A stretch of 64,000 nucleotides of DNA from positions 1 to 64,000 of IMG/VR virus record IMGVR_UViG_3300008085_000023, one strand, 5' to 3'. Positions 1-64,000 of the stretch are shown here, piece after piece (position 1 is the first letter of the stretch; each line of letters begins with the position of its first letter). The notes beneath the pieces are model-generated. The model was not told the DNA's origin. It saw only the letters and a program-made list of their open reading frames with translations, and searched no databases. Made by a program: the position numbers and the translations under genes. Source of the DNA: a virus.

Positions 1-161
1 ATGACCTCTTGTGCTCCATCATAAGAGATTGTCCACGTTGTTCCATCATAGACTAGGACATCACCATCTCCTGTTCCAGAGCCTTGACCGGCATAGAGTT
101 TGCCATCATATACACAAAGAGCCCGGATGACCTCTTGTGCTCCATCATAAGAGATTGTCCA
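1..161. repeat. 35-bp exact direct repeat (1-35 and 127-161), 126-nt/42-aa period, propeller-blade-like
   Basis: atgacctcttgtgctccatcataagagattgtcca occurs twice. Confidence 0.9.
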
Positions 162-1565
162 ACTACCGTCATCAACGCTCAAACTTACCCTAATATACTC
201 ATTTGTCACACCGTCTTCGGATTCCAAATATACCAAATCTCCATCGTAAATCTGTTGAACTTGAACAATATCAATTTCCATTTCACCTGCAGTAGCATTT
301 GTCTGCAAATTAACAGCCTCAAATGTATAGGAGCCTGTTGATATTCGGTTTCCCTCATCAGAACTATCACCAGCATATATATCAACAATTACAGTTTTAC
401 TGAATGGCCGGTTTGTTGTATCCGCTCTCATCAATAACTTTGCAATAGCTGCTGCGGTTTCATATGTATTTGTAATGGTTAGTGCGGTTGACATATCATT
501 AGTATATGCAACATCTACAAGGTTCCCCGCCAAACCGCCACCGGTGGTGGCGGAGTTAATGTCTGGCAATATGCGGAGGGTTACCTGTACGTCAGTGCCG
601 GCGCCGGTGCCTTGTCCGATATACCGGCGACCCGTGCCGGAAGGCGTTGTCTCGACGCCGTCGAGCTCCTGGCCTATCCAGTAGGTACCGCGGTCTTCCT
701 CCTCGAACGGGAATATCTTCCACGAGTTCCACTGGTTGGTGCCCGGTAACGCGTAGAACACGTACGGGCCGGTCGTCACGCCATTTCCGGACCAATACCC
801 AACCGACGATATGTCGAATCTCACTGGATCGGTCACGTTCCACGTGTATGTCCCGGCGCACGGCGCGCCGTTGGTGCTGGTAACGACAAGCTCCATGGTC
901 TTGCCTATCGTCTGCAGCAGCGCCCTGGCCTGATCGGTCGACATGAATCCGGAGAGCGGGTTGGTCCAGTCGCCGTCCTTGCGCAGGTATTCGTCGTCGT
1001 GCCACGCGTTCGTATCACCTCCGAGATTTTCAAGAGCATCTGTTACAAAGTCTGCATGGCTTCCAACTTCCCAGCCGTTGGTGTCGGCATCTGTTACAAA
1101 GTCTGCATGGCTTCCAACTTCCCAGCCGTTCGTATCGCTCTGTAGTACCCACGCCTCAAAAGCAGCGGTGTTCCAGCCATTCGTGTCGGAGTCTGTCACG
1201 AAATCAGCGTGAGAGCCTGTTTCCCAGCCGTTGGTGTCGGCATCTGTTATCCACGTCGATCCAGTGATATCACTAGCATCATGTTGATGATTAGTTAGAG
1301 CGTATGGCTCAAGCGCTGAATCAACAATATTGGTTACATCATCAAGAGTAGCAATATTTTCGGGGATGTTAGTGATGGCTGCTAGATAATGCGGATCATT
1401 AGTTGACACATAATCTGGGATTACTACGTTCGTTATAGATTGTCCCCCACCATCGAGATCATTTTGCAAAATAACATTATTGATCGGTGTCGTGCCTGCT
1501 GCAAATGAAAGAGATGCTATGAAAAGTAATCCCAGTGAAAAAAATCGGTGTATTATATTATTCAT
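1..1565 (-). CDS. Fibre/adhesin-like late protein with signal-peptide-like N-terminus; partial, runs off the window (>520 aa)
   Basis: Not in the ORF track because there is no stop in the window. ATG at 1565 gives MNNIIHRFFSLGLLFIASLSFAAGTT...; 17-aa DTNGWEVGSHADFVTDA repeats; 42-aa WTISYDGAQEVI..YDGKLYAG repeats; late promoter at 1574-1581. Confidence 0.75.
   Translation of the reverse strand, partial: MNNIIHRFFSLGLLFIASLSFAAGTTPINNVILQNDLDGGGQSITNVVIPDYVSTNDPHYLAAITNIPENIATLDDVTNIVDSALEPYALTNHQHDASDITGSTWITDADTNGWETGSHADFVTDSDTNGWNTAAFEAWVLQSDTNGWEVGSHADFVTDADTNGWEVGSHADFVTDALENLGGDTNAWHDDEYLRKDGDWTNPLSGFMSTDQARALLQTIGKTMELVVTSTNGAPCAGTYTWNVTDPVRFDISSVGYWSGNGVTTGPYVFYALPGTNQWNSWKIFPFEEEDRGTYWIGQELDGVETTPSGTGRRYIGQGTGAGTDVQVTLRILPDINSATTGGGLAGNLVDVAYTNDMSTALTITNTYETAAAIAKLLMRADTTNRPFSKTVIVDIYAGDSSDEGNRISTGSYTFEAVNLQTNATAGEMEIDIVQVQQIYDGDLVYLESEDGVTNEYIRVSLSVDDGSWTISYDGAQEVIRALCVYDGKLYAGQGSGTGDGDVLVYDGTTWTISYDGAQEV
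1036..1249. repeat. 51-bp (17-aa) tandem coding repeat: two near-identical and further degenerate copies
   Basis: gcatctgttacaaagtctgcatggcttccaacttcccagccgtt at 1036 and 1087; degenerate copy near 1190-1249. Confidence 0.9.
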
Positions 1566-1573
1566 TTTAATCC

Positions 1574-1581
1574 TATTTATA
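1574..1581 (-). promoter_or_regulatory. T4-type late promoter TATAAATA
   Basis: Exact consensus just upstream of the ATG at 1565. Confidence 0.75.
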
Positions 1582-1590
1582 CTCTGGCTA

Positions 1591-2184
1591 TTAAGTACCA
1601 AGAACACAATATTCTAATTTGTAATCAGCAGAATCTGTGACGCCAGATAGATCAACCGTAAAACCGGTTTCGCTAACGTCCCGCGTTGTGGCAAAGATAT
1701 TATGTGCATCAGCACTAGGCTTCCGTACAGATACAACCACTGCTATCGGAGGATTAGTCATAGCGGTATCGAACTCTACAGTGATTTCACTAACGCCACT
1801 TGGGATGTCAACCAAGGTTCCATTAAGAACAGCTCCAGCCAATGAGTTTAATATTGCATCAACTGCATTAATACGTGCTTCGTAGACTGATCGATCAACC
1901 TTCTGATTAAACTGTGATGCGGCCGTAGCTAAATGATCATTGAATATTGACACATCTAATTTAAGATTAAGCGCAGCATTCATAGCTGGATTATCGCTCA
2001 CTACACCTGATAGATCGGCGAAACGTGTCGTTAAGAGCTGACCTCCAGCAGTATCTTCATCATCACCAATGCGAATACCGCGGGATCCATCAGAACGAAT
2101 TTCAACAAATATCTCACCGTCGTTTGGGGTGAAACCAGAAATTTCTGCAGTTTCATACCGTCTAAATTGTAATATAGTAGCCAT
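1591..2184 (-). CDS. Tail-fibre-associated protein (Mtd/hyaluronidase-like N-terminus, small C-terminal beta domain)
   Basis: MATILQFRR...GEIFVE...IRIGD N-terminal motif; structural context. Confidence 0.55.
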   Translation of the reverse strand: MATILQFRRYETAEISGFTPNDGEIFVEIRSDGSRGIRIGDDEDTAGGQLLTTRFADLSGVVSDNPAMNAALNLKLDVSIFNDHLATAASQFNQKVDRSVYEARINAVDAILNSLAGAVLNGTLVDIPSGVSEITVEFDTAMTNPPIAVVVSVRKPSADAHNIFATTRDVSETGFTVDLSGVTDSADYKLEYCVLGT

Positions 2185-2221
2185 GTTTATTTTCCAGAGT
2201 TATAATAACCGGTCAATCTAG

Positions 2222-2255
2222 TACGATGATCGCGAGAAGCCCTCAGATCATCGTA
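2222..2255. terminator. Intergenic hairpin (possible terminator or processing stem)
   Basis: tacgatgatc / gatcatcgta 10-bp perfect inverted repeat; no clear U tract. Confidence 0.35.
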
Positions 2256-2265
2256 GAAGCGACAG

Positions 2266-2874
2266 CTATTTGTCATTAGGGTTATCCTTTACCTTGTGCC
2301 AACCGACCTCGCCAGGACCTAATTTAAGGGCGTTGTAGATCGGCTGAAATATCCGAAGGCCGATATATTGTTTCCATCGTCTAATGCTGCCGATCGTTTC
2401 TTCTATCACTGGCCAGTTAGCTAGCATATTAACATACAACTCAGCAGCATCTTTAATCGAGATAGCAATATATTGCTCTTCAAGTGAATGAATGTAAGCT
2501 TTAAGAATAGTATCGTCATTAAAAGATTTGATATTACGAATCATAGATTCAGTAACTATATACACGCGTGAATGTAAGTTAGCTACATCATGAATTGCAG
2601 AAGCAGCAAGCAAACCTTCTTTAGTGCGATTTCCAATTGACCAACGTAGAAATTTACCAAGCAAAGTTTTAGCTGAAGGATATGAAGGACCATCCCATAC
2701 ATATCCAGGACAGCACACCCACATACGATTATGATCATCTACGTAAGCAAGGTGACTACGGAGTTCCCATCCGCGCTTAATACGTTCAGGACGATTGGGA
2801 GCATATACATCGACATGGTGGCACTTAATAGTTGGCGTTAGCCATTCACCTGTAAATTTATTTTTCTTGCTCAT
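2266..2874 (-). CDS. DUF1353-like protein
   Basis: GYVWDGPSYP...AASAIHD motif; start moved to ATG 2874, which has a GGAG RBS. Confidence 0.55.
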   Translation of the reverse strand: MSKKNKFTGEWLTPTIKCHHVDVYAPNRPERIKRGWELRSHLAYVDDHNRMWVCCPGYVWDGPSYPSAKTLLGKFLRWSIGNRTKEGLLAASAIHDVANLHSRVYIVTESMIRNIKSFNDDTILKAYIHSLEEQYIAISIKDAAELYVNMLANWPVIEETIGSIRRWKQYIGLRIFQPIYNALKLGPGEVGWHKVKDNPNDK

Positions 2875-2882
2875 TGCATCTC

Positions 2883-3377
2883 CTAACTGATAGCGCCCAA
2901 TGTTAGTCGCCAAACTATTTTTGCGTATTCGTCAGTACCTTTAGTAAATCTGTATTCTTCAGGAAGCACTGTTCGTGCAACCATGTATTCAGTATTATCA
3001 AACTCTGCCGTATTAGCAAAAAACAAACCAATCTCATTAACATCTTTCTCGATATATTCGTCCCCTTGGAAAATACTTTCGAAAGTTACGATGTTGGGCT
3101 CAATCGCCTGCACTGAACTTATAAATTTCGATTCAAGAGTAGGAGCAATAGATTCCATCGCTGTCATATCAAATGTGGTTGCTGTAACACCGGCGCCCAA
3201 AGCGATGAAGTCCGCTTGATAACGAAATGCCGCGGGAGTCCATGTATGTGAAAGGACCTTTAAACCGGTCTCTACAACCATGTTTTTAGACGTAAAAGAT
3301 TCGATAATACTCTTATCACTTCTCATACGTGTTATCGACACGTTACCTTTAATTGCTATGTTGTTTTTTAGATTCAT
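2883..3377 (-). CDS. Phage tail/collar-fibre-type structural protein
   Basis: KNMVVETG...FIALGAG...EIGLF...MVART pattern; late promoter at 3387-3394. Confidence 0.5.
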   Translation of the reverse strand: MNLKNNIAIKGNVSITRMRSDKSIIESFTSKNMVVETGLKVLSHTWTPAAFRYQADFIALGAGVTATTFDMTAMESIAPTLESKFISSVQAIEPNIVTFESIFQGDEYIEKDVNEIGLFFANTAEFDNTEYMVARTVLPEEYRFTKGTDEYAKIVWRLTLGAIS

Positions 3378-3591
3378 CTATAACCATATTTATAAGTGTC
3401 TTTAATGACGACTTAATTTCAGCAATATCATTTTCTATTTGATCAATTCTTGCCCGTTCCTTCGCGCGAAGTTGCTTGCCCCTGACCGCTGCCGCATATG
3501 CTGCTTTGTCTACACTTAAGATAGCACCATTGCGTCTATCTCTAACCAAATCGTTGTGGTCTTTGATCTTAACGAATTCTTCGGCACCCAT
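3349..3591 (-). CDS. Small coiled-coil protein typical of T4-like phages
   Basis: LVRD..NGAIL motif followed by a coiled coil; lies directly after the DUF4815-like gene. Confidence 0.6.
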   Translation of the reverse strand: MGAEEFVKIKDHNDLVRDRRNGAILSVDKAAYAAAVRGKQLRAKERARIDQIENDIAEIKSSLKTLINMVIDESKKQHSN

Positions 3592-6500
3592 TACAGACTC
3601 GCAATCGCCGTGAAGTTCTTGATCTTGCAGACCTTTGCCTTATTATTCGTCACGAATACAATCTTAATTGCAAACTCGGTGAAGAGACCAGAAGCATTAG
3701 CTACTACAGGATCCGTCACATTAGGATCGGGATTAGGCAGAACAAATTCCATCTCGTAGTAATCTGTTGGAACACTGCTAATAGGCGCTGACTTGACGTT
3801 TGTATCGCCTCCAACCGAATAGGTTGTCATACGGTACCAATCAATTTCAGACATATTTTTAGTGCCATCAGCGATAGTTTTACGACGAGCATATACTGCG
3901 ATATCGCAATCTTCTGAAGGACGATGAACAGCAACGTTAACTCGAAGATCTTCAGACGCGTTGTTTAGAACAACGTGCTTAGTGATATATCGGGCAAGAG
4001 CATTACCACCACCAACGTATCCCGGGAAGTACTCACCAGCGTTAGTTGCAACAGTGAAATCCTTAAGGCGTTCAAATGTGCGCCCCTGAGAAGTAAAGGT
4101 TGTTCCTTCATCTCCTTCATCAGTGTCCTCTTCGCAAAGCTCTGCACCTTCTCCAGACAAATCGTCGTTGATAAGATTTGAGTAGAATATCACTGTGCCA
4201 GTTTCAAGATCAAGAACAGGAGATGTATCACGATCAAACGTAGTCATTCGAGCATCTACTGTGAAGTGACCAATACCTGCACCAGGAATCTCAGAATCCA
4301 ATTGAACTTCTCCACCAGCAGGAATAACATGAGCTCCTTCTGCTTCAATCCGCGAACCAGTAGGCGTGCGGTGAGCAGCTTCAAGCGCAAGACGAGAGTA
4401 AGGGAATTCTTGCGCTTTCATCAGGATCTTAAATCCAGTGTGATCATATGCAGAGATCCCTTGATCATTACCTGTAGCAGAAGTCCAATCATCAATCAGA
4501 CGAGGGTATGCTTGGTTATTATTTGGCAAGAACGTTGAGAACTTAACTTCATATGTTGCATTAGTTTCAAATATTGCTTTATGCAAGCGGCAAGTGAGGT
4601 TGCGGTATTGGTCAGGCGTCCACGTTGATTTGTTAAGCGACTTGAGCATCACACCAAATGAAGGATTATGAGTGACGATCTGGTTGCTATTCAAATCGAG
4701 TTCGCTAAGCACTGATGTCCAGACACGATATTCAGGAGAAGTGCTGAATATAATTACGGCATATTCTTCACCAGACTTCAGATAAACTGGATAATCAAAC
4801 GTAAAGCGCGTTGGCTTCGTCATGATTCGTGTTTGTGTTGGATCTACCTCGCCATAGTTTCCACTGTATCCAGATGCACCACCATCGTCAGTGATGATCT
4901 GGCGGCCCGTGATAAAGCTTGCAGGGATATCCTTACCAAGTTTCGTTACCTCAGATCCTGGGACTATAGTTTGTGTAGGTATACCATTATCAGTAGGTAC
5001 GATATAAATCGTGATAGGAACATTTCCATCATTTGGTTTTGACGCAAGGAAAATATCGATATCAGATAGGAACAACCCATTAGGATACTTGTCTCGTACA
5101 GTGAACGTTTGAGCAATAGGATCAAACTCATTAATAACTTGCAAGCTACTAGACGATGATGTACGAGTCTCAGACCAAACGTTTGTCTCCTGTCTAAACG
5201 TTCTTGCAGGTTCAATAACAGGAACTCGCACAGAAGATACAACTGACTGCTTCTCTTGGTTTAGACCGTTAGCAGTATACTTAGCTTGAGCGTGAGCATC
5301 TGACTCAGCATCATTGTTATATTCATTATCAATGAGCTTAAATGTACGCGTGCCAGTTTGGAAACGATGCTGACTATTATTTGGAATTGTGAAATAACCA
5401 ATGATCTCACCATTAGCATCAGACTTCAATACACCGCGTGTACCACCCTGACTATTTGTCGTTGGAAGATCACTAGCAGTTTCTCCTGTATGCAGCTCAA
5501 CATCGCTAGATGTACTTTGCTGAGGAGCAAGACTGTATACACTAATAGGATTACCATTGATCGAATCAGCTGTATTCAACTGTGTATTAGCGTAAGTTGT
5601 ATATGAATTGCTTGAATCGGTTGGAATCATTGAGCAATATTGCGTCACGTTGACATCATCGAAGAAAGCATATAGTTTAGTATTAGGCTTTAATCCTCGA
5701 GCCTTAAAACTGATATCTCTTGATCGCATCCACGGGATGATATTCACATTAGCAACACGATCGCCAAAATCAATATGTTGAGTGTGTCCTTCTTCAACTG
5801 TCAAAAAGTCTTGAGCGAAGATTTGATTGTTCGTAAACTCAGTAGTTTGACTAGACCAGTTATTTGATTGTTGAACAGTCTGTATCCAATCACCATGCTG
5901 TACTGATGGATTAGGATTTCTACGTGTGAAAGTCCCCGTGCTACTACCACTTGATGATGCAGTAATAGCACTAGTTGTGACGTCGCTAACCAACGTTTCT
6001 TGAACGCCATACATATCAACGAGTTCATTCGCGAACGTGGTAAACCCATTAGTTATAGGCGACAAGTCAACGATATGATCAGGAATACGAGTAGTATCAA
6101 CCCACTCATCCGAAGAAGGGCTAAGATGCAAGCGACCGGTCCAAGTCGTTACGCTATAAGGCTGAACACTTATTGTCGTCGAAGCTAAGAGATTTTCATA
6201 TAGGATTTCTCTTTCACCGGCCCAAAGCATCATAACTTCGCCATTACAAAATCCTGGCCAGTCAGCACCGGTTGTCTTCGAGCTATTTGTCGTTTTAGGA
6301 TTACCAAAGTCATCTAATACATATCCATCAATTGTGCTACCAGACTCGATGTAACGCGTGATTGCAGTTGGGAGAGGATTAATTGTCGTCACCGGAATCC
6401 ATGAAGCACGAAGCTGCGGGTCATTTGCTGGAGGACATACCAAACCCGTGAAGCGAAGACGATTATCGTAAACCTTAAAACTCGGGCCCATGGTTTGCTT

Positions 6501-9500
6501 CTTCGTATTCACCGCGCATGCATAATCAGCATCAGCAGGATTACCGACAGTGTGACCAATGAATGAATCCACCATTGTGCCATTCTTGAAACGTTCAATG
6601 CCATCAGCCGAATTAAGATCCAAGATCTTTTTGTTCCCAGCTTCTTTTTCTAGAAGTGACAATGAGCTGTAATATTCAAGGTTACGAATACGACCTTCTA
6701 GTCGACCAATGTCCTTCATCGTATAGCGTGTGTTGTCAATGTATTCCTTATTAGCATCAGCCGCCGAGTAAGTGTAAGGCTTAACGTAAATGTTGTATAG
6801 ATTCATACATGCTGAGCCGGCACCTTCAACAACGTGTGGCTGAGGCTCCATAGCTGGCATGCCCCTGCTTATAACATATTCACCAGAACTTGTCAGTGTA
6901 AGAATATCTGTACGGCCCATGTAGTTTACATATGACACTGCAATTGTGCTGTTAGGCGTTAACTTAACAGGCAAGCGATTCAACATTGTTGTTACAAATG
7001 TGTTAGTCTCAGCATCGTATGATCGATCGCGCTTCACACGGAAGTCGATATAATCAGTCATCGGGCGTCCCTGGAAGAATGGAATATCTTCAAAGGTAAT
7101 AATTTCAGAAGGATAACTGTTAGCAGTGAAGTAATGTTTATCCGTCTCAGCAGCAGATGGATGCACGAAGTATTGGTATGTTGCTTCAACGTTAACCACA
7201 CCTGGGATCGCTGTGCTTGGATCAAGATCTGAAACAATTTTAATAATAGGATTCTCGTAGAAATTATCGCCCTGGCCATCATACACTACGCGATAATCGA
7301 GAATCTCGCTTGTAACGCCTTCTTTATTAATGATCAGAGTGTCAAGTTTAACATCTTGATCTGGAAGTGTGCAGAGCTTTGTTTTCTCATTAACCTGTAA
7401 AGTAATACGGCCTTCTGTAGCAAGAGCACCCCGAGTCTCTAGCGACTTGATTCCAATCGCCAGATCTTCATCTGTCATATCATCTTCAATAACGATAGGT
7501 GCAAGGACCATGAGTGTATCGCCAATATCAACTATACCTTCAGCAAATGTGATAACCAAATCAGCACCGGAAAATTCAATATTGTTAATAGCAGTGATAG
7601 TGTTAACGAAGTTAGTATCCTTATAAACAACGATATCCAACGCGTTAATACCAGATTGGAATGGACGGGTACTAGCAGGAGGGCTTATTGTTACGACGTT
7701 GGCTACTGCAGCAGTTGAAGTAAATACCCTTTCAGCAACGTAACGTACCTTACTAATCGTCTTAATCGCTGGGGCCGGCATCGCAAATAATGATTTACTA
7801 GCCTTAGGATTCTTGATCATTTGATCAGTGATAAGATTACCACCAACAATCGAAGACTCAAGATATGGATAACTAAACCCAGGTGGTAGACTACCAGCAT
7901 CAGCTGAATTGAAATCACCATAAACAAATAGACGCATCTTCAACATACCTTCTTGTTCAGAAACGTATGGCTTTGACTTAGGAATTTGATATTGATCTAA
8001 AGCACCTGGATCATAGATTTCATTAGCGGTTACTGTACCTCTAAATGAAATGCCACGAATGTACTTACCATATTCATCAGCGTTGAATATACTTGCAAGA
8101 GGAGTAACATCGGTCGCAGTAGGATCGACTAACACATCGATATAGTTTCCACGATTAAGTGAGAACGTTGTATCCTCAACTGCCCGCTGATGTTCAGCAT
8201 CACGCGCTTTATCGAGAACAACTGTTCGTGTTCCACCAGCTTCAATGCGGAAACCATCAACATACGCAACAGCCGGATCAATTGAAATTGCAAGCTTCTC
8301 ATTTAGGTACTCAACAAAGGCTCGAATATATCCGCCTGTTTCACTTTCTAAATCATCTACTTCATCAACCAAATTACCACCAATATCGAGAATCTGACTA
8401 TTTCCACCTGGGGACTCAGCGAAGTCATTCTTAATTCCATTAGGATTATTCTGCAGGATAGTCTTCAATTCATAACAACCGCCATTACTACCGTCATTCA
8501 AATACTCAGATATACGAATTTTGAAAGGTGTTACTGAATAATTGCCACTCTCTTCACGTGTTCTTCGAGCTCTATCAGCATTAATGATTTCTGAAACACT
8601 CTGGCCGGCCGCATTAAGTTTTGCCCGTGAATCAAGAATTTCAAGAACGTTTAGGAACTGGATAGATGTATCAACTTCAGGATTAAATATCGGAGCAATG
8701 CCGGCGTTCTGCGCAAGTACTTCAGGATCGGCTGTATTCAACGCCAAAGTAAGTTTAATCGTATAACGATCTGCTCCTGGAGCTGAGTAGTTATATGCAC
8801 CAGTGGCGTTATCCTTAAGAGTAGCGTCCTGTTCAGGTGTTGTAACTGATTCGTCAATGATCAGCGATACAAAACCATCAACTCTTTCCTGCTCATCAGG
8901 AATTATGTAATATTGTTCTTGTTTGAAGGTGTGAACAAAGCATCCCTTGATGAAGAAGACACCCTCTTCAACATCGATCGTGAATCCGTTACCTGTAACG
9001 CGGGTGCTAGCGTCAACTCCATCTACTGTCGTCGAGCAACGACCTAAAGCAACCCACGCAGCTTCGCCGAAGCCTTTACCTGAAGGGTTGCTATCAACAT
9101 TATATTCGTCTGCAGCATTTACATACGCCTCGATTTGTGTAGCAGTATATTCATCATCTACATTCTCAACCACAGCCGCGATATCCTGACTTGTAACCGA
9201 GATGGGCGTAGAGTTCTCATCTGGCAGAACATCATTAGGAAAGAATAGAAGATCATGCAGTTTAAAGGTGCGTTGTACTTCGACAACGCCATCGTCATCA
9301 CCTTCAGTAGAGTACTTATGCCAAATGCGATACTTACCATCAGTTAGTTTAGAGATCGAAAGGATCTCGGCCTTAAGGTCGACAACCATATTTGGAATAG
9401 CTTCAGTTCCAATGTTCTTACGTGTTTCGATAAACTGAATGGCCTCAGCATTCAGCAAAGCGTCTGATGTCAGAGGGTTATCTAATGTGGCGTCGATGTA

Positions 9501-9767
9501 ATAAACGCCAGATCCTTGAATAGATGCTTCACCATTTAGAACTTGGCCGCCATACTTATTACTAATTTGTGACAAGCCCAACTGCGCAATCTGATTCTGG
9601 AGCATCGACTGCAGCTGATTTAGTTCGCGTGTTTGAACAGCCTTAGAAGGTTGGAAAAGAATACGATGGTAATTCTTTGTGAATGCATTCCGACCATTCG
9701 CATCTACTGTGTTAAAGTCATCAAAATAAGGTGCTCGGCTTAGTGAATTAATTAGTGAATCTGGCAT
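3591..9767 (-). CDS. Giant virion structural protein (DUF4815/VrlC-like), 2058 aa
   Basis: APYFDDF..KNYHRILFQP...VQTRELNQLQSMLQNQI; APGADRY; RYTMKDIGRLEGRIRNLEYYSSLSLLE; DPIAQTF. Confidence 0.85.
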   Translation of the reverse strand: MPDSLINSLSRAPYFDDFNTVDANGRNAFTKNYHRILFQPSKAVQTRELNQLQSMLQNQIAQLGLSQISNKYGGQVLNGEASIQGSGVYYIDATLDNPLTSDALLNAEAIQFIETRKNIGTEAIPNMVVDLKAEILSISKLTDGKYRIWHKYSTEGDDDGVVEVQRTFKLHDLLFFPNDVLPDENSTPISVTSQDIAAVVENVDDEYTATQIEAYVNAADEYNVDSNPSGKGFGEAAWVALGRCSTTVDGVDASTRVTGNGFTIDVEEGVFFIKGCFVHTFKQEQYYIIPDEQERVDGFVSLIIDESVTTPEQDATLKDNATGAYNYSAPGADRYTIKLTLALNTADPEVLAQNAGIAPIFNPEVDTSIQFLNVLEILDSRAKLNAAGQSVSEIINADRARRTREESGNYSVTPFKIRISEYLNDGSNGGCYELKTILQNNPNGIKNDFAESPGGNSQILDIGGNLVDEVDDLESETGGYIRAFVEYLNEKLAISIDPAVAYVDGFRIEAGGTRTVVLDKARDAEHQRAVEDTTFSLNRGNYIDVLVDPTATDVTPLASIFNADEYGKYIRGISFRGTVTANEIYDPGALDQYQIPKSKPYVSEQEGMLKMRLFVYGDFNSADAGSLPPGFSYPYLESSIVGGNLITDQMIKNPKASKSLFAMPAPAIKTISKVRYVAERVFTSTAAVANVVTISPPASTRPFQSGINALDIVVYKDTNFVNTITAINNIEFSGADLVITFAEGIVDIGDTLMVLAPIVIEDDMTDEDLAIGIKSLETRGALATEGRITLQVNEKTKLCTLPDQDVKLDTLIINKEGVTSEILDYRVVYDGQGDNFYENPIIKIVSDLDPSTAIPGVVNVEATYQYFVHPSAAETDKHYFTANSYPSEIITFEDIPFFQGRPMTDYIDFRVKRDRSYDAETNTFVTTMLNRLPVKLTPNSTIAVSYVNYMGRTDILTLTSSGEYVISRGMPAMEPQPHVVEGAGSACMNLYNIYVKPYTYSAADANKEYIDNTRYTMKDIGRLEGRIRNLEYYSSLSLLEKEAGNKKILDLNSADGIERFKNGTMVDSFIGHTVGNPADADYACAVNTKKQTMGPSFKVYDNRLRFTGLVCPPANDPQLRASWIPVTTINPLPTAITRYIESGSTIDGYVLDDFGNPKTTNSSKTTGADWPGFCNGEVMMLWAGEREILYENLLASTTISVQPYSVTTWTGRLHLSPSSDEWVDTTRIPDHIVDLSPITNGFTTFANELVDMYGVQETLVSDVTTSAITASSSGSSTGTFTRRNPNPSVQHGDWIQTVQQSNNWSSQTTEFTNNQIFAQDFLTVEEGHTQHIDFGDRVANVNIIPWMRSRDISFKARGLKPNTKLYAFFDDVNVTQYCSMIPTDSSNSYTTYANTQLNTADSINGNPISVYSLAPQQSTSSDVELHTGETASDLPTTNSQGGTRGVLKSDANGEIIGYFTIPNNSQHRFQTGTRTFKLIDNEYNNDAESDAHAQAKYTANGLNQEKQSVVSSVRVPVIEPARTFRQETNVWSETRTSSSSSLQVINEFDPIAQTFTVRDKYPNGLFLSDIDIFLASKPNDGNVPITIYIVPTDNGIPTQTIVPGSEVTKLGKDIPASFITGRQIITDDGGASGYSGNYGEVDPTQTRIMTKPTRFTFDYPVYLKSGEEYAVIIFSTSPEYRVWTSVLSELDLNSNQIVTHNPSFGVMLKSLNKSTWTPDQYRNLTCRLHKAIFETNATYEVKFSTFLPNNNQAYPRLIDDWTSATGNDQGISAYDHTGFKILMKAQEFPYSRLALEAAHRTPTGSRIEAEGAHVIPAGGEVQLDSEIPGAGIGHFTVDARMTTFDRDTSPVLDLETGTVIFYSNLINDDLSGEGAELCEEDTDEGDEGTTFTSQGRTFERLKDFTVATNAGEYFPGYVGGGNALARYITKHVVLNNASEDLRVNVAVHRPSEDCDIAVYARRKTIADGTKNMSEIDWYRMTTYSVGGDTNVKSAPISSVPTDYYEMEFVLPNPDPNVTDPVVANASGLFTEFAIKIVFVTNNKAKVCKIKNFTAIASL

Positions 9768-9779
9768 ATCGTTTGTTAC

Positions 9780-11612
9780 CTATAGTGTTAATATGAAGTT
9801 GAACGTTTCAATTTGAGTGCTGCTCCGTTCAACTGCTTCCCTATTATTTATAAAGAGTAGTGTGCCGGATAAAGGTTGATACGTTGGTTTGATTATTTCT
9901 GTAACTTCTGGAGGGGATTCAATCGTTGGATCATTGAGCAAATAGATGTTTTCGCCAACTTCGAAATCGAGATAATTGGCGCCATTCATTGGTCGAATAA
10001 CACGGATCGTATTTGTTTCATTGATGATGTCGACTATTCGAGCAATACCACCACTATTATCACCAACAATAAACTCATTAATAACGAACTTATCAAGATC
10101 AATCGGGTTCTTGCAGCGTAATGAAATCATGTTAGTTAATTCTGCGGATTGAGCAGGAATGTTTTCGTCGTCTTCACTGTCATATTCATTGACTGAAGTT
10201 ATAATACCGACTGTTCTAAAACTATTGTCTACACTAAAGTTAAGGTTGTTTGCATCACCTTTCACTCGAACGTTCAGGATCACTGCCAAAGCATCCAATT
10301 CGACTTCAGGGTTAGACCCATGGCCGAATGGGGGTGATATCACAGGAGCTAATCTCGCCTCTGCTACCCAACCGGTAGTAACAGGGATAGCTGAAGCTTT
10401 TGTAAAATTAGTCCCAGCAGTCTCAATTCTGATCTTCTTTAACGAAGTATTTGCGGTATTAACTGAAGCATATGCTACAGCACTCGATTGAACTATCTGA
10501 GCGACGTCAGTAGTATAACCTGCGCCGGGACGCGTGATTCTGATAGCATCTAGAATTCCTTCATCGTTAACACGCGCAATGCCATACGCTGGAGTATATC
10601 CAGCATTGTTAATTGAAGACTCTTGACGAATTTTAATTGGGATCCATGTGTTTGCGCAAATGTGATAACCAGATCCCCAGTCATCAACAACAAACCCTTT
10701 GTCTGGATCAAAGTTAGTTGTGTTAGATGGATACAGATTATCAACTACACCATTGAGAGCATTGGAGCCCAATTCGTTTCCAATGTCAATCGCGCCGGTT
10801 CCTCCACTAACTTCTCTGATAGTTATAGAAGCAGACGCATTCACTTCGCCATTTCCATCAACGTAAATTGGAATTTCCGGCATAGGCGCAATAACACCAT
10901 CAGGGTCTCTGAAACGTAATGAGAATCCTTCACCACCATACGTATCTAATCCACCAGTACTTAATACTGATACGATATCGATACGATCAACTGTACCAGG
11001 AATAGCAGATGCAATTGCTTGGGGATTATCACCTGCAGTAATATCAATAGGAATATAATCAGGTGTGTTAAACTTGCGAAGAGTAGACAAATCGATTGAG
11101 TACATAAACTGCCATGTATAACCATCATCATAAGTAGCTTTACCTGATGTGTGATTAGGTTCTTGACCTACGCCTGTCTGCTTAAACGCAATCTTACTAA
11201 CACCCGCGTTAACCTCAACTTCGCTACCATTATCTAAGCAAAGATATATGTTATTGTTTGATGTAAATACAAAATTTGAATCAGCTTCACTGCCCGATAA
11301 TGGAATAGTATTGGCGCTATATTCGTATTGTTTGTACTGCACTCCAGCTTCCCACATATGTTTTTTAAGACCCAATAGAATATCATTGGCTGTGATCTGC
11401 TTCAAGCCAATGATATTACTCTTGGTTGAAAGTTCCTGAAATACTGTCTGCGTTGGCGTGGTTGGCAGATCATTCGCATCACTCCAAGGGAATGGGTTGG
11501 CGTAAAAGAAATAGTATTCCAGCGCACCGCTGGTAATCTCTGTAAGGAAAGCCTTTACGACCTGATGACGCATCTGATCTAAAATGAAATTATATTGAAT
11601 GTTTGAACTCAT
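9780..11612 (-). CDS. gp8: Baseplate wedge subunit gp8-like
   Basis: NIYLCLDN, P.HTSG, DGYTWQFMYSI, ISPPFGHGSNPEVEL, SGTLLFINNR; start at ATG 11612 after late promoter 11618-11625. Confidence 0.85.
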   Translation of the reverse strand: MSSNIQYNFILDQMRHQVVKAFLTEITSGALEYYFFYANPFPWSDANDLPTTPTQTVFQELSTKSNIIGLKQITANDILLGLKKHMWEAGVQYKQYEYSANTIPLSGSEADSNFVFTSNNNIYLCLDNGSEVEVNAGVSKIAFKQTGVGQEPNHTSGKATYDDGYTWQFMYSIDLSTLRKFNTPDYIPIDITAGDNPQAIASAIPGTVDRIDIVSVLSTGGLDTYGGEGFSLRFRDPDGVIAPMPEIPIYVDGNGEVNASASITIREVSGGTGAIDIGNELGSNALNGVVDNLYPSNTTNFDPDKGFVVDDWGSGYHICANTWIPIKIRQESSINNAGYTPAYGIARVNDEGILDAIRITRPGAGYTTDVAQIVQSSAVAYASVNTANTSLKKIRIETAGTNFTKASAIPVTTGWVAEARLAPVISPPFGHGSNPEVELDALAVILNVRVKGDANNLNFSVDNSFRTVGIITSVNEYDSEDDENIPAQSAELTNMISLRCKNPIDLDKFVINEFIVGDNSGGIARIVDIINETNTIRVIRPMNGANYLDFEVGENIYLLNDPTIESPPEVTEIIKPTYQPLSGTLLFINNREAVERSSTQIETFNFILTL

Positions 11613-11620
11613 AACTTTAT

Positions 11621-13543
11621 TTATACAGCCTCTCCATATATAATTGTCCAAGTACCAGATTCCGAGCGCTCCCATTTATATGTAAAGACGTCTGACGGTA
11701 ATGTATCTGGCTGGCTTAAAAATCCAGAGGCCAAGACTGCCTGTGGTGTTGGATCAAGTACTAGCTCTTCGACACCAAGTGAGTCAATTGTATTCGACGA
11801 CATAACTAATTCCTGTTCTGCCGCGGCAGTCGGACCAGCCAAAGTAAAGCTTAAAGCATATTCAATATCATCTTCAGGATCAGTAAAGACAAGAGCCCAT
11901 TCAAACTTATTGCTAGCATAAGGATCTGTACCATATAATGGGCCGTCCTCACCAAGTTCAATTAATCCAACTTCGGATTTAAGAGGTAACGGTTTGCTTA
12001 ATATAAGTTGCAGCATTTCATACACATAATCAGAATTATCAATCGCACCAACCAAGTCAGAACCAAGCTTGGCTGTCTCTGAGAAAATAGTACTAGCAAA
12101 AAACTTAAAACCTGCTGGGTGAATGAAGTCATCAATAAGATCTTCCCAAGCATTCATTGGATAATTACTTGTGATCTCATATGAGAAAATCTGGTAATAG
12201 AAAGAATCTTGTAAAACAGAAATTCCACTAGGACGATGAAGCTCATCTGTGTAAGATCCATTTGTTTCATATATCGTATTAAATGCAAATGCGAAAGTAG
12301 GTAGTCCGACACCGGGATCCGACTTAGAACTTTGTATCACCACATTAGCCAATGATCGGGGAAGCTTGCTGTAATCGAAATCTGGCAAGTCGCTGGCATC
12401 ATACATATTATAATATTCAAAATCATGCAGGACGGTGTGGTCAAATTTCTGTTGTACTCTAACGATTGTCAGTCCATCGTCCGAACGCGTTGCATATACA
12501 TCTACATTCAAACCCAGAAGAGTCGCAAGATAATTTGGGTTGTTGGTTAAAGGATACTGATACGCATCATCAGCATCGTCATAATTTTCAGGTGCAGTGT
12601 CAATATAATAACGATTAAGTCCATCAACAGCGATGACGCCGTTTAGATACATTTCAGTTACGCCACTCAACTTAATAGGATCATTTACAATCTCACCAAC
12701 ATAGTTAATGGACGCTGACACACCCGGATTCGTTAAATCTAATGAAGCAATCGCCCCGGTGTTAGGATCAATAGCTGAAACTCTGGCGTTAAATGAAACG
12801 TCTTCCTTACCTCCAAGATACACGCGATCGCCCAATGAATATCCAGCGCCTCCATCGTCTACAATAATCTTTGCTAACGAACGGGTGAGATAGCCATACG
12901 CAGTGCCGTCTTCAGTTTGGACTGGAAGATCATCACGGAATGCTTGGTAATTAGCATCTTTGTAGAACACCACATCGAAATAATATTGAGGGCCAAACAC
13001 TTTTCTTTTTGCGCTTTTGATAGCAGCAGTGGCCGCGATATTACCAAACTGATCGTATTGAATAAGTGTGGAATTACTGAGTCGGGTTTCAGTACCATAC
13101 GCAAGAATAATTCGTGCACGAATTTCGGTTTCCCACTTACCTTGGGAAGGCATCAAGACATGTTCCCAAGGCTTAAAGATTTCGATATCATCGTTAAAGA
13201 ACATACGGAATAGGTACGCAATAGATTGCTCAGATCCGCGAGACGTATATGAATCAACAAGGCGTCTCAGTAGGAATGTTTTCTGAAGCCATGGACTAGT
13301 AGGAATTCCTGCTGCAACTTCTTTCCGAATTGCATTGATGTACGTATCGTCAAACACCTTGTCAAGATCGTGCTCTGCAATGATACGATTGATCGTATAT
13401 GAAGGACCTTGCTCAGCATTCAAAAACCGATAATAGTCTTCTATAAATGATGTAAAGGTTTCAGCTCCCATTCGCATTTCGCGAGGGAGCTGTTCTCGTA
13501 TTAATGATCCTTCAATATTCTGAACTGTCTTTTCTAATAGCAT
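11621..13543 (-). CDS. gp7: Baseplate wedge initiator gp7-like
   Basis: QLP..F..FIEDYY.FL, Y.SRGSEQSI.YLFRMFF, LQDSFYYQIFSY, IHPAGFKFF; located between gp6 and gp8. Confidence 0.75.
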   Translation of the reverse strand: MLLEKTVQNIEGSLIREQLPREMRMGAETFTSFIEDYYRFLNAEQGPSYTINRIIAEHDLDKVFDDTYINAIRKEVAAGIPTSPWLQKTFLLRRLVDSYTSRGSEQSIAYLFRMFFNDDIEIFKPWEHVLMPSQGKWETEIRARIILAYGTETRLSNSTLIQYDQFGNIAATAAIKSAKRKVFGPQYYFDVVFYKDANYQAFRDDLPVQTEDGTAYGYLTRSLAKIIVDDGGAGYSLGDRVYLGGKEDVSFNARVSAIDPNTGAIASLDLTNPGVSASINYVGEIVNDPIKLSGVTEMYLNGVIAVDGLNRYYIDTAPENYDDADDAYQYPLTNNPNYLATLLGLNVDVYATRSDDGLTIVRVQQKFDHTVLHDFEYYNMYDASDLPDFDYSKLPRSLANVVIQSSKSDPGVGLPTFAFAFNTIYETNGSYTDELHRPSGISVLQDSFYYQIFSYEITSNYPMNAWEDLIDDFIHPAGFKFFASTIFSETAKLGSDLVGAIDNSDYVYEMLQLILSKPLPLKSEVGLIELGEDGPLYGTDPYASNKFEWALVFTDPEDDIEYALSFTLAGPTAAAEQELVMSSNTIDSLGVEELVLDPTPQAVLASGFLSQPDTLPSDVFTYKWERSESGTWTIIYGEAV

Positions 13544-13546
13544 TGA

Positions 13547-15418
13547 TTACTCTTGGAAACGAGGAATTGTGTTATATGTTCGATCGCCTGAATCATGATC
13601 AAACGTTCGATCTCTTTCACCTTGTATTGCAGTCAAATCCATTTTCACTGTTATCAACTGATCACGCACTGTAGCAATATCGTACGCATTAGGGATTGCA
13701 CTGATCTGAATTTCTTGGGAATTCGAAGTTGGAATAGCTTCCATCAACATCTTACCGGTTGTCACGTTCAGTTTACCTATCGACTTAATGATCTTATGTT
13801 TAGCGCCATTACTAGTGCGAGTGAATACATACAGATTACGTTCAACTGGATTACCACTGATGTATTCATCAGCCAGTTCAAGCCATTGGTTATTGTACCG
13901 CCAGCGTGTGGATGTGATGTATGATTTGGCCTGATCAATTTGGCCGTAAAATCCCATATGAAAATCAAGTTCCTGAGGAGCAACTACAGTTGAAGATAAT
14001 CGCATCATCTTGTGAACTTTAATACGGGCAAAGGAATTCACTATAGCATCATTTGTAGAATCAATTTCATCAAGGAATCGTGAGTAACGAAACACTTTAT
14101 CAAATCCGCCCAAAACCTGTGTATTAAAAGCTGTTACTCTATTACGTACTTCAGTCTCTAACTGCGATGTACTAGCAGTTGTCAAAGCAGCGTTATATTT
14201 GAAATAGATATCGAATGAAAGATATATGTAATTTGTATCAACGATCTCAGGCGTAACTGTCACTACATTATTTGCACTAAGGTATGTTAGGATCTCTGCC
14301 TTCTGTTGATCGCTCAAGAACAACGCACCTTTTGGCTTTGCTGCTAAGAAAACTTTGCCGTAGACTGGCGGGTTATTCTTTTCGCCACCCCATACTGACA
14401 CTGCTTCCAAATCCGGAATGTTCTTAAGGAGTAACGCTTCGTAATCGTTTATAGTAACAGCTCGCTTCTGAGCAATGAATGCTTGAGGCGCAATAGCTCT
14501 AATAACTTCAATGCCTTCGCGTTCATCACCACCATACGCTGGTTCAACTACTACGAGTTTAAGAAGGTCAGTACTCTGTGTTAATGTAGAACCTGCAGGC
14601 GCTCTACCGAATGTGAAATTACGGGCGCCATTTGCTTCTGCGCCTGACGATGTAAGATAGCTCAGTTCAACCATGTTTAAGTTAGCAAGTTTCTTACCAA
14701 CAACGCCATTACCGAATGCGATCTGATAAAGGCCTTCGTAGTTTTCTGAAAGGAAGTATACCTTTGAATCACTATCGTAAGACGAGAAGTTCGCAGCGTC
14801 TAGATAAATCTCTGCGTCAAACACATTGCCGTGACCTTGCACTCTAACTTCTAACGTCGATGTGTCAATGTTCTTATCAGAAATCTTGAACACTTGATCT
14901 TGTACGCCGGAGTCAACCAAGAACTTCTCTTCAATAGGACGGCCCTGAACGATAACTACATTCGTAAATTCAAATCTCTCAGTCGTGTTATTGTAAATTG
15001 ATTCATAATCTTCCTTGGTGGAGAAAGTATATCTAACACCATTGATCTGGGTACTAAACAACGTACCCTTTGGAAGAATCACTGTATCTATATTGTCTGC
15101 GCTGGTGCGGCGGGTGAATGTTAGATTAATAGTTGCTCTTGCACCTCGACGTGATCTTGGTGTATAGCCAAGCATCTTCGCGCGGGAAACTACATTAGAT
15201 CTAATCTGAGCAGAATCAAGGAATGATTCGTTCATGGCCAGATGAGCATTCACTGCGTTGTAATGGGTGTTGTATGCCAACACATCAAGAAGATAGCTTA
15301 GGCCACTGCCTTCAAAATCCCAATCGCGGAAAGGTGATTCGTCGCGTGAAAAATAATTGATCATATTTTGCTTGATCGCGTCGAAATCTAATTCAGTTAC
15401 TTTTAGTACGTTGGCCAT
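13547..15418 (-). CDS. gp6: Baseplate wedge subunit gp6
   Basis: ELDFDAIK, DFEGSGLSYLLDVLAYNTHY, ESFLDSAQIRSNVVS, Q.RAVT..DY, PPVYGKV. Confidence 0.95.
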   Translation of the reverse strand: MANVLKVTELDFDAIKQNMINYFSRDESPFRDWDFEGSGLSYLLDVLAYNTHYNAVNAHLAMNESFLDSAQIRSNVVSRAKMLGYTPRSRRGARATINLTFTRRTSADNIDTVILPKGTLFSTQINGVRYTFSTKEDYESIYNNTTERFEFTNVVIVQGRPIEEKFLVDSGVQDQVFKISDKNIDTSTLEVRVQGHGNVFDAEIYLDAANFSSYDSDSKVYFLSENYEGLYQIAFGNGVVGKKLANLNMVELSYLTSSGAEANGARNFTFGRAPAGSTLTQSTDLLKLVVVEPAYGGDEREGIEVIRAIAPQAFIAQKRAVTINDYEALLLKNIPDLEAVSVWGGEKNNPPVYGKVFLAAKPKGALFLSDQQKAEILTYLSANNVVTVTPEIVDTNYIYLSFDIYFKYNAALTTASTSQLETEVRNRVTAFNTQVLGGFDKVFRYSRFLDEIDSTNDAIVNSFARIKVHKMMRLSSTVVAPQELDFHMGFYGQIDQAKSYITSTRWRYNNQWLELADEYISGNPVERNLYVFTRTSNGAKHKIIKSIGKLNVTTGKMLMEAIPTSNSQEIQISAIPNAYDIATVRDQLITVKMDLTAIQGERDRTFDHDSGDRTYNTIPRFQE

Positions 15419-15419
15419 A

Positions 15420-15836
15420 TTATCTTAATCTCTTGAGTTGGAAGCTTACTTCAGCGCCGACATTTATATTTATCACGCGGAAAGCTATGGTTATATCATA
15501 TGCGTTGCTGTCTGAGTTATCGACGACTTTCACTACAACATCAGATACCCGAGGTTCATATAATTTAATGACATCCTCAATCTCCGACTTAAGAGCAATT
15601 GCTGTGAAGGGTGTAACATTTTCAAAAAGGTACTCAGCAACGCGCCCGCCAAACTTAGGTTTGAATAATTTCTCTCCTCTACTTGTAAGGACAATATTCT
15701 TTATCGATTGCTTTACAGCGTTAACATCTTTTAGAGGAATGATGTCTGCAGTGTTTGGATGTACTAACATGTCTAGACTCAAGTCTGCATAGACTCGTTC
15801 GGTTGCAACTAGAGGTGATATATTTGTACTTGCCAT
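15420..15836 (-). CDS. gp25: Baseplate wedge subunit gp25
   Basis: AVKQSIKNIVLT..GEKLF.P.FG, YEPRV; late promoter at 15842-15849. Confidence 0.95.
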   Translation of the reverse strand: MASTNISPLVATERVYADLSLDMLVHPNTADIIPLKDVNAVKQSIKNIVLTSRGEKLFKPKFGGRVAEYLFENVTPFTAIALKSEIEDVIKLYEPRVSDVVVKVVDNSDSNAYDITIAFRVININVGAEVSFQLKRLR

Positions 15837-15851
15837 AATGCTATTTATAAC

Positions 15852-18698
15852 TCAAACTGCTGCTTGACTATACATAACCCAGATATTAACAGATCCACCA
15901 GTAGGAATACCGGCTGATCCACTTATGGTTACAGGAAAGTTGCTGGCGCTCGAACTAATACAAGCGTTCCCATCAATCGGTTGTGCATACACTTTATTTC
16001 CCGCCGCTACAGTTCCGGTTAAACTATAATTTGAAAAATAATTACTTATACTTAAAGTTAACGTGCTAGGTGCAGTAAAGCTCGTAGCAAGCTTAATAAA
16101 GATGGCTTGTATAAAGGCGTTAGAAGTAGTGCCATTTGTTGTGATAGGAAATAGTCCAATTGTACTTTGCCAACCGCCGCCAGCGTCCGCGCCGGTAATA
16201 TCTGATGAATTTATTGTATACTTCTTCCAACGAGGTATAGAAGCTTCGGGGCCAGTTGGATCAACTAAATCTCCAACAACATCCCAAACAGCATTATTGT
16301 TATGCCTATATAATCTTTTGCCAATAAACGCCAAATGGTGAAAGGTGTTGTCAACAATTGTAAGCAAACTGCTATTAACAAAATCATACAGCTTGGCCTT
16401 GTGCGCAGCGCCAGCAGCTTGTTCAACCTTGTATACACCACCGCCCACGACAGTTATATCAGTTACACCCGCTGGGCTGGACGCCAGTGCTACTGATGTA
16501 ACATAACCCGGATCGCCATCAACACCATCTGCGCCATTAGAAACAAACTGAATGGGTGCGGTCCATGTCAGCGTGGTGTCAATGCCTGTACCTATAACGC
16601 TTGCTATAGTATGAGATACCCAAATTGGATCTGTGCCGGCTGGTGTTTCAATAGTCCAATCAGATGGGGGTGTTAATGTACTTGTACTAAAATCGTATTG
16701 ACCACCAGTTGGCGTTGCTGGAGCAGACGCGCTTCTCTGAAAAATACTAATTTGAAATGTGCTTAGACCATCGGTTCCATCAGTTCCATCAGTTCCTGCA
16801 GCGCCATCATCGCCTCGTAAATTTGCAATCGGTGAACCCCACTCGTTTGCAAGACTTTTCTTATATACGTCACGTGTTGATGTATCAAAATAGAAATCAT
16901 TTGGTGAACCAACACCATTATCAGGTACAGTATTACCACTAAACCACGTAGCTCCATCTGTTCCGTCTGCACCATCTTGGCCATTCGTTCCATCTTGACC
17001 TGCGATATTTGCAATCGGTGAACCCCAAGTGCCAGAGACCTTTTCATATACATCGCCATTTGTTGTATTAAGATAAAGATCACCATCAAGACCAAGCGTA
17101 TCATTTGGTGTAGTGCTTCCAGTAATCCACGTAGATCCATCTGTTCCGTCTGCTCCATCTTGGCCAGGAAGACCATCCTCTCCATCGTTACCATCGGTAC
17201 CGCGCAAATCTCCAGTTGAAAATCCCAAGCCATCATCGCTCGTAAAAGTAACAATACCAGTTGCTGGATTATATGAACCGTTTGTCCAACCTAGCCCATC
17301 TGCTCCATCTTGTCCAGGAGCACCATCTTGTCCATCTTGTCCAGGAGCACCATCTTGTCCATCTTGTCCAGGAGCACCATCTTGTCCATCTTGTCCATCG
17401 GTGCCCGCGACACCTTGGATGCCTTGGCCGCCCTGAATGCCTTGAATTCCCTGAGGACCAGCTGGGCCTTGTGGTGGAAGTACAGAAATCTCAGAAGGGC
17501 CAATAGGAATAGGAACGCCCTTGATAACGAAAACCTTACTTTCGCAAATAGTCGTCTTACCAGGCGATGCAGCAATGGTATCAGTTTTTATCCCGCCGGT
17601 ATTAAGAATTACGTTACCAGCAGTCGTCAAGGAATGATTCTTTCCTATCTGCACTGTTGAGTTTTCGCCAATAGTACTAGCAAAATCTTTACCGATTGTT
17701 TGAGTTAAACTCTTACCTGTAGTGTGATCGAAATTTCCATCAACCACTTCCTTACGATTACCTTTGACATGAATGAATTCATTGCCCATAACTAGCCGGT
17801 GGTAATCACCTTCAATCGTGAGCTTAGCATCGCCCTTGATATTAATCATTTGATCTTTAGCAACAATCCGATACTCATCTCCAACGATCACTACCGTTTC
17901 ATCACCTTTAGGAGTCCACTCTCTATATGTACCTGACTTATGCATTGAAGAGATACGCTCATATCCAGGCGTAACATCATGCTCATCAACGTGCATCGTC
18001 TTCTTAGGATCTAAACCATAATCACCATCAAACTTCTTTTGCTTATTTGTGTCCTTATCATGTAGACCATCTGTCTCTTCAACGTCGGTATCAACTTCTT
18101 CAATCTCGACTTCACGTTCGTAGGCCCACACGTGATTCTTAGGATATTGCGGTTTAATAATCTCGTCAACAGGCGGAAGGGCCCAATCATCGTTCGCTAA
18201 TGCAATTGGAGTCGGGCCCAATTTCCGATGCTCTTCTTTTTTCTTATATGAAAACGAATCCTTGAACTTATCATCCTTGTCAATTGCTTCTTCAGGAATA
18301 TCTTGATCATCGACTTTAGACTCATATGGGTATTGCTTCTGAGGATCACTAAAACCAAATTCATAATTGACTGATCCAGTTTTAGAAGGTAAAGTGCCCA
18401 TGATAATAGGATCTTGTGCAACAGCGCCATCTCTAAAGAACCCGACTACCCACGTCCCTCGCACAATACCAGTTGCTGATCGACCAACACCTGACGTTGA
18501 TGCTGATGTAACAGGCATCATAACATGGGACCAAGGCAGTGCAGCTGTAGGAATAAATGATTTGTCTTCTGTATGATATCCAAAACAACGTACACGTACG
18601 CGTCCTCTTTGTTCCGGATCCATGATGTCTTCTACAACACCGGTAAACCATTCAAAATTTCCAGCCATCATATCTTCTGGTGGTATATCATTATTCAT
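15852..18698 (-). CDS. gp5: Central spike gp5 (OB-fold + beta-helix, no lysozyme) fused to a collagen-like and fibre-like C-terminus
   Basis: WFTGVVED..DP...GRVRVRC.GYH, GTWVVGFFRDG, QYPKNHV, H.SGTY.E, beta-helix repeats, then several G-X-Y tracts. Confidence 0.9.
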   Translation of the reverse strand: MNNDIPPEDMMAGNFEWFTGVVEDIMDPEQRGRVRVRCFGYHTEDKSFIPTAALPWSHVMMPVTSASTSGVGRSATGIVRGTWVVGFFRDGAVAQDPIIMGTLPSKTGSVNYEFGFSDPQKQYPYESKVDDQDIPEEAIDKDDKFKDSFSYKKKEEHRKLGPTPIALANDDWALPPVDEIIKPQYPKNHVWAYEREVEIEEVDTDVEETDGLHDKDTNKQKKFDGDYGLDPKKTMHVDEHDVTPGYERISSMHKSGTYREWTPKGDETVVIVGDEYRIVAKDQMINIKGDAKLTIEGDYHRLVMGNEFIHVKGNRKEVVDGNFDHTTGKSLTQTIGKDFASTIGENSTVQIGKNHSLTTAGNVILNTGGIKTDTIAASPGKTTICESKVFVIKGVPIPIGPSEISVLPPQGPAGPQGIQGIQGGQGIQGVAGTDGQDGQDGAPGQDGQDGAPGQDGQDGAPGQDGADGLGWTNGSYNPATGIVTFTSDDGLGFSTGDLRGTDGNDGEDGLPGQDGADGTDGSTWITGSTTPNDTLGLDGDLYLNTTNGDVYEKVSGTWGSPIANIAGQDGTNGQDGADGTDGATWFSGNTVPDNGVGSPNDFYFDTSTRDVYKKSLANEWGSPIANLRGDDGAAGTDGTDGTDGLSTFQISIFQRSASAPATPTGGQYDFSTSTLTPPSDWTIETPAGTDPIWVSHTIASVIGTGIDTTLTWTAPIQFVSNGADGVDGDPGYVTSVALASSPAGVTDITVVGGGVYKVEQAAGAAHKAKLYDFVNSSLLTIVDNTFHHLAFIGKRLYRHNNNAVWDVVGDLVDPTGPEASIPRWKKYTINSSDITGADAGGGWQSTIGLFPITTNGTTSNAFIQAIFIKLATSFTAPSTLTLSISNYFSNYSLTGTVAAGNKVYAQPIDGNACISSSASNFPVTISGSAGIPTGGSVNIWVMYSQAAV
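17305..17399. repeat. 27-bp tandem repeat (3 copies plus a partial) encoding collagen-like GQDGQDGAP
   Basis: ccatcttgtccaggagcaccatcttgt x3. Confidence 0.9.
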
Positions 18699-20065
18699 TA
18701 TGCTTTCTCCAAACTATCGCGTTTCACTTTCACTTCTGTATAATATTCTTGGTTCTTAAATCTATGTATGGCGGATGTCACTAGGTAATTGCCTGAAAGG
18801 AATTCGTCTACAACACCCCCCGTTAGCATTGGATCGCCTGCTCGTGGGAATTGCAAATCAATAATCTTACCAGCATTCAATTCAAGATCGCCGAACAATG
18901 TAATGGTATGATGCAGAGTATTGAATACGCCAGGGTAGGCTCTCATCAATCCAAGCTTTTCGTATGTCCACTCAATATAGTTCTGAGTGTCCTTCTCGTA
19001 TGCTTCTGAATTACGAGACAGGCAATTTAAGCACGCATAGAATTCTTCTTCTGGTTTCTCTTCATTCTTCTTTATCGTTGGACTTCCACTGCCTCCGCCT
19101 CCGCCACCAGTATGTTCGTTATGCTTAGGCTCTTTGAACAAATCGGATCCAAGCAAAGTCTTCTCTATTTTGAAATCGTCCTTGTATGTATAATACTCTT
19201 TGCCAAATGTTCTCGTGGCCAGGTCAACATGCTGGGTCTGTGATCCCCATGTACCCTGACTAATAGGTGTGAACTTTGAAAGTTTAAGACTAGAGGAGAT
19301 CCCGATGATCTTGTGCTTCCGTTGATTGAAATCTGCAGGTGTTCCGGCTTCGGCAGTATACGTTCTGGAATCTGTATAGGGAGTCGAGTTATGGGGTGAT
19401 CCTTTAACGAGTTTCGTATGGGATGTCAGCGTGCAATTATCTTCGCCATTCTCAATGCTCTGAAACAAATAATATGGTGCTCCTTCTTCAGGATCATGCA
19501 TGCGTCTACGGAACCAATCCATCGCCTTCATCGGTGTTTGCATATTAATAATGCCTCGGCCGACAGCTTCACAGTCACCTTCGTAGTTTACTGTAAGCTC
19601 AAAAGCATCCTTGGCAATCTTTACTATCTGGTCCGAGATCTTTCCATCATATGCACGAGAGAGCTTCAGCATAGGATTCTTCCATACATGTTTACTCACA
19701 CCTGTTACTGACCATGCCTGCATATGCTCGCGATTCGATGGCCGACCATATAGAGGATAGTCTGTCACATAGAATGTATGTTCGAATTCTTGGGATCCCC
19801 CCGACATCATTTGTCGTTTGATCTTGAGATATATCGTTTCCATTCCATATACTGGAAGGACTTCAATCAGGTCTGATTCATCGCTGAGACTCACGGTGCA
19901 GATAAGGGTAGGGCTATAGATACTTTCCGTAATCGTTATCTCTTGGACCTGGTATTGTACATCTACAGCCTTACCATCTTTATTGCAGATGGTAATTTCT
20001 TCGAGCTCATATGCTGCGGGAGTTAGAGCAACTCCATCCGGTGATATATTTTTTAGAATAGCCAT
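18698..20065 (-). CDS. gp27: Baseplate hub gp27-like protein
   Basis: I.ESIYSP, SRAY.G.ISD, G..IDL, SGNYLVTSAIH; immediately upstream of gp5. Confidence 0.7.
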   Translation of the reverse strand: MAILKNISPDGVALTPAAYELEEITICNKDGKAVDVQYQVQEITITESIYSPTLICTVSLSDESDLIEVLPVYGMETIYLKIKRQMMSGGSQEFEHTFYVTDYPLYGRPSNREHMQAWSVTGVSKHVWKNPMLKLSRAYDGKISDQIVKIAKDAFELTVNYEGDCEAVGRGIINMQTPMKAMDWFRRRMHDPEEGAPYYLFQSIENGEDNCTLTSHTKLVKGSPHNSTPYTDSRTYTAEAGTPADFNQRKHKIIGISSSLKLSKFTPISQGTWGSQTQHVDLATRTFGKEYYTYKDDFKIEKTLLGSDLFKEPKHNEHTGGGGGGSGSPTIKKNEEKPEEEFYACLNCLSRNSEAYEKDTQNYIEWTYEKLGLMRAYPGVFNTLHHTITLFGDLELNAGKIIDLQFPRAGDPMLTGGVVDEFLSGNYLVTSAIHRFKNQEYYTEVKVKRDSLEKA

Positions 20066-20080
20066 GCTAGATAGTATTTA

Positions 20081-23000
20081 TTAGAAACCCAATCGGCTTG
20101 TAGCCTTAAGCGTTTCGTAATACTTCTTGACGAATTTCTTAATTACATCGGGCTTCATGACCTTGATGGTTTCCTTAGCTTCGTTCTCTTCTCGCTCCCA
20201 TTCGTAATAAGGGACAGGCGTTCCTGTTCCGATCTGAGAAATATCTCCGATAGTAATAGGTGTTCCCGCTTCAATGATCTCATCGGTCAAAGGATCCACG
20301 ATATCAACCGTTGTTATAAAATGATGAGGCGCTAACATAGCTTCTTCGTACGCATGTTCAATTACAAACTTGGATGTGTTTATATCAAAGGCTTCACCCT
20401 CAAAGCTTACTGCCTTGACCGACTCGATCCATGCCGCATTATTCGCTTCCTCTTCAAGATATCTCTCGGTTGGGAAGCTCGCATATTTCGTAATAATCTT
20501 GATAGGCTCGGTTACAGCATTCTGAATCTTGGAATCTGTAGATAGGAATGAATTCCCCATTTGCATATCCAACGAGTTTCCACTTGAGTCTGGCACTTCT
20601 CCCAAGATATTCTCATTCATATGCAAAGCCAAAAGTAGATGACTATCTTCTTCCTCATCAAAGTAATCATACTGCAGCGTATTATCGATGACATATAGGC
20701 CACGACCCTGTCTCCATAGTTTAGATACCTCAACCTGAGTTACTTCCATATCCCATGCAACCAACTGGTCAATTTGAGTAGCAGGCAGGTTCAGAAGCAT
20801 CGAGTTCGCTACGAGACCAACCGGACTAGCCGTAGGAATAGAATCTATCCAGTTAGCAGGTGCAGCACCTCCTGAAGTGATAGGAGTAACCTGAAGATTA
20901 TTAACCCACAACCTTGGATTAATACCATCATGCGTCAGAACAACATGATTCCACAGATCCATTGACACAGTATTTTCTGCAGTCATGAAATACCAGTCGT
21001 AATATGGTGCTACCGCAGTTTGTTTTATAACTAGCACCTGGCCATTAGATCTGAAGAACATCTGAATCATATCAGCATCAAAGATATGACTATCATCGTA
21101 GTTCGCCGCATCTCCTCCGATAGTAATATACCGAGGGATCTCATTCATGAATTTCTCAGTGATGACCGTAAACTCAGCAAAATTTCCCGCGTCAGGATTT
21201 TTTTCGAGATTGTCATTTGACAAAATACTAGAAAACGATTTTGGCTTCATCCATAAGGCTATCGTACCCTTAGAACTTGAGGCAGTCGTTGTAAAGTTAG
21301 GAACGAGACCGCGACCATCATATACACCCGAAGAAGTATAAGGATAATACGTTGCTGAATCATCATCATCAAGAATATACTGCCCAATGTTTTCTGTATC
21401 ATGTGCAATACTTAATCCATGGGGACCCCAGTCGGTAAGAGGATTCGAATCAGAGATATCGTAAGACGAGAAGTTATACAGGAACTCTAGACCTAATTGT
21501 CCTACGTCTGCGCAGAGAGCGCTTCCATTATTATAGAGGTACTGGATCATATTCTCATTATAGAACATATTGTAGATACCGAGCATACGATAAGATGCAT
21601 AGGTCTCACGCCCGAAGGATACCGTATTAATTCCGGGATCTTCCGTAATCTGGTCGAGCCAAAAGAAAGTTCCGCCGGCAAGGAGATTATAAGTACCCAC
21701 CGCTAGCCCGTCGATCCACAGTTGTGCTTTCGGAGTTTCATAACTAGCAGCTGTTAGCGCGATGTGATGCCATGACCCCGGTGATAGCAGGTACGCGCCT
21801 GTTGTGATTTCCCATTGCGTTGCCCCATCTGATTCTCCGTATATCACCGCGCCCAATTCCGTGATGGCGAATTGAATCTTTTGCATTTCAGCGCTTGCAT
21901 TATTCTCAAATTCCATATTGAACTGGTACTTCTCGCCGGATACTGAAGCAGCGATAGGTTTCACCCAACACGATATAGTACTTGCGGTATGCGCTTGAGT
22001 ATACTCTAGAATATTCGAAAGGTTCATGGGTTCATTGTCTTGCTCGACAAAGTAATCCGAATATGGCTGGCCGAGTCCATCTAGCTCTTGGAATAATGCA
22101 TGGTCATTTGGATCAACCAGAGTAATAGGAGATGTGTTTAGTATACTTCCGATAAGATCCGAATATTGCGAGGTGCCTTCCGTATACTTGAAATGCATTA
22201 CCATGTGGGCAACCATATCAGTATATGTAATGCCCGCGGTATATTCAGCCGAGTCCTGATATACTACCGAATCATAGTAGCGCTTCCGAATACCATACCA
22301 GTCCTTAGCACCTGCTTCCGTGCTAGTATCGGGCACATAATCCCATGAAGCAATATCACCAATGCTGACACGGCCGTTCGGAGTACTCCAATCGATACTA
22401 GGATCATCATTCCGAATCTCACCGCGATCGCTTCCAAGTATCTTAGCCGTTGTCCAATTGAATTGCGCTGATGTATATACTGAGTTGGAATCAATCCATG
22501 TTGCGGCAGAAGGGCTTCCGCCAAACGCCGAGATCATTTTGCCTACACTATTATTACTAATCAAGCCTGATCTAGTCATGAGTCTCGGCTGACTTCCGTC
22601 CTTGTTATTTCCAAGCGCAATCATGCACCATTCACCTGCATTCGGGTTATAAGGAAAGTCCATAGCATTATCCACCTGCCAGCAAGGGGTTATAACGTCT
22701 GTTATTGTATTCTTATACCACATAGCAGCGCGCAACACACCATATTCGATTCCAGATATAGGTTCACGATGTAACAAAGATACTTCAAGGTGTATAGTAT
22801 TGCCTGAGCCGGCATCGCCTTCCATATACATCAGAGTAGTATAAGCAGCACCTGCCTGATTATTGTATGCTGGAATAGAATTGAAGTACACAGGGAAGGT
22901 AAGCATCTTCATCTCTGTATTATATGCTTCATCAATCAACGGGAGTATATTCACGTAAGCATCGGCATCATCACCCTTTTCGAATTCAATATAAGACACA

Positions 23001-23842
23001 GGCTTAGTAGGATTCGGCCCGTTCAGAATACTTTGAGCGCCTTGAGTGAACACCGCCTGATGTTGGGCAGCGTTTATAGTATAAGGTTGGAATAATAGCG
23101 AGCGCGATGGGAGCGGCCGATTCTGAATGTAACTTTGCTCTTCACCGGACTCCGAAGCGTACGGGTTATACAGAGAGAATTTAAAGTAGGCCGGGACTTC
23201 AGAAGTCTCTGCGAAAAGAAAAGGATCGCTAACATTCGAAAGCCATAGTTGAGTCCGATCAGCATCGTACCCTTTTACGTCAGCTCCTTGTGTCAGCCGC
23301 GAATCTGTATTAATTATGCCTCGTAGAAGATTCCCTGCAGCATCACAGCGATGTACTCTAAGATTCTTATACGCTAAGTCCATACCCGCCAATATATTAC
23401 CAATTACCACAGTATTTGGTTCGCCATCCATTAAATCTATACGTAAATCGGAATACAGCATATCAATATTCCAATCTTGGATCAGCATGTCATTTATGTC
23501 TTCATTGAAAAACTGAGGAAAAACCGTAAAAATACCGTACTTATTATATTTCTCATCGGTGTACCTTTGAAGGGCATGCTGACTTCTAGGCCATTCGTCG
23601 ATACCATTCTTTAGATGATCGTTGAGAATAAAGAAGGTCCAAGCATAGTCAGGTGTACCATACAAATCATATGATACTTGATCAGGACGTGCTCCATTCT
23701 CTATAGTATACTTCTGATAATTGATGTAGGAATTCAAGTACTTATCGTCTACATCAACGAAGCGATAGATGTCTTGATACTGTAGAATAGAAGATCCGAT
23801 TTTTAGATCGACTGTTGGGAATTTTTCAAAGAATGTAGCCAT
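20081..23842 (-). CDS. gp53: Baseplate wedge gp53 with a large internal LamG/ConA-like insertion, 1253 aa
   Basis: N-term RPDQVSYDLYGTPDY.WTFFILND; C-term YYEWEREENEAK..IKVMKP; internal TISCWVKP, WHHIALT, TIALWMKP, WNHVVLTHDG. Confidence 0.8.
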   Translation of the reverse strand: MATFFEKFPTVDLKIGSSILQYQDIYRFVDVDDKYLNSYINYQKYTIENGARPDQVSYDLYGTPDYAWTFFILNDHLKNGIDEWPRSQHALQRYTDEKYNKYGIFTVFPQFFNEDINDMLIQDWNIDMLYSDLRIDLMDGEPNTVVIGNILAGMDLAYKNLRVHRCDAAGNLLRGIINTDSRLTQGADVKGYDADRTQLWLSNVSDPFLFAETSEVPAYFKFSLYNPYASESGEEQSYIQNRPLPSRSLLFQPYTINAAQHQAVFTQGAQSILNGPNPTKPVSYIEFEKGDDADAYVNILPLIDEAYNTEMKMLTFPVYFNSIPAYNNQAGAAYTTLMYMEGDAGSGNTIHLEVSLLHREPISGIEYGVLRAAMWYKNTITDVITPCWQVDNAMDFPYNPNAGEWCMIALGNNKDGSQPRLMTRSGLISNNSVGKMISAFGGSPSAATWIDSNSVYTSAQFNWTTAKILGSDRGEIRNDDPSIDWSTPNGRVSIGDIASWDYVPDTSTEAGAKDWYGIRKRYYDSVVYQDSAEYTAGITYTDMVAHMVMHFKYTEGTSQYSDLIGSILNTSPITLVDPNDHALFQELDGLGQPYSDYFVEQDNEPMNLSNILEYTQAHTASTISCWVKPIAASVSGEKYQFNMEFENNASAEMQKIQFAITELGAVIYGESDGATQWEITTGAYLLSPGSWHHIALTAASYETPKAQLWIDGLAVGTYNLLAGGTFFWLDQITEDPGINTVSFGRETYASYRMLGIYNMFYNENMIQYLYNNGSALCADVGQLGLEFLYNFSSYDISDSNPLTDWGPHGLSIAHDTENIGQYILDDDDSATYYPYTSSGVYDGRGLVPNFTTTASSSKGTIALWMKPKSFSSILSNDNLEKNPDAGNFAEFTVITEKFMNEIPRYITIGGDAANYDDSHIFDADMIQMFFRSNGQVLVIKQTAVAPYYDWYFMTAENTVSMDLWNHVVLTHDGINPRLWVNNLQVTPITSGGAAPANWIDSIPTASPVGLVANSMLLNLPATQIDQLVAWDMEVTQVEVSKLWRQGRGLYVIDNTLQYDYFDEEEDSHLLLALHMNENILGEVPDSSGNSLDMQMGNSFLSTDSKIQNAVTEPIKIITKYASFPTERYLEEEANNAAWIESVKAVSFEGEAFDINTSKFVIEHAYEEAMLAPHHFITTVDIVDPLTDEIIEAGTPITIGDISQIGTGTPVPYYEWEREENEAKETIKVMKPDVIKKFVKKYYETLKATSRLGF

Positions 23843-23846
23843 GTTA

Positions 23847-24563
23847 TTATACGTCCTTACGGGTTAGAGCGCGCGTCTCTTGCATAGTGATGGAGATCTC
23901 TGTCTCGACGGGAGACATATCCGTTTTGAACATCAGTGCACTTGGATTAAATGTGGTATTGAGGCCCGTGAGATAGCATTCATATATCTTAGGCAACCAC
24001 TTATTTTCTCCGCCACCCGATGAGCTATTGACGAATTTGACATCCCATGTTGGAGGATAGCTTAATAGGATATTAGACCCGTCATCTTGTACGAATGGAT
24101 AGATGGCCGAGCGAAGCAATTCATGGAGTGCTTTAATTTGATTTGTATCTCCAGGCGTTCTTCCTACTAAGGTGAAACCAAATGTAAATGAGCGCACGTT
24201 ATTGCCTTCAAAGGTCGTATTGGTATTGGGATTCAATACTCTGCGATTGGATGCCATGGCGATCTCTGCTCCATTCTGAGGCAAAAGCTTTGCTGCAGAA
24301 TTCTTGGTCAGATCGTTGATCTGCGCCTTTGCTACATCCAATACCATATTACCCCGGTCGGCATCTAATTTAATAGCTTGTGTGCCCATATCAATTGTCG
24401 AATACGAGCCTCCATCTTCGAATGATACACCTGCAGGAATTGGCAGGAAGATATCACCCTGGAGAGGATCGCCGCCCTGTGATGGTTTAATATGAAAATG
24501 CACAAAGGGACGGCCTGTTGGGGTGTTCCCTAGATTTTCTGGAATTACGATTGTGTTTGGCAT
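23847..24563 (-). CDS. gp48: Baseplate tail-tube cap gp48
   Basis: IFLPIP, LNPN....FEG...RSFTFGF, YPP.W, C.LT......NP, ITMQE. Confidence 0.85.
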   Translation of the reverse strand: MPNTIVIPENLGNTPTGRPFVHFHIKPSQGGDPLQGDIFLPIPAGVSFEDGGSYSTIDMGTQAIKLDADRGNMVLDVAKAQINDLTKNSAAKLLPQNGAEIAMASNRRVLNPNTNTTFEGNNVRSFTFGFTLVGRTPGDTNQIKALHELLRSAIYPFVQDDGSNILLSYPPTWDVKFVNSSSGGGENKWLPKIYECYLTGLNTTFNPSALMFKTDMSPVETEISITMQETRALTRKDV

Positions 24564-24607
24564 ACTTCTATTTACCCTCTGCGTGTATCTTTCCGTGTGT
24601 GTGTGTG

Positions 24608-24622
24608 TATAAATTATTTATA
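24608..24622. promoter_or_regulatory. Overlapping divergent late promoters (+ TATAAATT for gp4; - TATAAATA for gp48)
   Basis: tataaattatttata at 24608-24622, preceded by (GT)7. Confidence 0.6.
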
Positions 24623-25122
24623 TGACATATCATGGCAAATATAGAGTACAGCATGCTGAGAAATACAAAGGCGACCCTACAAAGGTTACTTATAGGTCCC
24701 TATGGGAACGTCAGGTCTTTCGTTGGTTGGATGCTAATTCAAAAGTAGTATGGTGGAATTCCGAAGAGCTCGTTATACCTTATTACTGTATGACAGACAA
24801 GAAGCAACATCGATATTTTGTTGATGTTCAGGTGCAATTCAACAAAGGTCCTATTCGTTGTATTGAGATCAAGCCCGCGGCGCAAACCATTAAGCCAGAG
24901 AAGAAGCAGGGCAAGAGACGATCACGTTATCTTCAAGAGGCGACGACATATGCTAAGAATTATTCCAAATGGATGACGGCGCGCGGCTATTGCGAGAAAA
25001 GAGGTTGGGTGTTTGAAATTTGGACAGAACATACATTAACTGCTCTGGGCATTCGTATTCTAAGGGCAGCGCATGTGAAGAAGAAGAAAACCAACCGTAA
25101 TAATAAGCCGAACACTTTATAA
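24622..25122 (+). CDS. gp4: Head completion nuclease gp4 (TnsA-like)
   Basis: KYKGDP..V.YRSLWER, W.SEE..IPY, HRYFVD, IEIKP. Confidence 0.92.
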   Translation: MTYHGKYRVQHAEKYKGDPTKVTYRSLWERQVFRWLDANSKVVWWNSEELVIPYYCMTDKKQHRYFVDVQVQFNKGPIRCIEIKPAAQTIKPEKKQGKRRSRYLQEATTYAKNYSKWMTARGYCEKRGWVFEIWTEHTLTALGIRILRAAHVKKKKTNRNNKPNTL

Positions 25123-25164
25123 AGGTGAGAGACCCTTCGATCATTGCTGCTATAAATAGAATAT

Positions 25165-25770
25165 ATGAAGAACTCGCTGCTGCAAAAATACATTGAGATG
25201 TTACGAAAAGAGGGAATGCAAACCCTCACAAAGAGAAGCCGTGATTGGTTCATCGATTTGGCAATGGGGGGAACGCTAAAAGGTAGCTTTAAGAAATTGG
25301 TAAACGATCCTAATGTAAAGACTCGTACTAATCCCATGATTGGTAAGATGTATTTCTTTAAATACGATCCAAAATACAAAACAACTTTGCCATATTACGA
25401 CAGATACCCTCTGATCATCCTTGCAGACCGTCCTAAGAAGGGCAAGGGATTCTATGGCATGAACCTACATTACCTTTCACCATTAGATCGTGCCAAGCTT
25501 CTGGGTGCAATGTACCCTACTCTGTCAACCACTGGCAAAGAGTTAAAGCCTTCAACCCGTCTTAGAATTTCGTATGGTATTCTTAAGGCAGCATCGCGTT
25601 TTAGATTATTCAAGCCAACATTTAAGCGTTATTTACCTGACCATATTAAATCACAAATAGTCGAGATCCCAGCAGAATTCTGGGAGATCGCAATGTTTAT
25701 GCCAACTCAGAAGTTTGTCGGAAGCACAGTATCTACAGTGTGGTCTGAAAGTAGAAAGAAGGGAAGATAA
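25165..25770 (+). CDS. gp2: DNA end protector gp2
   Basis: GKMYFF.YDPK.K.TLPYYDRYPL, G.NLHYL, FKRYL; late promoter at 25151-25158. Confidence 0.92.
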   Translation: MKNSLLQKYIEMLRKEGMQTLTKRSRDWFIDLAMGGTLKGSFKKLVNDPNVKTRTNPMIGKMYFFKYDPKYKTTLPYYDRYPLIILADRPKKGKGFYGMNLHYLSPLDRAKLLGAMYPTLSTTGKELKPSTRLRISYGILKAASRFRLFKPTFKRYLPDHIKSQIVEIPAEFWEIAMFMPTQKFVGSTVSTVWSESRKKGR

Positions 25771-25772
25771 TA

Positions 25773-26279
25773 ATGGCCGTTTCATTAAATGCAATCATGT
25801 CCGAGATTAATTCGCGGGGTCTTCACTCATCTAACCGATATCGTCTAGAGATACCTCGTAAAGGCATGGGCCCCGATCTCGAAATGTTTGCTGAAGCAGT
25901 AAATATCCCAGGCATGCAGATAACGACCTTTGAATATCCGATGGACAACGTTAAATATCAGGTTAAGGTACCTAATGGCACGATTCTTGAGGATATTACA
26001 ATCACCTTTATGCTTACCAATGACTTCAAGATCAAGAAATTCTTTGATGAATGGGTTACTGAGATCGTAACACCTGAATATTTGCTCAATTATTGCGATA
26101 AATACGAGCAGGATATTAAGGTTGAGGCACTTGATCAAACAGGAGCTGTTGTCTATACAGCCAAAATTATTGGAGCATATCCTATCACTGTCGCGTCTAT
26201 ACCATTATCGTATGGAGCACAAAACGAATACACCAAACTCGAAGTGACCTTAACAGCCATCACTGCGATATTTGAATAA
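25773..26279 (+). CDS. gp54: Tail-tube family protein (gp54-like tube initiator)
   Basis: NRY, V.IPG, ITITF, FFDEW, AYP..V....LS tube fold; located between gp2 and gp26. Confidence 0.7.
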   Translation: MAVSLNAIMSEINSRGLHSSNRYRLEIPRKGMGPDLEMFAEAVNIPGMQITTFEYPMDNVKYQVKVPNGTILEDITITFMLTNDFKIKKFFDEWVTEIVTPEYLLNYCDKYEQDIKVEALDQTGAVVYTAKIIGAYPITVASIPLSYGAQNEYTKLEVTLTAITAIFE

Positions 26280-26322
26280 ATATAACTGAACACAGTTAAC
26301 AACATAATGAGGAAATTATAAT

Positions 26323-27018
26323 ATGGCACTCCCAATACTACAAGTAACGAAATATAACACAGTAATCCCTTCAACCGGAAAGCGAGTTCAATATCGTTCA
26401 TTCTTGATTAAAGAAGAAAAGATTCTGCTGATGGCCCAGGAGTCTGGTGAAAGTGAACAAGTCATCCAAGCATTGAAAGATGTGGTCAATGCATGCACAT
26501 TTGAGAAGATCGATGTAGATGCCCTTACATCATACGATCTCGAACATCTCTTTATTCAATTGCGAATGAAGTCCGTTGGTGAAACCATTGATCTTCAGGC
26601 GAAGTGTCCTGAGTGTAAGTCAGTGAACCCTATGGTGGTTGATCTCAACGAGGTCACCATCAAGGGTGATGCTAACACTAATCCTAAGATTCAATTGACC
26701 GATGATGTTGGCATTATTGCCCGGCCTATTCCTGTTGCTGATATGGACGAGGTATCTGATAAGACAGAGGACTTCACCAAGATGATTGCTCTATGCATTG
26801 AGTCTGTGTATGATACGGAAAATGTTTACAAACGTAAGGATACATCAAAGGCTGAGCTTCTAGAATTCGTATCCTCACTTAACCACGATCAGTTGATGAA
26901 GATTGAAGCTTACATCTCAGCGCAGCCGAAGTTGACATACACAAACGAATTAAAATGCCACAAATGTGGCGCTGTTATTAAGGTGGAGCTGAACGGGCTA
27001 CAAGATTTTTTTCAATAG
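26323..27018 (+). CDS. gp26: Baseplate hub assembly chaperone gp26
   Basis: MALP, IPSTGK.V.YR.FL.KEEKILL.A, LR.KSVGE, two CxxC pairs, GLQDFF end. Confidence 0.92.
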   Translation: MALPILQVTKYNTVIPSTGKRVQYRSFLIKEEKILLMAQESGESEQVIQALKDVVNACTFEKIDVDALTSYDLEHLFIQLRMKSVGETIDLQAKCPECKSVNPMVVDLNEVTIKGDANTNPKIQLTDDVGIIARPIPVADMDEVSDKTEDFTKMIALCIESVYDTENVYKRKDTSKAELLEFVSSLNHDQLMKIEAYISAQPKLTYTNELKCHKCGAVIKVELNGLQDFFQ

Positions 27019-27209
27019 CCCTTTCCCATAACAATATTGTCAATTATTATAAGACAAACTTTGCTTTGATGCAACACCATAAATACAGTTTGACTGAGCT
27101 AGACAATATGATACCTTGGGAAAGGGAAATCTACTTGTCTTTGCTCAATCAACACATTCAGGAAGAGAATGAAAGAGCTCGTAAAGAGCAAGCAAGAATG
27201 AGACGTTAG
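27012..27209 (+). CDS. gp51: gp51-like segment in the -1 frame of gp26 (probable frameshift product)
   Basis: SIALSHNNIVNYYKTNFALMQHHKYSLTELDNMIPWEREIY...; not in the ORF track; T7 run at 27006-27012. Confidence 0.85.
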   Translation, partial: SIALSHNNIVNYYKTNFALMQHHKYSLTELDNMIPWEREIYLSLLNQHIQEENERARKEQARMRR

Positions 27210-27221
27210 AAAGAGATAGCT

Positions 27222-29924
27222 ATGGCTGAAAAGAAACAGAAGATGAATGGCCCTGATAATAAAAAGGTCAGAGTCGGCGATCTGCTTCAGAATAATGATA
27301 CCATAGATGTCTCTAAGGATATGGGCGAGCTTAAGAAGGAACTTATTGCCCGTGTTAAAGCAAATCTTCCTAAGCGTTTCAAATTCAATCGCGATATTGA
27401 CACCAGTACACTAATTGGTATTGATACAATTAACGCTGATGGCCTACTCCCTGAGATTACATCACTTCGTCGTAGCTTCCTAGCTAATTTAGAAGCGGCT
27501 CTTCCTAAGAAGTTTAACTTTGCTGATGAGATCGACATTTCTAAGTTGCTTGGTGAGAACGATAAAGATGGTTACGCCACAGCCTTTGCCTTTAGTTCAA
27601 TGAAGCGAAAGCTGCTTGGCCGAATTAAGGACAGCCTTCCTGATGAATTTGATTTTGATAAGTCGGTAAATGTTGCAGGGTTACTTGGTACCAATGAGAA
27701 AGATCAAATTCTAACAGCAACGCGGTTCACCTCGTTGAAGTGGGACCTTCTAAAACGTATTCGTAAAGCGCTGCCTGACACATTTGAATTTGATAACATG
27801 GTGAAGATCACCGACCTATTGGGTGTTAATTCGAGCGATCAGATTCTAACAGCTATTGCATTCGCGAAGATGAAGAGTAAGCTGCTTAAGAAGATGGATG
27901 CATCTCTTCCTGATGAGTTCAATTGGAATGCTAATTTTTCCATTGGTGATTTGTTTGGTGTCAGTGAAAAAACCAATGCCATAGGCCAAATTCAATTAGC
28001 CCTACTTAGACAGTCAGTTATTAAGCAGGCCAAGGCTGCATTGAAGGCTGGCGCCAAATCTGGAGTCACTGGAGAGGCGCCAGAGGCACTTCAACAAGTA
28101 GCCGCAGATGTTAATGTGGATGGTCGTACTGAAGTGATTCAGGAGGCTCCTACAGTAAAAACTCCTGCCGCTCCAATTGTGAATGTAACTTCTCCTACTG
28201 CGGTTGAAACAACTGCTCCTGAAATTTCTGTCGAACCTACCGCACCTCAGACGATCATCAAAACATCACCTATTGAAGTGCCAGATGATCATCCAGGATT
28301 TCGTACTAACAAATTACTTGAACAAATCGTTAGCTTCTTTCAACGCAGCTCCCTACAAGATGTAGAGAACCAACGCGAACAAGATCGTCTATTCACAAAC
28401 ATTGCAGATAATCTTGAAGGTGCAGGCGCTGCGGGTGTTGCAACACCGGACAATGATAAGAATAGCAGCGGAGGCGGATTACTAAAAGGAATCGGTAAGA
28501 GCCTCAAAGGATTGGGCGCCGGCCTTAGTGGACTTGGTAAGGGCCTTGCTAATTTGGGCAAAGGAATCGGTAAGAGCCTTGGCGGAATTATTCAGGGTAC
28601 ATTCACTGGCCTTAGTAAGGGTCTTAGAGCTTTATCTGATCCAAAGTTATTAATTGGTGTTGCCGTTCTTGGTGCTTTAACTGGTGTGTTATGGCTTGCT
28701 AGCAAAGCATTTAAGCAATTTGGTAACATTAATTGGAAAGACGTCCTAATTGGTGTTGGTGTTCTAGCAGTGATGGGCGCTGGTCTTGCAGCCATCGGTG
28801 GCGCAGCTCCCATGATGCTGGTTGGTTCTATTGCGTTAATCGCCGTGGCTGCTGCGATTGGCATCGCTGGTTATGCATTTAAGCAATTTGCCGATATTGA
28901 TTGGAAGGGTGTAGGCATTGGTCTTGGCATATTAGCAATGACAGCAGTGGTGACGGCAGCATTGGGTTCAGTAGCTGCATTAATGATTGCTGGCGCAGTA
29001 GGTGTCGCGGCTGTTGGTGCTGCTTTAATTCCTGCGGCTATTGCATTTGAAAAGTTCGGAGGCATCAGCTGGGGTGATGTTAAGACTGGTCTTAAAATAT
29101 TAGGCATTGCTGCAATTGCAATGACAGCTTTTGGCCTTGCAGCGCCATTAGCTATCGTTGGAGCTGGAGCGATCGCAGCAGTCGGTGTTGCGCTTATACC
29201 TGCAGCAGCGGCATTTGAAATATTTGGCCGAGCTGCTGAGCTATTCCAAGGTGTATTTGAACGCTTAGTGCTATCCCTTGAACGTATTGGTAACATTAGC
29301 GGCGATGCCCTTAGTCAAGTCGCAGTTGGCATTAAGGCACTTGGTGGGGCATTGCTCGAATTCGCTGGAGGCACACTCCTAGCAGGATTGGTTGACTTCT
29401 TTACAAAGAATCCTTTCCGATACTTTGAACGTATTGGTGCTCAAGGAGAAGGCCTTGCGCTAGCAGCAAAATCTATTGTTGATCTGCGAGCAGCGTTGGA
29501 TCTCTTTAATAGTAAGAATGACAAGAGTCTTCTATCGTTCTTTACGAAAGATACTGCTCAAAAAATTGGTAACTTCACAAAGAATCTTGCTAAGTCAATT
29601 GATCCTCGTGATATCCGCAAGACGACGTCTATGATTGACACGTTAGCTGATTCGTTCACAAATCTGTTGAACGTTATGCGGCAGGTTGGTGATGCGACGC
29701 TTGAAGGTCTATCAGGAAAGATTGCTATCCCAGGCGAATTCATTCTCCAAGGTGCTGCTGAAGGTGCTGCCCTAGCAGCCTCTGCTCCAGTTACGATCTA
29801 TAACGAAGCGCCAAGTCGTAAAGCACGGGGCTCTGTCAATAATACTACGAACAATGTATCGTATAGTCAAAGTAATCATATTGATGATACGATGCAGAAT
29901 GCCATCTATATAAACCGCTTCTAA
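27222..29924 (+). CDS. gp29: Tape measure protein (gp29-like), 900 aa
   Basis: Follows gp26/51; Ala/Gly-rich hydrophobic repeats (F..INW..V..G); NTTNNVS C-terminus. Confidence 0.75.
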   Translation: MAEKKQKMNGPDNKKVRVGDLLQNNDTIDVSKDMGELKKELIARVKANLPKRFKFNRDIDTSTLIGIDTINADGLLPEITSLRRSFLANLEAALPKKFNFADEIDISKLLGENDKDGYATAFAFSSMKRKLLGRIKDSLPDEFDFDKSVNVAGLLGTNEKDQILTATRFTSLKWDLLKRIRKALPDTFEFDNMVKITDLLGVNSSDQILTAIAFAKMKSKLLKKMDASLPDEFNWNANFSIGDLFGVSEKTNAIGQIQLALLRQSVIKQAKAALKAGAKSGVTGEAPEALQQVAADVNVDGRTEVIQEAPTVKTPAAPIVNVTSPTAVETTAPEISVEPTAPQTIIKTSPIEVPDDHPGFRTNKLLEQIVSFFQRSSLQDVENQREQDRLFTNIADNLEGAGAAGVATPDNDKNSSGGGLLKGIGKSLKGLGAGLSGLGKGLANLGKGIGKSLGGIIQGTFTGLSKGLRALSDPKLLIGVAVLGALTGVLWLASKAFKQFGNINWKDVLIGVGVLAVMGAGLAAIGGAAPMMLVGSIALIAVAAAIGIAGYAFKQFADIDWKGVGIGLGILAMTAVVTAALGSVAALMIAGAVGVAAVGAALIPAAIAFEKFGGISWGDVKTGLKILGIAAIAMTAFGLAAPLAIVGAGAIAAVGVALIPAAAAFEIFGRAAELFQGVFERLVLSLERIGNISGDALSQVAVGIKALGGALLEFAGGTLLAGLVDFFTKNPFRYFERIGAQGEGLALAAKSIVDLRAALDLFNSKNDKSLLSFFTKDTAQKIGNFTKNLAKSIDPRDIRKTTSMIDTLADSFTNLLNVMRQVGDATLEGLSGKIAIPGEFILQGAAEGAALAASAPVTIYNEAPSRKARGSVNNTTNNVSYSQSNHIDDTMQNAIYINRF

Positions 29925-30040
29925 CTGCAGTTTTATGGTCTCCTGAGTCACTCCTGAAGCATCCGCCGTCTCCAGGCCGTATATTCCCCTTGGTGGCATA
30001 GAGAAATGATTCTGTGGACTGCCCGAGGTGCTCTCGAACC

Positions 30041-30077
30041 AAAAAAAGCGGCCCCTGAGATTACTCCCAGAGGCCGC
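30041..30077 (-). terminator. Rho-independent terminator of gp32
   Basis: GCGGCCTCTGGGAG-TAAT-CTCAGGGGCCGC followed by T7. Confidence 0.85.
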
Positions 30078-30098
30078 ATCCATACATGTGACTACAGA

Positions 30099-31052
30099 TT
30101 AGTCGTCGTCTTCAGCCAATTTCTTGAAGAAGCCCATCATGCTATCGTCCCCAGCGTCAGCCGCATCCAATGATTCCACATCGTTGGAATCATCACCCAT
30201 TGAAAGATTATCGTCATCATCAACAGCGTGATTAGGCTGAGCTTTTTGCGTTTTACCGACAGATGGCGTCCGCTGAGTCCGACCAGCCGTTGCGACTGGA
30301 GCCTGACCTGGGACACCCGCAGGACCGAAGACCTCGGCTAATTTCTTAGCCAATTCCTCATAGGTCTTATACTCAGCCGGATTTGAGAACTCTTCCAGTG
30401 AGAAGAAGTTTTCATACAACTTCTTGAGCTCGGCATCGGTACCCACCTTGCTTGGTGAGTCGAATTCAGACTTATCGTAATTGCGATAGCCCTCAACCTT
30501 GCGAATCTTCAACTTGAAGTTAGCACCTTCCCACAAATCGAATGGGTTTATCGGTGTTTCATCTTCAAAGGCAGGCTGCATGGCTTCCATGAGCTTATCA
30601 AAGATCTTCTTTCCAAACTTGAAGAGAAAAACCTTGCCTTCGTTGTCGGTATTGCCAGAGTCGCTGACAACCAAAACGTTTGCAACGTAATGGAGACGAC
30701 GCTTCTGGTTCCGTGCCTGTTCCTTGTCAGCCTCGACGCCAGTATTCCAAAGATAAGAGTTCATCTCCATTACTGGGTCATGATCCTGTCCAATAGAACT
30801 CAAGGACTTTTCGAAATACCACTTACCCGTTGGGCCCTTGAAGCCATGATCCCACCACTGCGCCCAAGGCAGAGCATCTGCATCTTGCTGAGGGAGAAAG
30901 CGAAGAACAGCATAGCCATTGCCTGCTTTATCGAGGGTAGGTGTCCAGAAACGATCGTCTCCAGAAGACTTTGTAGCACCAGCCTGCTTTGCCGCGTCAA
31001 GCAGCTTATCAAGTTGGGATTTGCGAGTGGACTTTAGTGATTCGAATGACAT
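30099..31052 (-). CDS. gp32: Single-stranded DNA-binding protein gp32
   Basis: DDRFW....DKAGNGYAV.RFLP, FGKKIFDK, NPFDLWEGANFKLK, YRNYDKSEF, acidic tail. Confidence 0.97.
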   Translation of the reverse strand: MSFESLKSTRKSQLDKLLDAAKQAGATKSSGDDRFWTPTLDKAGNGYAVLRFLPQQDADALPWAQWWDHGFKGPTGKWYFEKSLSSIGQDHDPVMEMNSYLWNTGVEADKEQARNQKRRLHYVANVLVVSDSGNTDNEGKVFLFKFGKKIFDKLMEAMQPAFEDETPINPFDLWEGANFKLKIRKVEGYRNYDKSEFDSPSKVGTDAELKKLYENFFSLEEFSNPAEYKTYEELAKKLAEVFGPAGVPGQAPVATAGRTQRTPSVGKTQKAQPNHAVDDDDNLSMGDDSNDVESLDAADAGDDSMMGFFKKLAEDDD

Positions 31053-31106
31053 ATGTATTTCCTTATTTAGTGTGTTATTGTATTCGACGTTTTTGTTGTA
31101 TAGTTC

Positions 31107-31158
31107 TATTTATACAAGATGTAGGTTCTACTATACCACATATGAGTGGTATTGTACA
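31107..31158 (-). promoter_or_regulatory. Tandem late (31107-31114) and early (31130-31158) promoters for gp32
   Basis: TATAAATA plus TGTACA-N17-TATAGT. Confidence 0.75.
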
Positions 31159-31167
31159 CCGTTATTT

Positions 31168-31494
31168 TTAGAAGTAACGCTCTTCTCCATTGGACGTACG
31201 CCGCAGTCCTATTGGTATCTGCTCGCCGACTCCATTGGTCTTGACAAGCAATTGCCAACGTCCATTGAGTAGCAGTTTACGATACTTGTGAGGTAGAGCA
31301 TTTAAAAACTCCATCTGCGCCTGCATTTTCTTCAGTCCGGTAATTTCTTCTTCACTCATCGGCGAACCGCTTTCAACTTCAGCTTTGATGAGCTCTCCTT
31401 TAGGAATAAATTCCTCGGTCATTGGCGGTGCAACGTCATCGATGATGACAAGATTCTGCCTCGGAGTCTCAACGGTTTGGTCTTCTGTAGTCAT
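31168..31494 (-). CDS. Hypothetical protein
   Basis: ORF coupled (ATGA overlap) to gp59. Confidence 0.6.
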   Translation of the reverse strand: MTTEDQTVETPRQNLVIIDDVAPPMTEEFIPKGELIKAEVESGSPMSEEEITGLKKMQAQMEFLNALPHKYRKLLLNGRWQLLVKTNGVGEQIPIGLRRTSNGEERYF

Positions 31495-32084
31495 ACTTCC
31501 CTTCTAGCGAAGTAATCCTTTATGATGCTTCGCATTTTCTTTTGGTTTATATGGGGCCCAACGAATGGAGTCGCTTTTAAAATACGATTCCTGACATCAG
31601 GCCACAATAGTCGATCTTCAATATGAGGATCTACAGCGTTGATGAAGTTAGTGACGCAATGGAAAGCAATGACGGTCTCAGCCATGATTTCACTCGCAAG
31701 GTATAGCTTCATTATTTCGGGCATATCGCCCTTGATTGGCGAAAGTAATTCATCCAATGTTTTATCAGGCATCTTGTTCAAATCTTGTTTGAATCGATAA
31801 CTAAATGTTTGTGTACGTTTGATGAATTCAATGTATGGTTCTTCAGAGAGATCACCGGCCCATGTAGCATTACGGAAAAAGTAATTTACAAAGGCGTATG
31901 TTTTCATTTCATCTTCGTTGAATCGTCGTGCCAACTTCTCAAATAGAAACATGTTGCGTTGCCGCGAGAATATTTCTGGTGTCAACTGTTTTGTTTTGAA
32001 GTTAAATTTAAACGCATTGTAGGAGTCCGATTGGAAATGCATTTTTGTAGTAGTTGCAATTTGCCATGCTCGGTGTCCAGTCAT
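31491..32084 (-). CDS. gp59: Helicase loader gp59
   Basis: KMHF....YNAFKFN, FEKLARRF, Y.FKQDL, I.AET; located between gp33 and gp32. Confidence 0.85.
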   Translation of the reverse strand: MTGHRAWQIATTTKMHFQSDSYNAFKFNFKTKQLTPEIFSRQRNMFLFEKLARRFNEDEMKTYAFVNYFFRNATWAGDLSEEPYIEFIKRTQTFSYRFKQDLNKMPDKTLDELLSPIKGDMPEIMKLYLASEIMAETVIAFHCVTNFINAVDPHIEDRLLWPDVRNRILKATPFVGPHINQKKMRSIIKDYFARREV

Positions 32085-32263
32085 TTCGTCTCATCTCCAT
32101 AAGCGCATGGGGCACAAGTTATAGCTCTTTTGGCTCCAATAAATTGCTTCTTGCAATTGAAGCATACACATACGTAATCACCGGGCGCCCAGGTGCCCTT
32201 GTGTGGTCGAATGTCTTTCTTTGCATCCTCCCACCATGGTTTTACATTAGGCATTACATACAC
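32081..32263 (-). CDS. Small Zn-ribbon hypothetical protein
   Basis: WAPGDY.C.C..C...F.G.KRA..C..CA. Confidence 0.6.
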   Translation of the reverse strand: MYVMPNVKPWWEDAKKDIRPHKGTWAPGDYVCVCFNCKKQFIGAKRAITCAPCAYGDETK

Positions 32264-32541
32264 TCATCAATAAAAGTATTATGAACAGGTTTGCGAATAT
32301 TTCGAAGGATGTTCATATTAATTGCATCCAATCGAAGTTTTTCTAGAAGTGGCCCCCTGATTAGAGGGGCTGCTTCTTCAGGTTCTAGTTCAAGCTCTTT
32401 ACATACTTCAATTACGGCCTCTATCGTATTCATCTCTTCATAGCGAATATATTGAAGCACCTTGGTGATGAACGCAGCTTTCTTCTCACCTAGTCCCAAC
32501 TCAAGCAATGCTTCAGCTTTTGTTTTAGCCGTATTTGACAT
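32254..32541 (-). CDS. gp33: Late transcription coactivator gp33
   Basis: IEAVIEVC...ELEPE....LI...L.EKL..DA..MN.L. Confidence 0.85.
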   Translation of the reverse strand: MSNTAKTKAEALLELGLGEKKAAFITKVLQYIRYEEMNTIEAVIEVCKELELEPEEAAPLIRGPLLEKLRLDAINMNILRNIRKPVHNTFIDECM

Positions 32542-32891
32542 TACGCCTTAACCTTAGTCCCTTTCAAACGCTTTTGCGATACCTTATTAGCAAACGCATT
32601 GAAGAACTCCAACACTGCCCTCGGATCCTGCTCAGTCCAGAGGCGGTAGTCATAGTTAGGATAGTACCCAACAATATTGGTGTCCTCAAAGGTATAAAGA
32701 TCACATGTGTTCAGTCCCTTATGCAGAACTGCAACATCCATGACGCCATTTTCTTTGCGGAACATGATTGACGTCTTACCACGCCGGGTGTTAAAGATCC
32801 ATCCGAAACCCAGGTCCTCACGGAAATTTGTGACCATGGTAAAACCACCGTTTGTGAGAATCTGAGTTATATCGCCTGTTCTGATGTCCAT
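32541..32891 (-). CDS. Hypothetical protein
   Basis: Start reassigned to ATG 32891 (AAGGA RBS). Confidence 0.55.
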   Translation of the reverse strand: MDIRTGDITQILTNGGFTMVTNFREDLGFGWIFNTRRGKTSIMFRKENGVMDVAVLHKGLNTCDLYTFEDTNIVGYYPNYDYRLWTEQDPRAVLEFFNAFANKVSQKRLKGTKVKA

Positions 32892-32905
32892 AGCTGCTGC
32901 TATCC

Positions 32906-33352
32906 TTAATTTTGCCGATAGAACATGTGATGTCCTATCGTTGTTGTTGTTATCATTGCACTCGCCCAATAAGGGTTCACACTGATCGTATGATAGTGAG
33001 TCGCCCCTCCTGTGAGATTTGTAGTTGGCCCATTAATAGATATCGCTACGGCAGTAGCAAACTTCGGATGAGCCATAGCCTTTTCCAAAAGCTCTTTACG
33101 CTTAGTGATGTTATTCCAACATGAAAATTGCTTCCGCCGCATGCATTCTTGTGCTGGGGTTCGGCCGGACTGTTGGGCGCGATTGCTGATGACTTCATAT
33201 ACAGCAGGCATCGCCTTGGTCGATCGTTCGCCCCCAGCTTCTAGAATTAGAGTTGCAGCGATTACGATGTCGTCGGAAATAGTGGACAGATCAAACGCAA
33301 ATGATGTTGAACATATAAGCAGCATTGCTAGAATGAATGTATAACACTTCAT
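32906..33352 (-). CDS. SleB/Hydrolase_2 cell-wall hydrolase with signal peptide
   Basis: T...EAGGE, V..VI.NR, QFSCWN, T.GATHYH, PYWA, IG.H.FY; N-term MKCYTFILAMLLICSTSFA. Confidence 0.88.
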   Translation of the reverse strand: MKCYTFILAMLLICSTSFAFDLSTISDDIVIAATLILEAGGERSTKAMPAVYEVISNRAQQSGRTPAQECMRRKQFSCWNNITKRKELLEKAMAHPKFATAVAISINGPTTNLTGGATHYHTISVNPYWASAMITTTTIGHHMFYRQN

Positions 33353-33498
33353 ACCTTCGTCCACATTGTCCATCTCCCTCTTGAAATATATTCGCGCCTA
33401 CCGCAACCATCACACCATCTACGGTAAGAAACATCTCGCCAATACATCCACTTATGAAAACCAAACCGGCATAATATGTATTGTATAATCTGTTTCAT
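33349..33498 (-). CDS. Small hypothetical protein (LC..G.HKW...C..CG)
   Basis: First ATG downstream of the early promoter at 33508-33536. Confidence 0.5.
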   Translation of the reverse strand: MKQIIQYILCRFGFHKWMYWRDVSYRRWCDGCGRREYISRGRWTMWTKV

Positions 33499-33505
33499 TC
33501 TAGAT

Positions 33506-33991
33506 CTAATATACCATAGTATGTTGTATTTGTACACCCTTATTTTTCTGAGAGCAATGTGTACATATTTGTGGCGGTTGACGTTGTGTACTGAAGAAAC
33601 CACAGTATTGGCATGTCCGAGCGGCAGTGCGCTCAGCCATACTTATAGCGCCGTTGAAGATATCGATGACGCTTTTGACACTAAAGTTCTTGTAGGGTGT
33701 AATCAACATCGTGTCACCATTCTTAATCCACGTGTAACTGCCATCATCTTCAAGAATAAGCTTGGTCGGATCTACAGTGAAACCATTAGTGTGATACCGC
33801 AATCCGCCAAACTTCACTTTAATCTGTTGAACGATTATGTTGATGCCATAATTGTGACGTCGCTCTGATCTCATCAATTGCAAATCCAACAGAATAGGCC
33901 ACCAACCAAATCCAACACATTCTGTTGGATCTATGTCACCTTCAAACAGCACCGACTTTATCCGTGCACGTAATATTTCTTCACACTGCAT
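33506..33991 (-). CDS. Conserved phage hypothetical protein
   Basis: GW..IL, QIK.KFGGLRY, S/A.RTC..CG motifs. Confidence 0.65.
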   Translation of the reverse strand: MQCEEILRARIKSVLFEGDIDPTECVGFGWWPILLDLQLMRSERRHNYGINIIVQQIKVKFGGLRYHTNGFTVDPTKLILEDDGSYTWIKNGDTMLITPYKNFSVKSVIDIFNGAISMAERTAARTCQYCGFFSTQRQPPQICTHCSQKNKGVQIQHTMVY

Positions 33992-34994
33992 TAGCGAATA
34001 ACCATGTCTTTGCAGCCTTAGCAACTGCAGAGCCTACTTCTTTCTTCTCGAGACCAGACGCCTGAATAACATCAGACTCTTCCTTAACGATATCTTCAAA
34101 CACCCAACGGATGAATGTGCCAATGTCCTTCTGTGTGAAGGCCTCGGGATCGCCATTAGTGATCTCGTGCATACCCTGGTTACAACGGTTGTCCGTTACA
34201 ACTGTAGTAACGAATTCCTTTATAGAATTCACCTTCTCAACATCAACTGCAGCGAGAGTTTTCACCTTAGATGTGCTATGCTTCTCACCCTTAACCTTAA
34301 ACCAAAAGCGTGAATGATTCCATTTAGGCTCAACAGGCGTCCAGACAATTCCTTCACCAATGCCATTAGCACCAAAAAATGCTGACACTGGACATTTAGC
34401 TTCGACGAGCTTTGTAAGCTCAGCTAACTGATTCTGAATTTCCTCAGGATTGTTGAAGTCAATAGTTGACCAGAATGTAGCAAAACGCGTATTGCTGTAG
34501 ATGCCAAGTTCTGGTAGGTCAATACATTCACGTTCAGACGGGCTAAGCCAACGATCGTTGTGCTTCACTGCGAAAATAACAAACATCTTATCAACCTGAT
34601 TGAGTGCAACGCCCTTTTGGATACTGCCCCCGCACCATTCACCAAAGACGGCAACAACGTTGTGGCCTTCAACGGGCCAAAGGTCTGGGAGTGTCTTTTG
34701 TAGTTCGGCAAGCTTAGGTTCCATGAATGCAGCGAAGCCTGCATTGTCATCTTTCCATGAGATTATACGCTTCCGAGATTGGATATGGCACTCATCATTG
34801 ATGAGATCAAACACTACTGCGGCGTTGGTTCCATGAAGCTTGACAGTGCCACGGTATGGAATAACAGGTTTAGGCTGAGTGTAATCAAGCACCTCATCGC
34901 CGTGAAACGTGGTACCGACGAATGCAGATGTCCGTTGGACTTCCTTAACTACATTACGAAACTGATTAATTTCTGGGAACTTAATGAATTCCAT
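33981..34994 (-). CDS. ATP-dependent RNA ligase (Rnl2-like)
   Basis: Motif I KLHGTN, QSR, FGEW.G, FAVK, GEGIVW, FKVKGEKH. Confidence 0.85.
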   Translation of the reverse strand: MEFIKFPEINQFRNVVKEVQRTSAFVGTTFHGDEVLDYTQPKPVIPYRGTVKLHGTNAAVVFDLINDECHIQSRKRIISWKDDNAGFAAFMEPKLAELQKTLPDLWPVEGHNVVAVFGEWCGGSIQKGVALNQVDKMFVIFAVKHNDRWLSPSERECIDLPELGIYSNTRFATFWSTIDFNNPEEIQNQLAELTKLVEAKCPVSAFFGANGIGEGIVWTPVEPKWNHSRFWFKVKGEKHSTSKVKTLAAVDVEKVNSIKEFVTTVVTDNRCNQGMHEITNGDPEAFTQKDIGTFIRWVFEDIVKEESDVIQASGLEKKEVGSAVAKAAKTWLFANAV

Positions 34995-35065
34995 GATTCT
35001 CCTTATTTTCTCTTTCTATTAAATGCATGGTACTAATATACCATAGTATGCGGTATTTGTACAGG

Positions 35066-35515
35066 TTAATATGGTCTAGGGTTAAGCTCAATGATGTTGA
35101 TATTACTTGCCTCGCTATAGTCACGACCTTCTCCAGCACAGATATAAGCTACCACTGCATGAGTGATCACTGGTTTATTACGAATATGCGTACACAATCC
35201 AGAAACGCAGCGCTCTAGAGACGCACCGGTGTCGATGAAGTCATCTAAGAAGATGTAATTGCCAAACTTACCCATGCTATTATCGCCGCTAATAACTCCA
35301 CCATGGCCTCGGCTTTTACCAACATGGATGTGGCACAGATCCCTTTCAAGCCTGAGCATAACACCCGCTGCGAGAATTGTCCCGCTGGATCCAGTTGATA
35401 CGAGACCGAGGATGTCATTCTCGGCAAGGATTAGCTTTACAGCTTTAACATAATAGGGAAGCACATTCTTAAGTGCGCGGGTTTCGTACAGAGTTGTTCC
35501 ATAATCTATATGCAT
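35066..35515 (-). CDS. Type I phosphoribosyltransferase
   Basis: PRPP loop YIFLDDFIDTGAS; TGSSG. Confidence 0.75.
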   Translation of the reverse strand: MHIDYGTTLYETRALKNVLPYYVKAVKLILAENDILGLVSTGSSGTILAAGVMLRLERDLCHIHVGKSRGHGGVISGDNSMGKFGNYIFLDDFIDTGASLERCVSGLCTHIRNKPVITHAVVAYICAGEGRDYSEASNINIIELNPRPY

Positions 35516-35591
35516 TGTGTCTTCCTTTGGTTATTCATTAACTACTGTATTATTATACTATAGTTGACAACAAATGTACACTATATTTTTT

Positions 35592-35975
35592 TCACTTGTC
35601 GTTAATCACATTACCGATGACTATAAAGCGTTTAGCTGTAATTGTATTGAGACCAATACCCGAAGCTGGATATTGCTTATTGCTGTTTTGAAACAGATGT
35701 AATTTATGATCTCTATCTGAACGACGAACAGTTCGCTGAGTGTTGCTATGATTATTCACCCGGCGTTCATATGGCGAACTCAAACATGCCTTTGTTTGTA
35801 AGACGTCACCTTCAAAAATCTCAGTTCCTTCTTTATCAAAGAATCCTGTAGATTCCTGAATAATGAATTCATCGGCGTTTAGCGCTTCAACGAGATATTG
35901 CTCAAGAAAATCCGGAATGGCCTTACGCGTGTCAGCCCAATATGCACGAAAATTAAAAATTCGGGATGTTTTCAT
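35592..35975 (-). CDS. YopX-family protein
   Basis: FRAY, Q.TG..DK.G.EIFEGDV, VIGN. Confidence 0.8.
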   Translation of the reverse strand: MKTSRIFNFRAYWADTRKAIPDFLEQYLVEALNADEFIIQESTGFFDKEGTEIFEGDVLQTKACLSSPYERRVNNHSNTQRTVRRSDRDHKLHLFQNSNKQYPASGIGLNTITAKRFIVIGNVINDK

Positions 35976-36304
35976 GCCCCAGCGCTTTCGAACAAAACTT
36001 TATAATTGTCTGGGATTAGATCATTAGCGAGCAGCGTGCGATTAGGCCATTGCAATGCTCCTTTACGACCAGCTAGGCGTGGATAGTTGCTGCCCCAGCC
36101 ATAATCTTCAACACCCAAGACAGTAATAACGAAGCCAGAATCACAACTGTACTTCTTTTCCTTCGACTTAATCGCAACGACCTTACCAAATTTCAAAGCA
36201 GCGGAGCGCCCCATTAAATGGGCATAGACAATGAAGTCTCCAACCCGTACGATATTGCCACCTTTATCTAAGTAACTTTCTAGTTGCATATCATTTTTCG
36301 CCAT
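35972..36304 (-). CDS. Hypothetical protein
   Basis: Coupled ORF in an early operon. Confidence 0.6.
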   Translation of the reverse strand: MAKNDMQLESYLDKGGNIVRVGDFIVYAHLMGRSAALKFGKVVAIKSKEKKYSCDSGFVITVLGVEDYGWGSNYPRLAGRKGALQWPNRTLLANDLIPDNYKVLFESAGA

Positions 36305-36737
36305 TTTGTATTTCCTTTATGTGTTTGCATGCTTTCTTGCGAAATTTGTATTGAGCACACGTGCATGTGTAATTTCCGCTGCCAAGATTATTGACAGTAT
36401 AGACATCACCTTTTGATCCTGTGACTTCCCATTGAGTTGTAATTTCATCTTGAGCAACCCCATCAATTGACGCAATGTTCTTTCGCTGCACCAATTCAAT
36501 AACAGATGATTGACCATCTAACCGCATTACACGATAATAGTGATCGGAATCAAACCCAGGAAGTTCACGCCAGGGAAGGGTAATTCCAGGAAATGCTTCA
36601 CCTACTCGCTTAACATATGGTGTGATCACGTCCTTAGTGACAAAGATATGTAGATCAGAGAGTGTAACTCCCTCTAAATATATGGTTTGCTCAGTTATAA
36701 GCTTATCACAAAGTTGTTGGCGACTCCTTTTCATCAT
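36291..36737 (-). CDS. SWIM zinc-finger protein
   Basis: V.GSKG..Y.V......CTC...KFR...CKHI. Confidence 0.8.
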   Translation of the reverse strand: MMKRSRQQLCDKLITEQTIYLEGVTLSDLHIFVTKDVITPYVKRVGEAFPGITLPWRELPGFDSDHYYRVMRLDGQSSVIELVQRKNIASIDGVAQDEITTQWEVTGSKGDVYTVNNLGSGNYTCTCAQYKFRKKACKHIKEIQNGEK

Positions 36738-36970
36738 ACATTCAAATTGCTTTCATCTATAGCGCCTTCAATGCACTGTAAAGTCGTCGGATCGTACTTT
36801 TGACCAAGGCCTGGCCCAATACCCATCCCACACTTCTCAAAACATGTAGGACACATCAATGCCCAGGGTCCTGCAATAGTTTTGCCATCGACGAAAAACT
36901 CGACGATATGGGGCTTCAGCGGCCCATCACATATATCGCATAGTTCATGCTCACTTAGCCACTTGCCCAT
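36734..36970 (-). CDS. Small Zn-binding phage protein
   Basis: CDIC...DGKT..GPWALMC..C...G.G.G.G.GQKY. Confidence 0.65.
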   Translation of the reverse strand: MGKWLSEHELCDICDGPLKPHIVEFFVDGKTIAGPWALMCPTCFEKCGMGIGPGLGQKYDPTTLQCIEGAIDESNLNV

Positions 36971-37145
36971 TGTATCTCCTTCACTTACTCATTAATAACA
37001 TCAACACCAAAAATAGAGGGGCTGCTGCCGGCTTGTAACGGCGAGTTAAAAAGACCCGAACCCCCAAGGTCTACCCGCTTGATATCGTGCACTTTACTGC
37101 ATCAACGTGAATCAGAAGCCCCACTGTTACAAGAGGGTTGAGCAA

Positions 37146-37218
37146 AGCTGTAATAGGATTCGAACCTATATCTGTCCGGACAAACTGTCCGCTGTGATTA
37201 CCATTACACCACACCGCT
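37146..37218 (-). ncRNA. tRNA-like element 1 with a non-canonical anticodon arm, within a larger structured RNA (~37010-37335)
   Basis: D arm GTG-TAATGGTAAT-CAC; CGGAC-AGTTT-GTCCG; T arm ATAGG-TTCGAAT-CCTAT; acceptor AGCGGTG/TACAGCT; no CCA. Confidence 0.7.
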
Positions 37219-37351
37219 CATCGCGCCTTGAAGCTTGCTGGCTTCGCTGGCTGATGTCTTCCTGCTTCGGTATTTCTGGGCAGCAACCCTTACTCTCACC
37301 TCAGCGCTTCTTCTCACATCAAATTTCAAAGATCAATTGCTTGATAAAACC

Positions 37352-37437
37352 ATTATACACCAGCTTTTTTAGCATGTACACCATTATATTCAATTATTTT
37401 CACCTGAAAAGCTAAGTCGGGCTCGATTAAGGACTTA
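37352..37437 (-). promoter_or_regulatory. Early promoter plus upstream palindrome (cassette A)
   Basis: TGTACA-N17-TATAAT at 37352-37380; TAAG-N17-CTTA at 37413-37437. Confidence 0.8.
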
Positions 37438-37681
37438 TGCTGAAAAATAGTTTTCGTGATGGTCCGAAAACGGTTGTAGAGATGGTAGAGATGGCTCCCA
37501 CGTGGTAGGAAGCCTCTCCACGTATTACGTACAGGCTGGCTCCTGAGTCACTCTAGAATGCATTGGACTCTCGGGTGTATGTTTACCCTCGTAAAACTGC
37601 AGAAACACTCCTGAATGCATCTCTAATCACGGAGCCCGATATCCGGACGACTTGGGAGACGACCCGAAACTTATTGACAAT

Positions 37682-37927
37682 CTACAGCGGAATAGCTCCA
37701 CCGAATTGTTCTACAATGTGTTTATTCATATGACACATAGCTTCAATGATAGTGGGATTATATATACCACGACCTAGGCGCATCACCTTACCCATTGCAT
37801 ATTTTATACGTTGATCATATGAATCATAGCTTTCCATATTATGTATCATGCAATAACCAACCATGCTATCATGGATTACAGTAGCAATATCTATGATACT
37901 ATATCTGTTAAACGATTCTTCAGACAT
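37682..37927 (-). CDS. Hypothetical protein
   Basis: ORF with AAGGA RBS. Confidence 0.55.
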   Translation of the reverse strand: MSEESFNRYSIIDIATVIHDSMVGYCMIHNMESYDSYDQRIKYAMGKVMRLGRGIYNPTIIEAMCHMNKHIVEQFGGAIPL

Positions 37928-37937
37928 TTAAGTTCCT

Positions 37938-38231
37938 TTAGAAAATGGTGGGTGCCGAAGGAATAACCATCCAATGAGTTAGCGTATCTCCCAGCCAGCA
38001 CTCGTCTCTTCCCTCGTCTCTCCAAAACCATTCACGCGTATCGGCCTCATACCAGACAATCCTAGCGCGATAACCATCCCACCCCATTACTTCGTCTGCG
38101 TTGGGCGGGAGTCGTTCGCAGCAAGGCACCCAACAATCACTTTGACCCGTACAGGAGGAAGTCGGTTTAGGTGGTGGCGGTGGCAGTTTGTTTTTCTCTG
38201 GCGCGTAGCTTCCGTATATCTCTAATTTCAT
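37938..38231 (-). CDS. DUF551-like protein
   Basis: WVPC.ERLP ... THWM.IP..P. Confidence 0.7.
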   Translation of the reverse strand: MKLEIYGSYAPEKNKLPPPPPKPTSSCTGQSDCWVPCCERLPPNADEVMGWDGYRARIVWYEADTREWFWRDEGRDECWLGDTLTHWMVIPSAPTIF

Positions 38232-38434
38232 TTCACATTCAACGCTAATACCATATCCTCTCGGATCTCTTCAGCAGCTTCCCGTCGAGCCTGCTTCTTC
38301 CAATAACGCCGGGTCTTCTGCTTACCGACTGAACGAATAACGTGGCCGGATCGAGTGGCCAGACCATAATGCCGAATATCTTCAACATCGGGCCATTCAA
38401 CACCATCTTCCCGCGGGATACCATATGCTTTCAT
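38228..38434 (-). CDS. Hypothetical protein
   Basis: MKAYG...KK.ARR basic motif; coupled ORF. Confidence 0.55.
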   Translation of the reverse strand: MKAYGIPREDGVEWPDVEDIRHYGLATRSGHVIRSVGKQKTRRYWKKQARREAAEEIREDMVLALNVK

Positions 38435-38446
38435 AACTTCATTCTC

Positions 38447-38641
38447 CTAGAATGTGGCGGTGGCAGCCGTAATCTTCTTCCCGAGCAGAGCGCTCAGGCC
38501 TTCATTCACAGCGTTGGCCATGGCTTGGTTCATATCACCAAACCCATACTGCCGGTGCTTTTCATTTGCCACAGCGATCGCCTCGGCCTTCCGTAGACGG
38601 AAGCGATATTCACCCAACGATTCACCTTCTAACATCTTCAT
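38447..38641 (-). CDS. Hypothetical protein
   Basis: Coupled to a 30-aa ORF (38638-38730) that follows an early promoter. Confidence 0.5.
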   Translation of the reverse strand: MKMLEGESLGEYRFRLRKAEAIAVANEKHRQYGFGDMNQAMANAVNEGLSALLGKKITAATATF

Positions 38642-38751
38642 ATCCGTGACGCATCCTGTATTAGTACGTTCCCAATTACAGCCAGCACCTTCAGCACTGT
38701 TTGCCCGATCTCTCTGCTTTGTTCGTTCATTATATTACTTCCTCTGATATT

Positions 38752-38837
38752 ATTATAAACCAGTTTCTGCAGCTTGTACACCATTATTTTCATTTATTTT
38801 CGGCTAAAAAGCTAAGGTCCAGCTTATCAAGCACTTA
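38752..38837 (-). promoter_or_regulatory. Early promoter plus upstream palindrome (cassette B)
   Basis: TGTACA-N17-TATAAT at 38752-38780; TAAG-N17-CTTA at 38813-38837. Confidence 0.8.
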
Positions 38838-39341
38838 TGCTGAAAAATAGTTTGTGGGCAGTAATAACGATGGTAGAGTAGATGTGTAAGTGGTTGATAC
38901 GCGGATGGCTCCTGAGTCACTCTTCAGGCCATTTTGCCCTTTTTGAAGGTAAATATACATCCTACGACTCAAAATGCTCTCAGGAGTGATTCCGGACTGC
39001 AGATTTGACTGTAGAGAGATTCTTAAGCTAGCATGCTAAAACACCAACGATAACCACGATCATGTGGGCCTTTATCGGTCGTGCCGGCAGGATTAAATAT
39101 ACAACCATCGTTACGAAACATGCTCACATAATATTCATATGGTTCTACACGGCGAGGCTAACGAAATTTGAGGGGTGGGATAAAGCCGTTAAGTTGATCT
39201 TTACGCGAGAAACGGATGGCTGATATGCATGTGCTAATAATATTTTGATGATAGTTAATCTTTTCATGCTCTAATAAACAGTAGTGTTGTTGTATACATT
39301 ATCTCGTCATCCTTTATGTTTTGAATCTAACATTGAGAAGA

Positions 39342-39707
39342 TCACACCCAAAAGTGGTATCTCCTGCACTTGGCGCAGGATTGACCTATAGGCACACCAT
39401 GTTGACATTGACCAGAGTATGGCCGATCAATAGCGTCCTTCTCCAAGGGTGCATCCACCTTTTGAGGCGGTGAACTTTGCTCGGCCGCTGTTTGGATAAT
39501 AGCCCTAAGCCGAACAATTTCAGCATTGGCTTCTGCAACAATCTTATCATAGTATTCTGTAGAGACGGTGTTGAGCTCAAGCAGTTGATAGTCGTGATAA
39601 CTGACGTACGTACCATTCAGATTATCAACAAACATACACGCTCTGCTGTCGTCCACGGGATCCACATGTGGATCGTATCTTAATACCATAACGTCGATAT
39701 CACTCAT
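39342..39707 (-). CDS. Hypothetical protein
   Basis: Follows the early promoter at 39739-39767; G.YV.Y.DY motif. Confidence 0.6.
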   Translation of the reverse strand: MSDIDVMVLRYDPHVDPVDDSRACMFVDNLNGTYVSYHDYQLLELNTVSTEYYDKIVAEANAEIVRLRAIIQTAAEQSSPPQKVDAPLEKDAIDRPYSGQCQHGVPIGQSCAKCRRYHFWV

Positions 39708-39754
39708 AATAATTTCCTATTCTTAACTTCATAGAATTATTATACCATGGTTTG

Positions 39755-40609
39755 TCAAATTTGTACACCGTTATTTTTATAGGCATTGAGATACCCCTCG
39801 ACAATGAAGTATTCCTTTGAGAGTGTCCCATCCGTAAAGTAGTTGAATGAATTGACGGATGTTTCGACTGTCCTCCAAAAGTTTACTTCCTTGCCGTAGA
39901 TATTGAACACTTCAGCGCTATAAAAATCAGCAATCTTTTTATGTGTCTTTATGAACTCGGTATAGAAGCTTTCATACAGGTCGATATCCTGCTGCAACTC
40001 TTCTTGACGAGTGTCTGTAGAGATCCGACGAACATGAATGTATTTGACGTTATCGAATTTAGAAATATACTTCACCAACTCATCAAACTCAACGACGTTA
40101 TAACGGTTCAGTACAATAGAGACACGTACGTTATCTCCGCTCCTGGGTATAATATAATCCCAATCAGGTATATCACTTCGACCCATAATCTTTTTGTTAG
40201 TCTCGGGATTCAGACTGTGAATGGAATACCCAATCTCATCCTGCATTAGATCGATGAGGCACATCTTCTCCTGCGCTAAATATCCATTCGTTCGAACACC
40301 AACTGTAAAGCCATAGTGTTGAAGGTGGATCAACAAAGACCTAAGATGCTCGGACTTATATTGTAGTCCGTCAGCAGTCTGACCGGTGAGATATAATTTC
40401 GTTATGCCGTTCTTAGCACACTCTGACAGAAACTCATTGAAGTTTTTCCATTGCGTCCATGGGACATCCAATTGGTTCTTCCCTGCGAGCTCATTACAGA
40501 TATCCTTGCCGAGGCAAAAGTAGCAATTTGCATTGCATTGGCCCAGTAGGTTAATGTTTGCAAACGTTGGCGCTTTACGATTTCGATTCTTTTTGATTTC
40601 AATTTTCAT
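39755..40609 (-). CDS. Radical SAM enzyme
   Basis: CNANCYFC (CxxxCxxC), LTG...D, RTNG, YSIHS. Confidence 0.85.
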   Translation of the reverse strand: MKIEIKKNRNRKAPTFANINLLGQCNANCYFCLGKDICNELAGKNQLDVPWTQWKNFNEFLSECAKNGITKLYLTGQTADGLQYKSEHLRSLLIHLQHYGFTVGVRTNGYLAQEKMCLIDLMQDEIGYSIHSLNPETNKKIMGRSDIPDWDYIIPRSGDNVRVSIVLNRYNVVEFDELVKYISKFDNVKYIHVRRISTDTRQEELQQDIDLYESFYTEFIKTHKKIADFYSAEVFNIYGKEVNFWRTVETSVNSFNYFTDGTLSKEYFIVEGYLNAYKNNGVQI

Positions 40610-40610
40610 A

Positions 40611-40886
40611 TTAGTGCTTATATAAAGTGTAGAATGAATTCTTCGTCTTAAAACGAATATGATCGTTAGTAATTTCTAAGATCTCTGTGATTACCGTTGT
40701 GCACCACCAGTCCCTAGATGAAAACATCCCACCTGTAACTGTACCAATATATAATCCGAATCCCAAAAGCGATTCGGGATTTCCATCCCAACTATGCATA
40801 CTATCGCTCAGGTTCGCTGGTATAAGATTTAAGACAGAACCATAGTGTCCTTCGCCATCGCGATCTCTAACTAATCTTGCCATCAC
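40611..40886 (-). CDS. Hypothetical protein
   Basis: DWW.TT.ITEI....F.T.NS.Y.L phage motif. Confidence 0.6.
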   Translation of the reverse strand: MMARLVRDRDGEGHYGSVLNLIPANLSDSMHSWDGNPESLLGFGLYIGTVTGGMFSSRDWWCTTVITEILEITNDHIRFKTKNSFYTLYKH

Positions 40887-41079
40887 TCATCTCTTTCAAT
40901 ATTTCGTATAGTGATTTAACTTCAAAAAGTAAGAACAATTCGTGAGGCTTCACTCCCGGATGTTTCGACGATAGATACGTATTAGCATTACGCTTTCGAG
41001 TAAAACACAGTTCAGGATATACCAGCTTTTGTGTTGTTCGATTAACAATTAACCATTTATCCTTTGTGCACACTTTCAT
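40867..41079 (-). CDS. Hypothetical protein
   Basis: ORF in an early operon. Confidence 0.5.
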   Translation of the reverse strand: MKVCTKDKWLIVNRTTQKLVYPELCFTRKRNANTYLSSKHPGVKPHELFLLFEVKSLYEILKEMSDGKIS

Positions 41080-41272
41080 TTTACGAGACCCGTTGTGTAT
41101 AGTTGTAGTAGAGAGTCACTCCAATAGCCCACATGACACTGATGACCGGATTAATGTATATACACACCAACATCATGGCGAGTGTCTCAGGAGTGAACTG
41201 GAGAGCCGCCGTAGCGATTCGATATGCGAGTAATTGCAGCTTATTCATGTTTTTCTTTCTGTTGTTTGTAGA

Positions 41273-41470
41273 TTACCAGGATTCAGAGACCATGGGTTCT
41301 TTGCCTAAGGCGTTCGTTATGTCAGCCAATAATTCGTATACGATACCACGATCAATGGGGATTCGTTCATGAGCCTCATTAATTGTCCACGCTTCTTTAG
41401 GTGTAATCACATGCAGCACACTATGAATTGTAGCGCTGAAGCACTTGGGAGTGTCTGAATAGATATCCAT
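41273..41470 (-). CDS. Hypothetical protein
   Basis: ORF in an early operon. Confidence 0.5.
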   Translation of the reverse strand: MDIYSDTPKCFSATIHSVLHVITPKEAWTINEAHERIPIDRGIVYELLADITNALGKEPMVSESW

Positions 41471-41628
41471 TACAGAGCCGCCTTCTTCTGATTAATGTGG
41501 TAACATGCCGGAACCATCTGCTCAAGAGAGCGGAAGAATGCTGACGCAGTATCTCCATTGGCGATGCATTTCTGCATGCGTTCCACGATCTGGCGAGTTG
41601 TCATTTTCTTGGTCTTCATAGTTTTCTC

Positions 41629-41835
41629 CTACAGGTTAAACGCTTTCTTCAGCGCCGCTATTATTTCAATAGCTTTTTCTTTATCAACGTCAACAGACGT
41701 CTCAGTATCAGAACTGTAATGATCACATGCGTGTTCAGTGAATTCAAAATATGCATGATTATCGAAACGTTCCCAAATATCAATTGACAGTTTCAGTGTG
41801 CTTCCAATATCGACTTCGTTTTGTTCATTGGTCAT
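41629..41835 (-). CDS. Hypothetical protein
   Basis: Start reassigned to MTNEQ (GGAGG RBS), ATGA overlap with the upstream gene. Confidence 0.55.
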   Translation of the reverse strand: MTNEQNEVDIGSTLKLSIDIWERFDNHAYFEFTEHACDHYSSDTETSVDVDKEKAIEIIAALKKAFNL

Positions 41836-42155
41836 ATTGACCTCCGTTTTGCAGCATTGATAACTGCGGTAATTCTGTGGCGGCCGATCGGATTTGCCGA
41901 GTGGCAAAATGTTCCATCCTTGGGCCAGACATTATTCTCTTCCATCCAACATGCTACGATATAGCCCGTGTCATCGCCGCCGAGGTCATGGTCAAGTGAG
42001 CACTCAATAACATTCTGTGTTTTGAGAATCTCAATTGCCTCAGCGCTAGTCTTAGCGACAACCCAATCCCGAAGTCCAGAAAACACTGGATTGCGGATAT
42101 CATCCACGTATAGCCGTATTGGAGCTGTATTAGTTTTATTAACTTTAAAATTCAT
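41832..42155 (-). CDS. Cyclic-phosphate-processing receiver-like domain protein
   Basis: LYVDDIR, SLDHDLG..DTGY, HSANP.G; follows the early promoter at 42162-42190. Confidence 0.8.
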   Translation of the reverse strand: MNFKVNKTNTAPIRLYVDDIRNPVFSGLRDWVVAKTSAEAIEILKTQNVIECSLDHDLGGDDTGYIVACWMEENNVWPKDGTFCHSANPIGRHRITAVINAAKRRSI

Positions 42156-42204
42156 AGAATTATTATACCACACTTTCTAAATTCTGTACACCATTATTTT
42201 AACT

Positions 42205-42537
42205 CTACAGAAAGGCGTCAAATACGCGATTTAGAGTTGTCGTCGCTTGATCCTGATCGCGATCACAACTAAGGATCTCAAAATCGGGATACATGTCTAC
42301 GTCCTCGCCATCCCGGCGCCAACCTTTAAGCAGGTGAGCAGCTGCTGATTTGTGACCGGCGAAATAATCCTCTGCAGCCGAGACTGCACCATTGATGCTA
42401 TACGTCAGAACGCTGTGCTCGAGCCAACGACATCCTGTCGTAGTTTCATGAAAGAAGATAACCTCGATGTTATTCGGTTCTGATAGTACGCTCATTATAT
42501 GCTCCTGATTTCGCGAATAATGCCCTGGAAGTGCCAC
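42205..42537 (-). CDS. Hypothetical protein
   Basis: ORF in an early operon; true start is probably MSVLSE. Confidence 0.5.
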   Translation of the reverse strand: MALPGHYSRNQEHIMSVLSEPNNIEVIFFHETTTGCRWLEHSVLTYSINGAVSAAEDYFAGHKSAAAHLLKGWRRDGEDVDMYPDFEILSCDRDQDQATTTLNRVFDAFL

Positions 42538-42786
42538 ATAAAACGACGATCCTTTTTATATGCTAGGACATGTAGCATGGTCCGCCCGAATCTTGACGAT
42601 GCGAATTGTAATTGGCGATCGATACTCATGTTACGACTTCTTTACTTCTTCAGCCATACGCCGGGCATTCCGATGGATCTTGTTGGCCAAGGCCCGATCT
42701 TCCTGGGCCATCTTGTCAAGCTGCTTCTTCCATTGATTCGTCTTCATACTGTATCCCTTTGCTGTTACCGTTATTCCTCTGATATC

Positions 42787-42992
42787 ATTATAAACCAGTT
42801 CTCAGTAAAAGTACACCATTATTTTTCAGTTTTTAGCACTTTTTTGTTAAGTAGGGCTCCAGAAGGGACTTACACAATCACTTATTTTCGCGAAAAAAGG
42901 CCCTCAAGTGGTCCTGAATGAACACTGCATCTAAAATAGGGTTAAATTACACTAAATCAGGTACTTATGCATTCAGGACCACTTGAGGGCCT
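42787..42992 (-). promoter_or_regulatory. Early promoter plus two palindromes and a 23-bp perfect inverted repeat (cassette C)
   Basis: TGTACT-N17-TATAAT at 42787-42815; palindromes at 42848-42872 and 42943-42967; IR 42898-42920/42970-42992. Confidence 0.8.
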
Positions 42993-43035
42993 CGATTTGC
43001 CGTCAAATCGGTAGTTGTAGTTGTAGTTGTGGTTG

Positions 43036-43111
43036 TGGTAGGCTTAGTGGGAGTCGAACCCACGACCTGCAGAGTAGGAATCTGCTGCTCTGTCCTCTGA
43101 GCTATAAGCCT
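43036..43111 (-). tRNA. tRNA-Arg(CCT)
   Basis: Full cloverleaf; acceptor AGGCTTA/TAAGCCT; loop TT-CCT-AC; GGTTCGACTCC; encoded CCA. Confidence 0.93.
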
Positions 43112-43144
43112 ATAACGTGTTTACATCGTCATTAGTTGCTGTAT

Positions 43145-43345
43145 TCATCGCCAAAATCCTCCAAACAGTTCTTCAAAACCAGTAGGATATGCCGGAGCTT
43201 TCGTGTGTTCAGAACTCTTACTTGTATCCCATACCACCTCAACGAGTCGCTTCAGTTGAGATACCGGTAGTGACACACGTCCCTTGCCGATCAACTTATT
43301 TTGATCAGCAATATAATTCCACATCTGTTGTTTGTTCGTTATCAT
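43145..43345 (-). CDS. Hypothetical protein between the tRNAs
   Basis: MITNKQQ...GFEELFGGFWR; upstream extension of the ORF overlaps tRNA-Pro. Confidence 0.5.
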   Translation of the reverse strand: MITNKQQMWNYIADQNKLIGKGRVSLPVSQLKRLVEVVWDTSKSSEHTKAPAYPTGFEELFGGFWR

Positions 43346-43352
43346 AATAAAA

Positions 43353-43430
43353 TGGTCGGAGTAGAGGGATTCGAACCCCCGGCCCTCGCGTCCCAAACGC
43401 GATGCGCTAACCAGACTGCGCTATACTCCG
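43353..43430 (-). tRNA. tRNA-Pro(TGG)
   Basis: CGGAGTA...TCGCG-TTTGGGA-CGCGA...GGTTCGAATCC...TACTCCG-ACCA. Confidence 0.95.
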
Positions 43431-43461
43431 TAAAAAGGTGAGGGCCCCGAAGGGAAGAGCA

Positions 43462-43532
43462 ATTGAATATGGGGATTCGAACCTCATGATTCCAGCTAAA
43501 CGCTGGTGTCTTGCCAATTAGACGAATTCATT
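43462..43532 (-). ncRNA. tRNA-like element 2 with a 5-nt anticodon loop, within a larger RNA (~43437-43694)
   Basis: D arm GTCT-AATTGGCA-AGAC; CCAGC-GTTTA-GCTGG; GGTTCGAATCC T loop; no CCA; late promoter at 43710-43717. Confidence 0.7.
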
Positions 43533-43861
43533 ACCTGTTTTTTAACATTGCCGTGTTACGTCACGGGTATCTCTTAAGGACAAACTATCAGGGCGGCAAC
43601 CCTTACACGTTCCTCCAACCACTCAAAAATCAACATTTACCGGATGACCCCTAATCCATCGTCTCCGATATCGACCTCATCTCTTGGCCCTACCACTGTT
43701 CTGTTATAATATTTATATATCAAATTGGCTCGGATTATATTATTTTACATGGTAACCCGAGAAGACCCATGAACTTTTAGGATGATCTTTCTGCAACTTT
43801 CGCGATTGGACCTGTTCGTACTCGTTCATCCTTGTTGCAACACAGCTTGTTCGCTGTAAGA

Positions 43862-44065
43862 TTAATCTTCGATTGTACACCATCCGGCAACAGCACCGAC
43901 TGGTGGGATGAAAACTCCCACGCCCCGAATCGTCTCGGCCTTAAATGGCGCTTCAAAATCGCACTGGCAAACCTTAACTACATTCATCACCCAACCACTC
44001 ACAAATAGGCACACCAATAACATCGGCACCAACATAATCACTGTCTTCATAATCTTCTCTCTCAC
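43862..44065 (-). CDS. Small membrane protein
   Basis: Hydrophobic N-terminus; GW..N..K...CDF..P.KAE.IR.VG motif; early promoter at 44086-44114. Confidence 0.6.
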   Translation of the reverse strand: MREKIMKTVIMLVPMLLVCLFVSGWVMNVVKVCQCDFEAPFKAETIRGVGVFIPPVGAVAGWCTIED

Positions 44066-44137
44066 TGTTAATTTATTATGGTACTAATATACCATAGTCT
44101 ATCAGATTTGTACACCATTATTTTCAGACTCGAATGC

Positions 44138-44356
44138 TTATCTTATGAGATCAACGCACTCGCCGAAGTACTTGTCGAATACCTGAATCAAATTCTCATA
44201 ATCGCTTGTCGTCATTTCAGTGACGATAGCAGCACCATCAAGGTCCATGCGTTTTGCAAAACGCTTTGCTGCTCCTATCAAACAAAAGGCATTACCCTCA
44301 GGTCCACTGAGATCAATCGTCAGCTTGGTGTTCGGATGCTCTGTTAAAATTGCCAT
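44138..44356 (-). CDS. Conserved phage hypothetical protein
   Basis: IDL.GP.GNAF.L.G...EM...DYE.L...FD..FG. Confidence 0.7.
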   Translation of the reverse strand: MAILTEHPNTKLTIDLSGPEGNAFCLIGAAKRFAKRMDLDGAAIVTEMTTSDYENLIQVFDKYFGECVDLIR

Positions 44357-44370
44357 TGCGTCTTCCCTCT

Positions 44371-44832
44371 TTACTTAATGTTATTAGCTACTGCAGCTTT
44401 ATGGGCTGCCATATCAGCTGCCAGCAATTTTGCAACCTTCTTGGACTTAATCAAATCCAAAGTGGCTGCGACTTCTTCCTCAGTGAATTCCAGGGTAAGG
44501 AAAGCCCAAGTGCCCCGTTTCCCACCCCTGACGATGAATCCTGGTGAGCAACCGCAGCTGCATCCAGCCTTCTGTGAAAACCACACATTTTTCAGAGGAA
44601 CATCGAAGTGTTCTACGAGACCGGCATAGACGATCTTATTCGTAAAGCGGGTAAGAGCGCCCCACGCCTTGGACTTAACTTTTAGTTCCCAGATCTCGTT
44701 AGCCATGAACCACTTATCGATGATGGATCGAATATCCATGTTATCATCACTGCAGGACACCATCACCTTGCAGTGATTAAAACTGCGTTCTTGATAATTC
44801 CGCTCACGCTGATCGACGTTGACTACCTTCAT
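44371..44832 (-). CDS. Hypothetical protein with AGCSCGCSPGF motif
   Basis: First gene after cassette D. Confidence 0.65.
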   Translation of the reverse strand: MKVVNVDQRERNYQERSFNHCKVMVSCSDDNMDIRSIIDKWFMANEIWELKVKSKAWGALTRFTNKIVYAGLVEHFDVPLKNVWFSQKAGCSCGCSPGFIVRGGKRGTWAFLTLEFTEEEVAATLDLIKSKKVAKLLAADMAAHKAAVANNIK

Positions 44833-44879
44833 AACTGTTGCTCCATTAGCTTCTTTGTAACTGTAACCCTCATAGAATT

Positions 44880-44964
44880 ATTATACCACAGATTCGTACT
44901 AAAGTACACCATTATTTTCGGTTTTCAGCACTTTTTTGCTAAGTATGGCTAGATCAGTCCTTTA
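44880..44964 (-). promoter_or_regulatory. Early promoter plus upstream palindrome (cassette D)
   Basis: TGTACT-N17-TATAAT at 44880-44908; TAAG-N17-TTTA at 44940-44964. Confidence 0.8.
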
Positions 44965-45099
44965 TGCATAGAAGCCCCTCGGGCCTTCAGGAGGCCGTTG
45001 GGGCTCTAGATCCATATAATCACCCTCAATTTGCTGAAAAGTGATCCTGAGGGTGATTAGAAGCTTGGATCAGGCTATATGTTCCTTATGTTGTGTTTG

Positions 45100-45501
45100 T
45101 TATTGATTGATATGATCTGCATATTCCAATCCTAAAGGGCGGATGTCAGATCTACGGAAATTTGCACGTTGAATTTCCTGAGCTGCGCGATAGCCTATTT
45201 CTCGGCCAACGTGCTCGATGGCAACGTGATCATCGCCATGCATGAAACCGTACTCTAAAATTGCAGAATCGATGTCGATGCATACACGAAGCTTAGGATA
45301 AGAATGATTGACACGACGCACTTCGACTGAACAAAGCTTACGTGATATTTCAGCAACCCTTTCCCCTAGCTCATCAGAATCCCGCTTCATAATTTGTAGA
45401 GAGCTTTCCGCGCGCCGTAATTGATTACGAGTATCTAAATAGAGATCACTCTTCCGTGCCAGCCAATTCAGTAATCGTTTGTGTGTTTTTGTTTTCTTCA
45501 T
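45100..45501 (-). CDS. Hypothetical protein
   Basis: ORF downstream of the helicase. Confidence 0.55.
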   Translation of the reverse strand: MKKTKTHKRLLNWLARKSDLYLDTRNQLRRAESSLQIMKRDSDELGERVAEISRKLCSVEVRRVNHSYPKLRVCIDIDSAILEYGFMHGDDHVAIEHVGREIGYRAAQEIQRANFRRSDIRPLGLEYADHINQ

Positions 45502-45533
45502 GTCATATCCATTTGTTTTCTGATGATTATTCT

Positions 45534-46910
45534 TTACATTTTGAATTCGCTGTAGTCCGGCTCATCGGTTGTAGCAGTGAATGACGTATCGCCCGACAAC
45601 ACATCGGTCTGAGCTGATTCCTCAGCATCATATAGGCGCATCTTGGCGCGTTCCATTCCCAACACAAAGCGACGGTAATAGGCTACGTCATTATATCGAT
45701 TCTTAAGTTGTTTGACCAATATTTGATCTAACTCTTCAAGCTCTTCTGTAGTGATCAAAGCCAACATTAAATCTGCTGTAGCGGGTAGGCCAAAGGACTC
45801 AGACGTATTGGTGATATCGACATCCGAAGAATTCATACCATCACGGTTAGTTTGCGTAGCCGACCACATGATCGTATCGGTTTCAATTGCCAGGCCTCGA
45901 AGCTCTTCAGCAATCGCCTTGATATAGCCGTATGAACCAATGGATCCACCCATTCCCTTAATACGAGATGAGGCGCAGATGTTAATGTAATCGATTAAGA
46001 TTACGTCAGGAATAAAATCCTTTTTCAACTTCAGTTCAGAAAGCAATGCTCTAAAATGTCCTGCATGCGCTGCAGCCGTCGGGTATTCCTTGATAATCAG
46101 TCGGCCGGACGAAGTTGTGCGGATCTTGTGGATTGCTTTATTGAATTCACCTTTGGTTAGAGAAGCAATTTCGTTGATGTTGACGTCAAATAGATTGGCA
46201 TCAATACGTTCAGCGATTTTCTCCTCACTCATTTCCATGGTGATGTATAGGCAATTAATACCTTGAGTTATATATGCTGCAGCAAGGTGACACAGTGTCA
46301 TACTCTTACCTGTGCCGGTACCTCCAAGAAAGATGTTTAGTGTTTTCCTTTTAACACCTCCACCAGTGATCTTATTAAGCATCTCTAAATCGAAAGGCAC
46401 CTTGTTCTCCGGGGTGTGGTAGTATTCAAAACGCTTGTCTGAATTTTCCATGTAGTCATGACCAATGTCACGATCGAAACCCACACCCAATGCTTGTTGA
46501 AGCATATCAGGAATAGCGCTGGGTAACATCTCAGCGTTATTTCCGTTGATGATTTCAATTGACTTAAGGACAGCCAAATAAACAGCTCGATCCTGACACC
46601 ACTTCTCTGTGGTTTCAACGAGCCATGTCATATCCGTAGATCGTTCGTCATCCGTTATAGTGAATGCTCGCTTAATATAAGCATGAATTTCTTGTGCTTG
46701 CTCGGGATGAGATTCAAGTTGAGAGAATTCATACTCCATAGTAGAGCAATTGGGCATCGTATTATATTTGGTGACAAACTTTACGAGCAGGTCAAATACA
46801 AATCTGGCATGGCCATCAAAGTATTCTTTCTTGAGGAATAGCAATACTGTTCGGCAGTACTCCTCATTCGCTACAATATTTTTAATTACTAATTCGCTAA
46901 TATCTTCCAT
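45534..46910 (-). CDS. gp41: Replicative DNA helicase gp41
   Basis: Walker A GGTGTGKS, YITMEMSEEKIAERIDAN, KEYPT, DYINIC, SATQTNR, SESFGLPATAD, KQLKNRY. Confidence 0.97.
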   Translation of the reverse strand: MEDISELVIKNIVANEEYCRTVLLFLKKEYFDGHARFVFDLLVKFVTKYNTMPNCSTMEYEFSQLESHPEQAQEIHAYIKRAFTITDDERSTDMTWLVETTEKWCQDRAVYLAVLKSIEIINGNNAEMLPSAIPDMLQQALGVGFDRDIGHDYMENSDKRFEYYHTPENKVPFDLEMLNKITGGGVKRKTLNIFLGGTGTGKSMTLCHLAAAYITQGINCLYITMEMSEEKIAERIDANLFDVNINEIASLTKGEFNKAIHKIRTTSSGRLIIKEYPTAAAHAGHFRALLSELKLKKDFIPDVILIDYINICASSRIKGMGGSIGSYGYIKAIAEELRGLAIETDTIMWSATQTNRDGMNSSDVDITNTSESFGLPATADLMLALITTEELEELDQILVKQLKNRYNDVAYYRRFVLGMERAKMRLYDAEESAQTDVLSGDTSFTATTDEPDYSEFKM

Positions 46911-47091
46911 ATGTCTATTATACCATATCGTCGGTTAGATGTACACTATTCAATTTCGTAACTCTCTACGGTTACCAAACTATAATTAGATTCGAGTTGT
47001 TGGCGATGGGTGTGAGCCGATGACTCATCATCCCATACACCTTCAACATTCATTGTAGAGCCATTGCCATCGCGGCCGAGTACTAAATGAA

Positions 47092-47448
47092 TCACTGCTT
47101 TACTTTCTCAACATCCTTTTCATCAATCATCTGAGATATCGACTTAACGACGATATCAGCAAGAAGCTGATGAAATGCAGGATCACATTCAATCGATTCT
47201 TTCGTCTTGCATGATCGGCCGATTATGGTACCATAATCGGGAATTTCGAGAATGTTAAATTCGATGTGCATCGGGACATTACCATTCTGATCTTCAATGG
47301 AATCACCTTCCATTGTTGGGAAACTCACGGCGCCTATTTGAAATAGCACGCCCTTAAACTCTCCTGATTCACACCGCATCTTAGCGAATGGGTGTCCGGT
47401 CTTTTCATCAATTTGCTCGGTGGGTATTACTGTGATTTGCTCCATCAT
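47092..47448 (-). CDS. Possible gp40-like head vertex assembly chaperone
   Basis: Synteny uvsX-40-41 and similar size; G.FKGV...G.V.F motif. Confidence 0.5.
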   Translation of the reverse strand: MMEQITVIPTEQIDEKTGHPFAKMRCESGEFKGVLFQIGAVSFPTMEGDSIEDQNGNVPMHIEFNILEIPDYGTIIGRSCKTKESIECDPAFHQLLADIVVKSISQMIDEKDVEKVKQ

Positions 47449-47449
47449 T

Positions 47450-48499
47450 TTATATGTCCTCTTCTTCGTATTGTGCCATGGCAACCTCGCCGATAGTGTA
47501 ACGTTCCTTGATCCACTGTAGGAACTGTGCGTTAGTTAATAGCGGCTGCCAGAATTCTGCACAGTGAGTCTTATTTTCACTGCAAATTTTGCCGACTGGT
47601 TTATCACCACCCGGAGTATCAACAACGGTGTAGTAACCTTTCTTGGGCTTCATAACCCAACCTGATTCTAGACCAACTTCAAGGAGGCCCGACCATTTCA
47701 TGATCCCGCCTTCCCATGATACAGAGATAGGAATCTTCGACTTCTCTTTAACGAATCGAGATTTCTCGATGTTAATGATGAAGTGGTATCCCTTAATCTC
47801 AACACCCTGCTTATCCTGACGACGTCCAATAATCCAGATGTTATTCGCTGAATAATATATGCCTGTTCCACCAGAAACAACATCAGTACTAAACATTTCC
47901 TGCGTCTTATACGTGTGATTCACTGCGATCATTGGGATGTTTTTCGTTTGAAGGTAGGGTGTTACCATTCGGAAGAGACCTTTAAGCGCCTTGGCTCTAG
48001 TCATATCAGCTTTGCTACTCTCGGACAAAGCGTCTTCCAATTCCTTTTTAGATGCTAGGTTACCAATTGAATCAATGATGATGATAACGTCTTCCTTGTT
48101 TTCCAGCGTTTCGAGCTGATGAACAAGGTCGAATTTCAATTCTTCGATATTCATAATAGGAACATGCAACACTCGTTCAGTGTCGATACCAAAAGCGTTA
48201 AAGTACGCCTGGGGTGTTCCGAATTCAGAATCATAGAACATCAACACAGATTCGGGATGTGCCTTCAAATATGACGCGGCCATCAACAAAGCGAAGCTCG
48301 TTTTGAAATGCTTACTCGGTCCTGCAAGCATCGTCAGCCCAGGTCCAATACCTCCATCGATGGAACCACTAAGCGCAACGTTAATCATTGGAACTGAGGT
48401 GGGCGTCAGAGGTACGTCGTTGAAGTATACTGACGTTGCAAGACCATCCGTCTTTGAGAGTTTTGAACTCTTCTTTAATTTGGCTAGTAATGATCCCAT
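47450..48499 (-). CDS. uvsX: RecA-like recombinase UvsX
   Basis: N.ALSG, AGPSKHFKT, FYDSEFG, DSIGNLASKKE.EDA, ADMTRAK, EKSRFVKEK. Confidence 0.97.
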   Translation of the reverse strand: MGSLLAKLKKSSKLSKTDGLATSVYFNDVPLTPTSVPMINVALSGSIDGGIGPGLTMLAGPSKHFKTSFALLMAASYLKAHPESVLMFYDSEFGTPQAYFNAFGIDTERVLHVPIMNIEELKFDLVHQLETLENKEDVIIIIDSIGNLASKKELEDALSESSKADMTRAKALKGLFRMVTPYLQTKNIPMIAVNHTYKTQEMFSTDVVSGGTGIYYSANNIWIIGRRQDKQGVEIKGYHFIINIEKSRFVKEKSKIPISVSWEGGIMKWSGLLEVGLESGWVMKPKKGYYTVVDTPGGDKPVGKICSENKTHCAEFWQPLLTNAQFLQWIKERYTIGEVAMAQYEEEDI

Positions 48500-48661
48500 G
48501 TTATTTTGTTCCTTTATATATGTGTTCTTTCATCTTATCTTTCTGTTGTTTTGACGCCCAATTAATTGCGTCAAAGCGCTCGTCGTAAATCTTTCGATTG
48601 GAAATGCGTTCTGCATCACCTTTCCCAGCCCCTGTGGCATTGCGTTCCTGACTTGTACTCA

Positions 48662-48874
48662 TTATGCTTGGCAATAAATTTTTGTCTCATCTAGTTTAGG
48701 CGGCCAACTGCCGCCGCTCGTATGGTATGAGCCTATGAGCTCAACATCGTTGATGCCACCACCCCGACACCCTTTATGCGCGGATAACCACTCCTTATGT
48801 AGGGCCAATTCTTCGGCGGCTGTCTCTTGGCGAATTGCAATCGCTGCTCCGCATGAACATGTATCATTAATCAT
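48662..48874 (-). CDS. Hypothetical protein
   Basis: TCSCGA...H..C motif. Confidence 0.5.
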   Translation of the reverse strand: MINDTCSCGAAIAIRQETAAEELALHKEWLSAHKGCRGGGINDVELIGSYHTSGGSWPPKLDETKIYCQA

Positions 48875-48885
48875 AGTTGTTTCCT

Positions 48886-49446
48886 TTATACGAGCTTCAA
48901 ATAAAGCTCAGCAGTTTTCCGCGCATCATACATTGCATCATGCGCATCGTCTTCGTTGAACTCAATTCCAGCAAATTCACATAACGATTTGAGAGTGAAT
49001 GCGGATGTTACCCTGGCGTCTCGTAGAATCCATGCTGCTACACGATAGAGACACAGCGATGGGCGCCAAAAATAGCTGCCATACATATAATCCATGGGTG
49101 TATTATCAAACCACTTGCTGACAAAGTCTTCGTCGAAAACTGAATTGTACGCAACGAATTGCATCTTATCTTTGGGATTAAAGCGGTCGGCGTACTTGTC
49201 AAGGAACTTCGTATAGATCTTAAATGCATCGTCTGACGAGAGTTCTCGACTATAAAGCTCTTCCATAGTGATGTGTGATTTCTCTAATGCTGCCTGTTCG
49301 TAATCAAGCTTAGCAGGCCTAAACTTTAGATCAATTAAATCAATCTCTACGTCCTTATCATCCAAGACAATGCATGACAACTGGTGAACGGTGTGGATTT
49401 CTGGATCGAGGCCTGTGGTCTCAGTATCAGTGATGCATTTAATCAT
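48886..49446 (-). CDS. DEDDh 3'-5' exonuclease (DnaQ-like)
   Basis: DTETTGL, AYN..FD, AHDAMYD. Confidence 0.9.
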   Translation of the reverse strand: MIKCITDTETTGLDPEIHTVHQLSCIVLDDKDVEIDLIDLKFRPAKLDYEQAALEKSHITMEELYSRELSSDDAFKIYTKFLDKYADRFNPKDKMQFVAYNSVFDEDFVSKWFDNTPMDYMYGSYFWRPSLCLYRVAAWILRDARVTSAFTLKSLCEFAGIEFNEDDAHDAMYDARKTAELYLKLV

Positions 49447-49447
49447 G

Positions 49448-49816
49448 CTATCCTCTGCATTCGAATGATGTAGGAACTCCGCGAGTGACGATCATGTCCA
49501 GTAGATCATATAGACCTGAACCACTCTGTAGAGGTGAGCGAGGTGCCGATGATCGAAATTCTAAACCACTATCCCAATACAATATTACGTCGGGCTTCTG
49601 TCTACGAACTGCCTTAGCCTTCTTAATGTACTCAGCTTGACTAGCTCGTAGTTTTTGCAATTGCACAGCGATGCGTGACAGCTTTGCCGCTTCATCGGTC
49701 GTCTTTTCGGCAATCACTTTGCGAATCTCAGTGCCTTTGTTAATCAAGGTGGCGAGCTCGCTGTCGTATGGTGTGGGTATGTTTTTCATATATTCCTTGG
49801 GTGTTAGATAAGCCAT
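49448..49816 (-). CDS. Hypothetical protein
   Basis: ORF in the operon behind the early promoter at 50180-50208. Confidence 0.5.
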   Translation of the reverse strand: MAYLTPKEYMKNIPTPYDSELATLINKGTEIRKVIAEKTTDEAAKLSRIAVQLQKLRASQAEYIKKAKAVRRQKPDVILYWDSGLEFRSSAPRSPLQSGSGLYDLLDMIVTRGVPTSFECRG

Positions 49817-50249
49817 TGAAGTACGACAAATGCCGTGATGGCGATTGACTGCAAGATAATGGTGATGGCTGGCAGATCGTTTCTTGCCATGATTCGATAC
49901 GTGTTACTGAATGTGAATAACACACCAATAAATAGTACGATAATTTTTGCTATGAGCATAATTACTTTCTTGTGTTGTGCTACAGTTGACGGATCAACTT
50001 ATTAGCGGTTTTAAAATCCGGATGTGAAGCATTACGAACTGCAAGATTGCGACTCAGCCAATTGATGTCATCTATCCGTAGCGATGGAACATCCATCGTG
50101 GCCAGAATTCGGGCCAGCTTTACGGCTATTACATCATTTTTCTCAATCATCTCAATTCCTTATTAATAATAACTAGACTAATATACCATATCACTGGCCT
50201 AATGTACACCATTATTTTCGGCTCCTGAGAGGCCCTAGAATCACTTGGA

Positions 50250-50942
50250 TCATATTGGGAGGGTATTAACCTTAGTCTTACCCCGCGGACGTCTTGAGGG
50301 CTTCTTTGGAGCCGTCTTTTGGGCAGGTTTAGCTGTTGTGAGCTTCACACGAGTCTTCACCGGGGCCTTGGCTGTAGTTTTCTTCTTGGCTGGAGCTCGT
50401 TTGGCAGTAGCCACCAACGGTTCAGCAAATTTCTGAAGCTTCTTGAAGAGACGGAGACCTTTATCACATTCCTTCTTATCCAGAATCTTTTGATCGTCAG
50501 TGCGGGTGGTATCCTTTCGGATTTCCTTCTTCCGTTCCTTAATAGTCTCAAGCTCATCGTCAATACACTGAAGGATATACTGTAGATCATGCCTGCAGAC
50601 GCCCACTAGCTTCTCAGGATCTTCAAGGTATGCGACCATTGAACCTTTAGGTGTTGGATCACTCTTGGGTTCAGTTGCGCCGGTAGTCGTCCCACCAATT
50701 GTGCCCACGACTTTGGCCTTAGGCTTCCGCGGTTGGCGTGGCTTACGCTTCTTTCGTGGCTTAAAATCACGCACCATCTCCTCGTAATGACCCATCACAC
50801 TTTTAGCCAAGCGATCTATTTGATCCTGCGTAAGGATGTACTGCTCACCGTCTTTAACGAGGACGTACTTATTCTTTTTGATGTAGAATACACCTGGGTA
50901 CGTCTCAGTTATACCTTCAAGGTTGATTACTTCAGTTGCCAT
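50250..50942 (-). CDS. Lys-rich protein with a histone-H1-like C-terminal tail
   Basis: KPRKKRKPRQPRKPK; AKRAPAKKKTTAKAPVK...APKKPSRRPRGK. Confidence 0.65.
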   Translation of the reverse strand: MATEVINLEGITETYPGVFYIKKNKYVLVKDGEQYILTQDQIDRLAKSVMGHYEEMVRDFKPRKKRKPRQPRKPKAKVVGTIGGTTTGATEPKSDPTPKGSMVAYLEDPEKLVGVCRHDLQYILQCIDDELETIKERKKEIRKDTTRTDDQKILDKKECDKGLRLFKKLQKFAEPLVATAKRAPAKKKTTAKAPVKTRVKLTTAKPAQKTAPKKPSRRPRGKTKVNTLPI

Positions 50943-50950
50943 AATGGATC

Positions 50951-51781
50951 CTATATGTCGCTGGTTCGAATTGCATGCAATTCATTCTTGGTCATCTTCA
51001 AAACTCGAGGAGCGTGATCATTGAGATAGACAATTGAAGCTGAAGGTCGTGTATCAATCAACTCGAATATGTCATGGAATTGATGGGCGTAATTGACGAT
51101 CTGTAGCACCATCTTCGTCCAACCGATTATCAGGTCGTAGTCGTCCACCATCTGGGCACATCGGATCTCTGCTCGTCGGCAATCGTCTTCGCCATAGAGG
51201 TGTACATCGGTGTACTTCTCCCCGATGAGGCCTGGGTTGTTAAGCAGCAGTGTAGCTACTTTATTAATCATTGGGACGTCTGGTCCGTGCGGATTAACTC
51301 GGATGAGTGACTGACTGTAGTGGCTATTGGCGCGATCGGGAAAGATACCATAGATGTCCGAAGACATTTCATACCATATCGCTAGAAACACAAGACGATC
51401 GAGGTCGCCCAAGTCAACGTGGATGTGATAACCCGTCTCGCTGCCAAATCGACCGTCGTTGTTATTCACAAGCTTAATAGTCTTAGCGATTTCCAAAAAT
51501 GACTCTTTACATACGTCAAGGATTGGAGAGACTATTTCACCTCCAACGTCATCGCCAGAATCATCCATCTCAGTTACGGAATAGTCGGCAATAAGCTGCC
51601 AATGCTTATATTTGGAATCAACATCATCCCAGCCATCGAGCGAACACTTGACGCCATGACGATACTTAGACTTTTGTTGATTGAATATGGGCGCAAATGT
51701 TTTCAATGGCGTATCCATAAATTCAATCTCTACACCGAACCGAAATGATTCGGGTAGTAAGTAAGGTGTCTTAGCCGGCAT
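50951..51781 (-). CDS. Putative amidoligase (Amidoligase_2, COOH-NH2 ligase family)
   Basis: FGVEIEF, W....D.SV, GGEIVSPIL, G.HIHVD, E.R. Confidence 0.8.
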   Translation of the reverse strand: MPAKTPYLLPESFRFGVEIEFMDTPLKTFAPIFNQQKSKYRHGVKCSLDGWDDVDSKYKHWQLIADYSVTEMDDSGDDVGGEIVSPILDVCKESFLEIAKTIKLVNNNDGRFGSETGYHIHVDLGDLDRLVFLAIWYEMSSDIYGIFPDRANSHYSQSLIRVNPHGPDVPMINKVATLLLNNPGLIGEKYTDVHLYGEDDCRRAEIRCAQMVDDYDLIIGWTKMVLQIVNYAHQFHDIFELIDTRPSASIVYLNDHAPRVLKMTKNELHAIRTSDI

Positions 51782-51787
51782 GGTGGG

Positions 51788-52387
51788 TTACCCCTTTCCG
51801 TTGAGGATCATGATCTGGGCGGTCAGGGACTCGATGATCGCGGCCGCATTATAGCAGCCACGGACTGTCGCCTTGAAGCGAGGGTGTACAGTTTCGCGGT
51901 AGATGTCGCGGAGACTGAACACTGGCTCAAGGGCCTGCATAAAGATGCAACGCTTAACTACGGTGAGGTCAGCCTCCTTAGAGGTGGCATCCACGAGAAT
52001 ATCGCGCATCTTAGTGGTGTCCTCGAGGTTCATCTTCGGCTTCCGACCACGGTCGGTCTTCGCGACCTTCGCCTTAGGTGCCTTCGCCTTGGCCTTCTTC
52101 GCGGACTTCTTGGCCACAACAACGTCTGCTGCAACCTGCTTGGTAATAAGGTCGCATTCGTCATCAACCACAGACTGGCCAGTTCGGCGCAACTCAGCGT
52201 TGATCTCAGCACGGATGGCAGCATCTTCAGCTTCCATCTCAGCGTCGGTCATTTCAACCGCGTCGGTATCCTCATCTGGGATCACGATGTCCAGGTTCTC
52301 GATAGCCGCAGTAGATGCGTCCATATCAAAATCCTCAATACTGCCTTCGGTTGCCATTGCGTCCATGATGTCGTCTATGTCGTTCAT
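51788..52387 (-). CDS. Early protein with a very acidic N-terminus and a Lys/Ala-rich linker
   Basis: Start at ATG 52387 with AAGGA RBS; first gene after cassette E. Confidence 0.7.
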   Translation of the reverse strand: MNDIDDIMDAMATEGSIEDFDMDASTAAIENLDIVIPDEDTDAVEMTDAEMEAEDAAIRAEINAELRRTGQSVVDDECDLITKQVAADVVVAKKSAKKAKAKAPKAKVAKTDRGRKPKMNLEDTTKMRDILVDATSKEADLTVVKRCIFMQALEPVFSLRDIYRETVHPRFKATVRGCYNAAAIIESLTAQIMILNGKG

Positions 52388-52427
52388 TCTCTTTTCCTTC
52401 TGGGCTGCTGCCCTGTTGCTTGATACC

Positions 52428-52607
52428 ATTATACACCAGTTTCAGCCATAAAGTACACAAAAAAGTGATCCCGACAGCACTTTTTTGCTAAGTAGGCCTC
52501 TAGAAGGGGCTTACACAATCACCTTTTTCGGCCTTTTGGGCCCAAAATCGGCCAAAATCGACCCATGAGGGCGTAAAATGCATAAATATGGCTCCGATGG
52601 CCATTTA
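52428..52607 (-). promoter_or_regulatory. Early promoter plus two palindromes (cassette E)
   Basis: TGTACT-N18-TATAAT at 52428-52457; palindromes at 52489-52513 and 52583-52607. Confidence 0.8.
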
Positions 52608-52643
52608 CATACTGTAGTTGTGTAAAGCCTTGATGCAGGATGA

Positions 52644-52928
52644 CTACTCTACAGTTTTCCGCCATCCCAGGCGCCATAGGAGCTTAGCGATGGTTGTTGC
52701 AATGATATTGATGTAGTATTCGCAGATAAGAGGACACGCCGCGTGGAGGCCTTCGTGGATGATAACGTCCAGATCTTCTAGGGTATTTCCCTCGAGTAGG
52801 ATATAGAGAGTCTTCTTTTCGTAGTTACATTCTCCAAGCTTGCCTTCTGGGAGCCCCGATTGATCTTTTAATCTGTAGCGAATATCGTCAAAGACATGAC
52901 TCTTAGGCAGGGATTTCTTTCTTGACAT
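52644..52928 (-). CDS. Small HExxH (zincin-like) protein
   Basis: LG.C.Y....I...IIHEGLHA. Confidence 0.6.
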   Translation of the reverse strand: MSRKKSLPKSHVFDDIRYRLKDQSGLPEGKLGECNYEKKTLYILLEGNTLEDLDVIIHEGLHAACPLICEYYINIIATTIAKLLWRLGWRKTVE

Positions 52929-52937
52929 AATATATTC

Positions 52938-53264
52938 TCATTTACTTAAGATAGAGCGATAGTATTCATACTCGCTTTTCCAAAACGGTAGACGCTGTGA
53001 TGGATCTTTCCGGTCTGGATATGTTTTATCGGGATCATACGCGCAGTAAGCTTTACCGTCCTTGGCCATTGACCATTTATTTGACACGTCGTGTTCCATA
53101 GGGAACATCAACGCTTCTGCAGCGTCGGCTGTGGAGAGCGTAGCAGACTTGCATAACATACGATTATGAGTTCTCAACCGCTGATGCCAGATACGCTTAT
53201 CCTGCTTTTCAGAAGAGCATTTAGCTATACCATGGATTGGTGTCTTTTTGAACGATCTGCTCAT
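52938..53264 (-). CDS. Conserved basic hypothetical protein
   Basis: MSRSFKKTPI.G....SEKQDKR.W...W.M.KDGK. Confidence 0.65.
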   Translation of the reverse strand: MSRSFKKTPIHGIAKCSSEKQDKRIWHQRLRTHNRMLCKSATLSTADAAEALMFPMEHDVSNKWSMAKDGKAYCAYDPDKTYPDRKDPSQRLPFWKSEYEYYRSILSK

Positions 53265-53881
53265 GCCGTAGGTTCCAAAGAATGAAAGTGATTCAATACG
53301 CTAGTCATTAAAGCGAGCTCATCAAGGCGGGCCCGACTACTAAAGAGATGGTTCGGGCCGGCAAGATCGTGGAATCTATTCCAATATCGAGCCGGTTGAT
53401 GAATATAACCGCCATTGGCACTGAACGCATCGACGATATAATCCATGTCATCGATGAGCAATGCATCTGGTTCACCTAGAGGGCCCTTGCCAACTGCCGA
53501 GCTGACATATATACGTTCACCATCGGAAAATGCGTTACGGTCAAGCCAATCATTCCTTCCAGCAATAAAATTATCTTTCATCCCCTCGGGATATTGAGTA
53601 CAGATCGCAAATGGGATGCGGTGGAGATGGCAGAATTCTGCCACTAGGTTGTAGATGAGGTTACCATTAGGCAAAACACCAAGGTTTGACCAAAAGTCAT
53701 AATCATCCAGCTCTTTAATGAACTCATCAGATGTCATACCTAGCATAGGACCCATGCGATCACAACCTGCAGGCCAATTAACCTCTTCGGGTCTAATCCC
53801 GTGATAGAGCAACGCTGATGTGGTAAAATCTGCCAATACTCCATCAACATCTAAATAAATCTTCTTAATCATTTTGTCCAC
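53261..53881 (-). CDS. HAD-family 5'(3')-deoxyribonucleotidase-like phosphatase
   Basis: IYLDVDGVLADF, FW.NL, LLIDD, P..WN. Confidence 0.85.
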   Translation of the reverse strand: MDKMIKKIYLDVDGVLADFTTSALLYHGIRPEEVNWPAGCDRMGPMLGMTSDEFIKELDDYDFWSNLGVLPNGNLIYNLVAEFCHLHRIPFAICTQYPEGMKDNFIAGRNDWLDRNAFSDGERIYVSSAVGKGPLGEPDALLIDDMDYIVDAFSANGGYIHQPARYWNRFHDLAGPNHLFSSRARLDELALMTSVLNHFHSLEPTA

Positions 53882-54431
53882 CCTTCCATTTGTGGTATAT
53901 TTTCAAAACGTCCATCTTACTCATAGGGACGAACCGACGTACATCTACACCAACATTGATGCGGAGAATGCCATCTATAACGCGTTCCGCCCACTTCTCG
54001 TGAACATGCCCGCACAGAACTAAATCGATTGCGCCGGTTGCCAATAGCGTGTCCACATAAACACACTCGGGCTTATGCACCATAAGGACATTTAGGTTGC
54101 TCATTCGCATGACTGCATATTCAACACCATCCTTGACCTTGTTATTCGAGTCATGATTACCCATGATATGAATAACCTTGGCATTGATCAAATCCTCATA
54201 GTACGTCGCCGGGGCCTTATCTCCCATGACACCCTTTTCGCGTCCATAGGCGCAAAAGTCACCAATATGATACAACGTATCATTAGGTTTTACCCGTTGA
54301 TTAATGATCGTAATCATATGTTTGAGCATATGATCGCGGTCTCGAAACGGGCGTTGGCAATACTTTATTATGCTGCCATGACCGAAATGCAAGTCTGATG
54401 TAAAATAAGCTGCCATTATGTCATTGTCCAA
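53865..54431 (-). CDS. Calcineurin-like metallophosphoesterase
   Basis: TSDLHFGH, IGDF, MGNHD, CGHVH, INVGVD. Confidence 0.9.
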   Translation of the reverse strand: MDNDIMAAYFTSDLHFGHGSIIKYCQRPFRDRDHMLKHMITIINQRVKPNDTLYHIGDFCAYGREKGVMGDKAPATYYEDLINAKVIHIMGNHDSNNKVKDGVEYAVMRMSNLNVLMVHKPECVYVDTLLATGAIDLVLCGHVHEKWAERVIDGILRINVGVDVRRFVPMSKMDVLKIYHKWKGGQND

Positions 54432-54640
54432 TCGTCTTCATCAATTAGAATTCTACCGTACGTATCTATTGTCGGTTCCGGAAAATCTCCAGGCCATGTA
54501 ACACCAGCAACCATACCTAAACATAACCTGCCATCATACCATGATACTGCATTCTCTACTATGCCAATAATAGTGAAGCGGGAGGATATTCCTCCTGCAC
54601 CCATATCAATCTCCGACTCGCAGAATGAAGGGTATTTCAT
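54416..54640 (-). CDS. Hypothetical protein
   Basis: Portion of the ORF not overlapping the ligase (MKYPSF...). Confidence 0.4.
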   Translation of the reverse strand: MKYPSFCESEIDMGAGGISSRFTIIGIVENAVSWYDGRLCLGMVAGVTWPGDFPEPTIDTYGRILIDEDDWTMT

Positions 54641-54671
54641 ATCAAAGGATTTTCCGTAGATCTTAATCACT

Positions 54672-55802
54672 TCAGATATCCTCTCGTAGGCGAAGAGCCA
54701 CAGGAAAGCGAGGGGCACCCGTCTTCTTAATGATCGCCTGATACTGCACGGTGAGCATCTGTCCGATGTACTTATCTGGGCTGTCAAAGTACTTCTTCAG
54801 ATCCGCCAGCGAGCCCTTCATTTTGGCGTCAAATGAGTAACCATCCTTCGTCTGGCAGATGAAGATACCATGGCCTGCCATCTTGCCGCGGCCTTCCTTG
54901 ACCCCGGTGATTTCGAATTCGTCATCGTGGAACTTCTTAATCTTCTGCAGATCGTAGGACCGCTTAGAAGGAGAGAAAACATATTCCCCAACCTTGTTCC
55001 GCAGCATGGCGCCTTCGTAACCCACCTCAAGGAAGTGTTCGAACGCAGCTATAGCTTCCATCTCATCCTCAGCTTCAAGGGTTTCTACGATGACCAAATA
55101 CTCGGAGGCCCCTGATATGAGGTCGTCAATGATATAGTGGCGTTCACTGAAGTCCAAACCTGACATGGCTAGGTCGTAAACATGGTGCTGTACTTCCGTG
55201 TGACCTTCAACGGGTTCGTCGTGCCGAATCAAACTCGAGATCTGATCAAAGTCATCATGATACTTATGGTTGTATAGTTCTCCATCAAACACCATGTTAC
55301 GTACATCCAGTGCCTCATATGCTTCTACAATGTGTGGCAAAGAGGTAATGGGCTTCCGTGAGCGTGACCACAAAGCGCACTTCCCCTTGTCGTCAATAAT
55401 GGCCACACAACGATGGCCATCGAACTTGGGCTGAGTGAATGCTGGGAAGTTGATCTTATGCCCAACCTTATCAAATCGATGGGCCAGCATAGGCCAGACA
55501 CCACCTTCAATGATTGCGTCAATCTGCCCGGTTTTTGCCCCGGTTCGTTCCTGTACATGGCCTCGCTTCAGCTTACGTTCCCACTTGGATTGCGCTTCAG
55601 CTTGGGCCTGCTCAGTTGGCGTAGTGGCGTTGGAACGACCAATATTCTTGCCTTCTTTTACTTCATCACGAGATTCCTGCATGGAACCGTCTTCTTGTCC
55701 CCAGCGGGTTACGATGACGTTATCTTCAGTTGAGATCGTCCAAGTCTGGATGGCACCGGATTGACGCTGGCGGTATAGGGTTGGAAATGTTTTAATGTTC
55801 AT
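54672..55802 (-). CDS. Compact ATP-dependent DNA ligase with a WGR-like N-terminal domain
   Basis: PMLA, KFDGHRC, SR, DGELY, YD, EGAMLR, K.K.F.D.EF, PRFPV. Confidence 0.92.
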   Translation of the reverse strand: MNIKTFPTLYRQRQSGAIQTWTISTEDNVIVTRWGQEDGSMQESRDEVKEGKNIGRSNATTPTEQAQAEAQSKWERKLKRGHVQERTGAKTGQIDAIIEGGVWPMLAHRFDKVGHKINFPAFTQPKFDGHRCVAIIDDKGKCALWSRSRKPITSLPHIVEAYEALDVRNMVFDGELYNHKYHDDFDQISSLIRHDEPVEGHTEVQHHVYDLAMSGLDFSERHYIIDDLISGASEYLVIVETLEAEDEMEAIAAFEHFLEVGYEGAMLRNKVGEYVFSPSKRSYDLQKIKKFHDDEFEITGVKEGRGKMAGHGIFICQTKDGYSFDAKMKGSLADLKKYFDSPDKYIGQMLTVQYQAIIKKTGAPRFPVALRLREDI

Positions 55803-55813
55803 ATTCGCTTTCT

Positions 55814-55987
55814 TTATTTGATGTTCATGAAAAACACGTCGGGAGCTTCAAATATAGATCCGTCAGGGCGGCGTAAACTGTACCAGCCTTCGCCATTATA
55901 AAAATAGGACCTAATGACAACGTATTCCACATTGGCCTCAATGCCCCAAAACTCGCTTGCTCTGTCAGTAATAACTGTAGTTGCCAT
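55814..55987 (-). CDS. Small hypothetical protein
   Basis: MATTVITD start after the early promoter at 56012-56040. Confidence 0.5.
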   Translation of the reverse strand: MATTVITDRASEFWGIEANVEYVVIRSYFYNGEGWYSLRRPDGSIFEAPDVFFMNIK

Positions 55988-56054
55988 AGTGTCTTCCTTT
56001 ATTCTGGATCTATTATACACCAATCGATGACCGATGTACACCGTTATTTTGCGA

Positions 56055-56555
56055 TCATCCTTTAAATGTGAATTCCCTCGCATCCTCCAGCTGGAGAAGC
56101 GATTCAAAATCAACGTCCTTACTATTGCCATTTTCAAACGTAATGCGAACCTGTGTGATCACCCGGCATGTCATAAAGTCAGCACTCGGGAATACACCAC
56201 CTGTGATAATGACTGGCTCGCCATTAAAAATGAAGGTGGTAACCATCGTAGGCGGCACGGATTCCTTAAGATTGTCACTATGGACCCACCGACCGGTGAA
56301 AGAGTCCTTGATGATAACTGTACCGTCAAGGATTGGACGATTCCAACCACGAAGACCGGTGCAGTAATAACCGCGGTTTACCCGACGAAACACCATTTCG
56401 TCAGTATTCCAATTCTTCTCCTGGCGGAAGAGGTTCCAGTCACGACCGTTAACTTTACAAATAAACTCCTGACATTCCGAGAACGTGCGGCCCTCAACTC
56501 CGCCTTCCTTAACAAAATCGATGATTCTTTGACGCTTGGTGATCTGCTTGCTCAT
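56055..56555 (-). CDS. Hypothetical protein
   Basis: First gene after cassette F; AGGAAGAGG RBS. Confidence 0.65.
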   Translation of the reverse strand: MSKQITKRQRIIDFVKEGGVEGRTFSECQEFICKVNGRDWNLFRQEKNWNTDEMVFRRVNRGYYCTGLRGWNRPILDGTVIIKDSFTGRWVHSDNLKESVPPTMVTTFIFNGEPVIITGGVFPSADFMTCRVITQVRITFENGNSKDVDFESLLQLEDAREFTFKG

Positions 56556-56590
56556 ACTGTATCCTCTTCCTTTAACTTGTTCCTAATATT

Positions 56591-56768
56591 ATTATACCAC
56601 AGTTTCCACGGCTATGTACACCATTATTTTCATCCAGAAGGTACTTTTTGCTAAGTATGGCTTCAGAAGGCACTTACACAATCACTTTTGAGACAAAAAC
56701 GCCCTCGATGGGCTCAAAATGACCCATGAGGGCGTAAAATGCATAAGTAGGGCTCTAGCTGCCGCTTA
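56591..56768 (-). promoter_or_regulatory. Early promoter plus two palindromes (cassette F)
   Basis: TGTACA-N18-TATAAT at 56591-56620; palindromes at 56652-56676 and 56744-56768. Confidence 0.8.
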
Positions 56769-56796
56769 CATACTGTAGTTTTGAAATACCATCATA

Positions 56797-57438
56797 TCAG
56801 GTATCGTCTGAGGCCAACGATAGAAGAACTACAGCCAAAACATCCTCGTGAACCTCTTCCAAAGACCTATTAGCGTCAATTGTAGTGAAGCGGTGGTTAT
56901 TATCAGCCGCCGCGAGGCCACGATATCCATTAGCGACCCGATTATGGAAGTTCATGGATTCACGTTCCATACGATCGAGGTTTGCCTTTCCTTTGGTCTC
57001 TTTAAAGATACGTTCGAACCCTGCCTCAACTGGAAGGTCAAGTAAGATTGTAATATCCGGCATCAGTTCCTGCGTGGCAAATGAGTTGAGTGCTTCAATA
57101 TCTTTTAGCGGGAACTTCCGGCCATAGCCTTGATAAGCCATGGTTGAGTCGATGAAGCGATCTGAAAGCACAATTGTATTTTGCGCTAATGCCGGGCCAA
57201 TGACTTCATGGATGAGCTGTGCGCGACTTGCTTCGAACAATAGCGTTTCAGCTACTGGAGAAATGTTAGGTCCACATGAATCGTGCTGTAGGATATTCCG
57301 TACAGCTTCACCCATGATCGTTCCGCCTGGTTCTCGTACAGTGATCACATCGTAATTGCTAAGCGTTAAGCGATCAGCGAGCATTTTGAGTTGAGTTGAT
57401 TTGCCCGATCCTTCGGGTCCTTCGAATGTAATAAACAT
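56797..57438 (-). CDS. tmk: Thymidylate kinase, bacterial type
   Basis: FITFEGPEGSGKSTQ, REPGGT, DRFIDST.AYQGYGR, PD.T.LLD, DRME. Confidence 0.95.
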   Translation of the reverse strand: MFITFEGPEGSGKSTQLKMLADRLTLSNYDVITVREPGGTIMGEAVRNILQHDSCGPNISPVAETLLFEASRAQLIHEVIGPALAQNTIVLSDRFIDSTMAYQGYGRKFPLKDIEALNSFATQELMPDITILLDLPVEAGFERIFKETKGKANLDRMERESMNFHNRVANGYRGLAAADNNHRFTTIDANRSLEEVHEDVLAVVLLSLASDDT

Positions 57439-57862
57439 GTTTGCCTTTCTACGTACCACCCCCGATATTCAGGATAAATGGTTTCTAATTTACTTTATTG
57501 TTACTTTTTGATTTTGGATATTCTAGAGGCTTATCGTTAGAATTTTTAGCTTTCGTGCGACATACTCTGGAATTCCATGCTCAATACAGTGTTTTTTGAA
57601 TGTTGGCATTACGTTCTAAAATGAGTTCGCCATGCTCATTGAACACTTTATAAGACTTAGCGGCGGGGTTCTTATCGCCTAGACGTGATTTTACATAATT
57701 TTCTCGGTTAGATTTCTTCACCCCATACCACGGGCACTCTGAACCTCGTTTCCCTTTCCAATGCGATTTAGTCATACCAAAGCAGCCTTTACCATTCGCA
57801 TATGCCATATTGATATATAATGGATTACGCACTGCGTTAACGCTATGCTGTAGTGAATTTTC
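57431..57862 (-). pseudogene. Remnant of a Seg-like homing endonuclease (N-terminus lost, C-terminus frameshifted)
   Basis: ENSLQ...V.NPLYINMAYA..G.FG, G...PWYG.K.S, G.KNPAAK; continuation (KKHC.EHGI; YPEYRGWYV) lies in other frames. Confidence 0.65.
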
Positions 57863-57864
57863 TT

Positions 57865-59061
57865 TTACATGAATTCATTAAGTGTTACACACGGCATAGG
57901 CGCAATTGACGAAGTTTGCTTCTTATTATCCTGCACTAGGAATGACGTTGTTACTGTGTCTCGCTTGCCGTTTAGGTACGCTAGTATCTCGCTAGCGAGA
58001 TCAGCAGCCGTTGTCACTGGAACTGACTGGCATATCATATTTAAGTTCTTCAACCCACCTTGTAACTGAAAATCGCTAGGCATCTTCATAATTGCCAAAC
58101 ATTCACGGACTGTAAGGAAGCGTTCTTCGAAAGGATGCATCAATTGCGATGGCGTGTGTCCTACAAACGCACCTATGTGATCCTTTGGAAATTCACAGAT
58201 CTTTCGCATAATGTTTCCCCCAGACGCGAGCTTCACTTTGATTTCCCGACAACGCGCGGCTTTCTTGAGCTCACCTTGTTGTTCCATCCATTTAGCTACT
58301 TCATCATATGAGATGCCATTGTCTTCAATGAGGCTCATACCATTAATTGACTTCACCTGCTTCTCCACGATTTCTGCGTGGGTGAAGTTAGGATATATCT
58401 TCGTTCTAATGAAGCGGTAATATGGATCATCCATTGGCGCTCTATTATTAGCTGGCATATTCATAGGATCATCCTTCGATACAAACGCATTCAGAATTGT
58501 TTCATCAATCGTTTCATGCTTTCTGCGAAAGTACTTCAGGATAGGCGTCTCTGTACCTTTCCAAAAGAAATAGAATGACCTGTCCCTCACTTGACTCAAG
58601 CCATGCAGTATAGACTTAGTCTTGTAAAGCGAAAAGGTATAGCCATTATACTTCGCTATCTCACGTAGTCTATTCACGGTTGGCTCGCCCATCTTACTTG
58701 CAAGACGAGGTGCATTCTCTCCCCAAAAGACCTTTGGCTCTAGTTCAGATAGAACATACTTAGCCGTAATTGTCATCCAATCATTTGTAGTCGACTCAGC
58801 AGCAGCCGATGGTGATAATGAAGATAGCCCTGCGCATGGGCAGAGGGTTGTCACAATATCAACTGGCGCAAGCTTAAAAGACTTCGCTTCATTCTTATCA
58901 ATGAACATATACGGCACATTTGGGCGGTATGCACGGTATTGCGCATCATTCGCAGCAAAGGGAGTGTATGACAAGATATATTCAGGCGGTCTTTTGAAGA
59001 CGTGCTCCATAGCAATGGGCATTCCTCCAATTAGAGGTATAATTACGGCGTGTTTATTCAT
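57865..59061 (-). CDS. C5-cytosine methyltransferase-fold protein with atypical SAM-binding motifs
   Basis: Motif IV CPCAGLS, VI GENA, VIII QVRDR, HP.E.RFLTVRE; motif I reads IIPLIGG and motif X reads CQSV. Confidence 0.8.
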   Translation of the reverse strand: MNKHAVIIPLIGGMPIAMEHVFKRPPEYILSYTPFAANDAQYRAYRPNVPYMFIDKNEAKSFKLAPVDIVTTLCPCAGLSSLSPSAAAESTTNDWMTITAKYVLSELEPKVFWGENAPRLASKMGEPTVNRLREIAKYNGYTFSLYKTKSILHGLSQVRDRSFYFFWKGTETPILKYFRRKHETIDETILNAFVSKDDPMNMPANNRAPMDDPYYRFIRTKIYPNFTHAEIVEKQVKSINGMSLIEDNGISYDEVAKWMEQQGELKKAARCREIKVKLASGGNIMRKICEFPKDHIGAFVGHTPSQLMHPFEERFLTVRECLAIMKMPSDFQLQGGLKNLNMICQSVPVTTAADLASEILAYLNGKRDTVTTSFLVQDNKKQTSSIAPMPCVTLNEFM

Positions 59062-59623
59062 TTTTATGTTTTCTTTTTATGTGTAAGGCCACATTTCCTG
59101 CATTATTTTTATAATCACAATGCGGGCATTGGACCAATTTATGCATTGCACCTAAGCATTTTGCTCTCTTAATAGGATCTTGCATATGTTCTGTAGTACG
59201 GCGCGACCGTAACTTTTGCGAATCTTCACTCTTGTAGTAGTTTTCTTTAAAGGTTTCTCCCTGTTTTTTCTTAAGTGCTTCATCTTTCATACGTTCGCTT
59301 TGAGCCTTTGATCTATGTGCACTGAGATCTTCAATTCCTGAAATGTATGGGCCGCAACCACCGCCAGATGCAACGTTCCAACCCATCTTCTGTTTTGGTC
59401 TCAATTTCTTTTCCATTTGATAGCACTCTTCAATATCACCTTTAAAAATAATATCAACATCTTCTAACTTCAAATTATGAATTCGAATCCAATGATGCAT
59501 TGTACAATGTGGATCGCCTTGATGTGCTTTCCATCGTTTGTTAAGATGCTTCGTAACACCAATATAACCGTGATCTAAATCGCTACATTTAGGATCCCGA
59601 ATGTGATAAACATACCCTGTCAT
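59054..59623 (-). CDS. Free-standing GIY-YIG (Seg-like) homing endonuclease
   Basis: YVYHI...GYIGVT...RW..H, E..LRP...GWN...GG, C-terminal CPHC. Confidence 0.85.
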   Translation of the reverse strand: MTGYVYHIRDPKCSDLDHGYIGVTKHLNKRWKAHQGDPHCTMHHWIRIHNLKLEDVDIIFKGDIEECYQMEKKLRPKQKMGWNVASGGGCGPYISGIEDLSAHRSKAQSERMKDEALKKKQGETFKENYYKSEDSQKLRSRRTTEHMQDPIKRAKCLGAMHKLVQCPHCDYKNNAGNVALHIKRKHKNE

Positions 59624-59631
59624 AATTAACT

Positions 59632-59684
59632 CCTTGCGCTGGTTTGTGTTATTTATAACTAGCAAACTTTTCACCAGCGCAAGG
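59632..59684 (-). promoter_or_regulatory. RBS-sequestering hairpin with a late promoter in its loop
   Basis: 12-bp IR ccttgcgctggt/accagcgcaagg; TATAAATA at 59650-59657. Confidence 0.8.
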
Positions 59685-59701
59685 GCTGCTACAGAGCATG
59701 T

Positions 59702-60940
59702 TTAACTCGCAATTTTAGCCTCCGCAGTAGCGAACATTTCAGCAAAGACATTCTCTGCATCCTGATGTTCTTTGTAGAACTCATACGCCATGTGGCGCCA
59801 TTCATCTCTCATGCCATCATCGGCTTCGAGCTTCTTAATCAATTCAAATGCCTTAGACATTTCAACAATATCTTCAGCCAACCAAACTGTGCCGTTATCC
59901 TTACACTCAATAAGTGGATCACCTGACACACGGTGATGGCATTGCTTGCCATAAAGCTCGCGAAAAACTGGCACCACACCGGCACACACGATTTCCATGT
60001 GGGTGTACTCTAATGCCCGGCGCTGGAAGCGCGGCTTGAATACCGTCAGTTGATAACCAAAGCCACAACGTGACATGCGGTCGAGCATTTCAGCATGGAC
60101 GTAAGGTCCAAACACTTGGACAGGTTTTCCGTATGCATTAGACAAATCGTCAGTGGCAATATCATCATCTTTTCCAATATGCCCGTCAAACTCACCTAGC
60201 TGCCGGAAGCCAAGGTATGCCGGGGAACGTTCAATGCCCTCAAACGTTGTCAGGCAGCCATTACCCTTAAGATAGCAATCATGGAACTGGAACAGTTTAT
60301 CATAACCCTTCCAAGACGTGGTTCGGCCAATCCATTTGTGATGCTTGGCATCCTGAATTGAAATATCATCTTTCCAATATTGATCACGGATCGTATCGAA
60401 ATACAGACCAACCTGATAGTCGAAAATCTCAATTTCGTCTTCACCAAAGAAACTGCTAAGCTCGCCTACTTCTTTGTACTCTTTGACATACTGACCAAAG
60501 TCATTATCTGGGCTGAGTGAGAATATGACGCCGGCCTTGTCAATAACTTCATCCATACATTCATTCCTACGAATAGATGCACTCATGTGATCTAACTGCA
60601 CAAGCATTACAGGAACGCTAATGGCTTCAATCAAACGCTTGAAGTTTGCAATACATTCAACAGGATGTCCCTTGGATGGCAACGAATTGATGATGACATA
60701 ATCACACGTATTACACGCATGAATGACAGTGTCAACTGCAGCATTATCCTTAAACTTCACTAGCTCAATTGCGCTGTTATCATGAGCATTCTTTCGAGTC
60801 CATGCTTTATCCGCCACCGAAAAAATGGTCGTGTCATACCCATGTTCAATCAACCAACGGTTTTGCTCCAGGGTAAACTTTGTTACGCCACACCCTTCGG
60901 TGCCGCGGCCCAATATGATTGCTACTTTTTTGCTTCTCAT
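59702..60940 (-). CDS. agt: DNA alpha-glucosyltransferase (T4 Agt-like, GT-B fold)
   Basis: I.LGRG.EGCGVTKF.LEQ..W...G...DK.WTR...HD closely resembles the T4 Agt N-terminus; INS.P, IGR...WKG, GIERS, LEYTH.E. Confidence 0.9.
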   Translation of the reverse strand: MRSKKVAIILGRGTEGCGVTKFTLEQNRWLIEHGYDTTIFSVADKAWTRKNAHDNSAIELVKFKDNAAVDTVIHACNTCDYVIINSLPSKGHPVECIANFKRLIEAISVPVMLVQLDHMSASIRRNECMDEVIDKAGVIFSLSPDNDFGQYVKEYKEVGELSSFFGEDEIEIFDYQVGLYFDTIRDQYWKDDISIQDAKHHKWIGRTTSWKGYDKLFQFHDCYLKGNGCLTTFEGIERSPAYLGFRQLGEFDGHIGKDDDIATDDLSNAYGKPVQVFGPYVHAEMLDRMSRCGFGYQLTVFKPRFQRRALEYTHMEIVCAGVVPVFRELYGKQCHHRVSGDPLIECKDNGTVWLAEDIVEMSKAFELIKKLEADDGMRDEWRHMAYEFYKEHQDAENVFAEMFATAEAKIAS

Positions 60941-61417
60941 TTATTTCTCCTTATTATATCTTTTGTTTAGTGTGTTTTTTATAGCTTTAGCTATTGATAA
61001 TTCTTGCATTTGTCGAGCTAAAAATGAATCGGTAAATTGCTTTAAAAGTTTCATATCATCAATTCTCCATCCATGCATTGTTTGCCGTGATGTTGGTCGG
61101 AACAACCTAGCAGTGTATGTTTGAAAGTTGAATCGTCTGTCCTTTGGAACTTCGTATATTGATATTTGTGATGATTCATCATATGTTACAAATACCAATC
61201 GATCTACATTTAGGCATTTCTTTAATTGATTCGCTCTAATTGTGCACAATTCACCACTATGGTGATGCAATGGATATTGAGTTTTCACTTCAATAGTTTC
61301 GTTATTGGGTCCAATAAGATCCTTTTCTGCATCAAAATAATTTACAGAAAATTTAGCATTTAATAATTCTGCAACAATCTTCTCACCAATATCACCAAGT
61401 TGTTTGTTCATATTCAT
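60941..61417 (-). CDS. PD-(D/E)xK nuclease-like protein, AT-rich
   Basis: LG.IGE..V...KD......IEVKT. Confidence 0.65.
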   Translation of the reverse strand: MNMNKQLGDIGEKIVAELLNAKFSVNYFDAEKDLIGPNNETIEVKTQYPLHHHSGELCTIRANQLKKCLNVDRLVFVTYDESSQISIYEVPKDRRFNFQTYTARLFRPTSRQTMHGWRIDDMKLLKQFTDSFLARQMQELSIAKAIKNTLNKRYNKEK

Positions 61418-61426
61418 AATATTTCT

Positions 61427-61894
61427 CTACATCTCAATCGCAATATGATCAACGCCGGCTTCGTTAAAATAATCCAACGCTTTACGACAAGACTCCACCC
61501 AACGTTGGGGGAGCTGTTTAAGCTCAACTACTACTCGTTTTATTCCAACTTGAATAATGCCCTTAGCGCATTCCTCACATACAAACAACCCATGGATGTA
61601 TATCGTAGATCCTGTAAGAGACACACCCTTTGATGTGGCGTTATATATCGCGTTCATTTCACCATGAACCATTAATTCATATTTAAGTTTACGGATTTGC
61701 AAGCGGGGAATGCGATCCTGTATTCCTCTAGGGAATCCATTATAACCTAAGCTTAAGACATTCCTATCATCATCTACAATCACTGCTCCAACTTTCGTTG
61801 AAGGGTCCTTAGACCAGCCAGATATATGCTTCGCCAGATCTAAGAATCTTATATCCCACTTCGGGGAATACACAACTATTCTACTTTTATCCAT
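61427..61894 (-). CDS. cd: dCMP deaminase
   Basis: WSKDPSTKVGAVIV, GYNGFPRG, HGEMNAI, C..C. Confidence 0.93.
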   Translation of the reverse strand: MDKSRIVVYSPKWDIRFLDLAKHISGWSKDPSTKVGAVIVDDDRNVLSLGYNGFPRGIQDRIPRLQIRKLKYELMVHGEMNAIYNATSKGVSLTGSTIYIHGLFVCEECAKGIIQVGIKRVVVELKQLPQRWVESCRKALDYFNEAGVDHIAIEM

Positions 61895-61895
61895 A

Positions 61896-62504
61896 CTATG
61901 CCTTTTCCGGTCTGCAGTTATCAAAATGATATCTTGTCATATTTTGTTTCCCGCCAGATTTTCCACAATGAGGGCATTCAACAATCTGTTGTGGTGCAGA
62001 CTTACCCTTATTCCACGTAGGCTTTCCTGCGCGGTTTTCTGACATTTTCTTACGACTTTCAAGAGTATGCCCTCGGCCGAACATAGAATTCTTTTCACCA
62101 GCCATAGCTTTACTTTGAGCAGGGCGTTTTTGGCCAATGAGAGTCTTGGACATAATACTCGCTCTTTGTCTCTGTTCAGCTTTTCGTTCAGGTGTCCAAG
62201 CATCTCTAAGTTTTTGCTTGGTGTCATCATCATGAATAAAACCAATACGCCAACCTTGCGAACCGCCGACTGCTCGGTTCCACCCAATACCTTTAGTCGG
62301 TCGTAATTCAAATTCGCGTTCAAAACACTCTTCTCGAGAACCTTCATAAATGATTTTAACTTTTGCATTAGATGGTATATTTTTAGTCTTTAGCAAATGA
62401 GTTTTAAAACGGCGCGCAACATTTGCTGTAACTCCAACGTAACCATCGTTTTTAATGTTTTGACACGTTTCATCATACACCCAGTACACATAAGTAGTTT
62501 CCAT
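61896..62504 (-). CDS. Free-standing GIY-YIG homing endonuclease with NUMOD3-like repeats
   Basis: YVYWV...GYVGVT...RF..H, E..LRP...GWN...GG, GEKN.MFGR.HT.E.R.KMS, CPHCGK. Confidence 0.88.
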   Translation of the reverse strand: METTYVYWVYDETCQNIKNDGYVGVTANVARRFKTHLLKTKNIPSNAKVKIIYEGSREECFEREFELRPTKGIGWNRAVGGSQGWRIGFIHDDDTKQKLRDAWTPERKAEQRQRASIMSKTLIGQKRPAQSKAMAGEKNSMFGRGHTLESRKKMSENRAGKPTWNKGKSAPQQIVECPHCGKSGGKQNMTRYHFDNCRPEKA

Positions 62505-62507
62505 ATT

Positions 62508-62539
62508 CAGCCTTTCGTAATTATTTATACAAAAGGCTG
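62508..62539 (-). promoter_or_regulatory. RBS-sequestering hairpin with a late promoter in its loop
   Basis: cagccttt/aaaggctg IR; TATAAATA at 62522-62529. Confidence 0.75.
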
Positions 62540-62550
62540 TTTTGAAATGA

Positions 62551-63255
62551 TTATGCTTGGCTTCCCTCAGGCACTACAAGTTTGAAGTGTCGTTCATATA
62601 CATGCAGATTCATGACCTGCCAGATTAAATCGCCAGCTTCTAACTTGCGCTGAGGATCATCTCGATCACGCGCCATGTTCATATTCATTAGCACCATATT
62701 TTGCACATATCGCGCCCAAGAGTAATCATTCATATATCCGTAAACTACGTCATTGGAACGCATCTGTGATACCATATGAAGCTTACCATCTCTGATATAA
62801 AATGACTGAGCGTTAGTGCAGATGAAGTCATTCTTCCCATCTTCATTATATTCAAGCCACATGCTTGGCCGATTATAAATGATCTGAGCTCTGCGCGAAT
62901 CTGGATTCACAAGAAGCTCAGTGACAGCGTGCTTAAACTGGTTGTAATACTTCTTTGAAAAGATAAGCTTTCCATAATTAGAATTAACCTCACCGTGTTT
63001 GTTGGCCGATACCGCCCATGCTTTTGGAATCGATCCATAGATTTCACCTAGTGTATTAACATTAGCATCTTCAGATTCATACCACTTGATCTCTGCATCA
63101 ATATAAACGTTATTAGGGTTACCAAAGATTGCAGGTTCGTCTGCGATAAATGAAGCGCCAATGAGCTCAATGGTCTTAGCGCCTGTACGATCGATGGTAA
63201 AATCTTCATGCATTAGAGCTGTGCGGAAGTGTCTTCGTATCTGATCTACGTTCAT
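62551..63255 (-). CDS. gp42: dCMP hydroxymethylase (T4 gp42-like, thymidylate synthase fold)
   Basis: KTIE.IGASF.ADEP.IFG, NSNYG, DSRRA..IY.RPSM, DF.CTN, MRSNDVV.G..NDY.W with Asp at the dCMP-specificity position, LHVY.RHF. Confidence 0.92.
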   Translation of the reverse strand: MNVDQIRRHFRTALMHEDFTIDRTGAKTIELIGASFIADEPAIFGNPNNVYIDAEIKWYESEDANVNTLGEIYGSIPKAWAVSANKHGEVNSNYGKLIFSKKYYNQFKHAVTELLVNPDSRRAQIIYNRPSMWLEYNEDGKNDFICTNAQSFYIRDGKLHMVSQMRSNDVVYGYMNDYSWARYVQNMVLMNMNMARDRDDPQRKLEAGDLIWQVMNLHVYERHFKLVVPEGSQA

Positions 63256-63269
63256 AATTATATTTCCTT

Positions 63270-63716
63270 TCAATGCCGAGCGGCAATCTTGCGCTGTTTG
63301 TGCCAGTCTTTTTTACGTAATTCACCGAGCTCAAATGTACACTCAGTTAAAAGCTCCGGCTCAGACTTACCGGCAACCTCGGCGAATTCATCACCGAGTT
63401 TAGGTGACTGATCGCCTTTCCAACGATCATCCGCAGCCTTACCATACATTGTCTGAATCTTGAGAATGCAAAGCTGGGTAAGAGCATGGTCAATATGCGG
63501 GAGGCCACTCTCAGGATCATCATCTTCACCCAGAAAGAACTTCGTGAGGTGTCGCTGTATGGATCCATAGGTACGGGAATAAAGAGTCCCGTTGAGGTCC
63601 TCACGCCAATTGTTAGCACCGTACTTGGCTTTGCCCATTGCAAATACTTGAGCGATCGCCATAATACACTCAGGCGGAATCAGTTCGATCGTCGGTTTTC
63701 CTGCATCATTCTTCAT
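63270..63716 (-). CDS. DUF5664 dATP/dGTP diphosphohydrolase-like protein
   Basis: K.DAGKP...LIP, G..KYG.NNW, RHL..F..GED.DPESGL.H..HA. Confidence 0.85.
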   Translation of the reverse strand: MKNDAGKPTIELIPPECIMAIAQVFAMGKAKYGANNWREDLNGTLYSRTYGSIQRHLTKFFLGEDDDPESGLPHIDHALTQLCILKIQTMYGKAADDRWKGDQSPKLGDEFAEVAGKSEPELLTECTFELGELRKKDWHKQRKIAARH

Positions 63717-64000
63717 TACTGTTGCTCCCCTAAAATCATTGGAATGTCGCCGTGATTGCCTTTATGATTTGGATTCTTCCAGCCCAAAGGTTTAATCAAA
63801 TCTGGGAGACCAAATTTATTAGGACGCTCAGCTTTAACACCAGGCTCCTTTGCCATATTAGCATTAAGGATTGTATCCCATGCCTTATGTGCATCAACAC
63901 CCAGAACTTCAAGTGTTCCAATTGCAAAGACACACAAATCAATGAGACCATCAACCACTTCTTCACTGTCGCCTTGTACTAAAGCAGCAGAGAAAGTCTC
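63716..64000 (-). CDS. MazG-like all-alpha NTP pyrophosphohydrolase (partial; 5' end outside window)
   Basis: EEVVDGLIDL..FA.GT, V/I..ANM.K, DL.KP.GW..P. Confidence 0.8.
   Translation of the reverse strand, partial: ETFSAALVQGDSEEVVDGLIDLCVFAIGTLEVLGVDAHKAWDTILNANMAKEPGVKAERPNKFGLPDLIKPLGWKNPNHKGNHGDIPMILGEQQ

What the first reader, a model, noticed from the sequence alone, without database searches (positions are those of the whole stretch)
37130..43694. Two divergent copies of an unrecognised ncRNA carrying a tRNA-like domain with no normal anticodon loop
Seen: two loci 6.3 kb apart (~37130-37300 and ~43437-43694, minus strand) share one layout. Each has a 16-nt motif GTAAGGGTTGCYGCCC (37278-37293, 43591-43606; hairpin GGGU-UGCY-GCCC), then ~58-59 nt of unrelated sequence, then a cloverleaf with good D and T loops. 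Each anticodon stem is a perfect 5 bp closed by only 5 nt (AGTTT; GTTTA), there is no CCA, and TTGCTC..CCCT follows and can pair with the 5' GTAA region. Stem sequences differ while pairing, spacing and flanks are kept, which argues against two independently decayed tRNAs. Copy 1 follows an early promoter. Copy 2 follows a late promoter and is closed by GGTAGGGCC/GGCCCTCACC plus T5. Inference: a non-decoding tRNA mimic, for example a decoy for anticodon nucleases or elbow-binding proteins, or an RNP scaffold.
Basis: partly seen in the sequence, partly recalled or inferred. Interest (0 to 1): 0.8.

Follow-up and report, generated by a model that had tools for sequence, protein, structure and literature searches.

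The report
Phage tRNA-shaped RNA that cannot decode
An uncultured T4-like phage carries two diverged copies of a folded RNA in which a complete tRNA-shaped body, with a stub instead of an anticodon loop, is clamped at its acceptor end by two hairpins with complementary loops; it is a real, apparently uncatalogued tRNA mimic of unknown job, known so far from only two related phages.

Summary
Both loci have the exact 16-mer, a cloverleaf 58-59 nt later, a 5-bp "anticodon" stem closed by 5 nt, no CCA, and TTGCTC..CCC exactly 10 nt after the T-loop. Rfam sees only "tRNA" (38.6 and 28.7 bits, threshold 29). ARAGORN calls copy 1 tRNA-Asn.

It does not decode. The one orthologue found (metagenome contig L105, 81% identical) replaces the loop with a GUGA tetraloop. 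It keeps all four tRNA stems through compensatory changes, and its minimum-free-energy fold is the proposed model (z = -2.9). The phage also has about 37 normal tRNAs, including tRNA-Asn(GUU), plus a tmRNA.

The "unrelated" linker is structured. It holds a 5-bp hairpin whose 6-nt loop CRGCAA complements the UUGCYG loop inside the 16-mer. The spacing is 40-41 nt, with U:A in copy 1 and C:G in copy 2. The 5' and 3' flanks pair, extend the acceptor stem and leave no free end.

Best reading: a stable tRNA-body mimic, made early (copy 1) and late (copy 2). It is comparable in kind to phage T4 RNAC but has no sequence homology to it. An anticodon-nuclease decoy is unlikely, because the loop is not conserved. 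No further homologues and no expression data were obtained. This scan has noted similar tRNA-module RNAs in other phages.

The parts
37352..37410 (-). Two tandem sigma70-like (early-type) promoters in front of copy 1
   Evidence: TTTTCA-16-TATAAT and TGTACA-17-TATAAT. They lie behind a terminator-like hairpin at 37471-37450. The region is 85% identical in L105.
37324..37335 (-). boxA-like leader TGATCTTTGAAA
   Evidence: Read; invariant in L105. The resemblance to rrn/lambda boxA is from memory and was not tested.
37290..37302 (-). Copy 1, 5' strands of clamp helix P1 (GAGG ... GAGUAA)
   Evidence: Pairs with 37133-37145. Invariant between copies, so there is no covariation.
37278..37293 (-). 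Copy 1, 16-mer. Hairpin P2 is GGG-UUGCUG-CCC, or GGGU-UGCU-GCCC
37219..37256 (-). Copy 1, P3 arm: outer stem CAUC/GAUG, inner hairpin GAAGC-CAGCAA-GCUUC. The loop (37235-37240) complements the P2 loop
   Evidence: In L105 the outer stem is a perfect 9 bp.
37145..37218 (-). Copy 1, tRNA-shaped domain: 7-8 bp acceptor (one G.A mismatch), D arm, 5-bp stem with 5-nt loop AGUUU, T arm
37133..37145 (-). Copy 1, 3' strands of P1 (UUGCUC AAC CCUC). They run on from the acceptor 3' strand with no gap
37119..37137 (-). Copy 1, alternative local 3' hairpin CCCU...GGGG (competes with P1a)
   Evidence: Read. The equivalents are CCCCU-CGUAACA-GGGGG in L105 and CCC-UUCG-GGG in copy 2.
36971..37118 (-). Conserved non-coding tail of the copy 1 unit, up to the ATG of the 78-aa ORF. 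It includes a hairpin plus U5 at about 37045-37075
   Evidence: blocks identical in L105, and the hairpin stem differs between the two. It may or may not be part of the RNA.
43710..43717 (-). TATAAATA, a T4-type late promoter motif, in front of copy 2
43686..43694 (-). Copy 2, outer closing stem, 5' strand GGUAGGGCC
   Evidence: the minimum-free-energy fold and the centroid both pair it with 43437-43446.
43604..43615 (-). Copy 2, 5' strands of P1 (GAGG ... GUGUA)
   Evidence: one U.U mismatch.
43591..43606 (-). Copy 2, 16-mer. P2 is GGG-UUGCCG-CCC
43543..43558 (-). Copy 2, P3 hairpin UAACA-CGGCAA-UGUUA. The loop (43548-43553) complements the P2 loop
   Evidence: The local hairpin CCGUG/CACGG competes with it.
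43462..43532 (-). Copy 2, tRNA-shaped domain: acceptor with an A.A mismatch, D arm, CCAGC-GUUUA-GCUGG, 6-bp T stem with an A.C mismatch
43450..43461 (-). Copy 2, 3' strands of P1 (UGCUC UUC CCUU). They overlap the hairpin CCC-UUCG-GGG (43445-43454)
43432..43446 (-). Copy 2, outer closing stem 3' strand GGCCCUCACC plus U5. tRNA-Pro starts at 43430

Best explanation
**Shown**
- The two loci encode paralogous structured RNAs of about 175 nt at the core. Copy 2 has a further outer closing stem, giving about 255 nt.
- Each holds a complete tRNA-shaped body: acceptor, D arm with G18/G19, T arm UUCGAAU, and a 5-bp 'anticodon' stem.
- That stem is capped by only 4-5 nt of non-conserved sequence, so the RNA cannot read codons.

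**Supported by comparison**
- The acceptor 3' strand runs straight into helix P1 (UUGCUC..CCUC pairing with GAGG..GAGUAA).
- The acceptor 5' strand abuts a hairpin arm, P3.
- Together with hairpin P2 (inside the 16-mer) this makes a four-way junction that buries the acceptor end.
- The 6-nt loops of P2 (UUGCYG) and P3 (CRGCAA) are exact complements that covary between the copies. This fits a loop-loop kiss.

**Inferred**
- The RNA acts through its tRNA shape, meaning elbow plus stem lengths, and through the strictly conserved 5' motif. It does not act through an anticodon or a chargeable end.
- My best guess is a stable tRNA-body mimic that occupies or recruits a factor recognising tRNA bodies. 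That factor could be a processing or modification enzyme, or a body-recognising host defence or phage protein.
- It is supplied early by copy 1 (sigma70-type promoters) and late by copy 2 (TATAAATA, at the head of a tRNA-Pro/tRNA-Arg unit).
For: - **Shared layout.** Exact 16-mer and identical spacings in two otherwise diverged copies.
- **Divergence of the tRNA domains.** They are only 66% identical to each other, no closer than to unrelated tRNAs of the same phage. The flanking motifs are nevertheless identical.
- **Orthologue L105.** It has compensatory changes in the acceptor (C-G to U-A, G.A to G-C), the D stem (U-A to C-G, U.U to C-G), the anticodon stem and the T stem (A-U to G-C). Its loop is GUGA, which ARAGORN reports as 'tRNA-???'.
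- **Formal count on three sequences.** 86% of cells are paired. Nine pairs have changes on both sides, against 3.3 +/- 1.4 in shuffles (0 of 500 reach the observed value). Slid controls give at most 4.
- **Folding of L105.** The minimum-free-energy and centroid folds equal the model (P1, P2, P3, full cloverleaf). z = -2.93, and 0 of 200 shuffles fold as well.
- **P3 hairpin.** Three of its 5 pairs are doubly changed between the copies. The loop complement is unique in each RNA and lies 40, 40 and 41 nt after P2, with Y:R covariation.
- **Not coding.** Indels against L105 are 1, 2, 1, 1, 3 and 4 nt long.
- **Not needed for decoding.** The phage has 34 further canonical tRNAs in two clusters outside the window (about 37 with the two beside copy 2 and a lone tRNA-Gln), including tRNA-Asn(GUU) at 65 bits, plus a tmRNA.
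- **Population.** Both copies are 100% identical in every contig that carries them; the only variant, in one contig, lies in the promoter region.
Against: - There are only three sequences from two phage lineages, so P1 and the P2 stem never vary and have no covariation.
- Copy 1 and copy 2 do not fold better than shuffled sequence (z = +0.43 and -0.62), and their minimum-free-energy folds differ from the model.
- In copy 2 a local hairpin competes with P3.
- The 3' CCC can form a local hairpin instead of P1a.
- No partner protein was identified.
- Copy 2 has no orthologue. The relative's helicase-side contig shows only a tRNA-Met there.
Confidence: 0.55

Rival explanations
1. Cis-acting leader or processing handle. 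The tRNA-shaped module is there to be cut by RNase P and 3' tRNA-processing enzymes. That would set the ends and stability of the co-transcribed RNAs: the small-ORF and RNA-ligase operon behind copy 1, and tRNA-Pro and tRNA-Arg behind copy 2. It could also release the 5' kissing-hairpin domain as the active small RNA.
For: - Both copies are the first element after a promoter and are followed by genes on the same strand.
- The acceptor/T stack and elbow nucleotides that RNase P uses are intact.
- T4 makes RNAC and RNAD by processing one tRNA-cluster transcript (PMC2330249).
Against: - A processing handle needs only the acceptor/T minihelix, yet the D arm and a 5-bp anticodon stem are also maintained by compensatory change.
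- The 5' side of the acceptor is base-paired into P3 and P1, not a free leader.
- The strict conservation of the 16-mer is left unexplained.
Confidence: 0.2
2. Uncleavable decoy for an anticodon nuclease. The mimic would bind a PrrC-, RloC- or PARIS-type tRNase but could not be cut, because the loop is too short.
For: - The phage carries RNA repair genes near copy 1: an Rnl2-type ligase at 33981-34994.
- Its relative carries RtcB.
- This suggests the hosts attack tRNAs.
Against: - Anticodon nucleases read the anticodon loop, as summarised for RloC and PrrC in PMC2610378 (listed, not read in depth).
- Here the loop sequence and length change freely: AGUUU, GUGA, GUUUA.
- No defence gene of the host is known.
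Confidence: 0.08
3. Two decayed tRNA genes, or scars of recombination or homing at T-loop sequences, with no function of their own.
For: - Copy 1 and copy 2 each have one acceptor mismatch.
- L105 carries an extra T-arm remnant in a 101-nt insert just upstream.
- Homing endonucleases such as SegB target the T-arm motif (PMC2330249).
Against: - Compensatory changes keep every stem in L105, which is cleaner than copy 1.
- The flanks and spacings are identical in two copies whose tRNA bodies are only 66% alike.
- All three sequences have short loops of different sequence.
Confidence: 0.04
4. Y-RNA-like scaffold (YrlA analogue). The closing stem would bind a Ro60/Rsr-type protein of the host and the tRNA-like module would bind an effector.
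For: - The modular design is similar: paired 5' and 3' ends plus a tRNA-like module, with no free CCA end (PMC4201824).
- RNA ligase genes lie nearby, as in the Salmonella RNA-repair operon that links Y RNAs with RtcB (recalled from memory; PMC7790460 was only listed).
- The same phage has a separate element with YrlA-like permuted topology.
Against: - No YrlA (RF02553) hit on either copy even at E <= 10.
- The arm order is that of a normal tRNA, not the T-acceptor-D order of YrlA.
- The phage has no TROVE gene.
- Neither window copy has a GNCGAAN0-1G motif.
Confidence: 0.06
5. Copy 1 is a working tRNA-Asn(GUU), as ARAGORN and the Rfam threshold would annotate it.
For: Rfam tRNA 38.6 bits against a threshold of 29; ARAGORN 'Asn gtt'.
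Against: - A 7-nt loop reading gives A33 and U37, with C32-G38 and A33-U37 able to pair, and a G.G pair at the top of the stem.
- The orthologue has a 4-nt GUGA loop.
- The 3' trailer is paired, with no CCA.
- Canonical tRNA-Asn(GUU) genes already exist in the phage.
Confidence: 0.02

Closest known systems
Phage T4 species 1 RNA (RNAC, 139 nt) and species 2 RNA (RNAD)
   Same: - Small non-coding RNAs of a T4-type phage, made in or next to tRNA units, with function still unknown (PMC3014915; PMC9697503).
- RNAC has a 5' extension followed by a tRNA-like part: an 8-bp acceptor-like stem, a T arm GGUUCGAAUCC and a non-canonical 'anticodon' arm (read).
- Copy 2, like the T4 RNAs, sits in a tRNA unit and is late.
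   Different: - No sequence similarity beyond the T-loop.
- Model R1 gives only 13.5 bits on the RNAC T arm.
- The RNAC sequence shows no counterpart of the 16-mer, and no matching P2/P3 pair or P1 clamp was seen in it; this rests on reading the sequence, not on a fold.
- Copy 1 stands alone behind early promoters.
YrlA / bacterial Y RNAs (Rfam RF02553)
   Same: Non-decoding tRNA mimic with conserved D and T arms, no free CCA end, modular with a closing stem; also found in phages (PMC4201824).
   Different: - Permuted arm order in YrlA, normal order here.
- No Rfam hit, no Rsr gene, no GNCGAA motif.
Canonical tRNA (Rfam RF00005)
   Same: Cloverleaf, elbow nucleotides, and score near or above the threshold.
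   Different: 4-5-nt loop, paired trailer, no CCA, embedded in a larger fold.
ROOL and GOLLD RNAs of phages
   Same: Phage structured RNAs, often near tRNA islands, that use kissing loops. Some of those kisses turned out to be intermolecular (PMC12286853).
   Different: They are far larger (GOLLD often over 800 nt) and have their own Rfam models, none of which matched here.

Membership tests
tRNA (RF00005), functional decoder | Cloverleaf with conserved D- and T-loop nucleotides | tested here: met
   38.6 and 28.7 bits; G18 G19 and UUCGAAU are present.
tRNA (RF00005), functional decoder | 7-nt anticodon loop with U33 and purine 37 | tested here: not met
   Loops are AGUUU, GUUUA and GUGA. The forced 7-nt reading of copy 1 has A33 and U37.
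tRNA (RF00005), functional decoder | Free acceptor end that can carry CCA and be charged | tested here: inconclusive
   No CCA is encoded and the trailer is predicted to pair in P1. Processing was not testable.
T4 RNAC/RNAD | Sequence or profile homology to T4 rnaC or rnaD | tested here: not met
   Local alignment finds only the T-loop. R1 gives 13.5 bits on the T arm.
T4 RNAC/RNAD | Encoded in the tRNA cluster and co-transcribed with tRNAs | tested here: inconclusive
   Copy 2 lies directly upstream of tRNA-Pro and tRNA-Arg. Copy 1 does not. Transcription was not observed.
YrlA (RF02553) | Match to the Rfam covariance model | tested here: not met
   No hit at E <= 10 on either copy.
YrlA (RF02553) | Encoded next to a Ro60/Rsr (TROVE) gene | tested here: not met
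   PF05731 is absent from the phage record.
YrlA (RF02553) | GNCGAAN0-1G motif near the 5' end | tested here: not met
   Regex search found none in copy 1 or copy 2.
tmRNA | Match to RF00023, and a tag reading frame | tested here: not met
   No hit on the two copies. The phage's real tmRNA lies elsewhere.

The most novel reading that the evidence does not exclude
The conserved frame (P1 clamp plus the P2/P3 hairpins with complementary loops) is a portable cage for a tRNA-shaped module. The loop-loop contact may be intermolecular, as in ROOL and GOLLD, so that the RNAs assemble into chains or rings displaying many tRNA elbows. Alternatively the frame binds a dedicated phage protein. Either way this would be a new class of phage tRNA-mimic effector, possibly the functional counterpart of the unexplained T4 RNAC and RNAD and of the other tRNA-module RNAs this scan has met in large phages.
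Probability: 0.2. Interest if true: 0.8.

Novelty: new variant of a known kind. Interest (0 to 1): 0.6.

Why it matters
T4-type phages have been known since the 1970s to make small stable RNAs with tRNA-like parts, and their function is still unknown. Here is an unrelated sequence family with a much clearer design:

- A full tRNA body kept by selection.
- An anticodon loop that has been deleted.
- An acceptor end that is caged.
- Two expression classes, early and late.

That argues that tRNA shape itself, not decoding, is a recurrent phage tool. It also gives a compact, mutable object of about 175 nt for asking which tRNA-binding factor phages target. In practice, copy 1 would be mis-annotated as tRNA-Asn by standard pipelines.

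Tried and rejected
**Searches for more homologues**
- The exact 16-mer in IMG/VR gave 41 hits, all chance, none with a T-loop downstream.
- Three looser composite patterns in IMG/VR found only ordinary tRNAs or chance matches.
- The metagenome scan gave 16 hits, of which only L105 is real.
- The prokaryote genome scan gave 12 hits, none real.
- blastn against GenBank phages found nothing.
- nhmmer and model R1 over 39 relatives' loci and 21 whole records (20 IMG/VR viral records and T4) found only tRNA-domain partial hits.

**Searches through neighbouring genes**
- The 78-aa ORF has 50 homologues apart from this phage and the L105 lineage. In the eight more distant loci I fetched, there is no RNA upstream of it.
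- The 153-aa ORF has almost no homologues.
- The helicase led to the relative's 60-kb contig, which lacks a copy 2 equivalent.

**Other attempts**
- Population contigs are identical, so they give no microdiversity.
- The downstream 'pseudoknot' helix 37126-37133 with 37032-37039, proposed by another note, gains two mismatches in L105, so I did not include it.
- A hammerhead core was looked for by eye. CUGAGGU is present only in copy 1 and is not the consensus, so it was rejected.
- A parent tRNA was sought, and none is closer than 70%.

Full report
**Setting**

The window is the first 64 kb of a 141,905-bp IMG/VR virus record with direct terminal repeats. It is a T4-type myovirus:
- gp41-type helicase, UvsX, gp32, baseplate genes and an Rnl2-type RNA ligase.
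- The helicase is only about 54% identical to its nearest relatives, the Melnitz methylophage and marine cyanophages.
- TATAAATA, the T4 late-promoter octamer, occurs 11 times in the window. Several occurrences lie just upstream of long ORFs with tail and baseplate (structural) matches.

**Observation**

- The 16-mer is exact at 37278-37293 and 43591-43606 on the minus strand. It occurs nowhere else in the phage, even with two mismatches.
- Rfam finds a tRNA-like domain at 37145-37218 (38.6 bits) and at 43464-43530 (28.7 bits, just under the 29-bit threshold). It finds nothing else at E <= 10.
- ARAGORN calls only copy 1, as tRNA-Asn(gtt).
- The stems CGGAC/GUCCG and CCAGC/GCUGG are perfect and closed by 5 nt.
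- No CCA follows either domain.
- TTGCTC starts exactly 10 nt after GGTTCGAATCC in both copies.
- Copy 1 lies behind two tandem sigma70-like promoters.
- Copy 2 lies behind TATAAATA. It is closed by GGUAGGGCC/GGCCCUCACC plus U5, and tRNA-Pro starts 2 nt later.

**Is it a decoder or a wreck? Neither.**

A pattern scan of metagenome contigs gave one true relative, L105. It comes from a second phage lineage of the same sample series.
- L105 is 81% identical across the whole non-coding unit and the following 78-aa gene.
- In L105 every tRNA stem is kept or improved:
  - Acceptor: C-G to U-A, and G.A to G-C.
  - D stem: U-A to C-G, and U.U to C-G.
  - T stem: A-U to G-C.
  - Anticodon arm: becomes CGGUU-GUGA-GGCCG, a 5-bp stem capped by a GNRA tetraloop. 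ARAGORN reports a 4-base 'anticodon'.
- On the three-sequence alignment, 86% of cells pair. Nine pairs change on both sides, against 3.3 +/- 1.4 in shuffles (0 of 500 reach the observed value). Slid controls give at most 4. This is a lower bound, because two helices are out of register in that alignment.
- The L105 RNA folds into exactly the proposed structure as both minimum-free-energy and centroid fold, with z = -2.93.
- Indels against L105 are 1, 2, 1, 1, 3 and 4 nt long, so nothing is translated.
- The phage has 34 further canonical tRNAs in two clusters at about 90-94 kb, a lone tRNA-Gln and a tmRNA. With the two tRNAs beside copy 2 that makes about 37. These include canonical tRNA-Asn(GUU) genes. 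A crippled Asn decoder is therefore not needed.

**Architecture**

Three elements stand out, numbered here within the roughly 175-nt core.

1. P1 clamp.
   - The 3' strand of the acceptor stem runs on without a break into UUGCUC, a 3-nt bulge and CCUC.
   - These pair with GAGUAA and GAGG at the 5' end.
   - This helix appears in the centroid fold of copy 1, in the alifold consensus and in the L105 minimum-free-energy fold.
2. P3 arm.
   - Its outer stem is CAUC/GAUG in copy 1, a perfect 9 bp in L105, and ACC-GU/AC-GGU in copy 2.
   - Its inner hairpin has 5 bp and a 6-nt loop: GAAGC-CAGCAA-GCUUC in copy 1, and UAACA-CGGCAA-UGUUA in copy 2. Three of the five pairs are changed on both sides.
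3. Complementary loops.
   - The P3 loop is the exact complement of UUGCYG in the 16-mer.
   - The complement occurs once in each RNA, 40, 40 and 41 nt downstream.
   - The single difference between the two 16-mers (U versus C) is matched by A versus G.
   - Read as GGG-UUGCYG-CCC, P2 presents a 6-nt loop, so the two hairpins can kiss.

The result is a four-way junction of P1, P2, P3 and the acceptor stem. One joiner of about 21 nt links P2 and P3. The acceptor end is buried and the tRNA elbow points away.

Caveats:
- P1 and the P2 stem never vary.
- The CCC after UUGCUC can instead form a local hairpin: CCC-UUCG-GGG in copy 2, and CCCCU-CGUAACA-GGGGG in L105.
- In copy 2 the hairpin CCGUG/CACGG competes with P3.
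- Copy 1 and copy 2 are not more stable than shuffled sequence.

**What evolves and what does not**

- The two tRNA bodies are 66% identical, no closer than either is to unrelated tRNAs of the phage.
- The frame motifs and all spacings are nevertheless identical.
- Selection therefore acts on the sequence of the frame and on the shape of the tRNA body. It does not act on the loop where an anticodon would be.
- This speaks against a decoy for anticodon-reading nucleases.
- It speaks for recognition of the tRNA body by some factor, together with a sequence-specific contact to the frame. This step is inference.

**Comparison with known RNAs**

- T4 RNAC (species 1) is the nearest in kind.
  - It is a T4-type phage RNA of unknown function. 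It has a 5' extension and a tRNA-like part with a T arm, an 8-bp acceptor-like stem and an abnormal anticodon arm.
  - There is no sequence homology beyond the T-loop.
- YrlA Y RNAs are tRNA mimics without a free CCA end.
  - They have permuted arm order, an Rsr gene next door and a GNCGAA motif.
  - None of these is met here.
- ROOL and GOLLD show that phage RNAs near tRNA islands use kissing loops, some of them intermolecular. That keeps multimerisation open as a reading.
- Notes of this scan on other genomes describe several non-decoding tRNA-shaped modules joined to hairpins with complementary loops in large phages. I did not test those. They suggest a broader, undescribed class.

**Limits**

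- No further homologues were found in IMG/VR, the metagenome, the genome collections or GenBank phages.
- Copy 2 has no orthologue.
- Population contigs are invariant.
- Expression could not be examined.

**Verdict**

This is a real, structured, non-decoding tRNA mimic with a new architecture. Its distribution is narrow and its function is unknown. I rate it a new variant of a known kind, with interest 0.6.

Noticed in passing
Outside the window: own genome 93080-93173 (-), which is L135:655-748: A second kind of tRNA mimic sits inside the main tRNA cluster. Its order is: closing stem GUUCGG/CCGAAC, T arm, a closed 'acceptor' stem-loop, D arm, then U6. This is the permuted YrlA-type topology. 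The Rfam YrlA score is 25 bits against a threshold of 69. No GNCGAA motif was seen by eye in this stretch, and the phage has no Rsr gene.
   Followed up: partly
Outside the window: own genome about 107835-108202 (-) and 89.7-95.4 kb: The phage encodes a tmRNA (100.5 bits) and 34 tRNAs in two clusters. Some are unusually long: 'tRNA-Pro' of 99 nt and 'tRNA-Asn' of 86 nt.
   Followed up: no
L105:6592-6701 (alignment A3, columns 104-204): The relative has a 101-nt insert between the boxA-like leader and the RNA. The insert contains a lone T-arm remnant, CACGGGTTCGAATCCCC. It may be a scar of recombination at T-loop sequences.
   Followed up: no
window 37019-37029 (-): GGCAGCAGCCC lies about 50 nt before the ATG of the 78-aa ORF. 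It can pair over 11 bp with GGGUUGCUGCC of the copy 1 16-mer. L105 keeps 10 bp with a bulge despite sequence change. It is absent from copy 2 and its meaning is unknown.
   Followed up: partly
window 33981-34994 (-), 39755-40609 (-); L139:14823-15977: An Rnl2-type RNA ligase (PF09414) lies downstream of copy 1 on the same strand, with small ORFs between them. A radical-SAM gene lies between the two copies. The related phage also carries RtcB.
   Followed up: no
window 42889-43000: A long hairpin or palindrome lies just downstream of tRNA-Arg. It gives weak microRNA-precursor-like hits on both strands.
   Followed up: no
L139:7648-9576: In the related phage the UvsX recombinase is in two ORFs (RecA_N and T4_UVSX_C), with an ORF between them that has a faint intein-splicing hit.
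   Followed up: no
window 37324-37340 (-): The leader GCAATTGATCTTTGAAA after the copy 1 promoters is invariant in L105 and resembles boxA. It may guard this long untranslated RNA against Rho termination; that was not tested.
   Followed up: no

Follow-up and report, generated by a model that had tools for sequence, protein, structure and literature searches.

Analysis of a T4-like phage genome identified a C5-MTase-fold protein, encoded among genes for hm-dCMP synthesis and glycosylation, that most likely edits hmC rather than methylating. Our preferred interpretation, to which we give a probability of roughly 0.4, is that the protein acts as a SAM-free, sequence-selective dehydroxymethylase that would convert unglycosylated hmC to C. 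The initial annotation had proposed that hmC is processed without the usual use of SAM, either through addition of a non-methyl group to give a new base or through editing of hmC. The linkage of the protein family to the hmC pathway and its lost SAM contacts favor the general proposal and we adopt its editing option, while the addition of a non-methyl group is now less supported and methylation is retained as an unlikely rival.

The hmC gene cluster of the phage

The window, the whole stretch of 64,000 nucleotides that was analysed, is part of a complete 141.9-kb T4-like phage. The gp42-like, AGT and MTase-fold genes were found co-oriented on the minus strand, together with all other genes described here, and matches to PF11440 and PF00145 confirmed the cluster first recognized in the initial annotation. 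The dCMP hydroxymethylase (gp42-like; 62551-63255, likely ATG start at 63255) is ~49% identical to T-even gp42 and has the dCMP-specifying Asp at the TS Asn177 position (RSNDVVYGYMND at 62725-62760). The predicted DNA alpha-glucosyltransferase (AGT) homologue (59702-60940; PF11440, E 2e-73) showed 37.5% identity to T4 a-gt and at most 41% to other homologues. The C5-MTase-fold protein of 398 aa is encoded at 57865-59061 (PF00145, E 7e-19).

Additional cluster genes encode a dCMP deaminase (61427-61924; PF00383, E 6e-20) and a thymidylate-kinase-family dNMP kinase that is a candidate hm-dCMP kinase (56797-57459; PF02223, E 1e-43); a gene of this dTMP kinase family also adjoins the MTase-fold gene in locus L003. 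Two NTP pyrophosphohydrolase candidates lie upstream in the cluster, a dATP/dGTP diphosphohydrolase-family protein that may remove dCTP (63270-63716; PF18909, E 2e-23) and a MazG/PRA-PH-like protein with a putative dCTPase role (63716-64000, the ORF starting at genome position 64150). A PD-(D/E)xK nuclease-like ORF (60941-61417; feature score 0.95) had no match in a Pfam search, resembled PDDEXK clusters with TM values of 0.55-0.62 and may represent a host-DNA nuclease or a mobile element. The two remaining genes are passenger homing endonucleases, one of the GIY-YIG/NUMOD3 type (61896-62504) and one of the GIY-YIG type (59054-59674) that is inserted between the AGT and MTase-fold genes and is missing in nearly all related loci.

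Fold and altered motifs of the MTase-fold family

Structure prediction, as advised in the initial annotation, returned a two-lobed C5-MTase fold (pLDDT 96.3) with structural matches to M.HaeIII (1dct; Z 25.8, rmsd 3.3, 281 aligned) and M.HhaI (Z 25.7). A PDB sequence search with the single window protein gave no match, and a PDB profile search with the family matched canonical MTases only. The motif I register was taken from the starts of the structural alignments and residue conservation was scored over 134 family members sharing 26-48% identity.

The catalytic and base-recognition motifs, previously noted as kept, are conserved throughout these members, including motif IV PCAGLS with catalytic Cys76 (58822-58839; 99%), motif VI GENAP with E115 (58708-58722; 100%) and motif VIII QVRDR, of the QxRxR form, with R159 and R161 (58579-58593; both 100%). 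Such conservation indicates that the protein is not a dead enzyme. The two altered SAM motifs were also located in the window and are changed family-wide. In motif I, IPLIGG (residues 8-13; 59023-59040) replaces FxGxGG and the family reads [IV]PL[IV]GG (P9 98%, L10 97%, G12 98%, G13 96%); in motif X, CQSV (58021-58032) places Gln345 (97%) at the M.HhaI Asn304 and CmoX Arg350 position, the family form being [CA]QNV (N 94%) and the Ser of the window a rare variant. Further changes around the pocket, overlooked in the initial annotation, were identified in the motif II region (residues 29-35; 58957-58977), where the ribose-binding Glu is absent, a family-specific S-Y-x-x-F is present, position 33 is S, D, P, K or T (D 16%) and strand 2 ends without a conserved acid, as well as in motif VI, where ENV has become ENA (A 96%), and in motif IV, where Gln is replaced by Ala or Ser. 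The motif III Asp, which is adenine-binding in C5-MTases, is kept (D55 73%, E 7%), and N38, D/E39, H41, N93, K277, Q345, N346 and N379 are newly invariant polar residues. Phage G gp301, a distant member, retains the motif Phe and possibly the Glu too.

Conservation of these residues across 134 diverse members ruled out a degenerate pseudogene or one-genome oddity and, within this alignment, confirmed the odd motifs as a family-wide feature and not drift. In CmoX, a carboxymethyltransferase of Synechococcus phage S-B43 (PDB 8YF3), the cofactor contacts are Phe25, Glu47, Phe48 and Asp69 (PMC12783734), of which the family keeps the Asp only, and the first motif I Gly is Leu in 97% of members. The loss of three of these four adenosine contacts makes conventional SAM use by the protein improbable.

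Distribution of the family and linkage to hm-dCMP synthesis

The family comprised 2,038 clusters at 90% and 233 at 50% (E below 1e-30), with carriers frequent among marine and freshwater phages and with S-TIM5, Pseudoalteromonas XG4 and, more distantly, phage G as cultured representatives. Homologues are present in databases under a plain (cytosine) methyltransferase label, as had been anticipated, and our literature search found no description of the family, although an earlier mention in Iyer 2013 (NAR) is possible. The family is absent from T-even phages, and a prokaryote genome scan with one member, a weak pattern-based search, yielded no relative.

An Asp-type (dCMP-specific) TS homologue was found in 38/38 long loci (at least 16 kb) bearing the MTase-fold gene, and the two genes also occurred together in S-TIM5, XG4, phage G, jumbo phages, G008-G010 and L164. 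These TS homologues are of different subtypes, with Pfam scores of ~50 to 190 bits; the Asn-type TS pattern under-detects ThyA and its count of 0 was left unused. This linkage, along with the same triad in unrelated phages, upheld the proposed place in the hmC pathway, whereas the adjoining glycosyltransferase and sugar genes are freely variable. The cassettes beside the MTase-fold gene consisted of AGT alone, AGT with epimerase/UDP-sugar dehydrogenase, GT with galactopyranose mutase, TAGT, inositol synthase with HMUDK_hel, or kinase with nucleotidyltransferase. Since they share only hmC as an intermediate, we infer that hmC in DNA is the likely substrate.

The MTase-fold gene mostly sits directly after the GT gene, an inositol-synthase cluster encodes one member as a fusion with the HMUDK helical domain, and locus L113 has two tandem paralogues, which suggests differing sequence specificities. 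A 25-kb fragment (L269) carries the gene with neither TS nor GT nearby. A search for PF12851 (TET) in G000, S-TIM5, XG4, phage G and G007, run without a TET-positive control, gave no match.

S-TIM5 possesses Asp-TS, AGT and ThyX, and its MTase-fold gene is the sole PF00145 member. Sabehi et al. are said to have found in 2012 that cytosines of its DNA, reportedly worded as 'methylated', are modified only after purines. The S-TIM5 TS is ThyA-like, a type able to make 5m-dCMP (10.1101/2024.12.05.627091). In a synonymous-site context test, GpC depletion was the same in Melnitz and in controls without a C5-MTase (HTVC008M, S-ShM2), making the test uninformative for target sequence, and T4 resembled the family-bearing phages. 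No purine/pyrimidine split was observed in C/T differences between S-TIM5 and S-TIM54, and tetramer bias revealed nothing specific.

Calanoid copepods possess an intronless copy of the MTase-fold gene with an identical pocket, and have thus acquired a gene of this family. The copies carry CXXC or C2H2 fingers and have no accompanying donor-making or hmC-sugar pathway. DNMT3 has been lost in calanoid copepods (PMC8821070) and the Eurytemora genome is strongly CpG-depleted (PMC11706791).

Proposed role, rival explanations and known systems

By homology to the T-even pathway, gp42 would make hm-dCMP that is phosphorylated and built into DNA as hmC, which the alpha-GT would glycosylate. The motifs and fold suggest that the MTase-fold protein flips the base, which Glu115, Arg159 and Arg161 would hold while Cys76 adds to C6; in the rebuilt pocket without a methyl donor, C5 would be protonated and the hydroxymethyl group would leave as formaldehyde, giving plain C. 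SAM-free dehydroxymethylation is an in vitro side reaction of M.HhaI/M.SssI and DNMT3 and would here have been turned into the main job of the protein. The smaller residues near C5, Ala in place of the ENV valine and of the motif IV Gln, would leave room for the 5-substituent, and Gln345 could hold the hydroxyl of hmC. The purpose may be to clear bare hmC that was missed by the glycosyltransferase and is a target of modification-dependent nucleases such as McrBC, and sequence context would then decide where glycosyl-hmC and where C is present. Removal, or use of a ubiquitous small co-substrate, better fits both an invariant active site beside fully changeable donor-making genes and copepod copies without a donor pathway, while the purine-C pattern reported for S-TIM5, if it arises from pool-level substitution, would need a sequence-specific step removing the rest.

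Several points count against dehydroxymethylation. The motif III Asp and the Gly-Gly loop are still present, T-even phages cope with gp42 and AGT without this gene, phage G gp301 keeps the Phe and possibly the Glu, and L269 has no nearby TS or GT. Undoing an already-paid-for modification is costly, 'methylated' read literally favors a methylase for S-TIM5, where the ThyA-like TS is of a type able to make 5m-dCMP, and after the DNMT3 loss the copepod copy could have taken over as writer. If the SAM site is diverged but functional, or takes a SAM analogue as in CmoX, the protein could be a true methyltransferase acting on the C left by partial hm-dCTP substitution; this would agree with the complete C5-MTase fold, the sole PF00145 gene in S-TIM5 with its DNA reportedly 'methylated' at purine-C, the copepod fingers, the missing DNMT3 of calanoids and the Eurytemora CpG depletion, and the CmoX precedent implies that an altered motif X means an altered donor and not necessarily none. 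We nevertheless consider it unlikely, as the motif I Phe and first Gly and the motif II Glu with its aromatic neighbour, kept in CmoX-type proteins, are replaced family-wide, no constant donor-synthesis gene adjoins, and a plain methylase needs no tie to dCMP-specific TS and GTs, yet this tie was present in every lineage examined.

Alternatively, the Cys-C6 adduct may expel water from hmC and a small nucleophile (thiol, amine or polyol) may trap the exocyclic methylene, producing a new base beside glycosyl-hmC. The lost SAM contacts and the hm-dCMP synthesis linkage fit such coupling equally, thiol coupling to hmC by SAM-free C5-MTases is known in vitro, the newly invariant polar residues could form a co-substrate site, and the HMUDK fusion in the inositol-synthase cluster is a further point in favor. 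Coupling becomes improbable given that no constant donor-making gene lies alongside, that each cassette already has its own glycosyltransferase, that the site is identical in copepod copies without such a pathway, and that the reportedly unmodified C after pyrimidines in S-TIM5 would not arise if all C were hmC or adduct. A different reaction through the Cys adduct, or a function as a helper, including hmC deamination to hmU, hydride reduction to 5mC or a base-flipping hand-off to the glycosyltransferase, is likewise given a low probability. SAM-free or motif-I-mutant C5-MTases do deaminate cytosine, reduction to 5mC would match the 'methylated' wording, and the gene position after the GT and the single fusion to a pathway domain would suit a helper; however, duplex-DNA deamination is mutagenic and the uninformative synonymous-site test made no context-specific C loss assignable, the nucleotide-binding signature of a hydride-donor site was looked for without success, and a pure helper does not need the invariant Cys.

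If hmC is indeed removed or rewritten without SAM, phage DNA modification would include a step not recognized so far, and the reaction that has long been discussed as a direct DNA demethylation route would have a natural counterpart, with possible use as a tool for hmC mapping or editing. If the protein is a methylase after all, its cofactor-binding mode would be different and the phage-to-copepod transfer would still stand. A more far-reaching form of the dehydroxymethylase reading, which we hold to be doubtful, would make the family the first natural enzyme dedicated to hmC dehydroxymethylation, with which phages would sculpt glycosyl-hmC patterns and which calanoid copepods would have domesticated with CXXC/C2H2 fingers, TET plus the enzyme then demethylating DNA directly without base excision. 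To our knowledge, and from the literature searched, there is no dedicated natural enzyme for SAM-free hmC dehydroxymethylation or coupling. The in vitro hmC reactions of C5-MTases and DNMT3 have the same proposed chemistry but are side reactions of SAM-binding enzymes.

In comparison to the C5-MTases M.HhaI, M.HaeIII and Dcm (PF00145), the family shares the fold, catalytic Cys, Glu, two Arg, motif III Asp and motif IX, but at 14-18% identity it replaces motif I, the motif II Glu, the ENV valine and the motif X Asn, and has a C-terminal extension with a conserved Q-x-N in addition to its tie to hm-dCMP synthesis. CmoX likewise derives from a phage C5-MTase homologue that now adds a group other than methyl, with a change at the Asn304 position (PMC12783734). 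CmoX retains the adenosine contacts, has Arg350 and SPPC and partners with CmoA/CmoY, whereas the family has lost contacts, Gln and CPC/PPC and partners with gp42-type TS and GTs; Gln345 and LCPC ruled out CmoX membership, and no CmoA (Cx-SAM synthase) was among the annotated window cluster genes. The phage C5-MT, TET and GT route (Burke et al. 2021, PMC8256090) similarly combines a C5-MTase gene with neighbouring genes for glycosyltransferases and sugar enzymes and gives sequence-specific modified C, although hmC is made there on DNA by methylation then oxidation, in contrast to the dCMP-level synthase here. Relative to the T-even glucosyl-hmC pathway (gp42, gp1, gp56, alpha/beta-GT), the window kinase belongs with the bacterial dTMP kinases, the cluster is without beta-GT and the MTase-fold family is an addition, while gp42 (49%) and alpha-GT (38-41%) are orthologues and the kinase and pyrophosphohydrolase candidates may have corresponding roles.

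Modification cluster and carrier phage

The MTase-fold gene (57865-59061, minus strand, 398 aa) belongs to a record of 141,905 bp with direct terminal repeats, whose annotated ORFs include baseplate, tail, ssDNA-binding, helicase, RecA-like, polymerase, clamp and capsid-like proteins; by this gene set and its gp42 and AGT homologies the phage is classified as T4-like. The proposed cluster of a gp42-like dCMP hydroxymethylase, an alpha-glucosyltransferase (AGT) and a C5-MTase-fold protein was recovered, co-oriented on the minus strand in the order MazG-like and dGTP-diphosphohydrolase-family genes, gp42, homing endonuclease, dCMP deaminase, PD-(D/E)xK-like ORF, AGT, second homing endonuclease, MTase-fold gene and dTMP-family kinase. 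Identity was ~49% between gp42 and T-even dCMP hydroxymethylases and 38-41% between AGT and T-even-type alpha-GTs. The PD-(D/E)xK-like ORF (60941-61417, minus strand), which separates the deaminase and AGT genes, may encode a nuclease against host DNA or belong to a mobile element.

The whole genome contains one thymidylate synthase (TS)-family gene and one PF00145 gene; a search across it for ThyX found none, and one for TET, run without a TET-positive control, gave no match. As neither ThyA nor ThyX is encoded, dTMP would be supplied by host synthesis or by the phage's own deaminase route. Beyond the window (~65300-70750), the DNA polymerase B gene appears by eye to be split into several ORFs, interrupted by segments resembling inteins and endonucleases.

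Conserved catalytic side and rebuilt cofactor pocket

The predicted structure (AlphaFold2, 134-sequence alignment; pLDDT 96.3, pTM 0.93) has a C5-MTase fold, with M.HaeIII (Z 25.8, rmsd 3.3, 281 aligned) and M.HhaI (Z 25.7) as the closest solved structures at 14-18% identity. I8-P9-L10-I11-G12-G13 occupies the FxGxGG loop, a register seen at the start of the structural alignments and again when the sequence is aligned to Dcm and to two MTases from phages. The initial annotation had described retained catalytic motifs and altered SAM motifs in this one protein, and the pattern extends across its family, as read from 134 diverse members. The nucleophile C76 (99%), E115 (100%), R159 and R161 (both 100%) are fixed, while motif I carries I/V8, P9 (98%) and L10 (97%), motif II lacks the conserved acid and has S31, Y/F/W32, F35, N38 and D/E39 instead, the ENV valine is replaced by A117 (96%), and motif X has Q345 (97%) and N346 (94%). 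Judged by these alignments, the cofactor side is rebuilt and as strongly fixed as the catalytic side. CmoX, the solved homologue and carboxymethyltransferase of Synechococcus phage S-B43, contacts its cofactor through Phe25, Glu47, Phe48 and Asp69, and its residue at the M.HhaI Asn304 position contacts the transferred group (PMC12783734). Since the family retains only the Asp of these four contacts (D55, 73%), we infer from this comparison that ordinary SAM use is unlikely.

Genomic company in phages and copepods

The family comprised 2,038 clusters at 90% and, with E below 1e-30, 233 clusters at 50%. Across 80 query-near IMG/VR loci the MTase-fold gene is the terminal gene of a gp42-deaminase-GT operon, and gp42 has the dCMP-specifying Asp in every readable case. 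The genes directly upstream vary: some loci have only AGT, others AGT plus epimerase and UDP-sugar dehydrogenase, UDP-galactopyranose mutase beside an unknown GT, TAGT, or inositol-phosphate synthase accompanied by HAD, HMUDK_hel and another GT-like protein. The suggested association with gp42 and AGT held for the dCMP-specific (Asp-type) TS, found in 38/38 MTase-centred loci of at least 16 kb (many near kin, but at least six distinct lineages), with varying GT type; loci departing from this rule are fragments (L269, G011, L108). The converse fails, as only six of >1,000 cultured gp42-positive records have a family member.

The inositol cassette (L053:6164-9995, L116:6324-9877, L142:6299-9990, L164:6622-12670) encodes myo-inositol-1-phosphate synthase, HAD phosphatase, HMUDK_hel and GT-like proteins beside an Asp-type TS, a set that points to a cytosine modified with inositol. 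HMUDK_hel and the MTase-fold protein are fused into one protein in L164. UDP-galactopyranose mutase (and epimerase) with GT-like genes in the hmC operon of L072:7115-10000, L084:6825-10004 and L127:7897-10010 makes furanosyl-hmC a possible product.

Similar company was found in distant phages. In S-TIM5, a myovirus of unrelated lineage, the sole PF00145 gene is a 32% orthologue, four genes from a ThyA-like TS with Asp; the phage also encodes a separate ThyX and an AGT. The Asp of this TS, annotated as ThyA, stands at the Asn177 position (L001:8766-9602, L161:6754-8034). In XG4 the MTase-fold gene shares a single run with gp42 and a pair of GT-like genes. Bacillus phage G gp301, the family outgroup (hhalign 99.8%, top viral fold match) with motif I half changed, lies within gp301-gp313 (L099:225-11062; also L102) next to two AGTs and an Asp-type TS, the second TS of this phage, together with sugar kinase, HAD and nucleotidyltransferase genes. 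Jumbo-phage loci share this company, and one has two tandem paralogues (L113:9962-12378) differing in their target-recognition regions.

The transcriptome of Neocalanus flemingeri contains longer family members (P0299, P0332), and single-ORF, intronless copies lie on marine contigs (L165:1377-3191, L166:8566-10893, L083:297-2093) whose neighbouring animal genes are split by introns; N. flemingeri alone is assigned by name, the remainder by kinship. In the tree these copies make up a single branch (SH-aLRT 93) that falls among phage proteins, inside a group with support 99 in which the phages, too, have an Asp-type TS, and an apparent phage-to-animal transfer into copepods is indicated. Every catalytic and pocket residue is kept, and CXXC or C2H2 fingers are present in some copies. 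In calanoids DNMT1 is retained and DNMT3 is missing (PMC8821070).

Candidate activity and comparison with known systems

Because the active site does not change with the sugar and a dCMP-C5 synthase always accompanies it, the substrate is most plausibly the common intermediate, hmC in DNA. In vitro, C5-MTases deprived of SAM are known to release formaldehyde from hmC or to attach thiols to this base. The initial annotation favoured addition of a non-methyl group over editing; our analysis reverses this order and tentatively prefers removal of the hydroxymethyl group (probability about 0.4). Removal would require no donor, would suit the smaller residues beside C5, and could clear bare hmC missed by GTs, a target of modification-dependent nucleases. 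Coupling of a nucleophile to hmC is unlikely: lacking a gp42 or GT pathway, copepods would have to offer C or TET-made hmC as substrate. This speaks against a donor made by one particular pathway, but is compatible with an eraser as much as with a writer.

According to Sabehi et al. 2012, S-TIM5 is reportedly modified only at cytosines after purines. Removal would explain this, as nucleotide-level substitution needs a sequence-specific eraser to produce such a pattern. The "methylated" cytosine reported there may be glycosyl-hmC, given the Asp at the TS Asn177 position and the AGT. Taken literally it supports a methylase, and ThyA-like Asp enzymes are able to make 5m-dCMP, so S-TIM5 does not decide between eraser and methylase; methylation is considered unlikely, to the same degree as coupling or some other activity. 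A compositional (synonymous-site) test for target context was rejected as its controls failed; most hmC-pathway phages, T4 among them, showed an excess of synonymous antisense GpC (+0.4 to +1.1; only +0.1 in genome G001), and three marine T4-like phages without the family showed a deficit (-0.6 to -1.0).

The papers searched contained no account of the family. It is a real, widespread, uncharacterised C5-MTase-fold variant embedded in hmC pathways, as judged from sequence and gene context, and its activity, which may be new, is open to experimental test. By analogy, it would work like C5-MTases up to the covalent adduct, but differs from them in three SAM-site tests of membership, and residue comparison rejects its placement with CmoX (PMC12783734). 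Its pathway differs from the TET route (PMC8256090) and is otherwise an ordinary T-even-like hmC-glycosylation system.
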